Assembly (NCBI RefSeq): GCF_000621645.1
Contig: NZ_JHXR01000030.1
Span: 2,979 to 34,978 of the forward strand
Length of the DNA stretch: 32,000 nt
Source: Vibrio cholerae ATCC 14035
GTDB lineage: Bacteria; Pseudomonadota; Gammaproteobacteria; Enterobacterales; Vibrionaceae
Direction: 5' to 3'
Shown: piece after piece, positions 1-32,000 of the stretch
How the letters are laid out: every line of letters begins with the position of its first letter
Numbering within the stretch: the stretch's first letter is position 1
Translations under genes and position numbers: made by a program
The notes under the pieces: model-generated
Databases searched by the model: none
What the model saw: only the letters and a program-made list of their open reading frames with translations
What the model was told of the DNA's origin: nothing

Positions 1-456
1 CAGATAAAGCGCCTCATTGGTTTCAACTTCAATCGTGCTGCCAGATTTCAGGTTAAAGCTATTCATCCGGCGAACGGGGTAAGGGATCTCGCCAGTTTCA
101 AGAAGCTGACCGTTTGTCAGGCAGAATGATTTGAGAATGACGGTTTCATGCTGGGGATTAATCAACTTCTTCTGAAGGTGGGTGTAATCCTGAGGAGCCT
201 CGGCAACTTGATGCGTTGCTGGTTCATCAATGCCTAGCGCCATCTTTGCAATAGGGATGCCCTTCGCCAGATGAAGTCTCACCATCAATTCGTGAGATGT
301 ACGATTGTGAAGGTTCCAAGTGCTGAAAGTCGCTTTAGGTACATCAAAAAGTTCAGCCATATCGCCAAACGTTGAACATCCTGTAACTTCCTTTAAAACC
401 TCTGTGAATTCATGACCTTTTATATAGTCAAAAGGTGGAATCTTTGTGTTTTTCAT
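1..456 (-). CDS. cI: Immunity repressor CI, coliphage-186 type (first 152 codons; the 3' end runs off the window)
   Basis: My own reverse-strand translation from the ATG at 456-454 reads MKNTKIPPFDYIKGHEFTEVLKEVTGCSTFGDMAELFDVPKATFSTWNLHNRTSHELMVRLHLAKGIPIAKMALG...SFNLKSGSTIEVETNEALYL and stays open to position 1. It is absent from the ORF track because it is truncated. The N-terminal HTH layout resembles the Phage_CI_repr domain of 186 CI. The gene is divergent from the cox-like gene. Confidence 0.75.
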   Translation of the reverse strand, partial: MKNTKIPPFDYIKGHEFTEVLKEVTGCSTFGDMAELFDVPKATFSTWNLHNRTSHELMVRLHLAKGIPIAKMALGIDEPATHQVAEAPQDYTHLQKKLINPQHETVILKSFCLTNGQLLETGEIPYPVRRMNSFNLKSGSTIEVETNEALYL

Positions 457-490
457 ATCGCCACGAGTTTATTTTTTGACATTGATCGCT

Positions 491-538
491 ATTTGTTTAC
501 TTGCGTGATTGTTTTTGGCGATCTAATATCTGTTTGTG
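491..538 (+). promoter_or_regulatory. Candidate rightward early promoter with direct-repeat operator candidates
   Basis: -35 TTGCGT (501-506), 17-bp spacer, -10 TAATAT (524-529). Three direct TGTTT-containing repeats (494-498, 510-514, 531-535) flank the -35 and -10 hexamers. The region lies in the cI/cox divergent intergenic space. Confidence 0.4.
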
Positions 539-604
539 TTCCGGTTCCAACGCCGACCAAGACCGAATAGAACCGATGATTTAACAACGTTTAAGGATAT
601 CACC

Positions 605-817
605 ATGCTGACATATGAGGTAGCACCCGAAAGCCCATACGTGACCTGTGAAAAGTATTCCGTCATTTCCGGTTTACCGATGGGCACCATTCGCCAGTAC
701 ATCGCAGAAGGGCGAATCATCATCAAACCCAAAACCAAAACGAAAGAAAAACCCTTAGTCAACATGGTTGCGATGCACGAAATCGCAGCGCGTGAAGCTA
801 TGCAGGTGCTGGGGTAA
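605..817 (+). CDS. cox: Cox/Apl-like small regulator (excisionase / early repressor)
   Basis: ATG at 605 is preceded by AAGGA (592-596). The 70-aa product is MLTYEVAPESPYVTCEKYSVISGLPMGTIRQYIAEGRIIIKPK... Its position is divergent from cI, as for P2/HP1 cox. The track's upstream start at 536 would sit at or before the predicted transcription start. Confidence 0.55.
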   Translation: MLTYEVAPESPYVTCEKYSVISGLPMGTIRQYIAEGRIIIKPKTKTKEKPLVNMVAMHEIAAREAMQVLG

Positions 818-927
818 TCATGCGTTTCTCCTCCCTGATTCCAACTAAAAACTATTGCCCGTTGTGGCTACATCTGTTTGCAGCGTCAGTCATTTGCATA
901 CCGCCTTTTATATAAGGATTGTTAATT

Positions 928-1467
928 ATGGTTTCTGACATCGCCATGTATGAATTACGTGAACGCAAACAGCAAGCTTACAACGCCGTTTGCAGTGATT
1001 TCGTTGTCAATCACAACATTGAACAGCTCGCCAAACGCATTTCGTTAGACGGGCAATCGCTGCGCAACATGCTCAACCCTGCACAGCCGCACAAACTGAG
1101 CCCAGTTGATTTAGTGCTGCTGTGCAAGGCATCAGGGGATTACACCATCATCAATACCCTTTTCAGTGATTGCGGCGTAGTTGCCGTGGCGCTGCCAGAG
1201 CAAGGGGAAGAAAAGAACATCATTGAGCGCGTACTGCTCAACACCTCGCTTTGTGGGGAACTCTCTAGTGATGCAATGCAAATGTGCACCGCAGAGCGTT
1301 TACCGCGCAGCCGTAAGCGCAAAACCCTCGCGAAGTGCCAAGCCGCCTTGGGCAACTTGGCATTACTGATCGCCGATTTAGAAAAACGCACAACAGGCCT
1401 GCAACCCTTGATACAAATGGGTTCGGATTTCATGGCTCAAGGTGCGCCAATCCCCGGATTCGCATAA
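928..1467 (+). CDS. cII: Phage regulatory protein CII (CP76 family, as in coliphage 186)
   Basis: The block LRNMLNPAQPHKLSPVDLVLLCKASGDYTIINTLF matches the remembered 186 CII block LRNKLNPEQPHQFTPPELWLLTDLTEDSTLVDGFL. Start taken as ATG 928; the track starts at TTG 919. Confidence 0.8.
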   Translation: MVSDIAMYELRERKQQAYNAVCSDFVVNHNIEQLAKRISLDGQSLRNMLNPAQPHKLSPVDLVLLCKASGDYTIINTLFSDCGVVAVALPEQGEEKNIIERVLLNTSLCGELSSDAMQMCTAERLPRSRKRKTLAKCQAALGNLALLIADLEKRTTGLQPLIQMGSDFMAQGAPIPGFA

Positions 1468-1479
1468 GGAGAAAACACC

Positions 1480-1914
1480 ATGTCAGCCATCGCAGAAACG
1501 CGCCAGCAAGTGCAGCGCAATAAACAACAAATGCAAACGGCAGAACACAGTGAAGCCGTGAACCTGCCGCAGTACCACGCACCACGCAGCCGCGCAGAGG
1601 TAGATGCCTACCTCGCCACGCTGCCGCATGTGCCCGCCGCGCACAGCATTGCGATGGCGCACGCCCTGTTTGAAAGCAGCTACAAGCGCAACAAAGTGCG
1701 CAAAGCCTATAACGCGCTAACCCTAAAGCAACGCGCCATGTGCTGCATTGCGGGTGATCTTGACCCGCGAATCGCAAACGTCACCTTTGACCAACTCAAC
1801 GACATCGAGCGCCAAAAGGTGCGCCGTGGTTTGGAAGAGATGAACAAAGTGACCAAACGCTTTGAGTGTGAAGTAGGCAACGTGAGCCAACTGAAAGCGC
1901 CCGATTTCCTTTAA
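1480..1914 (+). CDS. Hypothetical early protein (144 aa)
   Basis: AGGAG lies 8 nt upstream of the ATG. The ORF is long, in operon orientation and followed by a hairpin plus T-run. No family recognised. Confidence 0.6.
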   Translation: MSAIAETRQQVQRNKQQMQTAEHSEAVNLPQYHAPRSRAEVDAYLATLPHVPAAHSIAMAHALFESSYKRNKVRKAYNALTLKQRAMCCIAGDLDPRIANVTFDQLNDIERQKVRRGLEEMNKVTKRFECEVGNVSQLKAPDFL

Positions 1915-1931
1915 ACCTAGCCAACCCCGTT

Positions 1932-1971
1932 GCCCCCGCAGTGTTCCACAAGGAAAGGGGGGCTTTTTTTT
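1932..1971 (+). terminator. Intrinsic terminator inside the early operon
   Basis: GCCCCC (1932-1937) pairs with GGGGGC (1958-1963). An inner TTCC/GGAA stem (1944-1947 / 1952-1955) carries an ACAA loop. T8 follows at 1964-1971. Confidence 0.55.
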
Positions 1972-1989
1972 CGTCTTAGCGTAGGAGCA

Positions 1990-2529
1990 ATGAAGATGAA
2001 TAAAGAACTGGAACAAGCCATGGCACTTCGTGAAGAAGCGCGAGAAATGCTGGCTCAATCTCGTGTTATGCACGAAGTCACACTCAGTAACCAACGCCAA
2101 GTGACATTGGCCGTAAGCACTCTTTTACCACGTCCGCTGATTGTGGATATGACGGTAGACATTTCAGAAGCTGAAGCAGAAAAGCTCGCAACCTTCGCGG
2201 AAGATATGGCGGCAAGCATGAGAAGCCGCGATGTTTACGACATCGTTCACGCCATCAACGTACTGGCTATGGCGAATACGGATGTGTTGTTCATATTCAC
2301 TAACTTTTCCGCTCACGTTAACGCTTTTGAGGTTTATGCGGTTTCGCCTCAGTCATTTTTATCGGGTGAAACTCCATACAAACGTTTGATTGATAAGACG
2401 GTTTATCTTCACTGGGATAACGCCCTCGAAAGACTCCTCGCCATTGAAAGCCAACTCACAGAGCTGATCATCGAAGCCCGTGAAGCCGCAGTAAACCCAG
2501 CCACTGAACAGGCCGAGGTGAAAGCATGA
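1990..2529 (+). CDS. Hypothetical early protein (179 aa)
   Basis: AGGAG at 1983-1987 and ATG at 1990; the track's start at 1930 lies inside the terminator. The stop overlaps the next start (ATGA). No family recognised. Confidence 0.6.
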   Translation: MKMNKELEQAMALREEAREMLAQSRVMHEVTLSNQRQVTLAVSTLLPRPLIVDMTVDISEAEAEKLATFAEDMAASMRSRDVYDIVHAINVLAMANTDVLFIFTNFSAHVNAFEVYAVSPQSFLSGETPYKRLIDKTVYLHWDNALERLLAIESQLTELIIEAREAAVNPATEQAEVKA

Positions 2530-2936
2530 ACGATTTCGCTATCACGGTATATCGCGACTCTTTGGTTGAAATGCTCAAAGATGAAGGCTTTCCCGTAGAC
2601 CAAATCCCTAACTTTCTTGCCGCATTTTCTGAGTTCAAGATTGAGGGAGAAGACGTTGTTCAAATCCACTTCGAACGGGCAATGCTCGCAAACCACAACT
2701 ACACATGCACTGTTCCAAAGCTGACAAGTCACCTGTTCCTGCTTGGGTGGTGGTGCTTCTGGGTTGTCGTGTTTAACCAAACCACTGTTGGCTCTAGCCA
2801 CTTTCAAGCAGCAGGGGCGATTCGCTCTCTCACCTTCCTAGCCAGTTGCACCAGTAACAAAAAACTCGCCAAACGCATGGCGGAATGGTGGGAAGAGTGC
2901 CAGCCAGTTATCGGCACATCATTGGAGGTGTTTTGA
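2526..2936 (+). CDS. Hypothetical early protein with one hydrophobic segment (136 aa)
   Basis: Translationally coupled start. Contains the segment SHLFLLGWWCFWVVVF. No family recognised. Confidence 0.5.
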   Translation: MNDFAITVYRDSLVEMLKDEGFPVDQIPNFLAAFSEFKIEGEDVVQIHFERAMLANHNYTCTVPKLTSHLFLLGWWCFWVVVFNQTTVGSSHFQAAGAIRSLTFLASCTSNKKLAKRMAEWWEECQPVIGTSLEVF

Positions 2937-2937
2937 T

Positions 2938-3183
2938 ATGTCTAACCAACACGAAAGCAACATCACTAACTGTTCAGAATGCCATACATGCGATTGCTGT
3001 TACTGGTTGCCACATGCCGATGGCGAAGGCCGCTGGGTATGTGAGCTCTGCATAAGTGAGCTCTATGCCCATATATGCGCTTCTTGTTGCCGTGAAGCAG
3101 ACATCGACCAGTGCGAAAGCGAAGAGCAAATGATGCCTATTTGCTACGAGTGTGCAGAAAAAAAATACGAAGGTGGAGAGTAG
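2938..3183 (+). CDS. Cysteine-rich small protein, probable multi-zinc binding (81 aa)
   Basis: About 14 Cys arranged in CxxC-type pairs: CSEC, HTCDCC, CELC, CASCC, CYEC. Confidence 0.55.
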   Translation: MSNQHESNITNCSECHTCDCCYWLPHADGEGRWVCELCISELYAHICASCCREADIDQCESEEQMMPICYECAEKKYEGGE

Positions 3184-3185
3184 CC

Positions 3186-3413
3186 ATGCAGTACGCCGCA
3201 ATCCTCGTCACGCCTGATGGTGGATTCATCCGCCATCAGCAAACCCAAGAAGTCGCCAACATCCTGATTGGCGATTTTGATTCCTTTGATGATGCCATCA
3301 ACCAAGCGTGCCAAGACCTCAATTGCCAACACCTGAACAAAGGTGTGCTGACCAAAGGCGAAGGCAAGGGCGGTTTTATGGTCGTTACCACCCAAGATTT
3401 GGAGGCAGTATGA
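3186..3413 (+). CDS. Hypothetical small protein (75 aa)
   Basis: ATG at 3186 directly follows the previous stop. Product begins MQYAAILVTPDGGFIRHQQTQ... The longer track ORF from 3111 overlaps the Cys-rich gene. Confidence 0.5.
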   Translation: MQYAAILVTPDGGFIRHQQTQEVANILIGDFDSFDDAINQACQDLNCQHLNKGVLTKGEGKGGFMVVTTQDLEAV

Positions 3414-4027
3414 GCTCAACCAACGGCGAAGTATTAGAAAACGAACTTTACCCAACTCCAGCAGAAGTGGTTGACGCCCTGCTGGCAAAACTCACTTTGC
3501 GCAGTAGCGATACATTTCTAGAACCCTGCTACGGAACAGGTGCGATCTACGAAAAAATTGCCTTACCTGCCAGCCAAAAATCATTCGCTGAAATTCAAAA
3601 AGGCATTGATTACCTGACCACGGATTTTGGTCAGCAAGACGTGATCATCACTAACCCGCCTTTTTCACTCACCGAAGAGTTCATGCGCAAAAGCCTGAAA
3701 GAGTTAGCACCAGACGGAACCATGGTTTATTTGCAGCGCTTGAACTATTTGGGCGCAACCAAGCGCTTGCCATTCTGGTTTGAAATCGGCTTTCCGCAGA
3801 AAACACCAGTGATCGTGCCGCGTCCACGCTTTGTGAAAGGCGGGAATGATTCGTGCGAATACGCATGGTTTATTTGGGATAAAGGCAACCGCCTAGCCAT
3901 TCCTCAAGGTTTAAGCCACATCGTTTCTATCGGTTTGGTGCAGTGTGATAACTGCAAAAACGAACTGAGAAAAAAAGACACCCACTGCAAGCGCTGCGGA
4001 GCAGCAACCAAAAGGGAGGCCGCATGA
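3410..4027 (+). CDS. DNA N6-adenine methyltransferase with a C-terminal zinc ribbon
   Basis: AdoMet motif LEPCYGTGAIY and catalytic motif IITNPPFS. C-terminal CDNC...CKRC. ATG 3410 overlaps the upstream stop (ATGA). Confidence 0.8.
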   Translation: MSSTNGEVLENELYPTPAEVVDALLAKLTLRSSDTFLEPCYGTGAIYEKIALPASQKSFAEIQKGIDYLTTDFGQQDVIITNPPFSLTEEFMRKSLKELAPDGTMVYLQRLNYLGATKRLPFWFEIGFPQKTPVIVPRPRFVKGGNDSCEYAWFIWDKGNRLAIPQGLSHIVSIGLVQCDNCKNELRKKDTHCKRCGAATKREAA

Positions 4028-4134
4028 TCACCCTTTGCCCTTACTGCCCAAACCAAGTGAAAGAGAGTGACACCACTTGCCCGCATTGCGGAATGCCAAT
4101 CGCCAAGCAAGAAAACCAGAAGGAGGCCGCATGA
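4024..4134 (+). CDS. Zinc-ribbon mini-protein (36 aa), not in the ORF track
   Basis: My translation is MITLCPYCPNQVKESDTTCPHCGMPIAKQENQKEAA. The ATGA start overlaps the methyltransferase stop, and its own stop overlaps the next ATG. GGAGG lies upstream. Confidence 0.45.
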   Translation: MITLCPYCPNQVKESDTTCPHCGMPIAKQENQKEAA

Positions 4135-4715
4135 TTCCACGCATCAAGAACCCTGTTAAGCAGGGGCAGGTAATTATGATTGATGGACGTTATTTCTCTA
4201 ATTTCGGTAAGAAAGGCCAAGTGCTGACCGCTTGGTCTTTGGCTGGTGCTGAGGTCTTTTTAGGTGATCTGGCTCCGGTACTTAAAAAGCTGGATGAGAA
4301 AGGGAAAAAGTACACGGTTCGTCTTGTTGAAGTGCAAGAGCGCTCAGGGCTGACTTTGAAAGATTTCTACCAACTTTCTTACCAGCTCAGACGCATGGTC
4401 ATTAAAGCCGAAGTAATTAGCCCAATTATCGGATGTAGCGAGTTAGCCAGAAAAATCAGCTTATTATCAGCAGCGGTTGTTATGTTGGAAAGAGAGTTTT
4501 CAGACGAGTGTTTGAAAAAAGTAGGTATCAACATTAGTAGCAACTTGTTCAAGTATTCTTACCCGTTGGAATACACACTCGATTGCATTGAGGTAGGGCT
4601 GAAAGACCGACTACTAGTATACAAAGAACACAAAAAAATAGATGCACTTCGCCGCGAACAGTATCTATTGAAAGGTGGTGATCTATGCGTATTTGATGCG
4701 GATGTACCATTTTGA
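4131..4715 (+). CDS. Hypothetical protein (194 aa), AT-rich
   Basis: GGAGG RBS and ATG at 4131. Hand-counted 60-nt lines give about 33-42% GC, against about 57% in the adjacent rep gene. No family recognised. Confidence 0.55.
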   Translation: MIPRIKNPVKQGQVIMIDGRYFSNFGKKGQVLTAWSLAGAEVFLGDLAPVLKKLDEKGKKYTVRLVEVQERSGLTLKDFYQLSYQLRRMVIKAEVISPIIGCSELARKISLLSAAVVMLEREFSDECLKKVGINISSNLFKYSYPLEYTLDCIEVGLKDRLLVYKEHKKIDALRREQYLLKGGDLCVFDADVPF

Positions 4716-7273
4716 ACACCCTAGTGGAACCAACCGAAATCGAGCTGTTCGACTTCCCTTGGCAAGCGCCGCTGTCACCGATTAACTATGACGTGACAGC
4801 GATTGCCGCTGGCCATAAAGTCGCGAACGTTGAACCCGACGACATGAGCGTGATCGAGCGCCGACTTTACGAAGTCGATGCGCTTTCTCACGAGTGGCGC
4901 AAAGCCTTTTTTCAAGACGTGCCGCCATACCTCGCGAAATACTTTGCTGAACGCTACATCCGCACTTATGAGCAAAAGGGCTCGCGAGCGGCGAATACCT
5001 TCCTGCGTGAAAAAATGCGCCCAGCCAAAGAGCGCGTGCTCAAAGTGCTGCAACAATACAAACAACTGCCTAACACACAAAAGGTGGCTTTGCTCAGTGA
5101 AGAATATGAAGACACTGATCAAAGCGACTTTTCACCACTGCCTGAAACCAAACCACAAATGAAGTTTGATTTCGAAGCCGCAGAGAAAAACCGCAAACCA
5201 GTCAAACAGCGCCTGCTTGCTGAATTAGAGCAAGACGAACTGCGCGACATGGCATTCCGCATTGCCAAAATCATGGAAGCCTATTTGCAGCTCACTGCTA
5301 GCCGCAAACACGCCGACAGCGAAGAAGATGTAGACCAAGCGGTTGTTGATGCTTACGAAGCGCTCGCCCACTTCTGCACCAAAACTTTTGGCATTAAAGC
5401 GCCGCGCAAATACAAAGCGCAAAACCACCTTTCAGCGTCCAGCGACATCATGCGCATGATCAGTGATTCGTGGTGGCTTGGCCGCTTAGTCAAAGTGCGC
5501 AAAATCATGCGTGAACACCTCGCCATCGCCATGGGTCAGGTATCAAACAACGCCTCACCTTATGCGAGTTGGGATTGTGTGCGCGAGCACCAAGAGCAGC
5601 AACAACGCAACTATGAAGCCATCAAAAACATGGTGCTGTTCGATGAAGAAACCGAAGAAGAGCACGACCTGTGGGACATGGTCAAAAAGAGCGTTTCTAA
5701 CCCTGCGATTCGCCGCCATGAACTGATGGTGCGCTGCCGTGGCTGTGAAGACATCGGCAACGAGCTGGGTTTGCAAGGCTTGTTCCTCACTCTCACCACG
5801 CCGTCGAAGTACCACAACAGCTACAAAAAAGGCGGCTTTATCGACCACTGGAACGGAGCCAGCCCGCGCGATGCTCAAGCCTACTTAAACAAAAAGTGGC
5901 AGCTGATCCGCGCCAAACTGAACCGTGACGAAATCCGTTGGTTTGGTGTGCGAGTTGCCGAGCCGCATCACGATGGCACGCCACACTGGCATTTGCTGAT
6001 TTGGGTAAGAAAGGAAGACATTTCCGCCGTGCGTGACACCTTCATCACCTACGCGACAGAAGAAGACCGGGGCGAACTGCACCCAGAATTCGAAAAAGAG
6101 AAACAAAAGCCGTTTCGCAAAGTCGTGTATGTGGGGCCGCTTGATTACCGCCCACGCTGTGATTTTGGCTACATCGACCCAACCAAAGGCACGGCCACTG
6201 GTTACATCGCCAAATACATTTCAAAGAACATCGACGGCTACGCGATGGATGGCGACATATCAGACGAAACCGGAAAGCCAGTCAAAGACATGGCACGCAA
6301 CGTCAGCGCATGGAAAAGCCGCTGGAGTATTCGCCAGTTTCAATTCTTCGGTGGTGCGCCTGTGACCACATACCGCGAACTGCGCCGCCTCGCGAACCAG
6401 AATAAAAAAGCCTTCATGGAGTACATTTTCATGCAGGAAAGAGCCGATCTCATCAGCATGTATGAGTTGCTGCACTATCAACTCGTTGGCGCTTACAAGC
6501 CAGCGCGAGTCATGACCAATCAAGAACTGGTCGAAGTGATCGCCAAAAGCTACGAAGCCCGCGCCAAAACAGAGATTCCCCATGTGGCCGCTGTGCTGCG
6601 CTCTGCCGATGAAGGGCGTTGGCATGGTTACATCATGAATCAAGGTGGCCCCTTCGTGAAACGCAAAGAGCTATTAGTTACCAACGTGTATCAAGAGCTG
6701 CCGTTTGCTTCTCCTTACGCCGAAGCCATCCGCAAGTTGGAAGGAATCGCCACACCCGAGCAAGTCATTAAAACCCGTGAAAAGGTTTGGACAATCAAAC
6801 GCAAGGGCAAGGAAACCACAGAAGGTGAAGCGGTGGGTTTTGGGAGCGAAGCGACTGCCTTTGGCGGCTCTGCCGCCTCTCGGAGTTCTGTCAATAACTG
6901 TACGGAGCCATTTACCGGACAGGTCAGCACTCAGCTAACCCGTTTGTTGCAGCCGGACAGGCTAAAAGGATCACAAAACGATCAGATTGTTGATGAAGTC
7001 GCCATCAGCGCCCTGTTTAAAGGCAGCACATTGCGACTCGATGACGAAACAGAACTGAAAATCCGCCCTGCGGAGGTGGATGAACACGGAAAAATCAGGC
7101 CAGCGCGTTTGGTTGAAGTAAAACGCGAGGTCGATAGCGACATTTGGTGCCGCTTCGAAGGCTGGGAGAAGTTCGAACAGCAAATGGAGAAGCTAAACCA
7201 GAAACCACAAGAACATTCACAACCAGACCTATCGTTCTTCCAAGAGTTGGAAGGCGACTGGCCATTAGCGTAG
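4712..7273 (+). CDS. Replication initiation endonuclease, P2 gpA family (HUH rolling-circle)
   Basis: HUH motif AEPHHDGTPHWHLLIW and tyrosine motif GYIAKYISKN. The 853-aa product has a TTG start overlapping the upstream stop (TTGA). Confidence 0.9.
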   Translation: MNTLVEPTEIELFDFPWQAPLSPINYDVTAIAAGHKVANVEPDDMSVIERRLYEVDALSHEWRKAFFQDVPPYLAKYFAERYIRTYEQKGSRAANTFLREKMRPAKERVLKVLQQYKQLPNTQKVALLSEEYEDTDQSDFSPLPETKPQMKFDFEAAEKNRKPVKQRLLAELEQDELRDMAFRIAKIMEAYLQLTASRKHADSEEDVDQAVVDAYEALAHFCTKTFGIKAPRKYKAQNHLSASSDIMRMISDSWWLGRLVKVRKIMREHLAIAMGQVSNNASPYASWDCVREHQEQQQRNYEAIKNMVLFDEETEEEHDLWDMVKKSVSNPAIRRHELMVRCRGCEDIGNELGLQGLFLTLTTPSKYHNSYKKGGFIDHWNGASPRDAQAYLNKKWQLIRAKLNRDEIRWFGVRVAEPHHDGTPHWHLLIWVRKEDISAVRDTFITYATEEDRGELHPEFEKEKQKPFRKVVYVGPLDYRPRCDFGYIDPTKGTATGYIAKYISKNIDGYAMDGDISDETGKPVKDMARNVSAWKSRWSIRQFQFFGGAPVTTYRELRRLANQNKKAFMEYIFMQERADLISMYELLHYQLVGAYKPARVMTNQELVEVIAKSYEARAKTEIPHVAAVLRSADEGRWHGYIMNQGGPFVKRKELLVTNVYQELPFASPYAEAIRKLEGIATPEQVIKTREKVWTIKRKGKETTEGEAVGFGSEATAFGGSAASRSSVNNCTEPFTGQVSTQLTRLLQPDRLKGSQNDQIVDEVAISALFKGSTLRLDDETELKIRPAEVDEHGKIRPARLVEVKREVDSDIWCRFEGWEKFEQQMEKLNQKPQEHSQPDLSFFQELEGDWPLA

Positions 7274-7282
7274 GAGCTAGTT

Positions 7283-7819
7283 ATGAAAAAAGTTAAATCG
7301 CCGGAAGATATGCCATATCGATTACCTAAACCTGTGATTTTCTTTAATTCCACAAGTACAACGATAAGCAGTTTAGTGTCGAGTTCTGGCTATGGTAAGG
7401 AAGCATATCCATGGGCTGAACGTATGCTAGGACGATTCCCCTTGCCTAAATGGCAACGGCAATTAGTTTGGTCTGATGCACAAAAGCTCAGTTTTATAGA
7501 ATCTGTCTTTATGGGATATGACTTAGGCAGCGTCATGATTAATTCATATGAGGATCTAGGAAATGGTTTAACGCGCCCTATGTCAGACATATTGATCGAC
7601 GGGCAGCAACGCATATCAGCACTATTAGCATTTATAAATAACGAATTTGAATATGAGGGGTACTTCTGGAAAAACCTTAATCGCAGAGAACAAAGGAGAT
7701 TTTTAGAACGCGAAATGGGTAAGCGAACGACTGAATGCTATGACGAAAATGAATTAAAAAAAGTCTACAATCACCTTAACTTTTCTGGTGTTCGCCACGA
7801 AATTTCAGAAATGGCTTAA
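7283..7819 (+). CDS. Standalone DUF262 (ParB/Srx-like, GmrSD N-terminal type) protein, 178 aa
   Basis: PLPKWQRQLVW matches the FQR..vW motif and LIDGQQRISALL matches the DGQQR motif. No DUF1524/HNH half is present. AGGAG RBS lies 9 nt after the rep stop. A sampled 60-nt line gives about 33% GC. Confidence 0.75.
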   Translation: MKKVKSPEDMPYRLPKPVIFFNSTSTTISSLVSSSGYGKEAYPWAERMLGRFPLPKWQRQLVWSDAQKLSFIESVFMGYDLGSVMINSYEDLGNGLTRPMSDILIDGQQRISALLAFINNEFEYEGYFWKNLNRREQRRFLEREMGKRTTECYDENELKKVYNHLNFSGVRHEISEMA

Positions 7820-7863
7820 AGGCTATTAACAAATTACCTCAACACAAAGAGAGTACCACCACC

Positions 7864-7889
7864 AAGCGCCTGCGGGCGCTTTGTTGTCT
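7864..7889 (+). terminator. Hairpin terminator between convergent genes
   Basis: AAGCGCC (7864-7870) pairs with GGCGCTT (7875-7881) around a TGCG loop, followed by TGTTGTCT. Confidence 0.5.
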
Positions 7890-7892
7890 CCG

Positions 7893-8231
7893 CTATGCGC
7901 TGCGGCTTTGCGCCGCAATTTCATCATTAATCGACTTAATCAACTCAATCAAACAATCACGAATCGGCGCGGGGAGAGAATCCACCTGCTTGCCTTCTGG
8001 CGAACTCACCGCCCCGTGCATGATCATATGCCCAACTGAAATCTCAAGCGCCGTACTTAAACGCCGAATCTGGGCAATATCCACCACTCGTTCACCCTGT
8101 TCTAACCGCTGCAACATACGCAGCGAAACGCCAGCACGCTCGGCAACCTGCTGCTGAGTTAAGCGCTTACGCAAACGCTCCTGCGTGAAAAACTGCATGA
8201 TGGGATCAATATCGTGAATCGTTTTTGCCAT
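7893..8231 (-). CDS. XRE-family helix-turn-helix regulator (112 aa)
   Basis: ERLRKRLTQQQVAERAGVSLRMLQRLEQGERVVDIAQIRRLSTALEISV is a canonical HTH_3 pattern. GAGG RBS is present. Confidence 0.8.
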   Translation of the reverse strand: MAKTIHDIDPIMQFFTQERLRKRLTQQQVAERAGVSLRMLQRLEQGERVVDIAQIRRLSTALEISVGHMIMHGAVSSPEGKQVDSLPAPIRDCLIELIKSINDEIAAQSRSA

Positions 8232-8411
8232 TCAATAACCTCAGTCGCCAAATATGGCGGATAAAACAAGCCGTTATGCCAACTGAGGTTAGGCAACCAC
8301 AAAAACTGATGTAGGTCGCAACACCGACGAATATTAACTTTTAGAGTACGGCGTCTAATACGCAATAGATTGAGCTATCTATCAGTATAGACAATAAAAC
8401 CAATAAAAAAA

Positions 8412-8446
8412 TTGAGAGCATAAAATCACTGTATTAATATACAGTA
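8412..8446 (+). promoter_or_regulatory. Sigma70-type promoter overlapped by a LexA (SOS) box
   Basis: -35 TTGAGA (8412-8417), 17-bp spacer, -10 TAATAT (8435-8440). The 20-mer CACTGTATTAATATACAGTA (8427-8446) fits CTGT-N8-ACAG with perfect 7-bp arms, close to the TACTG(TA)5CAGTA consensus. Confidence 0.6.
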
Positions 8447-8468
8447 AACGTCAGTAGGAGACAGTCAA

Positions 8469-8714
8469 ATGTCTGAATTAAAACACTTAGGCAATATCAA
8501 TCACTGTGATGTTGCACTATCAGCACTTGAAATAATTCTGGACGGAGTAGCCAGCAGCGAAAGCACGGAGCGAACGAGACAAGCGGGGGCATACCTCGCA
8601 CGGCTCGTCATGGCTGATTCACACGGAAGTTTTGATACAGATAAACAAAAGGCCATTCTCAGCATTATTGAGATGGCCTCAGAAGTCGAAAACCCAAGAT
8701 TTTGCAGCAGTTGA
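8469..8714 (+). CDS. Small acidic protein (81 aa) under the LexA box; candidate Tum/DinI-like SOS antirepressor
   Basis: AGGAG at 8456-8460 and ATG at 8469. The product has the same length as E. coli DinI. Its C-terminal DKQKAILSIIEMASEVE loosely resembles my recollection of DinI EDKQRISEILQETWES. The functional call is inference. Confidence 0.5.
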   Translation: MSELKHLGNINHCDVALSALEIILDGVASSESTERTRQAGAYLARLVMADSHGSFDTDKQKAILSIIEMASEVENPRFCSS

Positions 8715-8966
8715 TCACAACATAGAAAGCTGATGCTTAAGCCGTTGCCGCGCTTCTGGCGGCAACGCTTTACACAAATCAAACGCCAGTTGGCTAGTTG
8801 TTTTTGCAGATGGGCTCAACGTATGGCTGTAAGAAAGGTTCATCACAAACGTGTGGCCGCATTCGGGGTCACAGCACGCACAATACAAATCCGCAACACC
8901 AGCGGTAAAGCGGTTCGTCTTCTGAATTCGGGCTTTACCTTCGCACTCAGGGCAGAACACTCTCAT
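8715..8966 (-). CDS. ogr: Ogr/Delta-family zinc-finger late transcription activator
   Basis: MRVFCPECEGKARIQKTNRFTAGVADLYCACCDPECGHTFVMNLS has the Cys4 pattern and spacing of P2 Ogr. Start taken at the internal Met (8966). Confidence 0.85.
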   Translation of the reverse strand: MRVFCPECEGKARIQKTNRFTAGVADLYCACCDPECGHTFVMNLSYSHTLSPSAKTTSQLAFDLCKALPPEARQRLKHQLSML

Positions 8967-9036
8967 AATAACACCTAGCTTTTTTTTGACTGACGCGATA
9001 ATCATACGTCAATAAGCTGTGTTTTTGTACAGTTTA

Positions 9037-9522
9037 TCAGCTTTCTAGCTGTAGAGGATTCGCGGCTTTACAGAGTTCTTCCCAAGAGTTTGGCACCTTG
9101 CCGCTGTTTAGCATCTTTTCAAACACTGCATAAACGTCAGTCTTTGCTCCTGCTTTACGCTGGGTAGATTCATCATTCATCCATGCATAAATGATGGTTT
9201 TAGGAGCTTGGCTATTAAATTGAAAAAACAACCGATATCTTGGAGGTAAACTCTTTTTCTTTACTCTGCGCCATGATGTGTGCTTTTTGCCAAGTGTAAG
9301 CCCTTGACGAAAATCAGCATGGTCAGGATTGGAAGGAACGGTTTGAGTAATATTACAAAGAACCGCAAGCAATAACTTAGTACTAGGGTGGTCGTAAAAA
9401 TAGATTGGGTCTTTGGCTTGAAGTGTTTCAACTTCTTTTGTTAGATCATCCAGAAGATTTTGGAAGATGGATAGAGCGTGAAGCTCATAACCAGAAAAAA
9501 CGGGAATTTGCTTCGTTTCCAA
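9037..9522 (-). CDS. yhaV: Type II toxin YhaV-family ribonuclease
   Basis: The blocks VETLQAKDP, TKLLLAVL and RYRLFFQFNSQAPKTIIYAWMNDESTQRKAGAKTDVYAVFEKML match remembered E. coli YhaV blocks. A sampled 60-nt line gives about 33% GC. Confidence 0.85.
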   Translation of the reverse strand: METKQIPVFSGYELHALSIFQNLLDDLTKEVETLQAKDPIYFYDHPSTKLLLAVLCNITQTVPSNPDHADFRQGLTLGKKHTSWRRVKKKSLPPRYRLFFQFNSQAPKTIIYAWMNDESTQRKAGAKTDVYAVFEKMLNSGKVPNSWEELCKAANPLQLES

Positions 9523-9525
9523 TCT

Positions 9526-9720
9526 CTATCCTTCCCAACACTCTGCGCGAGCCTTAGCCGCTTCTGCCGCCGCTTTTATGGCGAACATACGATCAAGAAG
9601 AGAAGTAGATAGCGGCTGAACGTTTCCCTCTACTTTTACTTCACGATCAAGTAAGTCGATGAATTTATCTTCAACTTCTCGTTCACGTTTTTTGTCGTGT
9701 AGTGGTATAACTTTGCCCAT
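9526..9720 (-). CDS. Short (64 aa) PrlF C-terminal-like partner of YhaV; no AbrB/SpoVT domain
   Basis: The gene ends 3 nt upstream of the toxin gene's start codon. ATG 9720 is preceded by TAAGGT. DKFIDLLDREVKVEGNVQPLS resembles the PrlF C-terminal segment NAFLRFLDADIQNNPQKTRPF. The family assignment is tentative. Confidence 0.5.
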   Translation of the reverse strand: MGKVIPLHDKKREREVEDKFIDLLDREVKVEGNVQPLSTSLLDRMFAIKAAAEAAKARAECWEG

Positions 9721-9766
9721 TTTATGAACCTTAACTCTTTGCAGCAACGGCTGCGTGATGGGAATT

Positions 9767-9781
9767 TGTACGGTCTGTACA
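9767..9781. promoter_or_regulatory. Palindrome TGTAC-N5-GTACA upstream of the toxin-antitoxin operon
   Basis: TGTACGGTCTGTACA lies about 45 nt upstream of the antitoxin ATG, inside an AT-rich promoter-like stretch. Confidence 0.35.
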
Positions 9782-9830
9782 TGCTGTAAAATATATCATA
9801 AAAATTTTTATAAACAAGTTTGAGGCTGCT

Positions 9831-9860
9831 CCATCGGCAGCTATCGGCGCTCATCGGTTT
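9831..9860 (+). repeat. Three exactly 10-bp-phased YYATCGG repeats
   Basis: CCATCGGCAG CTATCGGCGC TCATCGGTTT. CTATCGG recurs at 9941-9947 and 10161-10167 and is inverted at 10079-10085. Confidence 0.7.
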
Positions 9861-9956
9861 GACTAAAGGGTTATAGATGGTATAGCCTATAAGCGTGTTG
9901 GCAAAATCCAACACCGGGATTAGTACCCCGCATTATTTTTCTATCGGTACACAAGT

Positions 9957-9980
9957 ACCAGCTTTTTGCTGGTTTTTTTG
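9957..9980 (+). terminator. Orphan intrinsic terminator in non-coding DNA
   Basis: ACCAGC (9957-9962) pairs with GCTGGT (9968-9973) around a TTTTT loop, followed by T6. There is no plus-strand ORF upstream of it. Confidence 0.55.
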
Positions 9981-10175
9981 TGTATGGCTTCAGCACATTT
10001 AAACATAGTCGTTTCGTATAGAAACCGTACTATCTGCATTATGGTGGGCTGGGCAGGGGCGCTTCGGCGCGCCGTGTTCCGATAGAGCGGTAGTACTAAC
10101 CTTGTCCAGTTCACCACCCATAGATTAGTACCTTTGAGTGGTGAGTAACTAAAATTTACTCTATCGGAGGTCACT

Positions 10176-10853
10176 ATGACTTCAGTACTGACTTTTCAGG
10201 ACACCCATTTTGATGTAGTTGAACGTAACAATCAGTTGTATCTCGATGCGTACCAAATTGGTACGGCACTAGGTTATAGCGATCCAAGAACTGCTGTACG
10301 TAAAATTTTTAATCGTAACAAAGATGAGTTTTCCAGTGGAATGTCTGAGGTCATCAATTTGATGACCTCAGGAAACTACCAAAAATCCGTACGTATTTTC
10401 TCACTGCGCGGCGCTCACCTCATCGCCATGTTCGCCAGAACGGCCATCGCAAAACAGTTCAGAAAGTGGGTGCTCGATATCCTCGATCAAGAAACCAAAA
10501 CCCAAACCATCATCCCCATTACCACCCCAACGCAAATTCCCAAAGCCAACTGGCCGATCACCTACCAAACCGATTGGAAACCCGCCACCATCACGTTGTT
10601 TGGTAAAACCGCCCACTATGTGCGTTTCGAGCTAAGACCCAAACCATTCAGTTGCGAGTTCAGTGCAAAACACACTCCGCAGGTTTATCAGGCGGTATTC
10701 CATTTCGCTGACCAATACAAAAGACCAAGTATCAGGAATGAAGCCCCAATGATTGGGGATATTGGCTATTTTGAATCAACAAGGCTTGATGACTTATGGG
10801 TACAAGTTATTAACTTTGCGGCAAGGTGCAATAGCCAATGTGCCTTGCTTTAA
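10176..10853 (+). CDS. Bro-N domain protein (antirepressor-like) with an unknown C-terminal domain
   Basis: LTFQDTHFDVVERNNQLYLDAYQIGTALGYSDPRTAVRKIF...IFSLRGAHLIAMFARTAIAKQFRKWVLDIL follows the Bro-N pattern. GGAGG RBS is present. Confidence 0.8.
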   Translation: MTSVLTFQDTHFDVVERNNQLYLDAYQIGTALGYSDPRTAVRKIFNRNKDEFSSGMSEVINLMTSGNYQKSVRIFSLRGAHLIAMFARTAIAKQFRKWVLDILDQETKTQTIIPITTPTQIPKANWPITYQTDWKPATITLFGKTAHYVRFELRPKPFSCEFSAKHTPQVYQAVFHFADQYKRPSIRNEAPMIGDIGYFESTRLDDLWVQVINFAARCNSQCALL

Positions 10854-11887
10854 ACCTCGATGCTCAAATCAAAATTGAAAGACAGTGATTCCGGTATCTC
10901 TGGGTCACTGTTGATTGCATCAGAAAAACGCTTACACACCGGAACCACTTCATACTTGTCATAAACTTGGCTGACTTTGAGTGGGTCTGGTGCTGTTGCG
11001 TCTGTCTGCGGGATCATGCCGCCCATCCCTGCTGGGAAACGATGCCCCACAAAAATATCTTGCGCCGTGATGTTCTTGATCCGCTCAAACTCATCTTTCG
11101 TGGCAATATCGCCCACTGGAATCAGTTGAATGCCTTTCTCTGTCCCGTTCGGGATGTTCACAAACATACTGCGGAAATTACCGATCCCTTTAGAACTGGC
11201 AATCTTCTCTTTGAGTGCCTTTTCATCGTCATCGCTCAAGTTCGGGTCGGTCGCATAGAAAATAAAGCCCATGTGCGCACCGTTCAGGTAATAGCGGCGG
11301 CGAAACAGGGTGGCGTCACGGTTCAATAAACTGCTTTGAATGCTGCCCAAGTAATCAGGCAAGCCGTATATCTGCTGCTGCGGGTCATACTGGGGAATAA
11401 AAATCACATCCTTCGCTTTAAATACCTTTTGCTCGTTGTTACGCAGCAACTGAACAAAGTCCCCGTTCTTACGCTTGCGCATGTGAACCATGGGCAAAGG
11501 TTCAAGAGCGATCACATTCTTCATATAACTGCGTATCTTCACAAATGCTGCCATACCAAGGCCAAAATAATCCCAGCAAGCATTATTCATTTTGTACATA
11601 GGCATGTTGCCACCACTCAGGAAGCGACCAGCCACATAATTGGCCCGCGCTTTCAGCAGTGAACCGTGATACCCGTTCGCGTTGGCAATTTCAGCTAACC
11701 CTTTTAACGAAATAGGCGGCTCCCAGTAATCATCAAACTCGTTGTAAAACAGCTCACAATAACGAGTCATCCAACTGTTTGTATCAACGGGCTCCGGGTT
11801 TGGGTCAAAGCTGTACACAGATTTGCTCTCTGTGCCATCGGTAGTGTGTGAGTGAATAAGTTGCTCTGTCATGCTGCCATCTGCCAT
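10850..11887 (-). CDS. Q: Portal protein, P2 gpQ family
   Basis: The 345-aa gene follows the terminase in a P-then-Q operon. Synteny and length match gpQ. An alternative coupled start at 11872 overlaps the terminase stop (ATGA). Confidence 0.9.
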
Positions 11888-13686
11888 GTTGATTTGCGTT
11901 GAGTGGAGTGATCGAGGGGTTCATTAATCAGCGCGTGAGAAAGAGCCCAAAAGTCGTCAGCGTGGCCAGCTTGCTCGCTACGTTCGGCCTTAAAGGTCAT
12001 CATGTTGCCGCTGTTCGTGGCGACACGCTTAATCGCCATAAACGCCATTGCCGTTTCTTTCATGCCCGCATCAAACTGCAGGCGGTTGCCGTCAATGATG
12101 TCGATCATCTTCATCACCAAGCGGTTTTTATTTTCGTTCGAATAGTGAATTGCCACCGTTTCGCGAGGGTGCTTATTAACCAGCAAGTCATGAACACCCG
12201 CGCCAATGCCGGTGATATCAATGCCAAGGTAAGTCACATTGAAGCGCTCAAACACTTTGCTGATCTCAGAAGCCTGATGTTGGAAAGAAAGCCCGCGCCA
12301 AGTGTGTTTCTCAAGCACACGGAATTTCTCAACCGCCACAATCGGTGGCGCGACCACCATCAGCACCGCATTATCACGGGTTCGTGATGGGTCATAGCCT
12401 AACCACACCTCACGGCTACCAAATGGGCGAGCAGCGTTTGGCTTGAAGTCCTGCCAAATCTCGCTATCCACCATGCAGCGTTCAATCTTATTAAATTCAA
12501 ATATCGAGCTGGCACCATCAACAAACACGCACATAAACAAGTTGTTGAAGTCCGTCTCGCTGTACTCTTCGCGCAGTTCCTCAATATCAAAGAGGTCACA
12601 GCCACCCTTAGCGGCATCCTCAATCGTAACCACATAACGCCACTGGCGATCAGGGCACAAGCGACCGCCATCGCGCAGTTCATCAAAGGTCGGGAACTCA
12701 ATATTTTTCCGAGTGGTTTTATCGCCGCGCCATTTTTCACCCGTCCAGAACGGGTAAGCAGGGTGCATCTTAGAAGAAGGGGTGGAAAAGTAAGTCTTAC
12801 GCCACTTTTTATGCGTAGCCATCGCCGAGGCGACTTTGTTCAGCTCGTCAAACTTGCCGATCCAGAAATACTCATCAATATAAACGTGGCCGTGGTAACT
12901 CTGTGCAGTTTTGCCGTTGGTAGAGAGATAGTGCAACTCTGCACCATTCGACAAAGTAGAAGGGTTACCCGTGATCTCAATGCCTAAAAACTCTTTTGCA
13001 ATCGCCACAATATAGCGACGGAAAACATCAGCTTGAGCGCGAGAGGCTGAGAGAAATATCTGGTTATCGCCCGTGAGAATCGCCTGTTCTAACGCTTCAC
13101 CTGCAAAGTAATAGGTTGCGCCAATTTGGCGAGACTTGAGAATGTTACGTGTCCGCTGGTGCAGGTTGTTACGCATCGTGTGCTGATAGGCAAACAGCGA
13201 GTCATGCCACAGCTTAAAATCGGCCTCGGTGATCTCACTAACATCATTCTTAACTTTCTTACGTTTACCACTGGGCGCAGATTGTTTACCAGAATCGCCC
13301 GTTTGTGTGCCAGATTCGGCCTTAGGTGAACCACTTTTGCTACTATGTGCACCACTTTGCGCCGAAACTGTACCAGCTTCATTGGGCTGAGTCGGTTGCT
13401 CAGTAGCGCGCAGCTTCTTAAGTTTGACGTGATGATTAATCAGCCGATCGAGCATATCCAACTGCGGTTTACTTGGGTTCTCTACCTCAAGCAGCGTTTG
13501 AATACGATTCGCGATAGCTTCATCAATCGTTTGTTCACGCAACATATCGCGCCAACCAAACTTATCCGCCCAGTAGTAAATAATTCGGTCACTGTTCAGA
13601 TTCAATTCGTCGGCGATTTCGCGTGGCGTCCATGCCTTCAAATAGAGGGCTCGGGCGGCTTGTCGGATTTCGGGAGAGTATGCCAT
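11869..13686 (-). CDS. P: Terminase large (ATPase) subunit, P2 gpP family
   Basis: The 605-aa product carries the Walker-like block [18 protein letters not shown]. It is divergent from the scaffold/capsid operon, as in P2. Confidence 0.9.
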
Positions 13687-13732
13687 GAGTGCATCATACG
13701 CCGCGAAAACACCCTGATTCGCCTACAAAAAT

Positions 13733-13764
13733 TCCGACAATTTCGGATATAACGCCATATCCGA
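13733..13764. promoter_or_regulatory. Dyad symmetry in the divergent late-promoter region (candidate Ogr-type activator site)
   Basis: TCCGA-CAATT-TCGGA (13733-13747) overlaps TCGGATAT-AACGCC-ATATCCGA (13743-13764), which has 8-bp perfect arms. Confidence 0.4.
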
Positions 13765-13859
13765 ATTCACCCGAACACTGCTTGCTGAAAGCCAACTTTT
13801 TACGGCGTATGGTGGCGACACATTAACGAGATTCAGCAATAACCAAGAGTGTTCACCCC

Positions 13860-14759
13860 ATGCCAAAAACCAGTGATTGGGTAATAGTCGCCACAGCAGG
13901 AACAACAGTTTCTGATGGAAGAGTCATCAGCGAAAGCTGGATTAATGACATGGCAGAACTGTATGACCCAGAAGAGTACAAAGCTCTAATCTGGCCTGAG
14001 CATTATCGAAGTGCTTGGGCGGTATTTGAGGGTAAAAACTGGGGTGAAGTTGAAGAGCTAAAAGCAGGAAAGTTCAAAGACAAACTGCGACTTTTTGCCA
14101 AGTTAACGCCAAATCATTATCTGCTTGAAGCCAATAAAGACGGTCAAAAGCTCTTCTCATCAATCGAACCAGAACCGGATTACAAAAAAGAAGGACGTTG
14201 TTACTTGCTTGGCCTAGCTGTGACTGACTCCCCAGCATCATCGGGTACAACTCGCCTTCGCTTTTCTCGCGTTCAAGGTCAATACACGGAATTGGAGTGT
14301 AGCGCGTTGGAAGAATGGGACTTGACGCCGTTCTACAGCCAAAACGCTGAATTCTCGAAATTCTTTGCCATGTGCAGAAGCTTCTTTAATCGTGAACAGC
14401 CAAACGAAACCAACCAACCTCAATCAGAGGACGAAGAACCCATGAAGCAAGAACAGTTCGACCAAATGATGGGCGCTATTAACGGTATTGCGACTAAGCA
14501 AAACGAGCTTGAAAGCAAGTTCAATACCTTCTCCGCCCAAAAGCCAGAAACCAAAGGTGAAGAACCCGAAGGTGATGGCAAGGACAAGGAAACGAACGGC
14601 ATGACTCCTGAGCAGTTCAGCAAGCTCACAGAAACGCTTGATAGCATCGCTCAAAAGCAAGCCGATCTCGAAACCAAATTCACGCAACTGAGCCAAACGG
14701 GTCCCGAAGGCCAAGGCGCAGATAAATCAGGTGGCGGCGAAGGCTACATGCCTGTTTAA
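13860..14759 (+). CDS. O: Capsid scaffolding protein, P2 gpO family
   Basis: VSDGRVISESWINDMAELYDPEEY and CYLLGLAVTDSPASSGT parallel P2 gpO CDGRVISAQDIQEMAETFDPRVY and CYLVGLAVTDDPASLGT. Confidence 0.9.
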   Translation: MPKTSDWVIVATAGTTVSDGRVISESWINDMAELYDPEEYKALIWPEHYRSAWAVFEGKNWGEVEELKAGKFKDKLRLFAKLTPNHYLLEANKDGQKLFSSIEPEPDYKKEGRCYLLGLAVTDSPASSGTTRLRFSRVQGQYTELECSALEEWDLTPFYSQNAEFSKFFAMCRSFFNREQPNETNQPQSEDEEPMKQEQFDQMMGAINGIATKQNELESKFNTFSAQKPETKGEEPEGDGKDKETNGMTPEQFSKLTETLDSIAQKQADLETKFTQLSQTGPEGQGADKSGGGEGYMPV

Positions 14760-14795
14760 CCGCGAACCCATCACAGTAACTAGGAGCATCGCGTA

Positions 14796-15818
14796 ATGTC
14801 GCAGATTCTTACTCAATCCGCCCGTGAATACATGGATAACTTCGCTCAGCAATTGGCGAAAAGCTACGGCGTATCGAACGTAGCAGAACTATTCAATGTA
14901 TCACCGCAGTTGGAAACCAAACTTCGCGCAGCCATTACCGAGTCTGCCGAGTTTCTGAAAATTATCACCGTGACCACCGTTGACCAAATCGAAGGTCAAG
15001 TGGTCGATGTGGGTGTGTCCGGTCTTTACACTGGCCGTAAAGCGGGTGGCCGTTTCACCAAGCAAGTGGGCGTAGGTGGTCACAAATACAAACTCGCGGA
15101 AACCGATTCTTGTGCCGCCATCACTTGGGCAATGCTATGCCAGTGGGCGAACCAAGGTGGCCGCGATCAGTTCATGAAGCACCTGACTGAATTCTCTAAC
15201 CAAATGTTCGCACTCGACATCATGCGTGTGGGCTGGAATGGCGTTACCGCAGCAGAAACGACCAATCCAGCAGAGTATCCGCTCGGCCAAGATGTCAACG
15301 AAGGCTGGATTGCGTATGTGAAAAACCGCAAAGCCTCACAAGTGGTGGATGTCGATGTCTACTTCGATGAAACCAACGGCGACTACCGCACGCTAGACGC
15401 GATGGCCTCAGACATCATCAACAACCAAATTCACCCCATGTTCCGCAACGACCCACGCTTAACCGTGTTCGTCGGTTCAGGGCTGATAGGTGCCGCTCAA
15501 GCCAAACTGTACGACAAAGCGGACAAACCTAGCGAACAAATCGCCGCTCAAAAGCTCGATAAAACCATCGCAGGCCGTCCCGCTTACGTGCCGCCATTCC
15601 TGCCAGACAACGCCATGGTCGTGACCATTCCGGCAAACCTGCAGGTATTGACTCAGCACGGCACAGTGCAACGTAAAGCGAAACACGAATCTGATCGCAA
15701 GCAGTTCGAAAACGCATACTGGCGCATGGAAGGTTACGCAGTGGGTGTGTTGGAAGCGTTCGCCGCTTACAACCCAGAAAAAGTCCACATCGGCCCTAAA
15801 CCAGAGGCTGGAGCGTAA
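14796..15818 (+). CDS. N: Major capsid protein, P2 gpN family
   Basis: The 340-aa product contains GWNGVTAAETTNP..GQDVNEGWI, which matches gpN GFNGVKRAETSD..LQDVAVGWL. Synteny is O-N-M-L. Confidence 0.9.
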   Translation: MSQILTQSAREYMDNFAQQLAKSYGVSNVAELFNVSPQLETKLRAAITESAEFLKIITVTTVDQIEGQVVDVGVSGLYTGRKAGGRFTKQVGVGGHKYKLAETDSCAAITWAMLCQWANQGGRDQFMKHLTEFSNQMFALDIMRVGWNGVTAAETTNPAEYPLGQDVNEGWIAYVKNRKASQVVDVDVYFDETNGDYRTLDAMASDIINNQIHPMFRNDPRLTVFVGSGLIGAAQAKLYDKADKPSEQIAAQKLDKTIAGRPAYVPPFLPDNAMVVTIPANLQVLTQHGTVQRKAKHESDRKQFENAYWRMEGYAVGVLEAFAAYNPEKVHIGPKPEAGA

Positions 15819-15821
15819 CTG

Positions 15822-16538
15822 ATGAGCTTATCCCCAGCAGCACGCCATAAATTGGCAGTATTAGCCACCCCAGCAGCGGCAGCTCATGCCGCTGCAGCGG
15901 AAAGCCTCGACAGCTTGCACCTTCGCTTAGTTGAGTTTGAGCAAGATAAACAAGTGCTGAAAGGCTTTGTGCAAATTTCGGAAAAGGTCAACCACAAACG
16001 TGATGTGCTGATCCCGAAATACAAACCACTGGCTGAAAAATACCTCGCTGCTGGGGAAAGCTATCAAAACCCCATTTTTACAGATCTCATCGTTTGGTTA
16101 TTCGACATCGGTGATCTGGAAACCGCCGTGGAATGGCTATTCAAAGCCATCGAGCTAAACCTACCCACGCCGGAAAACTTTAAACGCTCAAGCTGGGCAA
16201 TTGTCTGCGCGGATTTCGTCCTCGAATGGGCAGAACGCCAGCTACCGAACGGCCACTCAATCGAGCCTTACTTCTCCCGTGTATTCGAGAAAATCGACAA
16301 AGAGTGGGTATTACCCGAAGTCGTTGAAGCCAAGTGGTACAAGTTCGCGGGTTACGGCCTGCTGATGAACGAAAAAGGCGAACCACAACCCAGTTTAATT
16401 GGTGATCTGGAGCGGTTGCAAAAGGCCAAAGCCTTACTCATCACCGCCCATGAAAAGCACGACAAAATCGGGGTGAAAACCAAGATTAACCAGATTGATA
16501 TGCGTATCAACGCGATCAACGAAGGCAAGAATTTGTAA
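15822..16538 (+). CDS. M: Terminase small (endonuclease) subunit, P2 gpM family
   Basis: The N-terminus MSLSPAARHKLAVL resembles gpM MTSPAQRHMMRV. Position is directly after the capsid gene. Confidence 0.8.
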   Translation: MSLSPAARHKLAVLATPAAAAHAAAAESLDSLHLRLVEFEQDKQVLKGFVQISEKVNHKRDVLIPKYKPLAEKYLAAGESYQNPIFTDLIVWLFDIGDLETAVEWLFKAIELNLPTPENFKRSSWAIVCADFVLEWAERQLPNGHSIEPYFSRVFEKIDKEWVLPEVVEAKWYKFAGYGLLMNEKGEPQPSLIGDLERLQKAKALLITAHEKHDKIGVKTKINQIDMRINAINEGKNL

Positions 16539-16644
16539 AGCTCCTACGCCGCCGCGCTCGGCTGGCGAGGTTGCAATAACCTGCGTGGTTCATTGCTATA
16601 CCGTCGACCCAGTGGCTAGAGCGCACCTATTTAGAGAGAAACGC

Positions 16645-17106
16645 ATGTTCACAGGCAGCAACACCAGCTTTCAGGATACCACCATCGAGAACGATGGATT
16701 CTGGCCAAACATCAACGCAGGAGATTTCGAACGCCTGCGTGGAACGCCAGCCGCGCAAGACGATGAGCGCATCGCTCACGCTGTGGTTAACGCCATCGCA
16801 TCGGTAAACCTGCAACTGAGTGATCTGAAAGCCAAGTACATCGCCGCAGGTCATGCCAGCGCAGCAGACGTGCCAGCGTTTCCAAAAGTGAATGATAAAA
16901 ACCTCATCGTCATTCAGTACCAAAGCGCCGTGTTTGCTCGGGCAAAAGCCGATTTACTGCCCGATTTCGCCACCGTCAGCCAGAAAAAAGAAGGTGATCA
17001 CCTCGCTGAGCGATCACAAGAAACCAAAAACGAACTGCTGGCCGAAAGTGAACGCATCATCCGCAATATGCTCGGCAAAAATCGCGCAAGCGTGGAGCTG
17101 ATATGA
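16645..17106 (+). CDS. L: Head completion/stabilisation protein, P2 gpL family
   Basis: The product has FWPNINAGDFERLRG and a C-terminal ...RASVELI, as in gpL. Start taken at ATG 16645; the track's upstream extension lacks support. Confidence 0.8.
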   Translation: MFTGSNTSFQDTTIENDGFWPNINAGDFERLRGTPAAQDDERIAHAVVNAIASVNLQLSDLKAKYIAAGHASAADVPAFPKVNDKNLIVIQYQSAVFARAKADLLPDFATVSQKKEGDHLAERSQETKNELLAESERIIRNMLGKNRASVELI

Positions 17107-17585
17107 GTACGCAATATCAAGCGGGTTACAAGATGAGAGCTTTGAGAAAACACATTGAAGAGTGTGTAGGTGATCAAATCGCTCAAAGGCTTGAGGCTGA
17201 AATGACGGATATCTCGTTGAAGTTATTACCCAAACACATGGGCAATGGCTTCAACTTAATGCAGCAAAAATACAGAGCAGAGTTTTATTTCGACAGATTC
17301 CCGTTCAAGAAATACGACCCTGCGGTGCTATTTGCCAATGTTGGCGCATGGATTCTTGACCATGATCTTGACCGAGCGGAAAGCAATGGGCTGCGTGACC
17401 CAGATATTGATGTAGTTCTTGAAGATGAAAACAGTGCTGAAGTGCTAGTCATCATTGAATTTGAAGAAGATATCAAAATCATCGAATGCGAAAACGGTGG
17501 CATCAAATGGCGTGGGAAAAAATGGAAAATCGCTGAATACGAAATTTGGGTAGCTGAAAACCTGATCGATGTGGTGAACAGATGA
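17103..17585 (+). CDS. Tail completion protein, gpR-like
   Basis: The 160-aa size, the position after gpL and a coupled ATGA start fit gpR. Similarity in block layout to P2 gpR is loose. Confidence 0.5.
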   Translation: MSTQYQAGYKMRALRKHIEECVGDQIAQRLEAEMTDISLKLLPKHMGNGFNLMQQKYRAEFYFDRFPFKKYDPAVLFANVGAWILDHDLDRAESNGLRDPDIDVVLEDENSAEVLVIIEFEEDIKIIECENGGIKWRGKKWKIAEYEIWVAENLIDVVNR

Positions 17586-18238
17586 TAACGATTAGAGCAG
17601 ACAGAGATAGCCAATTAATGCTTATGGAGTCGTTAAAACTCTTAACGTTGCCAGCAAAAAAGAAGAAAGGCTTGCTAGAACAGGCTGCGCTGATTTCACG
17701 CGAAAAATCACGTTCAAATGCTGCTAAGCAGGAAAGCCAAGAGGGAACTGCTTGGAAAGAGAGGAAGCGGCTAAGCGGAAAAAAAAGCCGAAAGAAAATG
17801 CTTCAAGGAATAGCTCGCTTAATGGGGGTTATTAGTGTTGATGAAAAGCGTGCGGTAGTCGGCTGGAAAGTCGGTATGACGTCCAAAATAGCGGCTTATC
17901 ACCACTCTGGTGGCAGCTACAAAATGAGCGCTTCAAAAATCAGGGCGATAAGAGGAAAGCCAGATTACCAAGCTCAAGCAACAAAAGAGCAAGCTAGAGC
18001 TTTAAGAAAAGAAGGGTTTAAGGCTCGGATTAACGGAAGAAAACGTAGGCCAACGAATACATGGGTAATGGAAAACCTGAAACAAGGTCAAGCGGGGTTA
18101 ATTATCCGATTACTAAGAAACTCCAAGCAAGTTAGAAGTTGGGACATAAAGGCAGAAACACGTCAATTTGTACAAGTGGATAGCCCTGAAATTCTTCGAC
18201 TTTACCGTAAAGCAATATCACCAAGCAGGAGCAAATAA
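17582..18238 (+). CDS. Virion morphogenesis / tail completion protein, gpS (Mu G)-like
   Basis: The product is basic. Its position and loose pattern (…QESQEGTAWKERK…KKMLQGIARL…AAYHHSGG) resemble the gpS family. Confidence 0.5.
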   Translation: MITIRADRDSQLMLMESLKLLTLPAKKKKGLLEQAALISREKSRSNAAKQESQEGTAWKERKRLSGKKSRKKMLQGIARLMGVISVDEKRAVVGWKVGMTSKIAAYHHSGGSYKMSASKIRAIRGKPDYQAQATKEQARALRKEGFKARINGRKRRPTNTWVMENLKQGQAGLIIRLLRNSKQVRSWDIKAETRQFVQVDSPEILRLYRKAISPSRSK

Positions 18239-18239
18239 C

Positions 18240-19349
18240 ATGGCATGGCCTACCGTTATTATCAAAATCTTAAACCTGATGAATGGCCCGATTGCCGATA
18301 TCGAGTGCCACTTCCTATTCGTCATTCGCGGCACCGTTTCCGGTGACGTTCGCAACCTAATCATGGTCGATTCAACCTCAGACCTTGACGACGTGTTAGC
18401 CGAAGCCAGCGCCGAAGGGCTTGCCATTGTCAAAGCCGCCCAGCTTAACGGCAAACAGGCATGGACAGCGGGCGTGATGATCCTCAGCGAAGAAGACAAC
18501 TGGCAAGACGCTGTCAAAAAAGCCAATGAAGTCTCTAGCTTCGAATTCGTTGTGCTTGGCTTTGATGCCGAAACCAAAGCCATGATCGAAGATGCCATCA
18601 CCCTGCGCACCGAGCTGAAAAACAGCTTAGGCCGTGAAGTCGGCGTGCTGTGCCAACTGCCCGCCATCAACAACGACCCAGCAAACGGCAAAACATGGGC
18701 AGAGTGGTTAGCCGCCACGGTCGCCATCCCAAAAGATGTGGCGAGTGAATACATTTCCGTTGTGCCGAATGTACATGCAGCAGGTGACACACTCGGCAAG
18801 TACGCTGGCCGTCTCGCGAATAAAGAAGTTTCCATCGCAGATTCACCGGCACGAGTGCAAACCGGAAGCGTGTTGGGTAACACCGAGCTGATGAAAGACA
18901 AAGCCGGAAAAGCCCTAGACCTCGCCACCCTAAAAGCGCTTGAGTCTAACCGCATCGCCGTGCCGATGTGGTACCCAGATTACCCCGGTCAATACTGGAC
19001 AACTGGCCGCACCCTCGATGTGCCAGGTGGTGATTACCAAGATATCCGCCACATTCGTGTCGCGATGAAAGCCGCCCGCAAAGTGCGTATTCGTGCCATT
19101 GCCCGCATTGCCGACCGCACACTCAACTCAACGCCGCAAAGCATCGCCGCTGCAAAGCTCTATTTCACCCAAGATTTGCGCACCATGGCACTCACGGGCG
19201 TGCCGGGGGAAATCTACCCACCAGAGGATGAAGACATCCAAATCAAATGGGTAAACAGCACCGATGTAGAAATCTACATGAGCGTTCAGCCCTACGAATG
19301 CCCGGTGAAAATCACCATCGCTATTTCCGTTAAACAAGGGGATTACTAA
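18240..19349 (+). CDS. Contractile tail sheath protein (HP1/K139-type)
   Basis: The 369-aa gene sits upstream of the tube gene. LESNRIAVPMWYPDYPGQYWTTGRTL parallels P2 FI LNESGVTTLIRRDGFRFWGNRT. Start taken at ATG 18240. Confidence 0.65.
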   Translation: MAWPTVIIKILNLMNGPIADIECHFLFVIRGTVSGDVRNLIMVDSTSDLDDVLAEASAEGLAIVKAAQLNGKQAWTAGVMILSEEDNWQDAVKKANEVSSFEFVVLGFDAETKAMIEDAITLRTELKNSLGREVGVLCQLPAINNDPANGKTWAEWLAATVAIPKDVASEYISVVPNVHAAGDTLGKYAGRLANKEVSIADSPARVQTGSVLGNTELMKDKAGKALDLATLKALESNRIAVPMWYPDYPGQYWTTGRTLDVPGGDYQDIRHIRVAMKAARKVRIRAIARIADRTLNSTPQSIAAAKLYFTQDLRTMALTGVPGEIYPPEDEDIQIKWVNSTDVEIYMSVQPYECPVKITIAISVKQGDY

Positions 19350-19807
19350 TGAGCAACGCACGTTTCTCAGGCCGCAACTTTGACACCACGCTATTTGGCG
19401 AATTCGTCCACGTAAAAAGCGCCACCGCAACCATCAACGATGAAAGCGAAGCGGCATATACCCGCGGCGTCACCGATGGCTATACCGACGGCAAAGTGAG
19501 CTGTGATGTTGAAGTAGAACTCGACCTCAACCAGTTCAAAAAAATACACAAAGCCGCCCGTCGAGCGGGCAGCTATCGCGGGATCAAACCTGACGACATG
19601 ATGTTTTACGCCAACAACGGCCAAGACGAAGACAAGGTGGAACTCTTCGGCGTCAAGTTCGTGCTGGCAGACATCCTCAGCATTGACCCAGAAAGCAGCG
19701 ATAAATCCACCCGCAAGCTAAAAGGCTTTGTCACAAGCCCGCTGTTTGTTCGCATTAACGGTGTGCCGTATCTATCGAAAGATGATACTCGCGGCCTGAT
19801 CAACTAG
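19349..19807 (+). CDS. Tail tube protein
   Basis: The 152-aa gene is directly coupled to the sheath gene (TAATG). Size and position fit a tube protein. Confidence 0.55.
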   Translation: MSNARFSGRNFDTTLFGEFVHVKSATATINDESEAAYTRGVTDGYTDGKVSCDVEVELDLNQFKKIHKAARRAGSYRGIKPDDMMFYANNGQDEDKVELFGVKFVLADILSIDPESSDKSTRKLKGFVTSPLFVRINGVPYLSKDDTRGLIN

Positions 19808-19821
19808 CGGTAAGGGCGGTT

Positions 19822-20031
19822 ATGGATGTCATCGACGATGCCGCAAAAACGGAAGCCAAATTCCAACAAATGGCGCTGGCTAACCACAGAGCAAGGGCAA
19901 TGCAAACAGCCTACTTGCCTAGCCGCACCCACTGTTTGGAATGTGACGACCCAATCCCAAAAGAGCGGCAAGAAAAAGTAAAGGGGTGTCAGTATTGCAC
20001 CCCCTGTCAGGCCGCAAAGGAGCAACGATGA
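19822..20031 (+). CDS. DksA/TraR-family C4 zinc-finger protein
   Basis: CLEC-x17-CTPC with the trailing Q is the classic TraR/DksA C4 spacing. Confidence 0.8.
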   Translation: MDVIDDAAKTEAKFQQMALANHRARAMQTAYLPSRTHCLECDDPIPKERQEKVKGCQYCTPCQAAKEQR

Positions 20032-20255
20032 ATCAATGGTTACAGAACCAATGGTTTCAAGAGTGGTTTGAAAAGCTCACCTCCTATATCGCTTATCTGA
20101 TGTCAGGGCTCGGTGTGTTCCTCGGCTTACTCAGTATTGAACAGTGGATATCCATCTTTGTGGGTGTCACTGCCCTAGTCGCCAATATTTGGCATAAACG
20201 CGCGATGCAGAAAATCGCCAAAGAACGAGGAATCTACCTCAATGAAAATAACTAA
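20028..20255 (+). CDS. Holin (two transmembrane segments, charged C-terminus)
   Basis: Transmembrane segments LTSYIAYLMSGLGVFLGLL and WISIFVGVTALVANIW, followed by HKRAMQKIAKERG. The gene lies directly upstream of the endolysin. Confidence 0.65.
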   Translation: MNQWLQNQWFQEWFEKLTSYIAYLMSGLGVFLGLLSIEQWISIFVGVTALVANIWHKRAMQKIAKERGIYLNENN

Positions 20256-20829
20256 AAAAATTTGGTGCTCAGTCGCCGCCGTGATCAGCCTTATCACGGG
20301 CGGGGCGATAGTCGGCCAAGAATACGTACAGCCAGTTGGTCAAGTGGTGATCGAAGGCCAAGCCCTTGGTGAACTACGCATCAGCCCAAAAGGGCTAGAA
20401 ATTATTGGAAACGCAGAAGGTTGCCGACAAGACCCTTATAAATGTCCGGCAGGTCTAATGACTAATGGAATTGGTAACACCCATGGTGTGCCGAATCACG
20501 TAGTGACACTTGAGCAAATTGCCAAAGATTGGGTGAAAAACATCAAAGAGGCAGAGCAATGTGTAACGGACGCTGAACGTCTGTCTGGGCGAAGGTTGAA
20601 TCAAGGGCAGTTCGATGGTTTTACATCATTTGTTTTCAATTTTGGATGTACCAAATTTCGAAAAAATAAAGATGGGACAGACACACGAATCTATCGAGCA
20701 ATTAAACAAGGACGATTTATTCAAGGCTGCGGCCATATTCAAGAATGGGTGAAATTCGATGGAATAGTCCTGCCGGGGCTAGTCACTCGAAGAGGCTTGG
20801 AATATGCCAGATGTATGGAAGTGGATTAA
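20242..20829 (+). CDS. SAR endolysin, GH24 lysozyme of the P1 Lyz type
   Basis: The N-terminal weakly hydrophobic SAR segment is KKIWCSVAAVISLITGGAIVG. The catalytic region NAEGCRQDPYKCPAGLMTNGIGNTHG gives E59, C61, C68 and T74. Confidence 0.85.
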   Translation: MKITKKIWCSVAAVISLITGGAIVGQEYVQPVGQVVIEGQALGELRISPKGLEIIGNAEGCRQDPYKCPAGLMTNGIGNTHGVPNHVVTLEQIAKDWVKNIKEAEQCVTDAERLSGRRLNQGQFDGFTSFVFNFGCTKFRKNKDGTDTRIYRAIKQGRFIQGCGHIQEWVKFDGIVLPGLVTRRGLEYARCMEVD

Positions 20830-21145
20830 AGCCATCGGCTTAGCGGCATTGCTGATCACCATCCTAGTTTTAGGGTTACAGCTCAAAGCCAGCCAAGCCG
20901 AACAAATCACGCTGAGTGAAAAACTCAGCCAAGCGCAGGCAGATAACCAAAGCAATTTAACCACCATCGCCACCCTGAAAGGGGAAGCCGCAGAACACAA
21001 TGCACTGATGGTGAAAAGGCAGCAGGAACGAAACCAAAGCGAGGCGAAATTAAATGACGACATCGCAAAGCTTAAAGCGCAAATGGCAGGTATTGAATGC
21101 CACATTCCTGATGCTGTTACTCAGCGGCTGCGCGAACCGTACTGA
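20804..21145 (+). CDS. i-spanin (Rz / LysB-like)
   Basis: An N-terminal transmembrane segment (WIKAIGLAALLITILVLGL) is followed by a coiled-coil-like periplasmic domain. Confidence 0.7.
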   Translation: MPDVWKWIKAIGLAALLITILVLGLQLKASQAEQITLSEKLSQAQADNQSNLTTIATLKGEAAEHNALMVKRQQERNQSEAKLNDDIAKLKAQMAGIECHIPDAVTQRLREPY

Positions 21146-21356
21146 AACCGTTTCAACACAGGTGATCTTTCGATTACCTCCCCCGGGTATGCTCGTGCCA
21201 TGCAACAAACCGAGCGTGCAAGGCACATGGCCAGAAGTCGTCAGCGAAGACATTCCACGCCTAAAGCAAGCACTCAAAGAGTGCAATCAACAAATTGAAG
21301 ACTATTTGAACTGGCGCACACAGCGCGAACAACCAACAGAGAGAGAAACACCATGA
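21054..21356 (+). CDS. o-spanin lipoprotein (Rz1 / LysC-like), overlapped architecture
   Basis: Lipobox LLLSGC. The gene starts inside the Rz frame and extends beyond its stop. The mature part is proline-rich. Confidence 0.65.
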   Translation: MTTSQSLKRKWQVLNATFLMLLLSGCANRTETVSTQVIFRLPPPGMLVPCNKPSVQGTWPEVVSEDIPRLKQALKECNQQIEDYLNWRTQREQPTERETP

Positions 21357-21634
21357 CTAAACCTGTTTTCACAACCAAGCCTGTAACCGTTGATATTAAT
21401 GGCATTGAATTTAACTTCGCACCTGGTGTGGCTGATGCCAACAACTACGCGAACAGTGTTGCGCAAGATAGCAAAGTGGAACCTGCGCGTACCTACTTAG
21501 AGCGCACCGTGGATAAAGAACAAAAAGAAGCACTGATGGAGCTGATGAATACCGTTCCGGGGCTAGTCATGGATTTATTCGGTACGGTATTTAACGCGTC
21601 TAAGGGTGGCGTAAAAATCACCCTAAAAAACTAA
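21353..21634 (+). CDS. Tail assembly chaperone, gpE-like (zero-frame product)
   Basis: The 93-aa gene lies immediately upstream of the tape measure gene and ends in a slippery heptamer. Confidence 0.6.
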   Translation: MTKPVFTTKPVTVDINGIEFNFAPGVADANNYANSVAQDSKVEPARTYLERTVDKEQKEALMELMNTVPGLVMDLFGTVFNASKGGVKITLKN

Positions 21635-21819
21635 AAGAGCGGGTAGAGCGCATCGAAGAGAACGGCATCGAACAAGCGTTCATTTTGCGGCGTCATTACC
21701 TACCCAATGAAGATGATGACCCGCAAAACCTCGCCCGCGCACTGTGGCTGGATAAGTTAGAAAAAGAGCGCACCGAATATGCGGTGATGTCCGCAATATC
21801 AAAGCTGTTTAAACGTTAA
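21353..21819 (+). CDS. Frameshifted chaperone (gpE+E'-like) fusion product
   Basis: The -1 frame extension reads LKERVERIEENGIEQAFILRRHYLPNEDDDPQNLARALWLDKLEKERTEYAVMSAISKLFKR and stops at 21817-21819, 12 nt before the tape measure ATG. It is not in the ORF track. Confidence 0.5.
21625..21631 (+). other. -1 programmed frameshift slippery heptamer A AAA AAC
   Basis: The zero frame reads CTA AAA AAC TAA. The -1 frame is open from 21631 for 62 further codons. Confidence 0.55.
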
Positions 21820-21830
21820 ATGGTAACCGA

Positions 21831-23648
21831 ATGGATGAAAAGCTGATGATGGTGATTGGTCTAGTTGACCAAATCACCAAGCCACTGCAAGGCATCACCA
21901 CCGAAATTAATGGAGCCATGAGTGCCGCTGAAAAAGGCATGGAACAGGCTGCAAAGGGTGGTGCTGGCTTGTGGGCGACAGGCGTTGCCATTCAAAATGC
22001 GTTGATGCCCGCCATTGAAATTAACCGCAAGATTGGTGAAGTAAAATCACTCAATGTCGCGGCGGATACCCTAGAACACCTGAAAAATACAGCGCTGGAT
22101 TTTTCAGGCGAATACGGTAAGTCAGCCACTGAATTTATCGGGGCGGCTTACGATATTCAATCTGCTATCGCAGGGTTAAAAGGCACTGAGCTTTCAGATT
22201 TTACCAAAAGCTCGGGCATTCTTGCGGCGGCGACCAAAGCAGACACCGCAACCATTACCAACTACATGGGCACCATGTATGGCATTTTTGAAAAAGATGC
22301 CGCAGCACTCGGAAACTCAAACTGGGTAGAACGTGTGACAGGCATGACCGCACAAGCGGTGCAGATGTTTAAAACCGATGGTAATAAAATGTCTCAGGCG
22401 TTCAGTTCGCTTGGTTCATCAGCAACCGCCATGGGTGTGGATATGGCCGAGCAAATGGCCGTGCTTGGTATGCTCTCCGCCACCATGGGTGGAGGCGAAG
22501 CCGCCACGAAATACACCGCCTTCCTTGGCGGCGCAGTAAAAGCACAAGAAAAACTCGGGCTATCTTTCTTCGACTCATACGGAAAAATGCTACCGATGGC
22601 CGATATGTTGGAGTCAATTCAACAGCGTATTGGGCATTTCTCGACAGATGAACAATTTGCCATTCTCTCTGATGCATTCGGTTCGGGTGAGGCGGTAAAA
22701 CTTATTCAAAACCTGCAAAGCAAAACTGATGAGCTCGCTCAGAAAGTGGTTGAGCTAGATAAAAACTCAACCATGGAAACCGCCATCACTATGGCGAAAG
22801 CGATGACAGATCAATCGCAGCGTTTAGAAAACTCATGGTTCGCTATTCGAACCGCAGCATTTGGAATGGTTTTACCAGCCTTCAATGCCGTAACAGGCAG
22901 CATCGCCGATGGCCTAATGTGGCTCACATCCATGACTAAAGAGTATCCCACATTAACCACTGCACTGAGTACTGTTTCGATCATCGCTTTATCTTTTGGC
23001 GGTGTGGTTGCCTCTCTCTCGCTCGTGATGGGAATAGCCAAAATGATGGCAGGAGGTTGGAAAGTGACCATGCTTGGGCTAACCGGAATATTAAAGCTGT
23101 TTAGAATATTAACTTTGGATGCTGCAACGGGAACGTGGGTATTCAACTCAGCATTGTGGGCAAACCCGATAACATGGGTGGTTGCTGGCATTTTGGCGTT
23201 AATCGCTGCAGTCGGCGCAATGATTTACTGGTGGGACGAAATCAAAGCCTCTTTTGCGGATACCACTTGGTTCAAAATCATCGCAGCCGCCATAGATGGC
23301 GTGATTGAAATGCTCAACATGATCCCCGGCATCAACATCGAGTGGCGTGCCGGAGAACTGCCCGATGTGCCAGTACCAGAAACCCAACCCGCCATCGCAA
23401 AAGCCGTTCCTGTACTGCCAGATGTCGCGGCGCTTGAAGCCTCGCGCCCAAGCATGGATAGCACACTCATTGACTACAAACGGCCAGAGAACACCCCGCA
23501 GCTATCCAAAAACATGGTGAACAACCTCAACAGCAGCGAAAGCCGCACAACCCATAACGTGCGCCAGTACGGTGATGTTTACATCACGCCACAAGGCGGC
23601 ATGACGCCAGAACAGCTTGCAGAATGGGATGAACTCAATGCCGGATAA
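21831..23648 (+). CDS. Tail tape measure protein
   Basis: The 605-aa product is Ala/Gly/Met-rich and helical with central hydrophobic segments. It follows the chaperone pair. Confidence 0.85.
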   Translation: MDEKLMMVIGLVDQITKPLQGITTEINGAMSAAEKGMEQAAKGGAGLWATGVAIQNALMPAIEINRKIGEVKSLNVAADTLEHLKNTALDFSGEYGKSATEFIGAAYDIQSAIAGLKGTELSDFTKSSGILAAATKADTATITNYMGTMYGIFEKDAAALGNSNWVERVTGMTAQAVQMFKTDGNKMSQAFSSLGSSATAMGVDMAEQMAVLGMLSATMGGGEAATKYTAFLGGAVKAQEKLGLSFFDSYGKMLPMADMLESIQQRIGHFSTDEQFAILSDAFGSGEAVKLIQNLQSKTDELAQKVVELDKNSTMETAITMAKAMTDQSQRLENSWFAIRTAAFGMVLPAFNAVTGSIADGLMWLTSMTKEYPTLTTALSTVSIIALSFGGVVASLSLVMGIAKMMAGGWKVTMLGLTGILKLFRILTLDAATGTWVFNSALWANPITWVVAGILALIAAVGAMIYWWDEIKASFADTTWFKIIAAAIDGVIEMLNMIPGINIEWRAGELPDVPVPETQPAIAKAVPVLPDVAALEASRPSMDSTLIDYKRPENTPQLSKNMVNNLNSSESRTTHNVRQYGDVYITPQGGMTPEQLAEWDELNAG

Positions 23649-23970
23649 ACGCTATATCGATATCAAAGTCATCGACGGCGGCTGGAAGATAGACGCAGGA
23701 GCGCAGCCAACCCAATGCAGCGACCTTTACAGCATCGCTCAGGACATCAAACACGCGATCATGGAAAGCGGGCTGGCACGCAAATTAGTGGCAGAACGTA
23801 ACCCCATTTTACGTGCAGACGTACTGCTGCAAATCGAACAAAAAGCCGAGTTGGATAACCGCATTATTCCCGGCACGGCGAAAGCCACAGAAAGCGAAGC
23901 AGGAAACATCCTACTCACTGCCAACGCATACGACTACGAGCAACCCATCAGCACCGAGGTGATCGCATGA
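23638..23970 (+). CDS. Small baseplate-associated protein (gpW/gp25 position)
   Basis: About 110 aa. ATG 23638 overlaps the end of the tape measure gene, and the gene is directly upstream of the J-like gene. The call rests on position only. Confidence 0.4.
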   Translation: MPDKRYIDIKVIDGGWKIDAGAQPTQCSDLYSIAQDIKHAIMESGLARKLVAERNPILRADVLLQIEQKAELDNRIIPGTAKATESEAGNILLTANAYDYEQPISTEVIA

Positions 23971-25166
23971 GCAAAAGACCGCAGGCCGACTTTGTCGAAA
24001 TACTCTCAGAATCGGGCGTGCCAGTTACTGAGGATGCCTTCGAGGCCGCGCTCAAAGCAGACGTGACAGAGTCAGGAAGCCTCTTGTCCAACGATTCGCA
24101 AATGTCACCCTTCTGGCGTTGGGTTCGTGCTGCTGTTGTGACACCTGCCGTGTGGCTGATCCGCACACTGCTCGCAGGGCATGTCATGCCCAATATCTTT
24201 GTGGGTACGGCGGAACGTTGGGCGCTAGAGCTAAAAGCATGGGAATACAACGTCACGCCCAAAGGCGCAGTGAGCACCCAAGGCTTAATCACCTTCACCA
24301 AAGCCAACGCCGCAGATGAAACCAGTATCGAAGCAGGAACCATCATTCAAACGCCAGAGATTGAAGGCAAGGTGTACAAACTTACCGCAATAAAAACCAC
24401 GGTGATCAAAGCGGGGCAAGCCTCCGGCAAAGTCTTGTGTGAAGCCAGTGAAGCGGGAGCCGCTTACAACCTGCCCGCCGGCTATTTCAGCATTCTGCCG
24501 CAGGGCGTATCGGGCATTGTCTCTGTCACCAATGAAGCGAATTGGATAACCCAACTCGGCGCAGACCAAGAAAGCGACGAAGAATTAGCCCTACGCCTAC
24601 AAAACGCCTTTACCAGTGCGGGCGAATGGCACATTGACGATGTTTACCGCGCCATGATTGCCAGCGTGGCGGGGATCCGTAGTGATAACATCTTCTTTGA
24701 AAACACAGGCCACATCACACCGGGTAGCGCGAATGCTTACATTCTGATGGAAGTGGGCGCAACGCCACAGCATGTGCTTGACCAACTCAATAAACATATC
24801 ATGCAAGACGGCCACCACGGCCACGGTGACGTGCTGACTTGTTTAGCCATCCCAGAGACTCAGCACAGCATCAGTGCGCAGGTGGTCTTTGTCGCGAATC
24901 TCGATGAGATGCAGAAAATCAATGAACTGCTGGAAGTAGAAAACCGCATTCGTGCCGCATTCCGTGAAACAGCGGCTTATCCAGAAATGACCAGAGCGAA
25001 ACCAGAAAGCCGATTCAGCATTTCACAGCTCGCCCATGAAATTCACAGCAAGATGGAGAACGTCGAATCCGTACTCATCAAAGTAGACGGTGAACCAACC
25101 GACATCATCAGCTTGCTCACTCAACCCCGCTTACAAACCCTCACCGTCACGGAGCTGGAACAATGA
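23967..25166 (+). CDS. Baseplate protein, gpJ family
   Basis: The 399-aa product contains ESDEELALRLQNAFTSAG...AYILMEVG, typical of the Baseplate_J layout. Confidence 0.8.
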   Translation: MSKRPQADFVEILSESGVPVTEDAFEAALKADVTESGSLLSNDSQMSPFWRWVRAAVVTPAVWLIRTLLAGHVMPNIFVGTAERWALELKAWEYNVTPKGAVSTQGLITFTKANAADETSIEAGTIIQTPEIEGKVYKLTAIKTTVIKAGQASGKVLCEASEAGAAYNLPAGYFSILPQGVSGIVSVTNEANWITQLGADQESDEELALRLQNAFTSAGEWHIDDVYRAMIASVAGIRSDNIFFENTGHITPGSANAYILMEVGATPQHVLDQLNKHIMQDGHHGHGDVLTCLAIPETQHSISAQVVFVANLDEMQKINELLEVENRIRAAFRETAAYPEMTRAKPESRFSISQLAHEIHSKMENVESVLIKVDGEPTDIISLLTQPRLQTLTVTELEQ

Positions 25167-25822
25167 GCGAATGGGATAAACAAGCACCAGAGCTAGAACA
25201 AACGCCAACGCCGTGGTGGCAGGATGGCGAAACCACCTCAGAAGAGAAGATAGAACCCTATTTTCTGAGCAATGGTGTGTTTGCATTCATGCGCAAAGTG
25301 CGCGGCTGGTTGCTGTTCCCGCTTCAACAGTTTGACGCGCTCACCTGCAGTGAAAAAATTCTGCGCCTGATGGCGTGGGATAGAGACATCAAACAATTCA
25401 ACGGTGAGCCGTTGTGGCTGTTTCGCAAGCGGGTGAAGTTTGCCACCGTTAACGCAAAAGACGCAGGCAGCGTAGCAGGGTTTAAACGCATCTTTGAACG
25501 CTTGGGCATTGCCATTGTGTCATTCAAAGAACGCGAAAGCGCCGTAGAGTGGGATGTTTGCACGATTGAACTGACGGACAGTTCACTCTCACAAAACAGC
25601 CGTTTAGTACAAACGCTGATCGAACAATACGGCAGAACCTGCCGCCGCTATCGCTTTCAAGTGACCTATCCAAGCGAAATGAACATTTATCACGGCGAGT
25701 TCAGCCATAGCTTTGCACTCTATCACGCCAAATCGGAAGAAGTGACCCACATCGAATTCAAGCCTCAGCCGATTGAGCACCATCAACAAATCTTTATCGC
25801 CACCTTAGGGGGTAACTCATGA
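25163..25822 (+). CDS. Baseplate/tail protein, gpI-like
   Basis: The 219-aa gene lies between the J and fibre genes. The pattern LRLMAWDRDIKQFNGEPLWLFRKRV is gpI-like. Confidence 0.6.
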   Translation: MSEWDKQAPELEQTPTPWWQDGETTSEEKIEPYFLSNGVFAFMRKVRGWLLFPLQQFDALTCSEKILRLMAWDRDIKQFNGEPLWLFRKRVKFATVNAKDAGSVAGFKRIFERLGIAIVSFKERESAVEWDVCTIELTDSSLSQNSRLVQTLIEQYGRTCRRYRFQVTYPSEMNIYHGEFSHSFALYHAKSEEVTHIEFKPQPIEHHQQIFIATLGGNS

Positions 25823-27657
25823 GCCAGACGGCCATTCCACTGCAGTTTGAAAAGTACCTGCAAAATCAAATCAGTGTCGGCAAAGCGCCAGACATGAACG
25901 AGATGATTTTTGCCTACATCCCAAACCTTGACCCAAGCCAGCCGATTGACCGTAACCAAGGGCTACCAGCCGTATCAACATGGGTGTATCAGCAGGATAT
26001 CGATCAAGAGGGTAAGCTAGGCGACAACGCGCTAGTGTATTCCGTAGTGATCCCAGGTTCAGTGGCCGCGTTTACTTTTAACGCCATCTATCTGCGTGAT
26101 AAAAACGTGCCCAACTCCTGCGGCATAGTCGTACACAAAGCCACTGAAACCAAAGAAGCGGGCATGGCAAGCACCAAAAGCCTAATGCAGCAATACACAG
26201 GGGCCGCGCAAATTGCAGGCATTACGGTAGATGCGCAAACGTGGCAAATCGACTACCAAGCGCGTTTGTTGGGTATTGAAGATGATATGCGCCTCGTGAA
26301 CTTGGATAACTACGGGCACACCGCATTCATTCAAGGCTTTGATGTCACCCAGCAAGCAGACCCAGCCAAATACAAAGTAGCACCGGGTGTGGTGTACGTT
26401 GGCGGCTTACGCGCCGAACTAAAAAACGAAGTCATTCAAACCATCAGCGACAAGCCTACGGGGTTATATATTGATGTTGCTCGCACGGGTACCGTGTTAT
26501 CAAAGTGGCAGAACATCGTCACCATTCGAGCTTCCGAGACACAGCTCACCGACTACATTGACCAAAACCAGCAGCAACACTACGTTGCAAGGCTGGCGGG
26601 GATTAATGCGAATGGGAGTATCACAGATTGGCGTGTAAAAACAGACAACGCCGATCAAGAGTGGTCGCCATTTATTAACTACGGCATCGGCCACGAAGTC
26701 GTTCGCAATGGCTTGCGCTATATCGCCAGATTGGCGTCAGGGCCGGATAATGGTGGGGCGATTACTCCTTCTGCATCGATCACAAACATTGAAATATGGG
26801 ATATGGTCATCCCTCAATCATTTGCTATAAATCTCGTTGCATGGGTGAAAATTGCTAGCATATCAAAAACTTTAAGGGAGCCTGTTTATTTGACGATTTC
26901 TGGTGGTTCACCAGATAATAGCGCATTACTTTTTGTTGCAGACATCGTTTTCGGTGTAAATAGTATTGGTATTCCTTCGGCATCAATCGGAGCTAAATAT
27001 CAGACTCTAACCGATCCAAAATTTTACATTAGAGATGATGATGATGAAGACTCCTTTTCTCTGTGGGTAAACCGTCAAACCCCTGGACAAACGCAGTATA
27101 CTATCACGATGCGTAGCCGCCCTCGTTTTTCCCAGACGTTAGTTGGTGTGCTAGAAAAGGCGGCTACGCAACCAAGTTTTACGACCTTAGTACCCTACGA
27201 CACAGGCTACCAATTCGCCTCTATTCCAATCGGCATGGAAGTGGCGTTTGACACGCCGCCGCCAACCAATGACCCGCGATTTCGCTTTGTTAAACTGACG
27301 TATAACGATGCTTACAACACGGGTTTGCTAACATCACAAACGCTTTCTGGTAGTGCGCCAGAGTTGGTTTCAACGGCGGTAATTTCAGCAGCGAAAAGCC
27401 CTATCAATGGGCAGACTATTTATCTTAAGAACACAATGGGGGTATATGCAGTGCCAGCCACAACGGAAGGAATAATTGCACAAAACATACCTCAACCAGC
27501 AAGGTACAGAATAGACAGTATAAGTCATGGGGTTAGCTTGCAAACTGGCCCAAGTATCTCTGGATTCATCATAACTAGTGCAGCTTCCGAATCTCAGATT
27601 ACTGGTGGTTTAAAACCCCGCAGTTTTGGTGAAGTCTTATACAAGAGGATTTACTAA
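25819..27657 (+). CDS. Tail fibre protein (gpH-like N-terminus, mosaic C-terminus)
   Basis: The N-terminal tail-collar-type region (MIFAYIPNLDPSQPIDRNQGLP...VIPGSVAAFTFNAIYLRD) parallels the P2 gpH N-terminus. The distal part changes composition. Confidence 0.8.
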   Translation: MSQTAIPLQFEKYLQNQISVGKAPDMNEMIFAYIPNLDPSQPIDRNQGLPAVSTWVYQQDIDQEGKLGDNALVYSVVIPGSVAAFTFNAIYLRDKNVPNSCGIVVHKATETKEAGMASTKSLMQQYTGAAQIAGITVDAQTWQIDYQARLLGIEDDMRLVNLDNYGHTAFIQGFDVTQQADPAKYKVAPGVVYVGGLRAELKNEVIQTISDKPTGLYIDVARTGTVLSKWQNIVTIRASETQLTDYIDQNQQQHYVARLAGINANGSITDWRVKTDNADQEWSPFINYGIGHEVVRNGLRYIARLASGPDNGGAITPSASITNIEIWDMVIPQSFAINLVAWVKIASISKTLREPVYLTISGGSPDNSALLFVADIVFGVNSIGIPSASIGAKYQTLTDPKFYIRDDDDEDSFSLWVNRQTPGQTQYTITMRSRPRFSQTLVGVLEKAATQPSFTTLVPYDTGYQFASIPIGMEVAFDTPPPTNDPRFRFVKLTYNDAYNTGLLTSQTLSGSAPELVSTAVISAAKSPINGQTIYLKNTMGVYAVPATTEGIIAQNIPQPARYRIDSISHGVSLQTGPSISGFIITSAASESQITGGLKPRSFGEVLYKRIY

Positions 27658-28181
27658 TGGACAATCCAGAAACTTTACTACCGAAGTTTTTCGCCTTTGA
27701 AGATGCGTTAATGCTAGAGCATGTAGAAGGTGCAATCGAAATCACCGAGCAACAGTATAACGAAGCTTTAGCCGCCAAGATTGCAGGCCGCAAAGCGTTT
27801 GTGCGGGATGGTGAGTTAGTCATTTTCTCTGGCATTATGCGCCCAATCTGGAACTGCGAAGACGGTTCAACCAAAGAAATTGACGAACAAGAGTTAATTC
27901 CAGAGGGTTGGACAGACAAAGAGCGAAAAACCGCTTTTGATCGCTGGATGGATGGCGAGTGGGTAACGGACATCAGCGCAAAATACATCGACGAATTCAA
28001 CCAAGTCGATAACCTGCGCCGTAGTTTGTATTTCGCAATGGTTGACCAGTTGGCCTCAGAAGCTAACATCAAACGCCTGCAGGGAAAAGAAGCGGAAGCC
28101 ATTGAACTGGAACGCCAAGCCATTGCAGCCCGAGAGAAAATCCAGCTTGATCACCCTTGGCCTGTTAACCCTGAGGCGTAA
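27657..28181 (+). CDS. Tail fibre assembly chaperone (gpG-like)
   Basis: The 174-aa gene is coupled to the fibre gene by TAATG. It contains the RWMDGEWVTD-type motif common in this family. Confidence 0.7.
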   Translation: MDNPETLLPKFFAFEDALMLEHVEGAIEITEQQYNEALAAKIAGRKAFVRDGELVIFSGIMRPIWNCEDGSTKEIDEQELIPEGWTDKERKTAFDRWMDGEWVTDISAKYIDEFNQVDNLRRSLYFAMVDQLASEANIKRLQGKEAEAIELERQAIAAREKIQLDHPWPVNPEA

Positions 28182-28183
28182 CC

Positions 28184-29077
28184 ATGTGGCAAAACAACGC
28201 ACTCACATGGCCAGCGTCAGCAGGCTCAATCCAGACCACGGCGGAATCAGTCACTCAACAAGTCGGCAGCACCATGAGTGCTGCCACTGGCCGACTAACC
28301 AACCTGCAAAGTGACGCCAATTTAGGGCGTCACCCTTTAAGCGCAGAAGCAGAGGCGTTACTCAACCTGCGCGGTGAGTTAAATACATTTCTCAATCAAG
28401 GCACTGTGCTCAGTGCAACGCCCTATCAGTTCCAAGTCGGGGAGAGGTTAGAGTCCGGCTGTTACCTAAGCCCAGCCAACGCCACCAAAACACTCGCTGC
28501 TAAACTGCGTGACCTTTCGGATACCCATAGGCCAAAAGGTCAGTTGTATGCTGTGGCAATCATGGTCAGCACACAAAGCCTTGGCGAGTTTGTCAGTACC
28601 TTGTCGGTAGTCACTCGCGCATTTCCGCTGCCAGAGTGGTGCCAGTGTTACCGCCAAGCCGAAGCCATGAGCAAGCAAGAGGCTGAAAAGCTGCACCAGC
28701 CTGCGGGTATAATTCAGCCACGCTTTAAACCTTATGCGCATTTAAATGCTAACCCGTTAAATGACTACTTCGCCGCGCAAGGGGCGCAAATCGCCACGCT
28801 TGAATCACTGGCCAGTGATGCAAGTCATGTGATCGGCAAGTTGTCAGCGTTGGCACAAAAGCGCGCTAATCAGTTGAGTGAAATCACCGCAACCATCAAC
28901 GCGCTTAAATCACTGAGCGGCAGCGTGTACAGCATAAAACTCAGCGGAACGCCGGAGAGCATCGCCACCCAATTGGAACAAGCCGCCGCGCCAAGCACCT
29001 GCCCGCACACCATCGCCAGTGTGTTAATCAGCAGCCAACCGCAGCCATTTTTTGAGGAGTTATTATGTTCGCACTAG
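28184..29077 (+). CDS. Hypothetical tail-module protein (297 aa)
   Basis: The long ORF sits in the late operon between the fibre chaperone and hub genes. No family recognised. Confidence 0.5.
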   Translation: MWQNNALTWPASAGSIQTTAESVTQQVGSTMSAATGRLTNLQSDANLGRHPLSAEAEALLNLRGELNTFLNQGTVLSATPYQFQVGERLESGCYLSPANATKTLAAKLRDLSDTHRPKGQLYAVAIMVSTQSLGEFVSTLSVVTRAFPLPEWCQCYRQAEAMSKQEAEKLHQPAGIIQPRFKPYAHLNANPLNDYFAAQGAQIATLESLASDASHVIGKLSALAQKRANQLSEITATINALKSLSGSVYSIKLSGTPESIATQLEQAAAPSTCPHTIASVLISSQPQPFFEELLCSH

Positions 29078-29538
29078 ATGGACAGACGTTTAACATCAAA
29101 AACCTATTGGTGAACTTCGCGCGAGAGTTCAAAGATCAGGACATGAGCGGCATGGCATCGTTAACCGCGACATCCGAGCAAGGCGACAAAGCCGCAGAGC
29201 TCGAAATCTCCGGTCTCATCGCATTTAAAGACCTTGCTCAATTGGCACTATTGGAAAGCATGAGCAGCGCTAAAGATGAAAGCGGTGATCGCAAGGTTTA
29301 TCGCGTTGCTAACGATGTGGCCAACGCCTTAAAAATTAAAAATGCCAAATTCACAGGCCACTTTTCCGCCGTACAGCAAGAAAACAAAATGGCGTGGCAG
29401 GTGTCATTTAAGCTGAAAGAGCACAACAGCGTAGCCGAGCAGAAAGAGCAACGCGGGCGAGCCAAGAACAAGCCGCAGCAAAGAGAAAACACGGCACTAC
29501 AACAAGCACTGCAGCAAAATGCGGAGGCGACCAAGTGA
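29065..29538 (+). CDS. Possible gpU-like tail protein (157 aa)
   Basis: Size and position upstream of the D-like gene fit gpU. Block similarity to P2 gpU is loose (ELEISGLIAF / KFTGHFSAV...VSFKLKEH). Confidence 0.35.
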   Translation: MFALDGQTFNIKNLLVNFAREFKDQDMSGMASLTATSEQGDKAAELEISGLIAFKDLAQLALLESMSSAKDESGDRKVYRVANDVANALKIKNAKFTGHFSAVQQENKMAWQVSFKLKEHNSVAEQKEQRGRAKNKPQQRENTALQQALQQNAEATK

Positions 29539-31166
29539 AACTGACCAAGCGTCTTTTCATCAGCAACGAAGAATATGAGCTGGCGGATAACAAAGTCAGC
29601 TTAAAACTATCGCTGGGCGGCAAAGCCATTTTCATTGTGACGACGACAACACCGCCGGAACGGTTCGCTTTAGTGCGCTTTGATATTGGCTATGAACAGC
29701 AAACCGCCCCATTTTTTGAGGGATTCATTGATAAAGTCGAGCCAGCCAGTAATGGAGCCTTTCGGCTTATCGTGAAAGAGCTATCGGGGATACTTTCCAA
29801 CCCATTGCCGATCAGTATCGAGCACCCAACAATGGCGGATATTTTCGCCATCATCACCAAAAAAACAGGGCTGGAATTTCGCTTGCCGGAGGCGGATTAC
29901 ACCAAGAAGGTGATCCCAAACTTTGTTAATCATGGGGATGGTTATCAGTGCTTGGATAAAATCGGCAAAGCCTTTCAAGTGCCTGATTTCGTCTGGTACC
30001 AAGATACCGACCAAGTGATTTACTTTGGCGCTTACGAGCACAGTCATTTTTACAACAAGCCGATGAGCATTCCGCACGAGTTCACCTCAAAGCAAAGCAG
30101 TAACAGCGTAACGTTCGCCCCATTCCCAATGCTCAGACCGGGGCGAGTGGCCTTTGATAAACGCATTACTAAACTTGAGCTGTTCGGCGATGAAATGACA
30201 GCATTCTGGACGGATGACGCGAAGCCAGCCAAGAAACGTGAACTGGATGACATGCTGCCCGAAGTCGCCGCAGGTTATCACTTGCCCATTTTCGGCAGAG
30301 TAGAGGCAGTGCGCGATAGTGCGACCGCAGGCCAAGTCGCTGACCCATTCCGCCCACGCTTCGCCATTGATGTGCAGGTACTCAATGAAGACATGCAGCC
30401 AGATGAAAACATCCCTGTTTACCGGTCGATACCACTGCCGGTTCACATGAGCGGCCATGAATCGGGATTGATGGCTTATCCGCTCGAAGGCACGATAGTA
30501 GAAATCGCTTTCGCCTACGGTCGCAGTGATCTGCCGCTTATCCGTGGCATTTATGGCCGAGATTATGCGCTACCCACCATCGCGCCCGGTGAGCAACTGC
30601 AGCAGCAACGAGAAGAAGTAAGCCGACGCATTGATGCCGCTGGTAACATTACAGACCAAACCGATCAGACTTTTACCAGCAAAGCATTCAAGCAAGCCGA
30701 GCACGCACACCAATACACAGGTGAGTTTGGGCAACACCAGTTACTGATCGATGAACATAGCTTAGAGAACATCATAGGCAAAAAGCTCATCGAGGCGTTA
30801 GGCGCAATCGAAATGCTGGCAGGTGACAACATAGAACTGGGCAGTTTAGGCAATATGCACGTAGCCACAGCCGGAGAACTGATTGAAGTGATCGGTAAAG
30901 TGCGCCGCAGTATCGCCGCTGAACATCAGTGGTTGCAATCACCCAAAACATGGCTTGGTTCGAAGCAGGAAAACGTACTAATTCTGCTGTCAGAACTGAT
31001 GCAAGTGGTAAAGGAATTAGCCGACACACTCGCAACCCATACCCACGGCGGCGTGATGGCGGGACCTGCAGCCACCGCAGCACCAAACCAAGCGAGTGAC
31101 ATAAGCGATCACGGCTCAGACAGTGCTCAGCTCAAAGCAAGGCTAGACCCGATAACAAAGCAGTAG
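29535..31166 (+). CDS. Baseplate hub + central spike fusion (gpD/gp27-like N-terminus, gpV/gp5-like OB fold, HxH apex)
   Basis: GLMAYPLEGTIVEIAFAYGRSDLPLIRGI matches the gpV/VgrG motif P.vGd.V.v.F..Gd...P.i.G. The C-terminus carries LATHTHGGVMAGPAATAAP. GTG start overlaps the upstream stop (GTGA). Confidence 0.6.
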   Translation: MKLTKRLFISNEEYELADNKVSLKLSLGGKAIFIVTTTTPPERFALVRFDIGYEQQTAPFFEGFIDKVEPASNGAFRLIVKELSGILSNPLPISIEHPTMADIFAIITKKTGLEFRLPEADYTKKVIPNFVNHGDGYQCLDKIGKAFQVPDFVWYQDTDQVIYFGAYEHSHFYNKPMSIPHEFTSKQSSNSVTFAPFPMLRPGRVAFDKRITKLELFGDEMTAFWTDDAKPAKKRELDDMLPEVAAGYHLPIFGRVEAVRDSATAGQVADPFRPRFAIDVQVLNEDMQPDENIPVYRSIPLPVHMSGHESGLMAYPLEGTIVEIAFAYGRSDLPLIRGIYGRDYALPTIAPGEQLQQQREEVSRRIDAAGNITDQTDQTFTSKAFKQAEHAHQYTGEFGQHQLLIDEHSLENIIGKKLIEALGAIEMLAGDNIELGSLGNMHVATAGELIEVIGKVRRSIAAEHQWLQSPKTWLGSKQENVLILLSELMQVVKELADTLATHTHGGVMAGPAATAAPNQASDISDHGSDSAQLKARLDPITKQ

Positions 31167-31183
31167 CCAACCAAACGTACCAC

Positions 31184-31212
31184 AACGCAGCCTAACCGCT
31201 GCGTTTCTTTTT
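31184..31212 (+). terminator. Intrinsic terminator ending the late tail operon
   Basis: AACGCAGC (31184-31191) pairs with GCTGCGTT (31198-31205) around a CTAACC loop, followed by TCTTTTT. Confidence 0.65.
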
Positions 31213-31512
31213 GCATGCAACGCATCACTTAACAGCACAACACCCCACCCAAGCCACACCCAAGCGCATACAGCCACGTAATCGACCCTTTGACCCACGG
31301 AATCCGCGCTCCTCTACACCCGCCCGCGCGGTTTTTGGATCACTTTTTTTGAAATTTTGGTTTAGCGAAAAACGCCACACACCATCGAAATGGCAATAAA
31401 CCGCAAAACCTTATGCAGCAAGGGGGCTGGACGATACCGCAAGCCGTCGAAAGTGCCTTAAAACCACCTTTTTAAAATTTCGAAAATTGAAATTTTTTTC
31501 AGTTAATTGCAA

Positions 31513-31623
31513 AAATGACGATCAGAAATGATCATGTGATTTTTATTAAGTGATTGAAACATATGAAGCTTTGACGGATTCCGTCACGGTTTTAATGATC
31601 AGTCGCCAGCAAATGACGATCAG
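31513..31623 (+). repeat. Four direct AATGA(CG)TCAG-type repeats
   Basis: AAATGACGATCAG occurs at 31513-31525 and 31611-31623. The shorter variants AAATGATCATG (31526-31536) and AATGATCAG (31594-31602) share the same orientation. Confidence 0.7.
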
Positions 31624-31799
31624 TTGATAGGCTAGCAAAGCCAAGCACAGCAAGGGATAGAGAGGATTTGACAGCAAAAACAGTTTTTCAATTTTTTACA
31701 TGGGTTGAATAGGGTAGTGATAAAGAAAAAAGTGGTTACGAAGAGGTGAAGAAAAGCGGGATTTTTTCAGATAGGTATGGAGTTTTCTCTGTCATGAAG

Positions 31800-31837
31800 T
31801 GGCGGCAAAAATGGCGGCGTTGGTCGGTTTTGGTCGG
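31800..31837 (+). repeat. Phased TGGCGGC x2 and TTGGTCGG x2 direct repeats
   Basis: TGGCGGC occurs at 31800 and 31812. TTGGTCGG occurs at 31820 and 31830. Spacing is 10-12 bp. Confidence 0.7.
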
Positions 31838-32000
31838 TATTTATAGGTGTAAAACCTCAATTTTAGCTGCTTATTTAAACAATGGTTTGTTGTTATTTAT
31901 ATGATTTTAAATGATTTTTATAGTTTTGTTCTATGTTCTACGGCATGTCATCGAAGAGCGCGATGGACAAGCATTCTGGCGGTGTAGCAGGTTACCGTGC

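Follow-up and report, generated by a model that had tools for sequence, protein, structure and literature searches.

The rep-to-portal slot of a K139-family Vibrio cholerae prophage: a gene-swapping hotspot around a predicted LexA-wired regulatory core

Gene content and composition of the slot

The window analysed here, a stretch of 32,000 nt, is a K139-family (P2-like) Vibrio cholerae prophage, and positions 7283-10853 lie between its replication (rep) and portal genes. This segment is 99.8% identical to GenBank AY147036 (phage O395 ORF10-ORF14c), K139 matches the window at 99.1% identity up to window position 9039, and the rep of the window is 95-100% identical to the K139/O395 rep; the slot corresponds to the variable region between rep and portal in P2-like vibriophages of the K139 family, here in the O395 variant. 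An ORF check reproduced the gene coordinates of the preliminary description, with genes on both strands, and Pfam matches agree with its DUF262, XRE/HTH, Ogr, YhaV and Bro-N assignments. The roles proposed below for ORF12, Ant, ORF10 and the toxin-antitoxin pair are drawn from position, domains and analogy. The features are as follows:

4712-7273 (+): replication protein, GPA family (Pfam Phage_GPA, 3.3e-128); left boundary of the slot
7283-7819 (+): ORF10, 178 aa, standalone mini-DUF262 protein, ParB/Srx-fold and NTPase-like (GmrSD_N/DUF262 PF03235, 1.3e-16)
7864-7881 (+): hairpin resembling a terminator, at the end of the rep-ORF10 transcript (annotated T10 in K139)
7893-8231 (-): ORF11, XRE-family HTH regulator (Pfam HTH_3, 1.7e-09), divergent from ORF12
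8412-8444 (+): ORF12 promoter (-35 TTGAGA 8412-8417; -10 TAATAT 8435-8440)
8429-8444: perfect LexA box CTGTATTAATATACAG, overlapping the -10 of the ORF12 promoter
8469-8714 (+): ORF12, 81-aa acidic protein (phrog_5581)
8715-8966 (-): ORF13, Ogr/Delta zinc-finger late-gene activator (Pfam Ogr_Delta PF04606, 6.5e-15)
9017-9032: another exact LexA-type box, CTGTGTTTTTGTACAG, covering or immediately upstream of the ORF13 promoter -35
9037-9522 (-): ORF14a, YhaV-family toxin, RelE/ParE-superfamily mRNA interferase (Toxin_YhaV PF11663, 2e-42)
9526-9720 (-): ORF14b, putative antitoxin of 64 aa, with 3 nt between its stop codon and the start of the toxin gene
9767-9781: palindrome TGTACAGACCGTACA, a possible operator of the toxin-antitoxin promoter, read from sequence
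9767-9817 (-): putative toxin-antitoxin promoter (-35 9812-9817; -10 9790-9795), likewise read from sequence
9832-9886 (+): C4-ant operon promoter (-35 TTGACT 9859-9864; -10 TATAGC 9881-9886)
9832, 9842, 9852: three direct repeats of 10-nt period (CATCGG, TATCGG, CATCGG) before the C4-ant promoter
9882-9978 (+): isrK-like leader (Rfam isrK RF01394, 61.4 bits; gathering score 50)
9918-9926 and 9940-9947 (+): leader target copies b1 and a1, respectively
9957-9973 (+): intrinsic terminator of the leader, followed by a T run
10037-10121 (+): C4 antisense RNA (Rfam RF01695, 71.5 bits; gathering score 45; E 4e-13)
10076-10086 and 10092-10099: C4 pairing elements, loop a' and single-stranded b', respectively
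10123-10170 (+): C4 targets on the ant mRNA, b2 10123-10131 and a2 10159-10168 (complementarity and repeat search)
10176-10853 (+): ORF14c, Ant-type (Bro-N, 6.7e-12; phrog_5060 'anti-repressor Ant', 1e-79)
10850-11887 (-): portal protein, gpQ homologue (Phage_portal 5e-08, below the gathering score; annotated Q in K139); right boundary, its 3' end overlapping ORF14c by 4 nt

The slot had been described as AT-rich, and it is indeed the lowest-GC 3.57-kb stretch of the 32 kb (0 of 569 sliding windows are lower), but the drop was overstated: its GC content is 43.7% against 48.7% for the whole window, and ORF11, at 51.3%, is core-like. Computed values for the DUF262 and YhaV genes, given earlier as about 33%, are 38.9% (ORF10) and 40.7% (ORF14a).

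Variability of the slot among related prophages

Using the portal gene as an anchor, we collected 160 loci. Across 109 related prophage loci, the rep-to-portal slot ranges from 828 to 8233 bp and contains 689 ORFs falling into 336 clusters. Its cargo differs in both pockets between close V. cholerae relatives (including GenBank AY147031/34/36) whose Rep proteins are 94-99% identical. The slots of some relatives carry CAP12/Pycsar TIR effectors, putAbiC (AbiC-like), SLATT, HicB/HicAB, orphan C5 methylases and toxin-antitoxin pairs, and a HEPN-like two-gene cassette was also found there. The rep-to-portal stretch is a real gene-swapping hotspot; its variability was already recorded in 2002-era GenBank entries, the segment itself being known as AY147036.

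The old/tin hotspot of P2 likewise lies between a GPA-type rep and the portal, the same position as here, and more than one third of the hotspot systems that were cloned proved active (Rousset et al., 2022, PMC9122126). The suggested equivalence to this gpA-gpQ hotspot is sound, because the slot spans 0.8-8.2 kb, holds 336 ORF clusters and carries defence-type genes in some relatives; comparison of relatives showed the stretch between rep and portal to be highly polymorphic, in line with that suggestion.

A conserved regulatory core between two pockets

The slot is not a single functional unit, and a conserved regulatory core lies between two pockets of cargo exchange; taken as a whole, this is the best explanation of the locus, to which we assign a probability of about 0.75. 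Ogr adjoins the portal in 158 of the 160 loci; 54-68 loci have an ORF12-like gene, and in 31 an ORF11-like HTH gene stands where ORF11 does here. ORF10, the YhaV pair and ORF14c are each limited to a few loci, where they can lie in one pocket or the other. The preliminary description singled out ogr as the only obvious core gene; Ogr is conserved, but the ORF12-like and ORF11-like genes also recur widely, and the XRE regulator and the small protein, which had been counted as cargo, both belong to the conserved regulatory core with Ogr.

The proposed LexA control of ORF12 is supported by the perfect box at its promoter. Among 68 ORF12 homologues, 66 are preceded by an exact box at a fixed distance; of 158 Ogr homologues, 75 are, with the box about 64 nt away. 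The background rate is 0.083 per kb, and the 32-kb window has no exact box other than the two at the ORF12 and ORF13 promoters. The Ogr-side box is the weaker LexA site, missing upstream of about half of the Ogr homologues, and its persistence could in part stem from shared ancestry. ORF11, ORF12 and ORF13 appear to form a conserved LexA-wired regulatory core and not cargo, in which conservation is observed across the loci and function is what we infer.

ORF12 homologues are confined to Vibrio K139-like phages, and ORF12 has no match in Pfam, NCBIfam or the PDB; its LexA control points to an SOS-induced antirepressor. DNA damage would remove LexA, whereupon ORF12 would likely act as an antirepressor, and Ogr would be released at the same time. 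This proposed logic resembles that of Tum of coliphage 186, of the LexA-controlled Gifsy antirepressors and of the TF-smORF modules. The longest ORF for ORF13 reaches 9005, and the GenBank start is at 8966.

Two modules in the portal-side pocket

ORF14a is 41% identical to a plasmid YhaV-family toxin (1e-36). ORF14b, which accompanies the toxin in loci L029 and L042, has no Pfam, NCBIfam or PADLOC match and no detectable DNA-binding or antitoxin domain; an assignment as PrlF was rejected, as ORF14b shows no similarity to an annotated PrlF. The two look like a type II toxin-antitoxin pair of the ordinary sort, except that the antitoxin has been exchanged for one unlike PrlF. Such a pair would make the prophage more stable and might also act by abortive infection.

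The interval 9748-10175, previously treated as an empty spacer, contains the isrK-like leader and the C4 antisense RNA. TTGAC of the promoter is kept in 9 of 9 aligned modules, and the repeats upstream may act as an operator. The leader also matches c4-a1b1 (RF03163) at 38 bits, below the gathering score of 46.7. All cells of the 26 C4 base pairs are standard across nine sequences, with compensatory changes in three pairs. Furthermore, a'/b' co-vary with a1/b1 and a2/b2 over at least seven specificities, which argues for selection on C4 pairing. Cognate duplexes reach -16 to -25 kcal/mol, and non-cognate ones average -9. On the leader targets the cognate duplex always ranks first; on the RBS targets it does so in all rows except L086 (-17.0 on the L005 target vs. 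-16.1 on its own). The combination of leader and C4 recurs in 12 other loci, ahead of Ant genes of the Bro-N or Rha type and in each case on the side of the portal that faces the slot.

ORF14c comprises Bro-N (residues 1-109), a linker and a C-terminal domain (125-225), and its AF2 model has two domains, the C-terminal of which gave no fold match in a structure search. Its full-length homologues (88-89% identical) and the C-terminal domain are found in Vibrio only. We read ORF14c as a probable gene of antirepressor type, controlled as in P1 immI by a C4 antisense RNA and preceded by an isrK-like leader; a Bro-N gene with C4 is a known kind of antirepressor module, conferring regulatory immunity, although the icd-like coupling ORF of P1 immI is absent from the module in the window. 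In the proposed scheme, the promoter would drive the leader, with its decoy sites a1 and b1 and its terminator, as an isrK-like short RNA, and read-through past the terminator would yield C4 RNA, whose a' loop and b' strand would base-pair to sites b2 and a2 of the same mRNA. Since a2 overlaps the Shine-Dalgarno sequence of ORF14c (GGAGG, 10166-10170), pairing there would cover it and keep Ant from being translated in the lysogen. A shortage or titration of C4, for instance upon entry into a new cell, would allow Ant to be made, and a resident repressor could then be inactivated by it. As K139 lacks the module and manages without it, the phage's own CI may not be what Ant acts on.

ORF10 in the rep-side pocket

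ORF10 starts 9 nt after the rep stop with its own Shine-Dalgarno sequence and, on our reading of the sequence, no promoter of its own, and appears to be co-transcribed with rep as the tail of the early operon. It is complete and not truncated, as all 57 close homologues are 161-202 aa long and consist of the DUF262 domain alone, none (0/57) with a DUF1524/HNH domain. A profile search retrieved 2039 representatives (E<=1e-10); of its best 150 matches, about 80% are no longer than 215 aa. The family shows no variation in its catalytic-type motifs (QR, DGQQR and, at the C-terminal end, NF.G..H), and the confident, ParB-like AF2 model (pLDDT 94.6) has ParB, Noc, PadC, the SspE N-domain and BrxU as its best PDB folds. 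ORF10 is a standalone ParB/Srx-fold, DUF262 NTPase-like protein without a nuclease domain. Homologues occur in virulent phages (T4-like and jumbo) and conjugative-element regions, often near DNA methylases, and a C5 methylase occupies the position of ORF10 in sister phages; no conserved partner gene or adjacent nuclease was found in seven neighbourhoods. ORF10 most likely works for the infecting phage, either handling DNA or countering defences, which fits better than host defence because of its place at the end of the early rep operon and its homologues in virulent phages and conjugative elements.

Alternative readings of the slot

That the segment is ordinary conserved phage core without accessory character might be argued from the wide conservation of ORF11, ORF12 and ORF13 and the core-like GC of ORF11, but the tenfold length range, the 336 clusters and the cargo turnover between phages with Rep 94-99% identical refute this, and the low GC of the slot also speaks against it, leaving it with practically no probability. 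An anti-phage locus, in which at least one of ORF10, the YhaV pair and C4-Ant is an undescribed system protecting the lysogen, is a possibility that deserves more weight, though we doubt it. It would suit the P2-like position, the high cargo turnover, the TIR/Pycsar-type, putAbiC, SLATT, HicAB and HEPN-like genes in the same slot of relatives, and the activity of cloned hotspot systems; toxin-antitoxin pairs often act in abortive infection, and the domain of ORF10 is common to GmrSD, BrxU, SspE and Menshen NsnA. However, PADLOC returned domain-level matches alone on the slot and no system-level match, ORF10 has neither an effector domain nor a conserved partner gene and sits in a CI-repressed early operon with homologues in virulent phages, C4-Ant is a regulatory immunity module, and the papers that were read attribute no anti-phage role to YhaV. 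The slot here is a probably DNA-damage-controlled core plus three add-ons of mostly known kinds, with neither a known defence system nor a recognisable new one, and the host-defence part of the earlier expectation of an undescribed defence or counter-defence module is unsupported.

Two narrower readings concern single add-ons. ORF10 might provide the sensor for a type IV (GmrSD/BrxU-like) restriction activity split in two, the other half being a host-encoded nuclease, and directed against modified phage DNA, as its intact QR and DGQQR motifs, its resemblance to the SspE and BrxU N-domains and the DUF262-type systems encoded in V. cholerae lineages would allow; the missing nuclease domain in the 57 close homologues, the length of about 80% of the best 150 profile matches, too small to accommodate one, the seven contexts without a conserved adjacent nuclease, and a family in T4-like and jumbo phages that suggests a phage role and not a host one make this improbable. 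Less probable still is that the C4/isrK-Ant unit is a decaying, recombination-acquired remnant that no longer works. Decay does occur in the slot, since L082 carries the leader without C4 and a truncated Rha-type Ant and L094 only a C-terminal ORF14c fragment, and the module is missing from K139. In the window, by contrast, the promoter, a1/b1, terminator, C4, b2/a2, Shine-Dalgarno sequence and full-length ORF, close to its full-length homologues, are all intact, the three-way complementarity is perfect, and the co-variation implies that pairing is under selection.

Identity and Composition of the Rep-Portal Region

The window is a K139-family (P2-like, Peduoviridae) prophage of Vibrio cholerae. 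Its slot (7283-10853) is flanked on the left by a replication gene of the Phage_GPA family (rep, 4712..7273, + strand; Pfam, 3.3e-128) and on the right by a portal gene homologous to K139 Q (10850..11887, - strand). Window positions 7000-11000 matched GenBank record AY147036, entitled [quoted passage not shown] with 99.8% identity over 93% of the length, and phages K139, Kappa, VcP032, 919TP, and VPUSM8 matched the window at 99.1%, up to position 9039 only. Among the sister records in GenBank, K139 has ORF10-13 followed by a 71-aa orf14, Ch457 is devoid of ORF10 and ORF11 and has ORF14d/e, and E8498 has ORF10a in place of ORF10 and ORF11. Therefore, the region has been sequenced before, and alternative contents are on record. 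The GenBank labels of the slot genes are limited to hypothetical proteins and “putative phage regulator.” The ORFs named in the preliminary description were confirmed in position on both strands, and Pfam backs the domain assignments included in the following list.

7283..7819, + strand: ORF10, GmrSD_N/DUF262 domain (PF03235, 1.3e-16)
7893..8231, - strand: ORF11, HTH_3 domain
8469..8714, + strand: ORF12, 81-aa acidic protein
8715..8966, - strand: ORF13 (Ogr), Ogr_Delta zinc finger (PF04606, 6.5e-15)
9037..9522, - strand: ORF14a, Toxin_YhaV (PF11663, 2e-42; 145 bits against a cut-off of 35)
9526..9720, - strand: ORF14b, 64 aa from the GenBank start
10176..10853, + strand: ORF14c, Bro-N domain

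The slot had also been described as AT-rich, and it is indeed the lowest-GC 3.57-kb stretch of the 32 kb, but the contrast was overstated (43.7% GC vs. 48.7% in the window). The figure of about 33% GC for the DUF262 and YhaV genes has to be replaced by measured values of 38.9% for ORF10 and 40.7% for ORF14a; the GC content of ORF11 is 51.3%. Further low-GC stretches (38-44%) of the prophage lie at 31200-32000, which is the right end of the window, 17200-18400, and 26600-27200. Around the Ogr gene there is a perfect 12-nt inverted repeat (arms 8723-8734 and 9036-9047), the right arm of which coincides with the end of K139 similarity (~9039). This repeat may be a coincidence, as chance alone would give about 0.4 such pairs in 3.7 kb.

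Slot Variability and the Hotspot Analogy

For comparison, 160 related loci (L-numbers) were assembled with the portal protein as anchor, half of them (80) taken from IMG/VR and the other 80 from a set with one genome per species, and the 109 loci in which both rep and portal were located made up the slot census. Slot length ranged from 828 to 8233 bp (median 2600), and the 689 slot ORFs of at least 45 aa fell into 336 clusters. Four of these were widespread, namely the Ogr cluster (88 of 109 slots; 158 of 160 loci by tblastn), ORF12-like proteins (54 slots), ORF11-like HTH proteins (31 slots), and a second small-protein family at the ORF12 position (23 slots), and clusters beyond these four were sporadic. 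Even among V. cholerae-type phages with Rep proteins 94-99% identical, the content differs on both sides of the ORF11-ORF12-ORF13 block. Directly after rep, these phages carry ORF10, a C5 methylase with a 97-aa gene, runs of small genes, or a cassette of 264-aa and 133-aa proteins; the portal-adjacent position is taken by orf14, the YhaV pair with the C4-Ant module (an antisense RNA and a putative antirepressor, ORF14c in the window), C4-Ant with a 167-aa gene, or others.

The old/tin anti-phage hotspot of P2 lies between gpA and gpQ (Rousset et al., 2022; PMC9122126). The preliminary description equated the slot with this hotspot, and the reading is sound for the phage family: as in P2, the slot lies between the portal gene and a replication gene of the GPA family, gene arrangements are very diverse in both cases, cargo is exchanged between rep and portal among relatives, and defence-type genes are present in some K139-like slots. 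By contrast with the P2 hotspot, the slot holds a conserved regulatory core (ORF11, ORF12, Ogr) that divides it into a rep-side and a portal-side pocket, and the window's cargo contains no validated defence system; in P2, ogr sits elsewhere, not in the gpA-gpQ slot. In addition, adjacency of the K139-type slot to cos is uncertain, given that K139 was reported with terminally redundant ends, unlike PV94 (PMC3986222). In K139-like phages, another hotspot was previously flagged between cI and int (Rousset et al., 2022; PMC9122126), and the extension of the P2-type rep-portal hotspot to Vibrio K139-like phages adds a second one.

The further suggestion that the window's cargo includes an undescribed defence module found no support. 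The slot consists of the regulatory core, the C4-Ant module, a YhaV toxin with a non-canonical antitoxin, and the DUF262 protein; PADLOC returned domain-level matches only for the seven slot proteins, and NCBIfam added nothing. A slot of the hotspot type should not be taken as defence by default: half of this one is a conserved, apparently SOS-wired induction core, and one cargo unit is a predicted RNA-controlled antirepressor. The main interest lies in the DUF262 family, the apparent LexA control of ORF12 and Ogr, and the catalogue of cargo in relatives. K139/Kappa prophages are common in epidemic V. cholerae, and slot differences may affect induction, superinfection, and strain typing.

From the related loci, 92 cargo representatives of at least 150 aa were scanned with PADLOC and Pfam. 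Matches included C5 methylases (4), CAP12/Pycsar TIR effectors (2), putAbiC, SLATT_4, and HicB, as well as DUF2971, GNATs, and an ISL3 transposase, and the majority of the 92 had no PADLOC or Pfam match. Rep-portal slots offer hundreds of uncharacterised cargo families that could be screened. In the Aeromonas relatives L048 (11446-12147) and L060 (11603-13042), CAP12/Pycsar-type TIR-domain effectors lie directly beside Ogr. A two-gene cassette encoding ~260-aa and 133-147-aa proteins recurs in the rep-side pocket on the strand opposite to rep (L093 12271-13456; L094 13116-14322; L160 13272-14469; L134 13406-14586). Its smaller protein is present in nine loci and carries a HEPN-like R..(x)..H motif (RRSAISRYYYAMYH), and the cassette is a candidate toxin-antitoxin or defence pair. 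A second recurrent cassette, found in six loci (e.g., L103 13058-14086; L141 12850-13873), comprises a 66-71-aa protein followed by a predicted membrane protein of ~270 aa.

The Regulatory Core and Its LexA-Type Boxes

Exact CTGT-N8-ACAG boxes occur twice in the window, both within the slot, compared to an average of 0.43 in mononucleotide shuffles. Both lie at promoters of the core.

8429-8444: LexA box 1, CTGTATTAATATACAG, perfect, overlapping the -10 of the ORF12 promoter
ORF12 promoter: good sigma-70 type, -35 TTGAGA, 17-nt spacing, -10 TAATAT
9017-9032: LexA-type box 2, covering the -35 of the ORF13 promoter or lying immediately upstream of it

In the related loci, where the background density is 0.083 boxes per kb, an exact box was found 16-40 nt upstream of ORF12 homologues in 66 of 68 cases and ~64 nt upstream of Ogr homologues in 75 of 158 (related prophages L006-L165). 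Across relatives, the CTGT and ACAG ends are kept and the interior is variable. Ogr, too, may be under LexA control, and the recurrence of the box suggests direct SOS control of this late-gene activator in K139-like phages. We found no literature report of SOS or LexA control of Ogr in K139-like phages, and nothing specific connecting K139 with LexA or an antirepressor.

ORF12 occurs exclusively in Vibrio K139-like phages. It lacks a recognisable domain in Pfam or NCBIfam, a match among PDB sequences, and homology to any known antirepressor. The gene is oriented divergently from that of the XRE regulator ORF11, and cI lies outside the window. Coliphage 186 Tum is a LexA-controlled antirepressor. 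Gifsy GfoA and GfhA are likewise LexA-controlled antirepressors (Lemire et al., 2011; PMC3121763), and in layout, TF-smORF induction modules offer another parallel. From the LexA box, we infer that ORF12 may be an SOS-induced antirepressor. As in these systems, ORF12 is a small-protein gene with a LexA box over its promoter; it follows the replication gene in a non-essential region and is transcribed away from the gene of an XRE-type transcription factor. However, ORF12 has no sequence similarity to Tum, the Gifsy antirepressors, or the TF-smORF proteins, and TF-smORF modules are reported to work independently of SOS (Silpe et al., 2023; PMC10432266), whereas the ORF12 module bears a LexA box.

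A C4 Antisense RNA Upstream of ORF14c

The 428 bp at 9748-10175, treated as a spacer in the preliminary description, contain a C4-Ant module that was missed there. C4, isrK, and c4-a1b1 are the sole Rfam matches in the whole window, the first two above their gathering scores, and the following elements were recognised.

9859-9864 and 9881-9886: -35 (TTGACT) and -10 (TATAGC) of the C4-ant promoter, read from the sequence
9882-9934: c4-a1b1 (RF03163), 38 bits, below the gathering score of 46.7
9895-9978, + strand: isrK (RF01394), 61.4 bits against a gathering score of 50
9918-9926 and 9940-9947: leader target copies b1 and a1
9957-9973: intrinsic terminator of the leader, with T run
10037-10121, + strand: C4 antisense RNA (RF01695), 71.5 bits against a gathering score of 45
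10076-10086 and 10092-10099: C4 segments a' (hairpin-2 loop) and b' (single-stranded), complementary to a1/b1
10123-10131 and 10159-10168: ant mRNA targets b2 and a2, complementary to b' and a'
10166-10170: GGAGG, Shine-Dalgarno of ORF14c, overlapped by a2

The pairing between a'/b' and b2/a2 was also picked up by a repeat search of the region, and the duplex energies in the window are -20.5 kcal/mol for C4 on a2/b2 and -20.0 kcal/mol on a1/b1. An alignment of nine modules shows C4 stems that are either unchanged or compensated: every cell in the 26 pairs is a standard pair, and three stem pairs show compensatory two-sided changes. The a'/b' segments differ between modules and co-vary with both target copies. 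Cognate duplexes reach -16 to -25 kcal/mol, compared to a mean of about -9 for non-cognate ones. At the leader targets, the cognate duplex is the most stable in every row, and at the ribosome-binding site targets in all rows except L086, whose C4 scores -17.0 on the L005 target and -16.1 on its own. This cognate preference, together with the co-variation, indicates at least seven C4 specificities. Pairing of the C4 RNA with its targets is established from the sequence together with the co-variation, and the activity of the Ant protein and its target are presumptive.

ORF14c matches PHROG “Ant” families, and in its AF2 model a disordered linker joins the Bro-N domain to a C-terminal domain of alpha/beta type, for which the PDB gave no significant fold match. 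Full-length homologues are found in Vibrio only. In other loci, an identical layout of leader and C4 precedes Bro-N-type or Rha-type proteins that share the C-terminal domain of ORF14c, and a covariance model derived from the aligned modules located C4 in 12 of the 160 loci besides the window, with almost all copies on the side of the portal gene that faces the slot. C4 would hold Ant untranslated in the lysogen, and Ant would be made when C4 is limiting, for example on entry into a cell or when leader RNA titrates C4, and would then inactivate a repressor. The short leader RNA would, in this scheme, act as a C4 decoy. With at least seven co-evolving specificities, the C4-Ant module would set which phages override each other's immunity.

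The module shares with the immI region of P1 and P7 (c4 - icd - ant) the C4 fold, the complementarity of a'/b' to upstream a1/b1 and downstream a2/b2, the overlap of the downstream target with a ribosome-binding site ahead of an antirepressor gene (a putative one in the window), and the existence of allelic specificities (P1 vs. P7). It differs in that no icd-like coupling ORF was found in the window's module, a2 covering ant's own Shine-Dalgarno; in that its Ant joins a Bro-N part (Rha-type in sister modules) to a Vibrio-only C-terminal domain; and in that it is mobile cargo of a P2-like phage rather than part of a P1-type plasmid prophage. In the isrK-orf45-anrP system of Gifsy-1, the short terminated IsrK RNA activates translation in trans via orf45, relieving a translational block (Hershko-Shalev et al., 2016; PMC4825925). 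The window resembles it in having an isrK leader, an intrinsic terminator that requires read-through to the putative antirepressor gene, and an mRNA predicted to be translationally silent by default; by contrast with Gifsy-1, no orf45 equivalent is visible, and a separate C4 RNA is recognisable.

Upstream of the C4-ant -35, three direct repeats follow an exact 10-nt period (CATCGG, TATCGG, CATCGG; 9832-9857). At this position, sister modules carry triple repeats of other sequence, e.g., TCAATAT in L141, L160, and L134, and these repeats may be an operator. Two loci carry decayed copies of the antirepressor module: in L082 (13583-13713 plus the downstream ORF), the isrK-like leader is present, C4 is missing, and the Rha-type Ant is truncated; L094 (12535-12858) retains only the C-terminal half of an ORF14c homologue.

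The YhaV Toxin Pair

ORF14a is 41% identical to a plasmid YhaV and is clearly assigned by homology to the YhaV toxin family. The stop codon of ORF14b lies 3 nt ahead of the TTG start of the toxin gene, which is preceded by a GGAAGGA Shine-Dalgarno, and the pair moves jointly, occurring in the rep-side pocket of L029 and L042. The 3-nt gap and this co-occurrence support a putative role of ORF14b in neutralising ORF14a. A promoter-like site and a TGTAC-N5-GTACA palindrome are located upstream of the pair. As in PrlF-YhaV, a type II toxin-antitoxin system of E. coli, a small gene abuts a YhaV-family toxin gene on the upstream side. Unlike PrlF, however, the 64-aa product of ORF14b has no PrlF/AbrB domain in Pfam or NCBIfam and no match among PDB sequences, and its identification as PrlF was rejected, as BLASTP also gave no alignment to annotated PrlF. 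Phage carriage is rare: tblastn with the toxin against 50,697 phage records retrieved AY147036 only, and the toxin is common on plasmids. A sequence search found no solved structure for YhaV, and we found no literature report of anti-phage activity of YhaV. Prophage stabilisation, or abortive infection upon antitoxin loss, are plausible roles for the pair.

ORF10, a Standalone DUF262 Protein

ORF10 (178 aa) ends directly after the DUF262 core. A reading as a truncated GmrSD-like gene was rejected, as the close homologues are uniformly short and no downstream remnant is present: the 57 close homologues all measure 161-202 aa and contain no domain other than PF03235. When 1.84 billion representatives were searched with a profile, there were 210 matches at E<=1e-30 and 2039 at E<=1e-10, and among the best 150 of the 2039, ~80% are at most 215 aa and most align through their own C-terminus. 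QR, DGQQR, and a terminal NF.G..H are invariant in the family. The AF2 model is confident (pLDDT 94.6), and its nearest solved folds are the CTPase domains of ParB, Noc, and PadC and the N-domains of SspE and BrxU, though these matches are weak (E ~0.01-0.1, TM ~0.4).

GmrSD, BrxU, SspE, and NsnA likewise have a DUF262 ParB/Srx-like domain with QR and DGQQR motifs. However, ORF10 is devoid of the DUF1524/HNH nuclease domain of GmrSD, BrxU, and SspE, and, in contrast to these type IV enzymes, is a member of a large standalone family (~170 aa) found in temperate and virulent phages and in conjugative elements. It also differs from Menshen NsnA in having no NsnB or NsnC partner: in PADLOC, ORF10 aligns to positions 69-195 only of the 385-position NsnA profile, and there is no other Menshen match in the slot.

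No conserved neighbour or partner gene was found in seven genomic contexts of the family, which are mobile elements. One is a region that also has ParB_N, RadC, DUF3560, and DinI; on a conjugative plasmid, the gene lies near topoisomerase III and TraI; another copy sits beside DUF4942 and a C5 methylase; and one P7-C1-type plasmid prophage carries two paralogues. By tblastn, relatives are present in 231 phage records, virulent and jumbo phages among them, such as CcrColossus gp265 (174 aa) and E. coli phage Phi1 ORF187 (172 aa), the latter encoded near alt, with a DNA methylase gene two genes ahead of it. ORF10 itself starts 9 nt past rep, with a Shine-Dalgarno, no promoter of its own, and a terminator downstream. 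Taken together, the family size, the contexts, the virulent-phage relatives, and the rep-linked position point to an early protein that serves the element itself rather than a restriction enzyme protecting the lysogen. A more specific and tentative proposal, to which we assign a probability of roughly 0.15, is that the family comprises uncharacterised standalone ~175-aa DUF262 NTPases of ParB/Srx fold, expressed early as a counter-defence or establishment factor of mobile elements (temperate and virulent phages, conjugative plasmids, and ICEs). Such a factor could possibly poison or decoy host DUF262-type type IV restriction, BrxU, or SspE enzymes; alternatively, it is possible that it acts on DNA-modification status alongside orphan methylases. 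Being widespread, the standalone family is a tractable target for study. In the Photobacterium leiognathi element L176, which also encodes a P7-type C1 repressor, two mini-DUF262 paralogues (4137-4682, 181 aa; 6001-6534, 177 aa) lie 1.3 kb apart.

Follow-up and report, generated by a model that had tools for sequence, protein, structure and literature searches.

A LexA-box promoter and a candidate SOS-triggered antirepressor, ORF12, in K139/kappa-type prophages of Vibrio cholerae

The promoter of orf12, a small gene in a K139/kappa-family prophage of Vibrio cholerae, carries a near-consensus LexA box across its -10 hexamer and, judged from its sequence and conservation, is very probably under LexA control. 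By analogy with known phages and by elimination of other candidates, ORF12 is fairly likely to be a LexA-gated antirepressor of the 186-type CI repressor found in these phages. The analysis was made on a window of 32,000 nucleotides, the term window meaning the whole stretch of DNA that was analysed. Full-text searches (the K139 genome paper, Kapfhammer 2002, lay outside their reach) returned no paper tying K139 orf12 to LexA or to antirepression. Some switch in K139 would be expected by specialists; what is new is ORF12 as the candidate for it, the perfect conservation of its box and the operator at ogr.

The prophage and the orf12 promoter

Comparison of the region 7800-10900 with the GenBank fragment 'Vibrio phage O395' (ORF10-ORF14c) gave 99.8% identity, and the phages K139, kappa, VcP032 and VPUSM8 were 98.6% identical to the window from 7800 up to about position 9040. 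These identities assign the window to a K139/kappa-family Peduoviridae prophage of V. cholerae, of the O395 type. The open reading frame under study is K139 orf12, its product being 98.8% identical to the K139 protein, which is annotated merely as 'orf12' or hypothetical in the records. It matched phrog_5581 (function unknown) over its full length (1-81 of 81 positions) with an E-value of 7.9e-47. In the K139 gene order orf12 is placed between rep and the portal/terminase operon, the same relative position as that of tum between A and cos in phage 186, as had been pointed out in an earlier note on this DNA. The K139 GenBank record marks the same promoter hexamers as putative P12 and does not annotate the LexA site; the putative terminator hairpin T12 falls within the 3′-terminal part of orf13, which is convergent to orf12. 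The coordinates of all features are given in Table 1.

Table 1. Features of the window discussed in the text, in order of position.
Feature	Position	Strand	Remarks
CI immunity repressor, 186-type	1-435	-	N-terminal 145 codons; gene runs off the window; presumed target
orf11	7893-8231	-	112-aa HTH_3 protein; divergent from P12
P12 -35 hexamer TTGAGA	8412-8417	+	preceded by an A/T-rich stretch, 8394-8411
LexA (SOS) box CACTGTATTAATATACAGTA	8427-8446		near-consensus; overlaps the P12 -10
P12 -10 hexamer TAATAT	8435-8440	+	inside the LexA box; 17-nt spacing from the -35
Shine-Dalgarno AGGAG	8457-8461	+	7 nt ahead of the ATG at 8469
ORF12	8469-8714	+	81 aa, acidic, predicted three-helix bundle; candidate SOS-triggered antirepressor
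orf13	8715-8966	-	Ogr/Delta-type zinc-finger late-gene activator; PF04606, E 6.5e-15; tail-to-tail with ORF12; conserved neighbour; start as in K139
Putative terminator T12	8739-8770	+	hairpin followed by UUU; -22.5 kcal/mol, z -2.3; marked putative T12 in the K139 record
Second, weaker LexA-like box AGCTGTGTTTTTGTACAGTT	9015-9034		upstream of orf13; 18.6 bits; CTGT-N8-ACAG core 9017-9032
YhaV-type toxin	9037-9522		variable slot
Small ORF, possible antitoxin	9526-9747		upstream of the YhaV-type toxin; variable slot
isrK	9895-9978		Rfam 61.4 bits, gathering score 50
C4 antisense RNA	10037-10121		Rfam 71.5 bits, gathering score 45
ORF14c, BRO-N Ant protein	10176-10853		phrog_5060 'anti-repressor Ant', E 1.1e-79; Bro-N match; directly 3′ of C4/isrK

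The two arms of CACTGTATTAATATACAGTA, ACTGTAT (8428-8434) and ATACAGT (8439-8445), are perfect over 7 bp, and the box is an exact CTGT-N8-ACAG in which the spacer ATTAATAT consists entirely of A and T. It is identical to TACTGTATATATATACAGTA at 17 of 20 positions, and to the V. cholerae LexA box quoted as CTGTATATATATACAG (PMC5963079) at 14 of 16. The 3′ end of the box lies 22 nt from the ATG of ORF12. The pattern CTGT-N8-ACAG was found twice in the 32-kb window against an expectation of 0.36. Scoring used an approximate LexA weight matrix built from E. coli sites, whose absolute bit values are rough; with this matrix CACTGTATTAATATACAGTA reached 24.6 bits, compared to 12.2-26.3 bits for the training sites and a maximum of 20.2 bits in 200 shuffles. 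The same matrix also recovered a positive control, the LexA site annotated at p95 of phage 186, with 25.5 bits. The third-best LexA-like site in the window gave 10.3 bits, and nothing higher was found beyond the orf12 and ogr promoters.

The earlier note had described a LexA box with perfect arms and an A/T spacer, overlapping the -10 of a strong promoter ahead of an 81-aa acidic ORF. The box, the overlap and the ORF were confirmed. The TTGAGA-17-TAATAT arrangement has 9 of 12 consensus matches in its hexamers and coincides with the P12 annotation of K139; the word 'strong' is not established, since promoter-like matches of P12 quality are as common in shuffled sequence (5 in the region against 5.9 expected). 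Some V. cholerae sequences with no more than a resemblance to a LexA box gave no LexA binding in EMSA (PMC5963079), which calls for caution chiefly over the weaker second site at orf13 and less over CACTGTATTAATATACAGTA. The published V. cholerae SOS transcriptome was obtained with strain N16961, and K139 and kappa are unmentioned in it. When positions 7500-10500 were searched against Rfam, the spacer between orf11 and orf12 gave nothing beyond a chance-level match to mir-216.

Conservation of the box and the ORF12 family

The box was compared across 37 loci, consisting of 10 phage-record loci including the window, 23 GTDB species-representative genomes and 4 contigs. The phage-record relatives were K139, PV94, ValB1MD-2, L9-1, E8498, Ch457 and three V. 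cyclitrophicus prophages, and the contigs, which carry P0157 and P0149, represented the most distant members of the family. A LexA box was located in the core promoter of the ORF12 homologue, just 5′ of the true start, in every one of the 37 loci, and protein identity across these box-bearing homologues falls to about 33%. An exact CTG-N10-CAG was present in 36 of the loci, Ch457 having one mismatch, and the boxes of 27 relatives scored between 20.3 and 26.9 bits. Within the 20-kb relative loci, sites of at least 13 bits were almost confined to the ORF12 promoter and the ogr promoter.

Two promoter layouts were observed. In the K139 type the order is TTGnnn, 17 nt and TAATAT with the box over the -10, while in the commoner, non-K139 layout the box exactly fills the 17-nt spacer between TAGAAA or TGGAAA and TATATT. 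When the K139-type spacers of K139, PV94 and a MAG relative were aligned, the box and core promoter were invariant and the remainder had diverged. Many database homologues begin inside the LexA box ('MDIQYI...'), the conserved protein beginning further 3′, at 'MS..K'. At the edge of the group, Salinivibrio phage SMHB1 has an identical box core and leader, but its 53-aa ORF was undetected by the family HMM and looks like a diverged or truncated ORF12 relative. HP1 gave no convincing box in the corresponding region, its best LexA-like site (13.6 bits) being located elsewhere.

The ORF12 protein starts with ATG, has a mass of 8.8 kDa and a pI of 4.95, and contains 12 acidic (D+E) against 7 basic (K+R) residues. 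Acidity is shared across the family core, for which the median pI is 4.29 and the median net charge -6. A word-seeded profile search gave 245 relatives, and an exhaustive search of 1.84 billion representatives gave 60 family sequences (50% identity representatives). The named members are nearly all from Vibrio, plus one from Photobacterium, and all are 'hypothetical' proteins without a Pfam domain; by these searches the family is small and confined to K139-like Peduoviridae prophages of Vibrionaceae type. Invariant or near-invariant residues are A19, L20, D25, G26, V27, S30, G40, D56, K59, A62, I67, M69 and A70. The AlphaFold model from the single sequence was weak (pLDDT 65) and was replaced by an AlphaFold2 model based on a 40-sequence alignment, which predicted a three-helix bundle with helices at 12-29, 34-50 and 57-70, no strands and a mean pLDDT of 80. 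Foldseek comparison of this model with PDB and BFVD gave nothing at E <= 0.001, and no meaningful match was found in Pfam, NCBIfam, PADLOC or the PDB sequences. Sequence, profile and structure searches likewise gave no similarity to any known antirepressor.

A kinship of ORF12 with DinI or Tum was considered and rejected, as BLASTP, profile-profile comparison and the predicted fold were all negative. BLASTP against 186 Tum, its N-terminal antirepressor half included, returned no alignment at E <= 100, and hhalign of 40 ORF12-family against 15 Tum-family sequences gave a probability of 0.5% over 15 columns, in which only KAILSIIEMASEVEN was aligned with EALDSILQEVWEDES. The DinI fold is alpha/beta, and no DinI- or RecX-type fold match was obtained for the ORF12 model. 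The same profiles do detect 186 Tum (DinI, PF06183, 1.8e-17; PRK10597, 1.5e-11), and ORF12 matched no DinI entry of Pfam or NCBIfam. The 'DinI-like' flavour of the C-terminus proposed in the earlier note is not supported, its source probably being the short acidic helix KAILSIIEMASEVEN.

CI, the second LexA-like box and alternative explanations

The repressor gene at the left end of the window matches Phage_CI_repr, the full-length K139 CI adds Phage_CI_C, and a peptidase domain is absent, in line with its initial assignment to the 186 CI type. The C-terminal part of this repressor aligns to 186 CI at 36% identity. In 19 of the 23 genome loci and in all 4 distant contigs the ORF12 homologue is found together with CI, cox and a cII of CP76 type; the remaining 4 genome loci have no CI within the flank, at least 2 of them lying near a contig end. 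No Tum homologue was found in any ORF12 locus examined. PV94 and the K139-like VcP032 were both obtained by mitomycin-C induction. A non-cleavable repressor in an SOS-inducible phage requires an SOS-controlled effector, and besides ogr, orf12 is the sole conserved gene with a LexA-type operator. In the earlier proposal of an SOS-triggered antirepressor it is the regulatory logic that is strongly supported, through the box in all 37 loci, the 186-type CI, the gene position shared with tum, the missing Tum and the inducibility by mitomycin C, and the antirepressor function is attached to it by analogy and elimination.

The divergence of ORF12 was compared with that of other phage proteins in a mirror-tree analysis. 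The correlation was 0.70 with cII, 0.65 with the CI C-terminal domain and 0.62 with cox, compared to 0.18 and 0.25 for the physical neighbours ogr and rep. As portal gave 0.60 and cII ranked above CI, the signal for a pairing of ORF12 with CI is non-specific and may be taken as suggestive. The N-terminal 145 residues of CI from K139 and from the O395 prophage are 68% identical, being near-identical past about residue 100. Since ORF12 is 98.8% identical between these phages while the CI DNA-binding domains differ, its target is likelier to be the conserved CI C-terminal domain or a generic surface. We infer, if weakly, that ORF12 would contact CI outside the part that determines specificity. 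Pasteurella phage F108 has a related CI and a box at its ogr promoter, but no ORF12-like gene or strong LexA box, so the pairing of ORF12 with CI is not universal for this CI type.

The second LexA-like box lies at the promoter of orf13. Read on the orf13 (minus) strand the order is AACTGTACAAAAACACAGCT, 8 nt, TATGAT and then the conserved GTCAGTCA. A box scoring 12.8-21.8 bits was found at the same position in 25 of the 29 loci where ogr is convergent to ORF12, the proximal half-site alone remaining in the other 4. The ogr box persists where genes intervene between ogr and ORF12 (for example CACTGTATAAAAACACAGTC and AACTGTATAAAAAACCAGTA), and recurs in Salinivibrio phage SMHB1 as well as in F108, the F108 site AACTGTATAAAATCACAGCC having TAGAAT after it. 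Five loci differ in having an Ogr_Delta gene 20-35 nt 3′ of the ORF12 homologue, in the same orientation and without an intervening box; the co-directional variants in two loci, L019 and L026, also match Ogr_Delta (PF04606). At P2 ogr and at ogrK of E. coli K-12 no site exceeded 4.5 bits, which argues that the box is not a general P2-family trait, and none was found in this region of HP1. The gene ogrK has been listed with a 'potential SOS box' (PMC6590174). The orf13 box is probably a working LexA operator.

The following sequence of events is proposed. In the lysogen, a high-affinity LexA operator would cover the -10 of P12, a predicted sigma-70 promoter, and keep ORF12 silent. After DNA damage, active RecA would cause LexA to cleave itself and P12 would fire, a step read from the sequence and strongly supported by its conservation. 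The predicted transcript is a single-gene unit made up of P12, orf12 and the hairpin T12. ORF12 would then be made and, by analogy and elimination, would most likely bind the 186-type CI, which lacks an autocleavage domain, and so end the repression of PR. The freed PR would set off the lytic programme, Cox, CII and rep included. The LexA-like operator at orf13 probably ties late transcription to the same SOS signal, and where ogr lies directly 3′ of the ORF12 homologue, both genes appear to be served by the ORF12 operator. A wider scheme can be drawn, though it is put forward only tentatively and is rather unlikely to hold in full. It would be a two-operator SOS design in K139/HP1-like Vibrionaceae Peduoviridae (with F108 included at least for the second element), in which LexA gates both ORF12, an antirepressor of a new fold class, and the Ogr-type activator, with ORF12 acting on the CI C-terminal oligomerisation domain and perhaps able to cross-induce heteroimmune relatives.

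Two further modules lie close to orf12. The orf11-type HTH gene was found in the window, K139, PV94 and SMHB1 only, together with a K139-type promoter, and is missing from the other relatives; it may be a second regulatory input in the K139/PV94/SMHB1 sub-lineage. A C4-RNA/BRO-N 'Ant' module occupies 9882-10853, 1.4 kb downstream. This module and the YhaV-type toxin fill a variable slot between ogr and portal, and both are absent from K139. From its sequence matches the C4/Ant module is a predicted second, LexA-independent antirepressor-type system. Both this module and the LexA-like box at orf13 had escaped the earlier note.

The alternative that survives best is that ORF12 is LexA-controlled and performs some other SOS-timed job, with CI inactivated by another route. 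It might block CII or assist Cox, modulate RecA or LexA, arrest host division or replication, or partner the Ogr-like activator. The missing homology or fold match to any antirepressor would fit such a role, as would F108, with its related CI and no ORF12-like gene; however, the conserved gene set offers no other SOS-dependent inactivator of CI, LexA-like sites occurring only at orf12 and orf13. The top co-divergence partner of ORF12 is cII and not CI, and ORF12 always has an Ogr-like gene, itself provided with a LexA-like box, next to it or in its operon. Against a partnership of this kind, divergence from ogr is poorly correlated with that of ORF12 (r 0.18), and it is established that the Ogr homologues of P2 and 186 act alone. 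The DinI/RecX-type fold match is also absent, and a role of ORF12 other than antirepression is on balance doubtful.

It is considerably less probable that ORF14c, a BRO-N Ant protein under a C4-type antisense RNA as in P1 immI, is the antirepressor of this prophage and ORF12 is incidental. The match of ORF14c to phrog_5060 and Bro-N is clear, and the C4 and isrK RNAs directly upstream exceed their gathering scores, but the module lies in a variable hotspot and is absent from K139 and most relatives, and yet those phages are inducible. There is no LexA-like site near the module, and N15 has both a C4-like anti-immunity system and a LexA-controlled antirepressor, so the two are not alternatives. 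That the palindrome is not a working LexA operator at all, being a chance or structural promoter feature or the operator of the orf11 that is divergent in K139, PV94 and SMHB1, is scarcely credible: promoter-like matches are unenriched in the region and LexA lookalikes can fail in EMSA (PMC5963079), but the box occurs in 37 of 37 loci with both half-sites retained amid diverged flanks, reaches 20-27 bits, on a par with the validated p95 site of 186, and is kept in the family members without orf11, which are the majority.

Were ORF12 the antirepressor of CI, about 250 'hypothetical' Vibrio proteins would gain a function, and SOS-inducing antibiotics would be linked to the induction of K139/kappa phages. 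These prophages are widespread in epidemic V. cholerae and carry the glo factor, and the particles they produce on induction drive both the killing of neighbours and the uptake of DNA (PMC7657591). The sources searched gave no description of DNA-damage sensing by K139/kappa phages. ORF12 would represent a third, structurally unrelated solution beside Tum and AntC, and would provide a compact LexA/CI/antirepressor switch orthogonal to 186 parts. If real, LexA gating of an Ogr-type activator would be an unusual way to silence late genes in lysogens.

Comparison with known systems

The proposed ORF12 circuit combines a known logic, that of 186 p95-tum, N15 AntC and Gifsy, with an unrelated effector family and an extra LexA-type operator on the late activator. 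The closest parallel is phage 186, in which the gene order is A, p95 with its LexA site, tum, orf97 and cos. As at orf12, the p95 promoter has its LexA box over the -10 and is located between the replication gene and cos/portal, the gene for the small effector lies a long way from the immunity region, and the 186 CI has Phage_CI_repr and Phage_CI_C and no autocleavage domain. One difference is the effector itself, as Tum has 146 residues with an alpha/beta DinI-like half, while the 81 residues of ORF12 are predicted to be all-helical; the two share no sequence or profile similarity and the DinI domain is found in Tum only. The ORF12 unit is monocistronic with no equivalent of orf97, unlike that of 186. 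The literature describes 186 B as repressed by CI, whereas the late activator of this prophage has a LexA-like box of its own. Tum-family proteins are enterobacterial, whereas the ORF12 family is restricted to Vibrionaceae-type prophages.

Precedents for LexA-gated antirepressors are 186 Tum, the Tum deletion phenotype of DuoHS, N15 AntC and the Gifsy antirepressors (PMC3121763). In N15 (AntC) and in Gifsy-1/3 (GfoA and GfhA) a small protein under a host LexA operator disables a non-cleavable repressor by a non-proteolytic route, as is proposed for ORF12. These proteins and their repressor families are unrelated to ORF12 and CI, with no homology detected, and their phages are lambdoid or a linear plasmid prophage. 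N15 also resembles the window in having a separate RNA-controlled anti-immunity module besides the LexA-gated gene.

The TF-smORF modules of Vibrio plasmid-like phages (Silpe et al. 2023, PMC10432266) have a smORF divergent from an HTH transcription factor, a layout like that of orf11 and ORF12 in K139, PV94 and SMHB1, and their small protein inactivates cI without proteolysis (PMC10432266). These modules are SOS-independent and depend on the transcription factor, whereas ORF12 has a conserved LexA box and orf11 is mostly missing. The module at 9882-10853 resembles immI of P1/P7 (c4 antisense RNA, icd and ant), with Rfam matches of C4 and a1/b1 type followed by a BRO-N Ant-type ORF; it is without a LexA box and occurs as an accessory insert in the O395 variant alone.

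LexA-like boxes and a shared promoter motif

The promoter of orf13, which encodes the late activator, carries a second LexA-like box, distinct from that upstream of ORF12, the K139 orf12 homologue and candidate SOS-triggered antirepressor gene. This second box was kept in 25 of the 29 relatives whose ogr gene is convergent, and a LexA-like box was also found at the ogr promoter in Salinivibrio phage SMHB1 and Pasteurella phage F108; none was present at P2 ogr or E. coli ogrK, or in this region of HP1. In five relatives ogr lies on the same strand as the ORF12 homologue and 3' of it, with no box intervening.

A few bases downstream of each LexA-type box is a copy of the motif CGTCAGT, near the expected transcription starts of the ORF12 and orf13 promoters (P12 and P13) and kept in relatives. 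The motif could be start-site context, or an operator common to both promoters for another factor.

Other LexA-like sites, scoring 18–25 bits with the same matrix as in the table, were located in the 20-kb loci of four relatives (L018, position 6716; L024, 1211 and 1854; L026, 263; L028, 3117), where they fall in prophage left arms or flanking host DNA. In phage HP1 (L040), the interval between orf14 and the portal gene contains an unannotated Ogr-like zinc-finger frame at about 10420–10680 (-), which is apparently split by a frameshift.

Features of the window; the LexA-like bit score derives from an approximate matrix of E. coli sites
Feature	Position	Strand	Description
orf10	7283–7819	+	178 aa; sole domain GmrSD_N/DUF262-type
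orf11	7893–8231	-	112-aa HTH_3 protein, divergent from P12
CGTCAGT motif	8450–8456	+	near P12
CGTCAGT motif	8989–8995	-	near P13
orf13	8715–8966	-	Ogr-type late activator
Second LexA-like box	9015–9034		upstream of orf13; 18.6 bits
YhaV-family toxin and small upstream ORF	9037–9747	-	toxin PF11663, E 2e-42
P1 immI-like module	9882–10853		C4 RNA, isrK, c4-a1b1 target, ORF14c
isrK	9895–9978		Rfam, 61.4 bits
C4 antisense RNA	10037–10121		Rfam, 71.5 bits

Modules in the ogr–portal interval

The stop codon of the YhaV toxin abuts the second LexA-like box, and the toxin pair occupies a variable slot in the ogr–portal interval. The small ORF 5' of the toxin matched phrog_18497 and no Pfam family, and could be its antitoxin. 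In the immI-like module, which is limited to the O395 variant, the C4 RNA, isrK and a sub-threshold Rfam match to the c4-a1b1 target lie directly 5' of ORF14c, a BRO-N protein of phrog_5060 ('anti-repressor Ant'). No LexA box was found at this module.

ORF12 homologues and the CI repressor

In sequence databases, ORF12 homologues are often annotated as starting at an ATG within the LexA box ('MDIQYI...'), which adds 15–35 spurious residues (L006, L007, L009, L010 and many protein entries, e.g. P0003 and P0006); the conserved start is a downstream 'MS..K' with its own ribosome-binding site. In SMHB1 (L041, 10520–10724) the box core CTGTATTAATATACAG and the leader are identical to K139, and the ORF behind them is only 53 aa. 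The ORF12 family HMM did not match this ORF, which by eye resembles family helices 1–2 (…AYLYRLIAKD…).

The window CI (1–435, -) is 68% identical to K139 CI over the 145 aa compared, the N-terminal DNA-binding part being markedly different and the sequence beyond about residue 100 near-identical. Despite this divergence, ORF12 is 98.8% identical to its K139 counterpart; this prophage and K139 are probably heteroimmune yet have the putative antirepressor in common.

Genes upstream of P12

The orf10 product gave a weak PADLOC match to NsnA (4.3e-12); it could be a protein related to defence, either truncated or stand-alone. P12 lies inside the 237-bp spacer between orf11 and ORF12. Homologues of orf11 are placed identically in PV94 and SMHB1 and are missing from other relatives. 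The divergent layout of orf11 and P12 recalls that of the TF-smORF induction modules.
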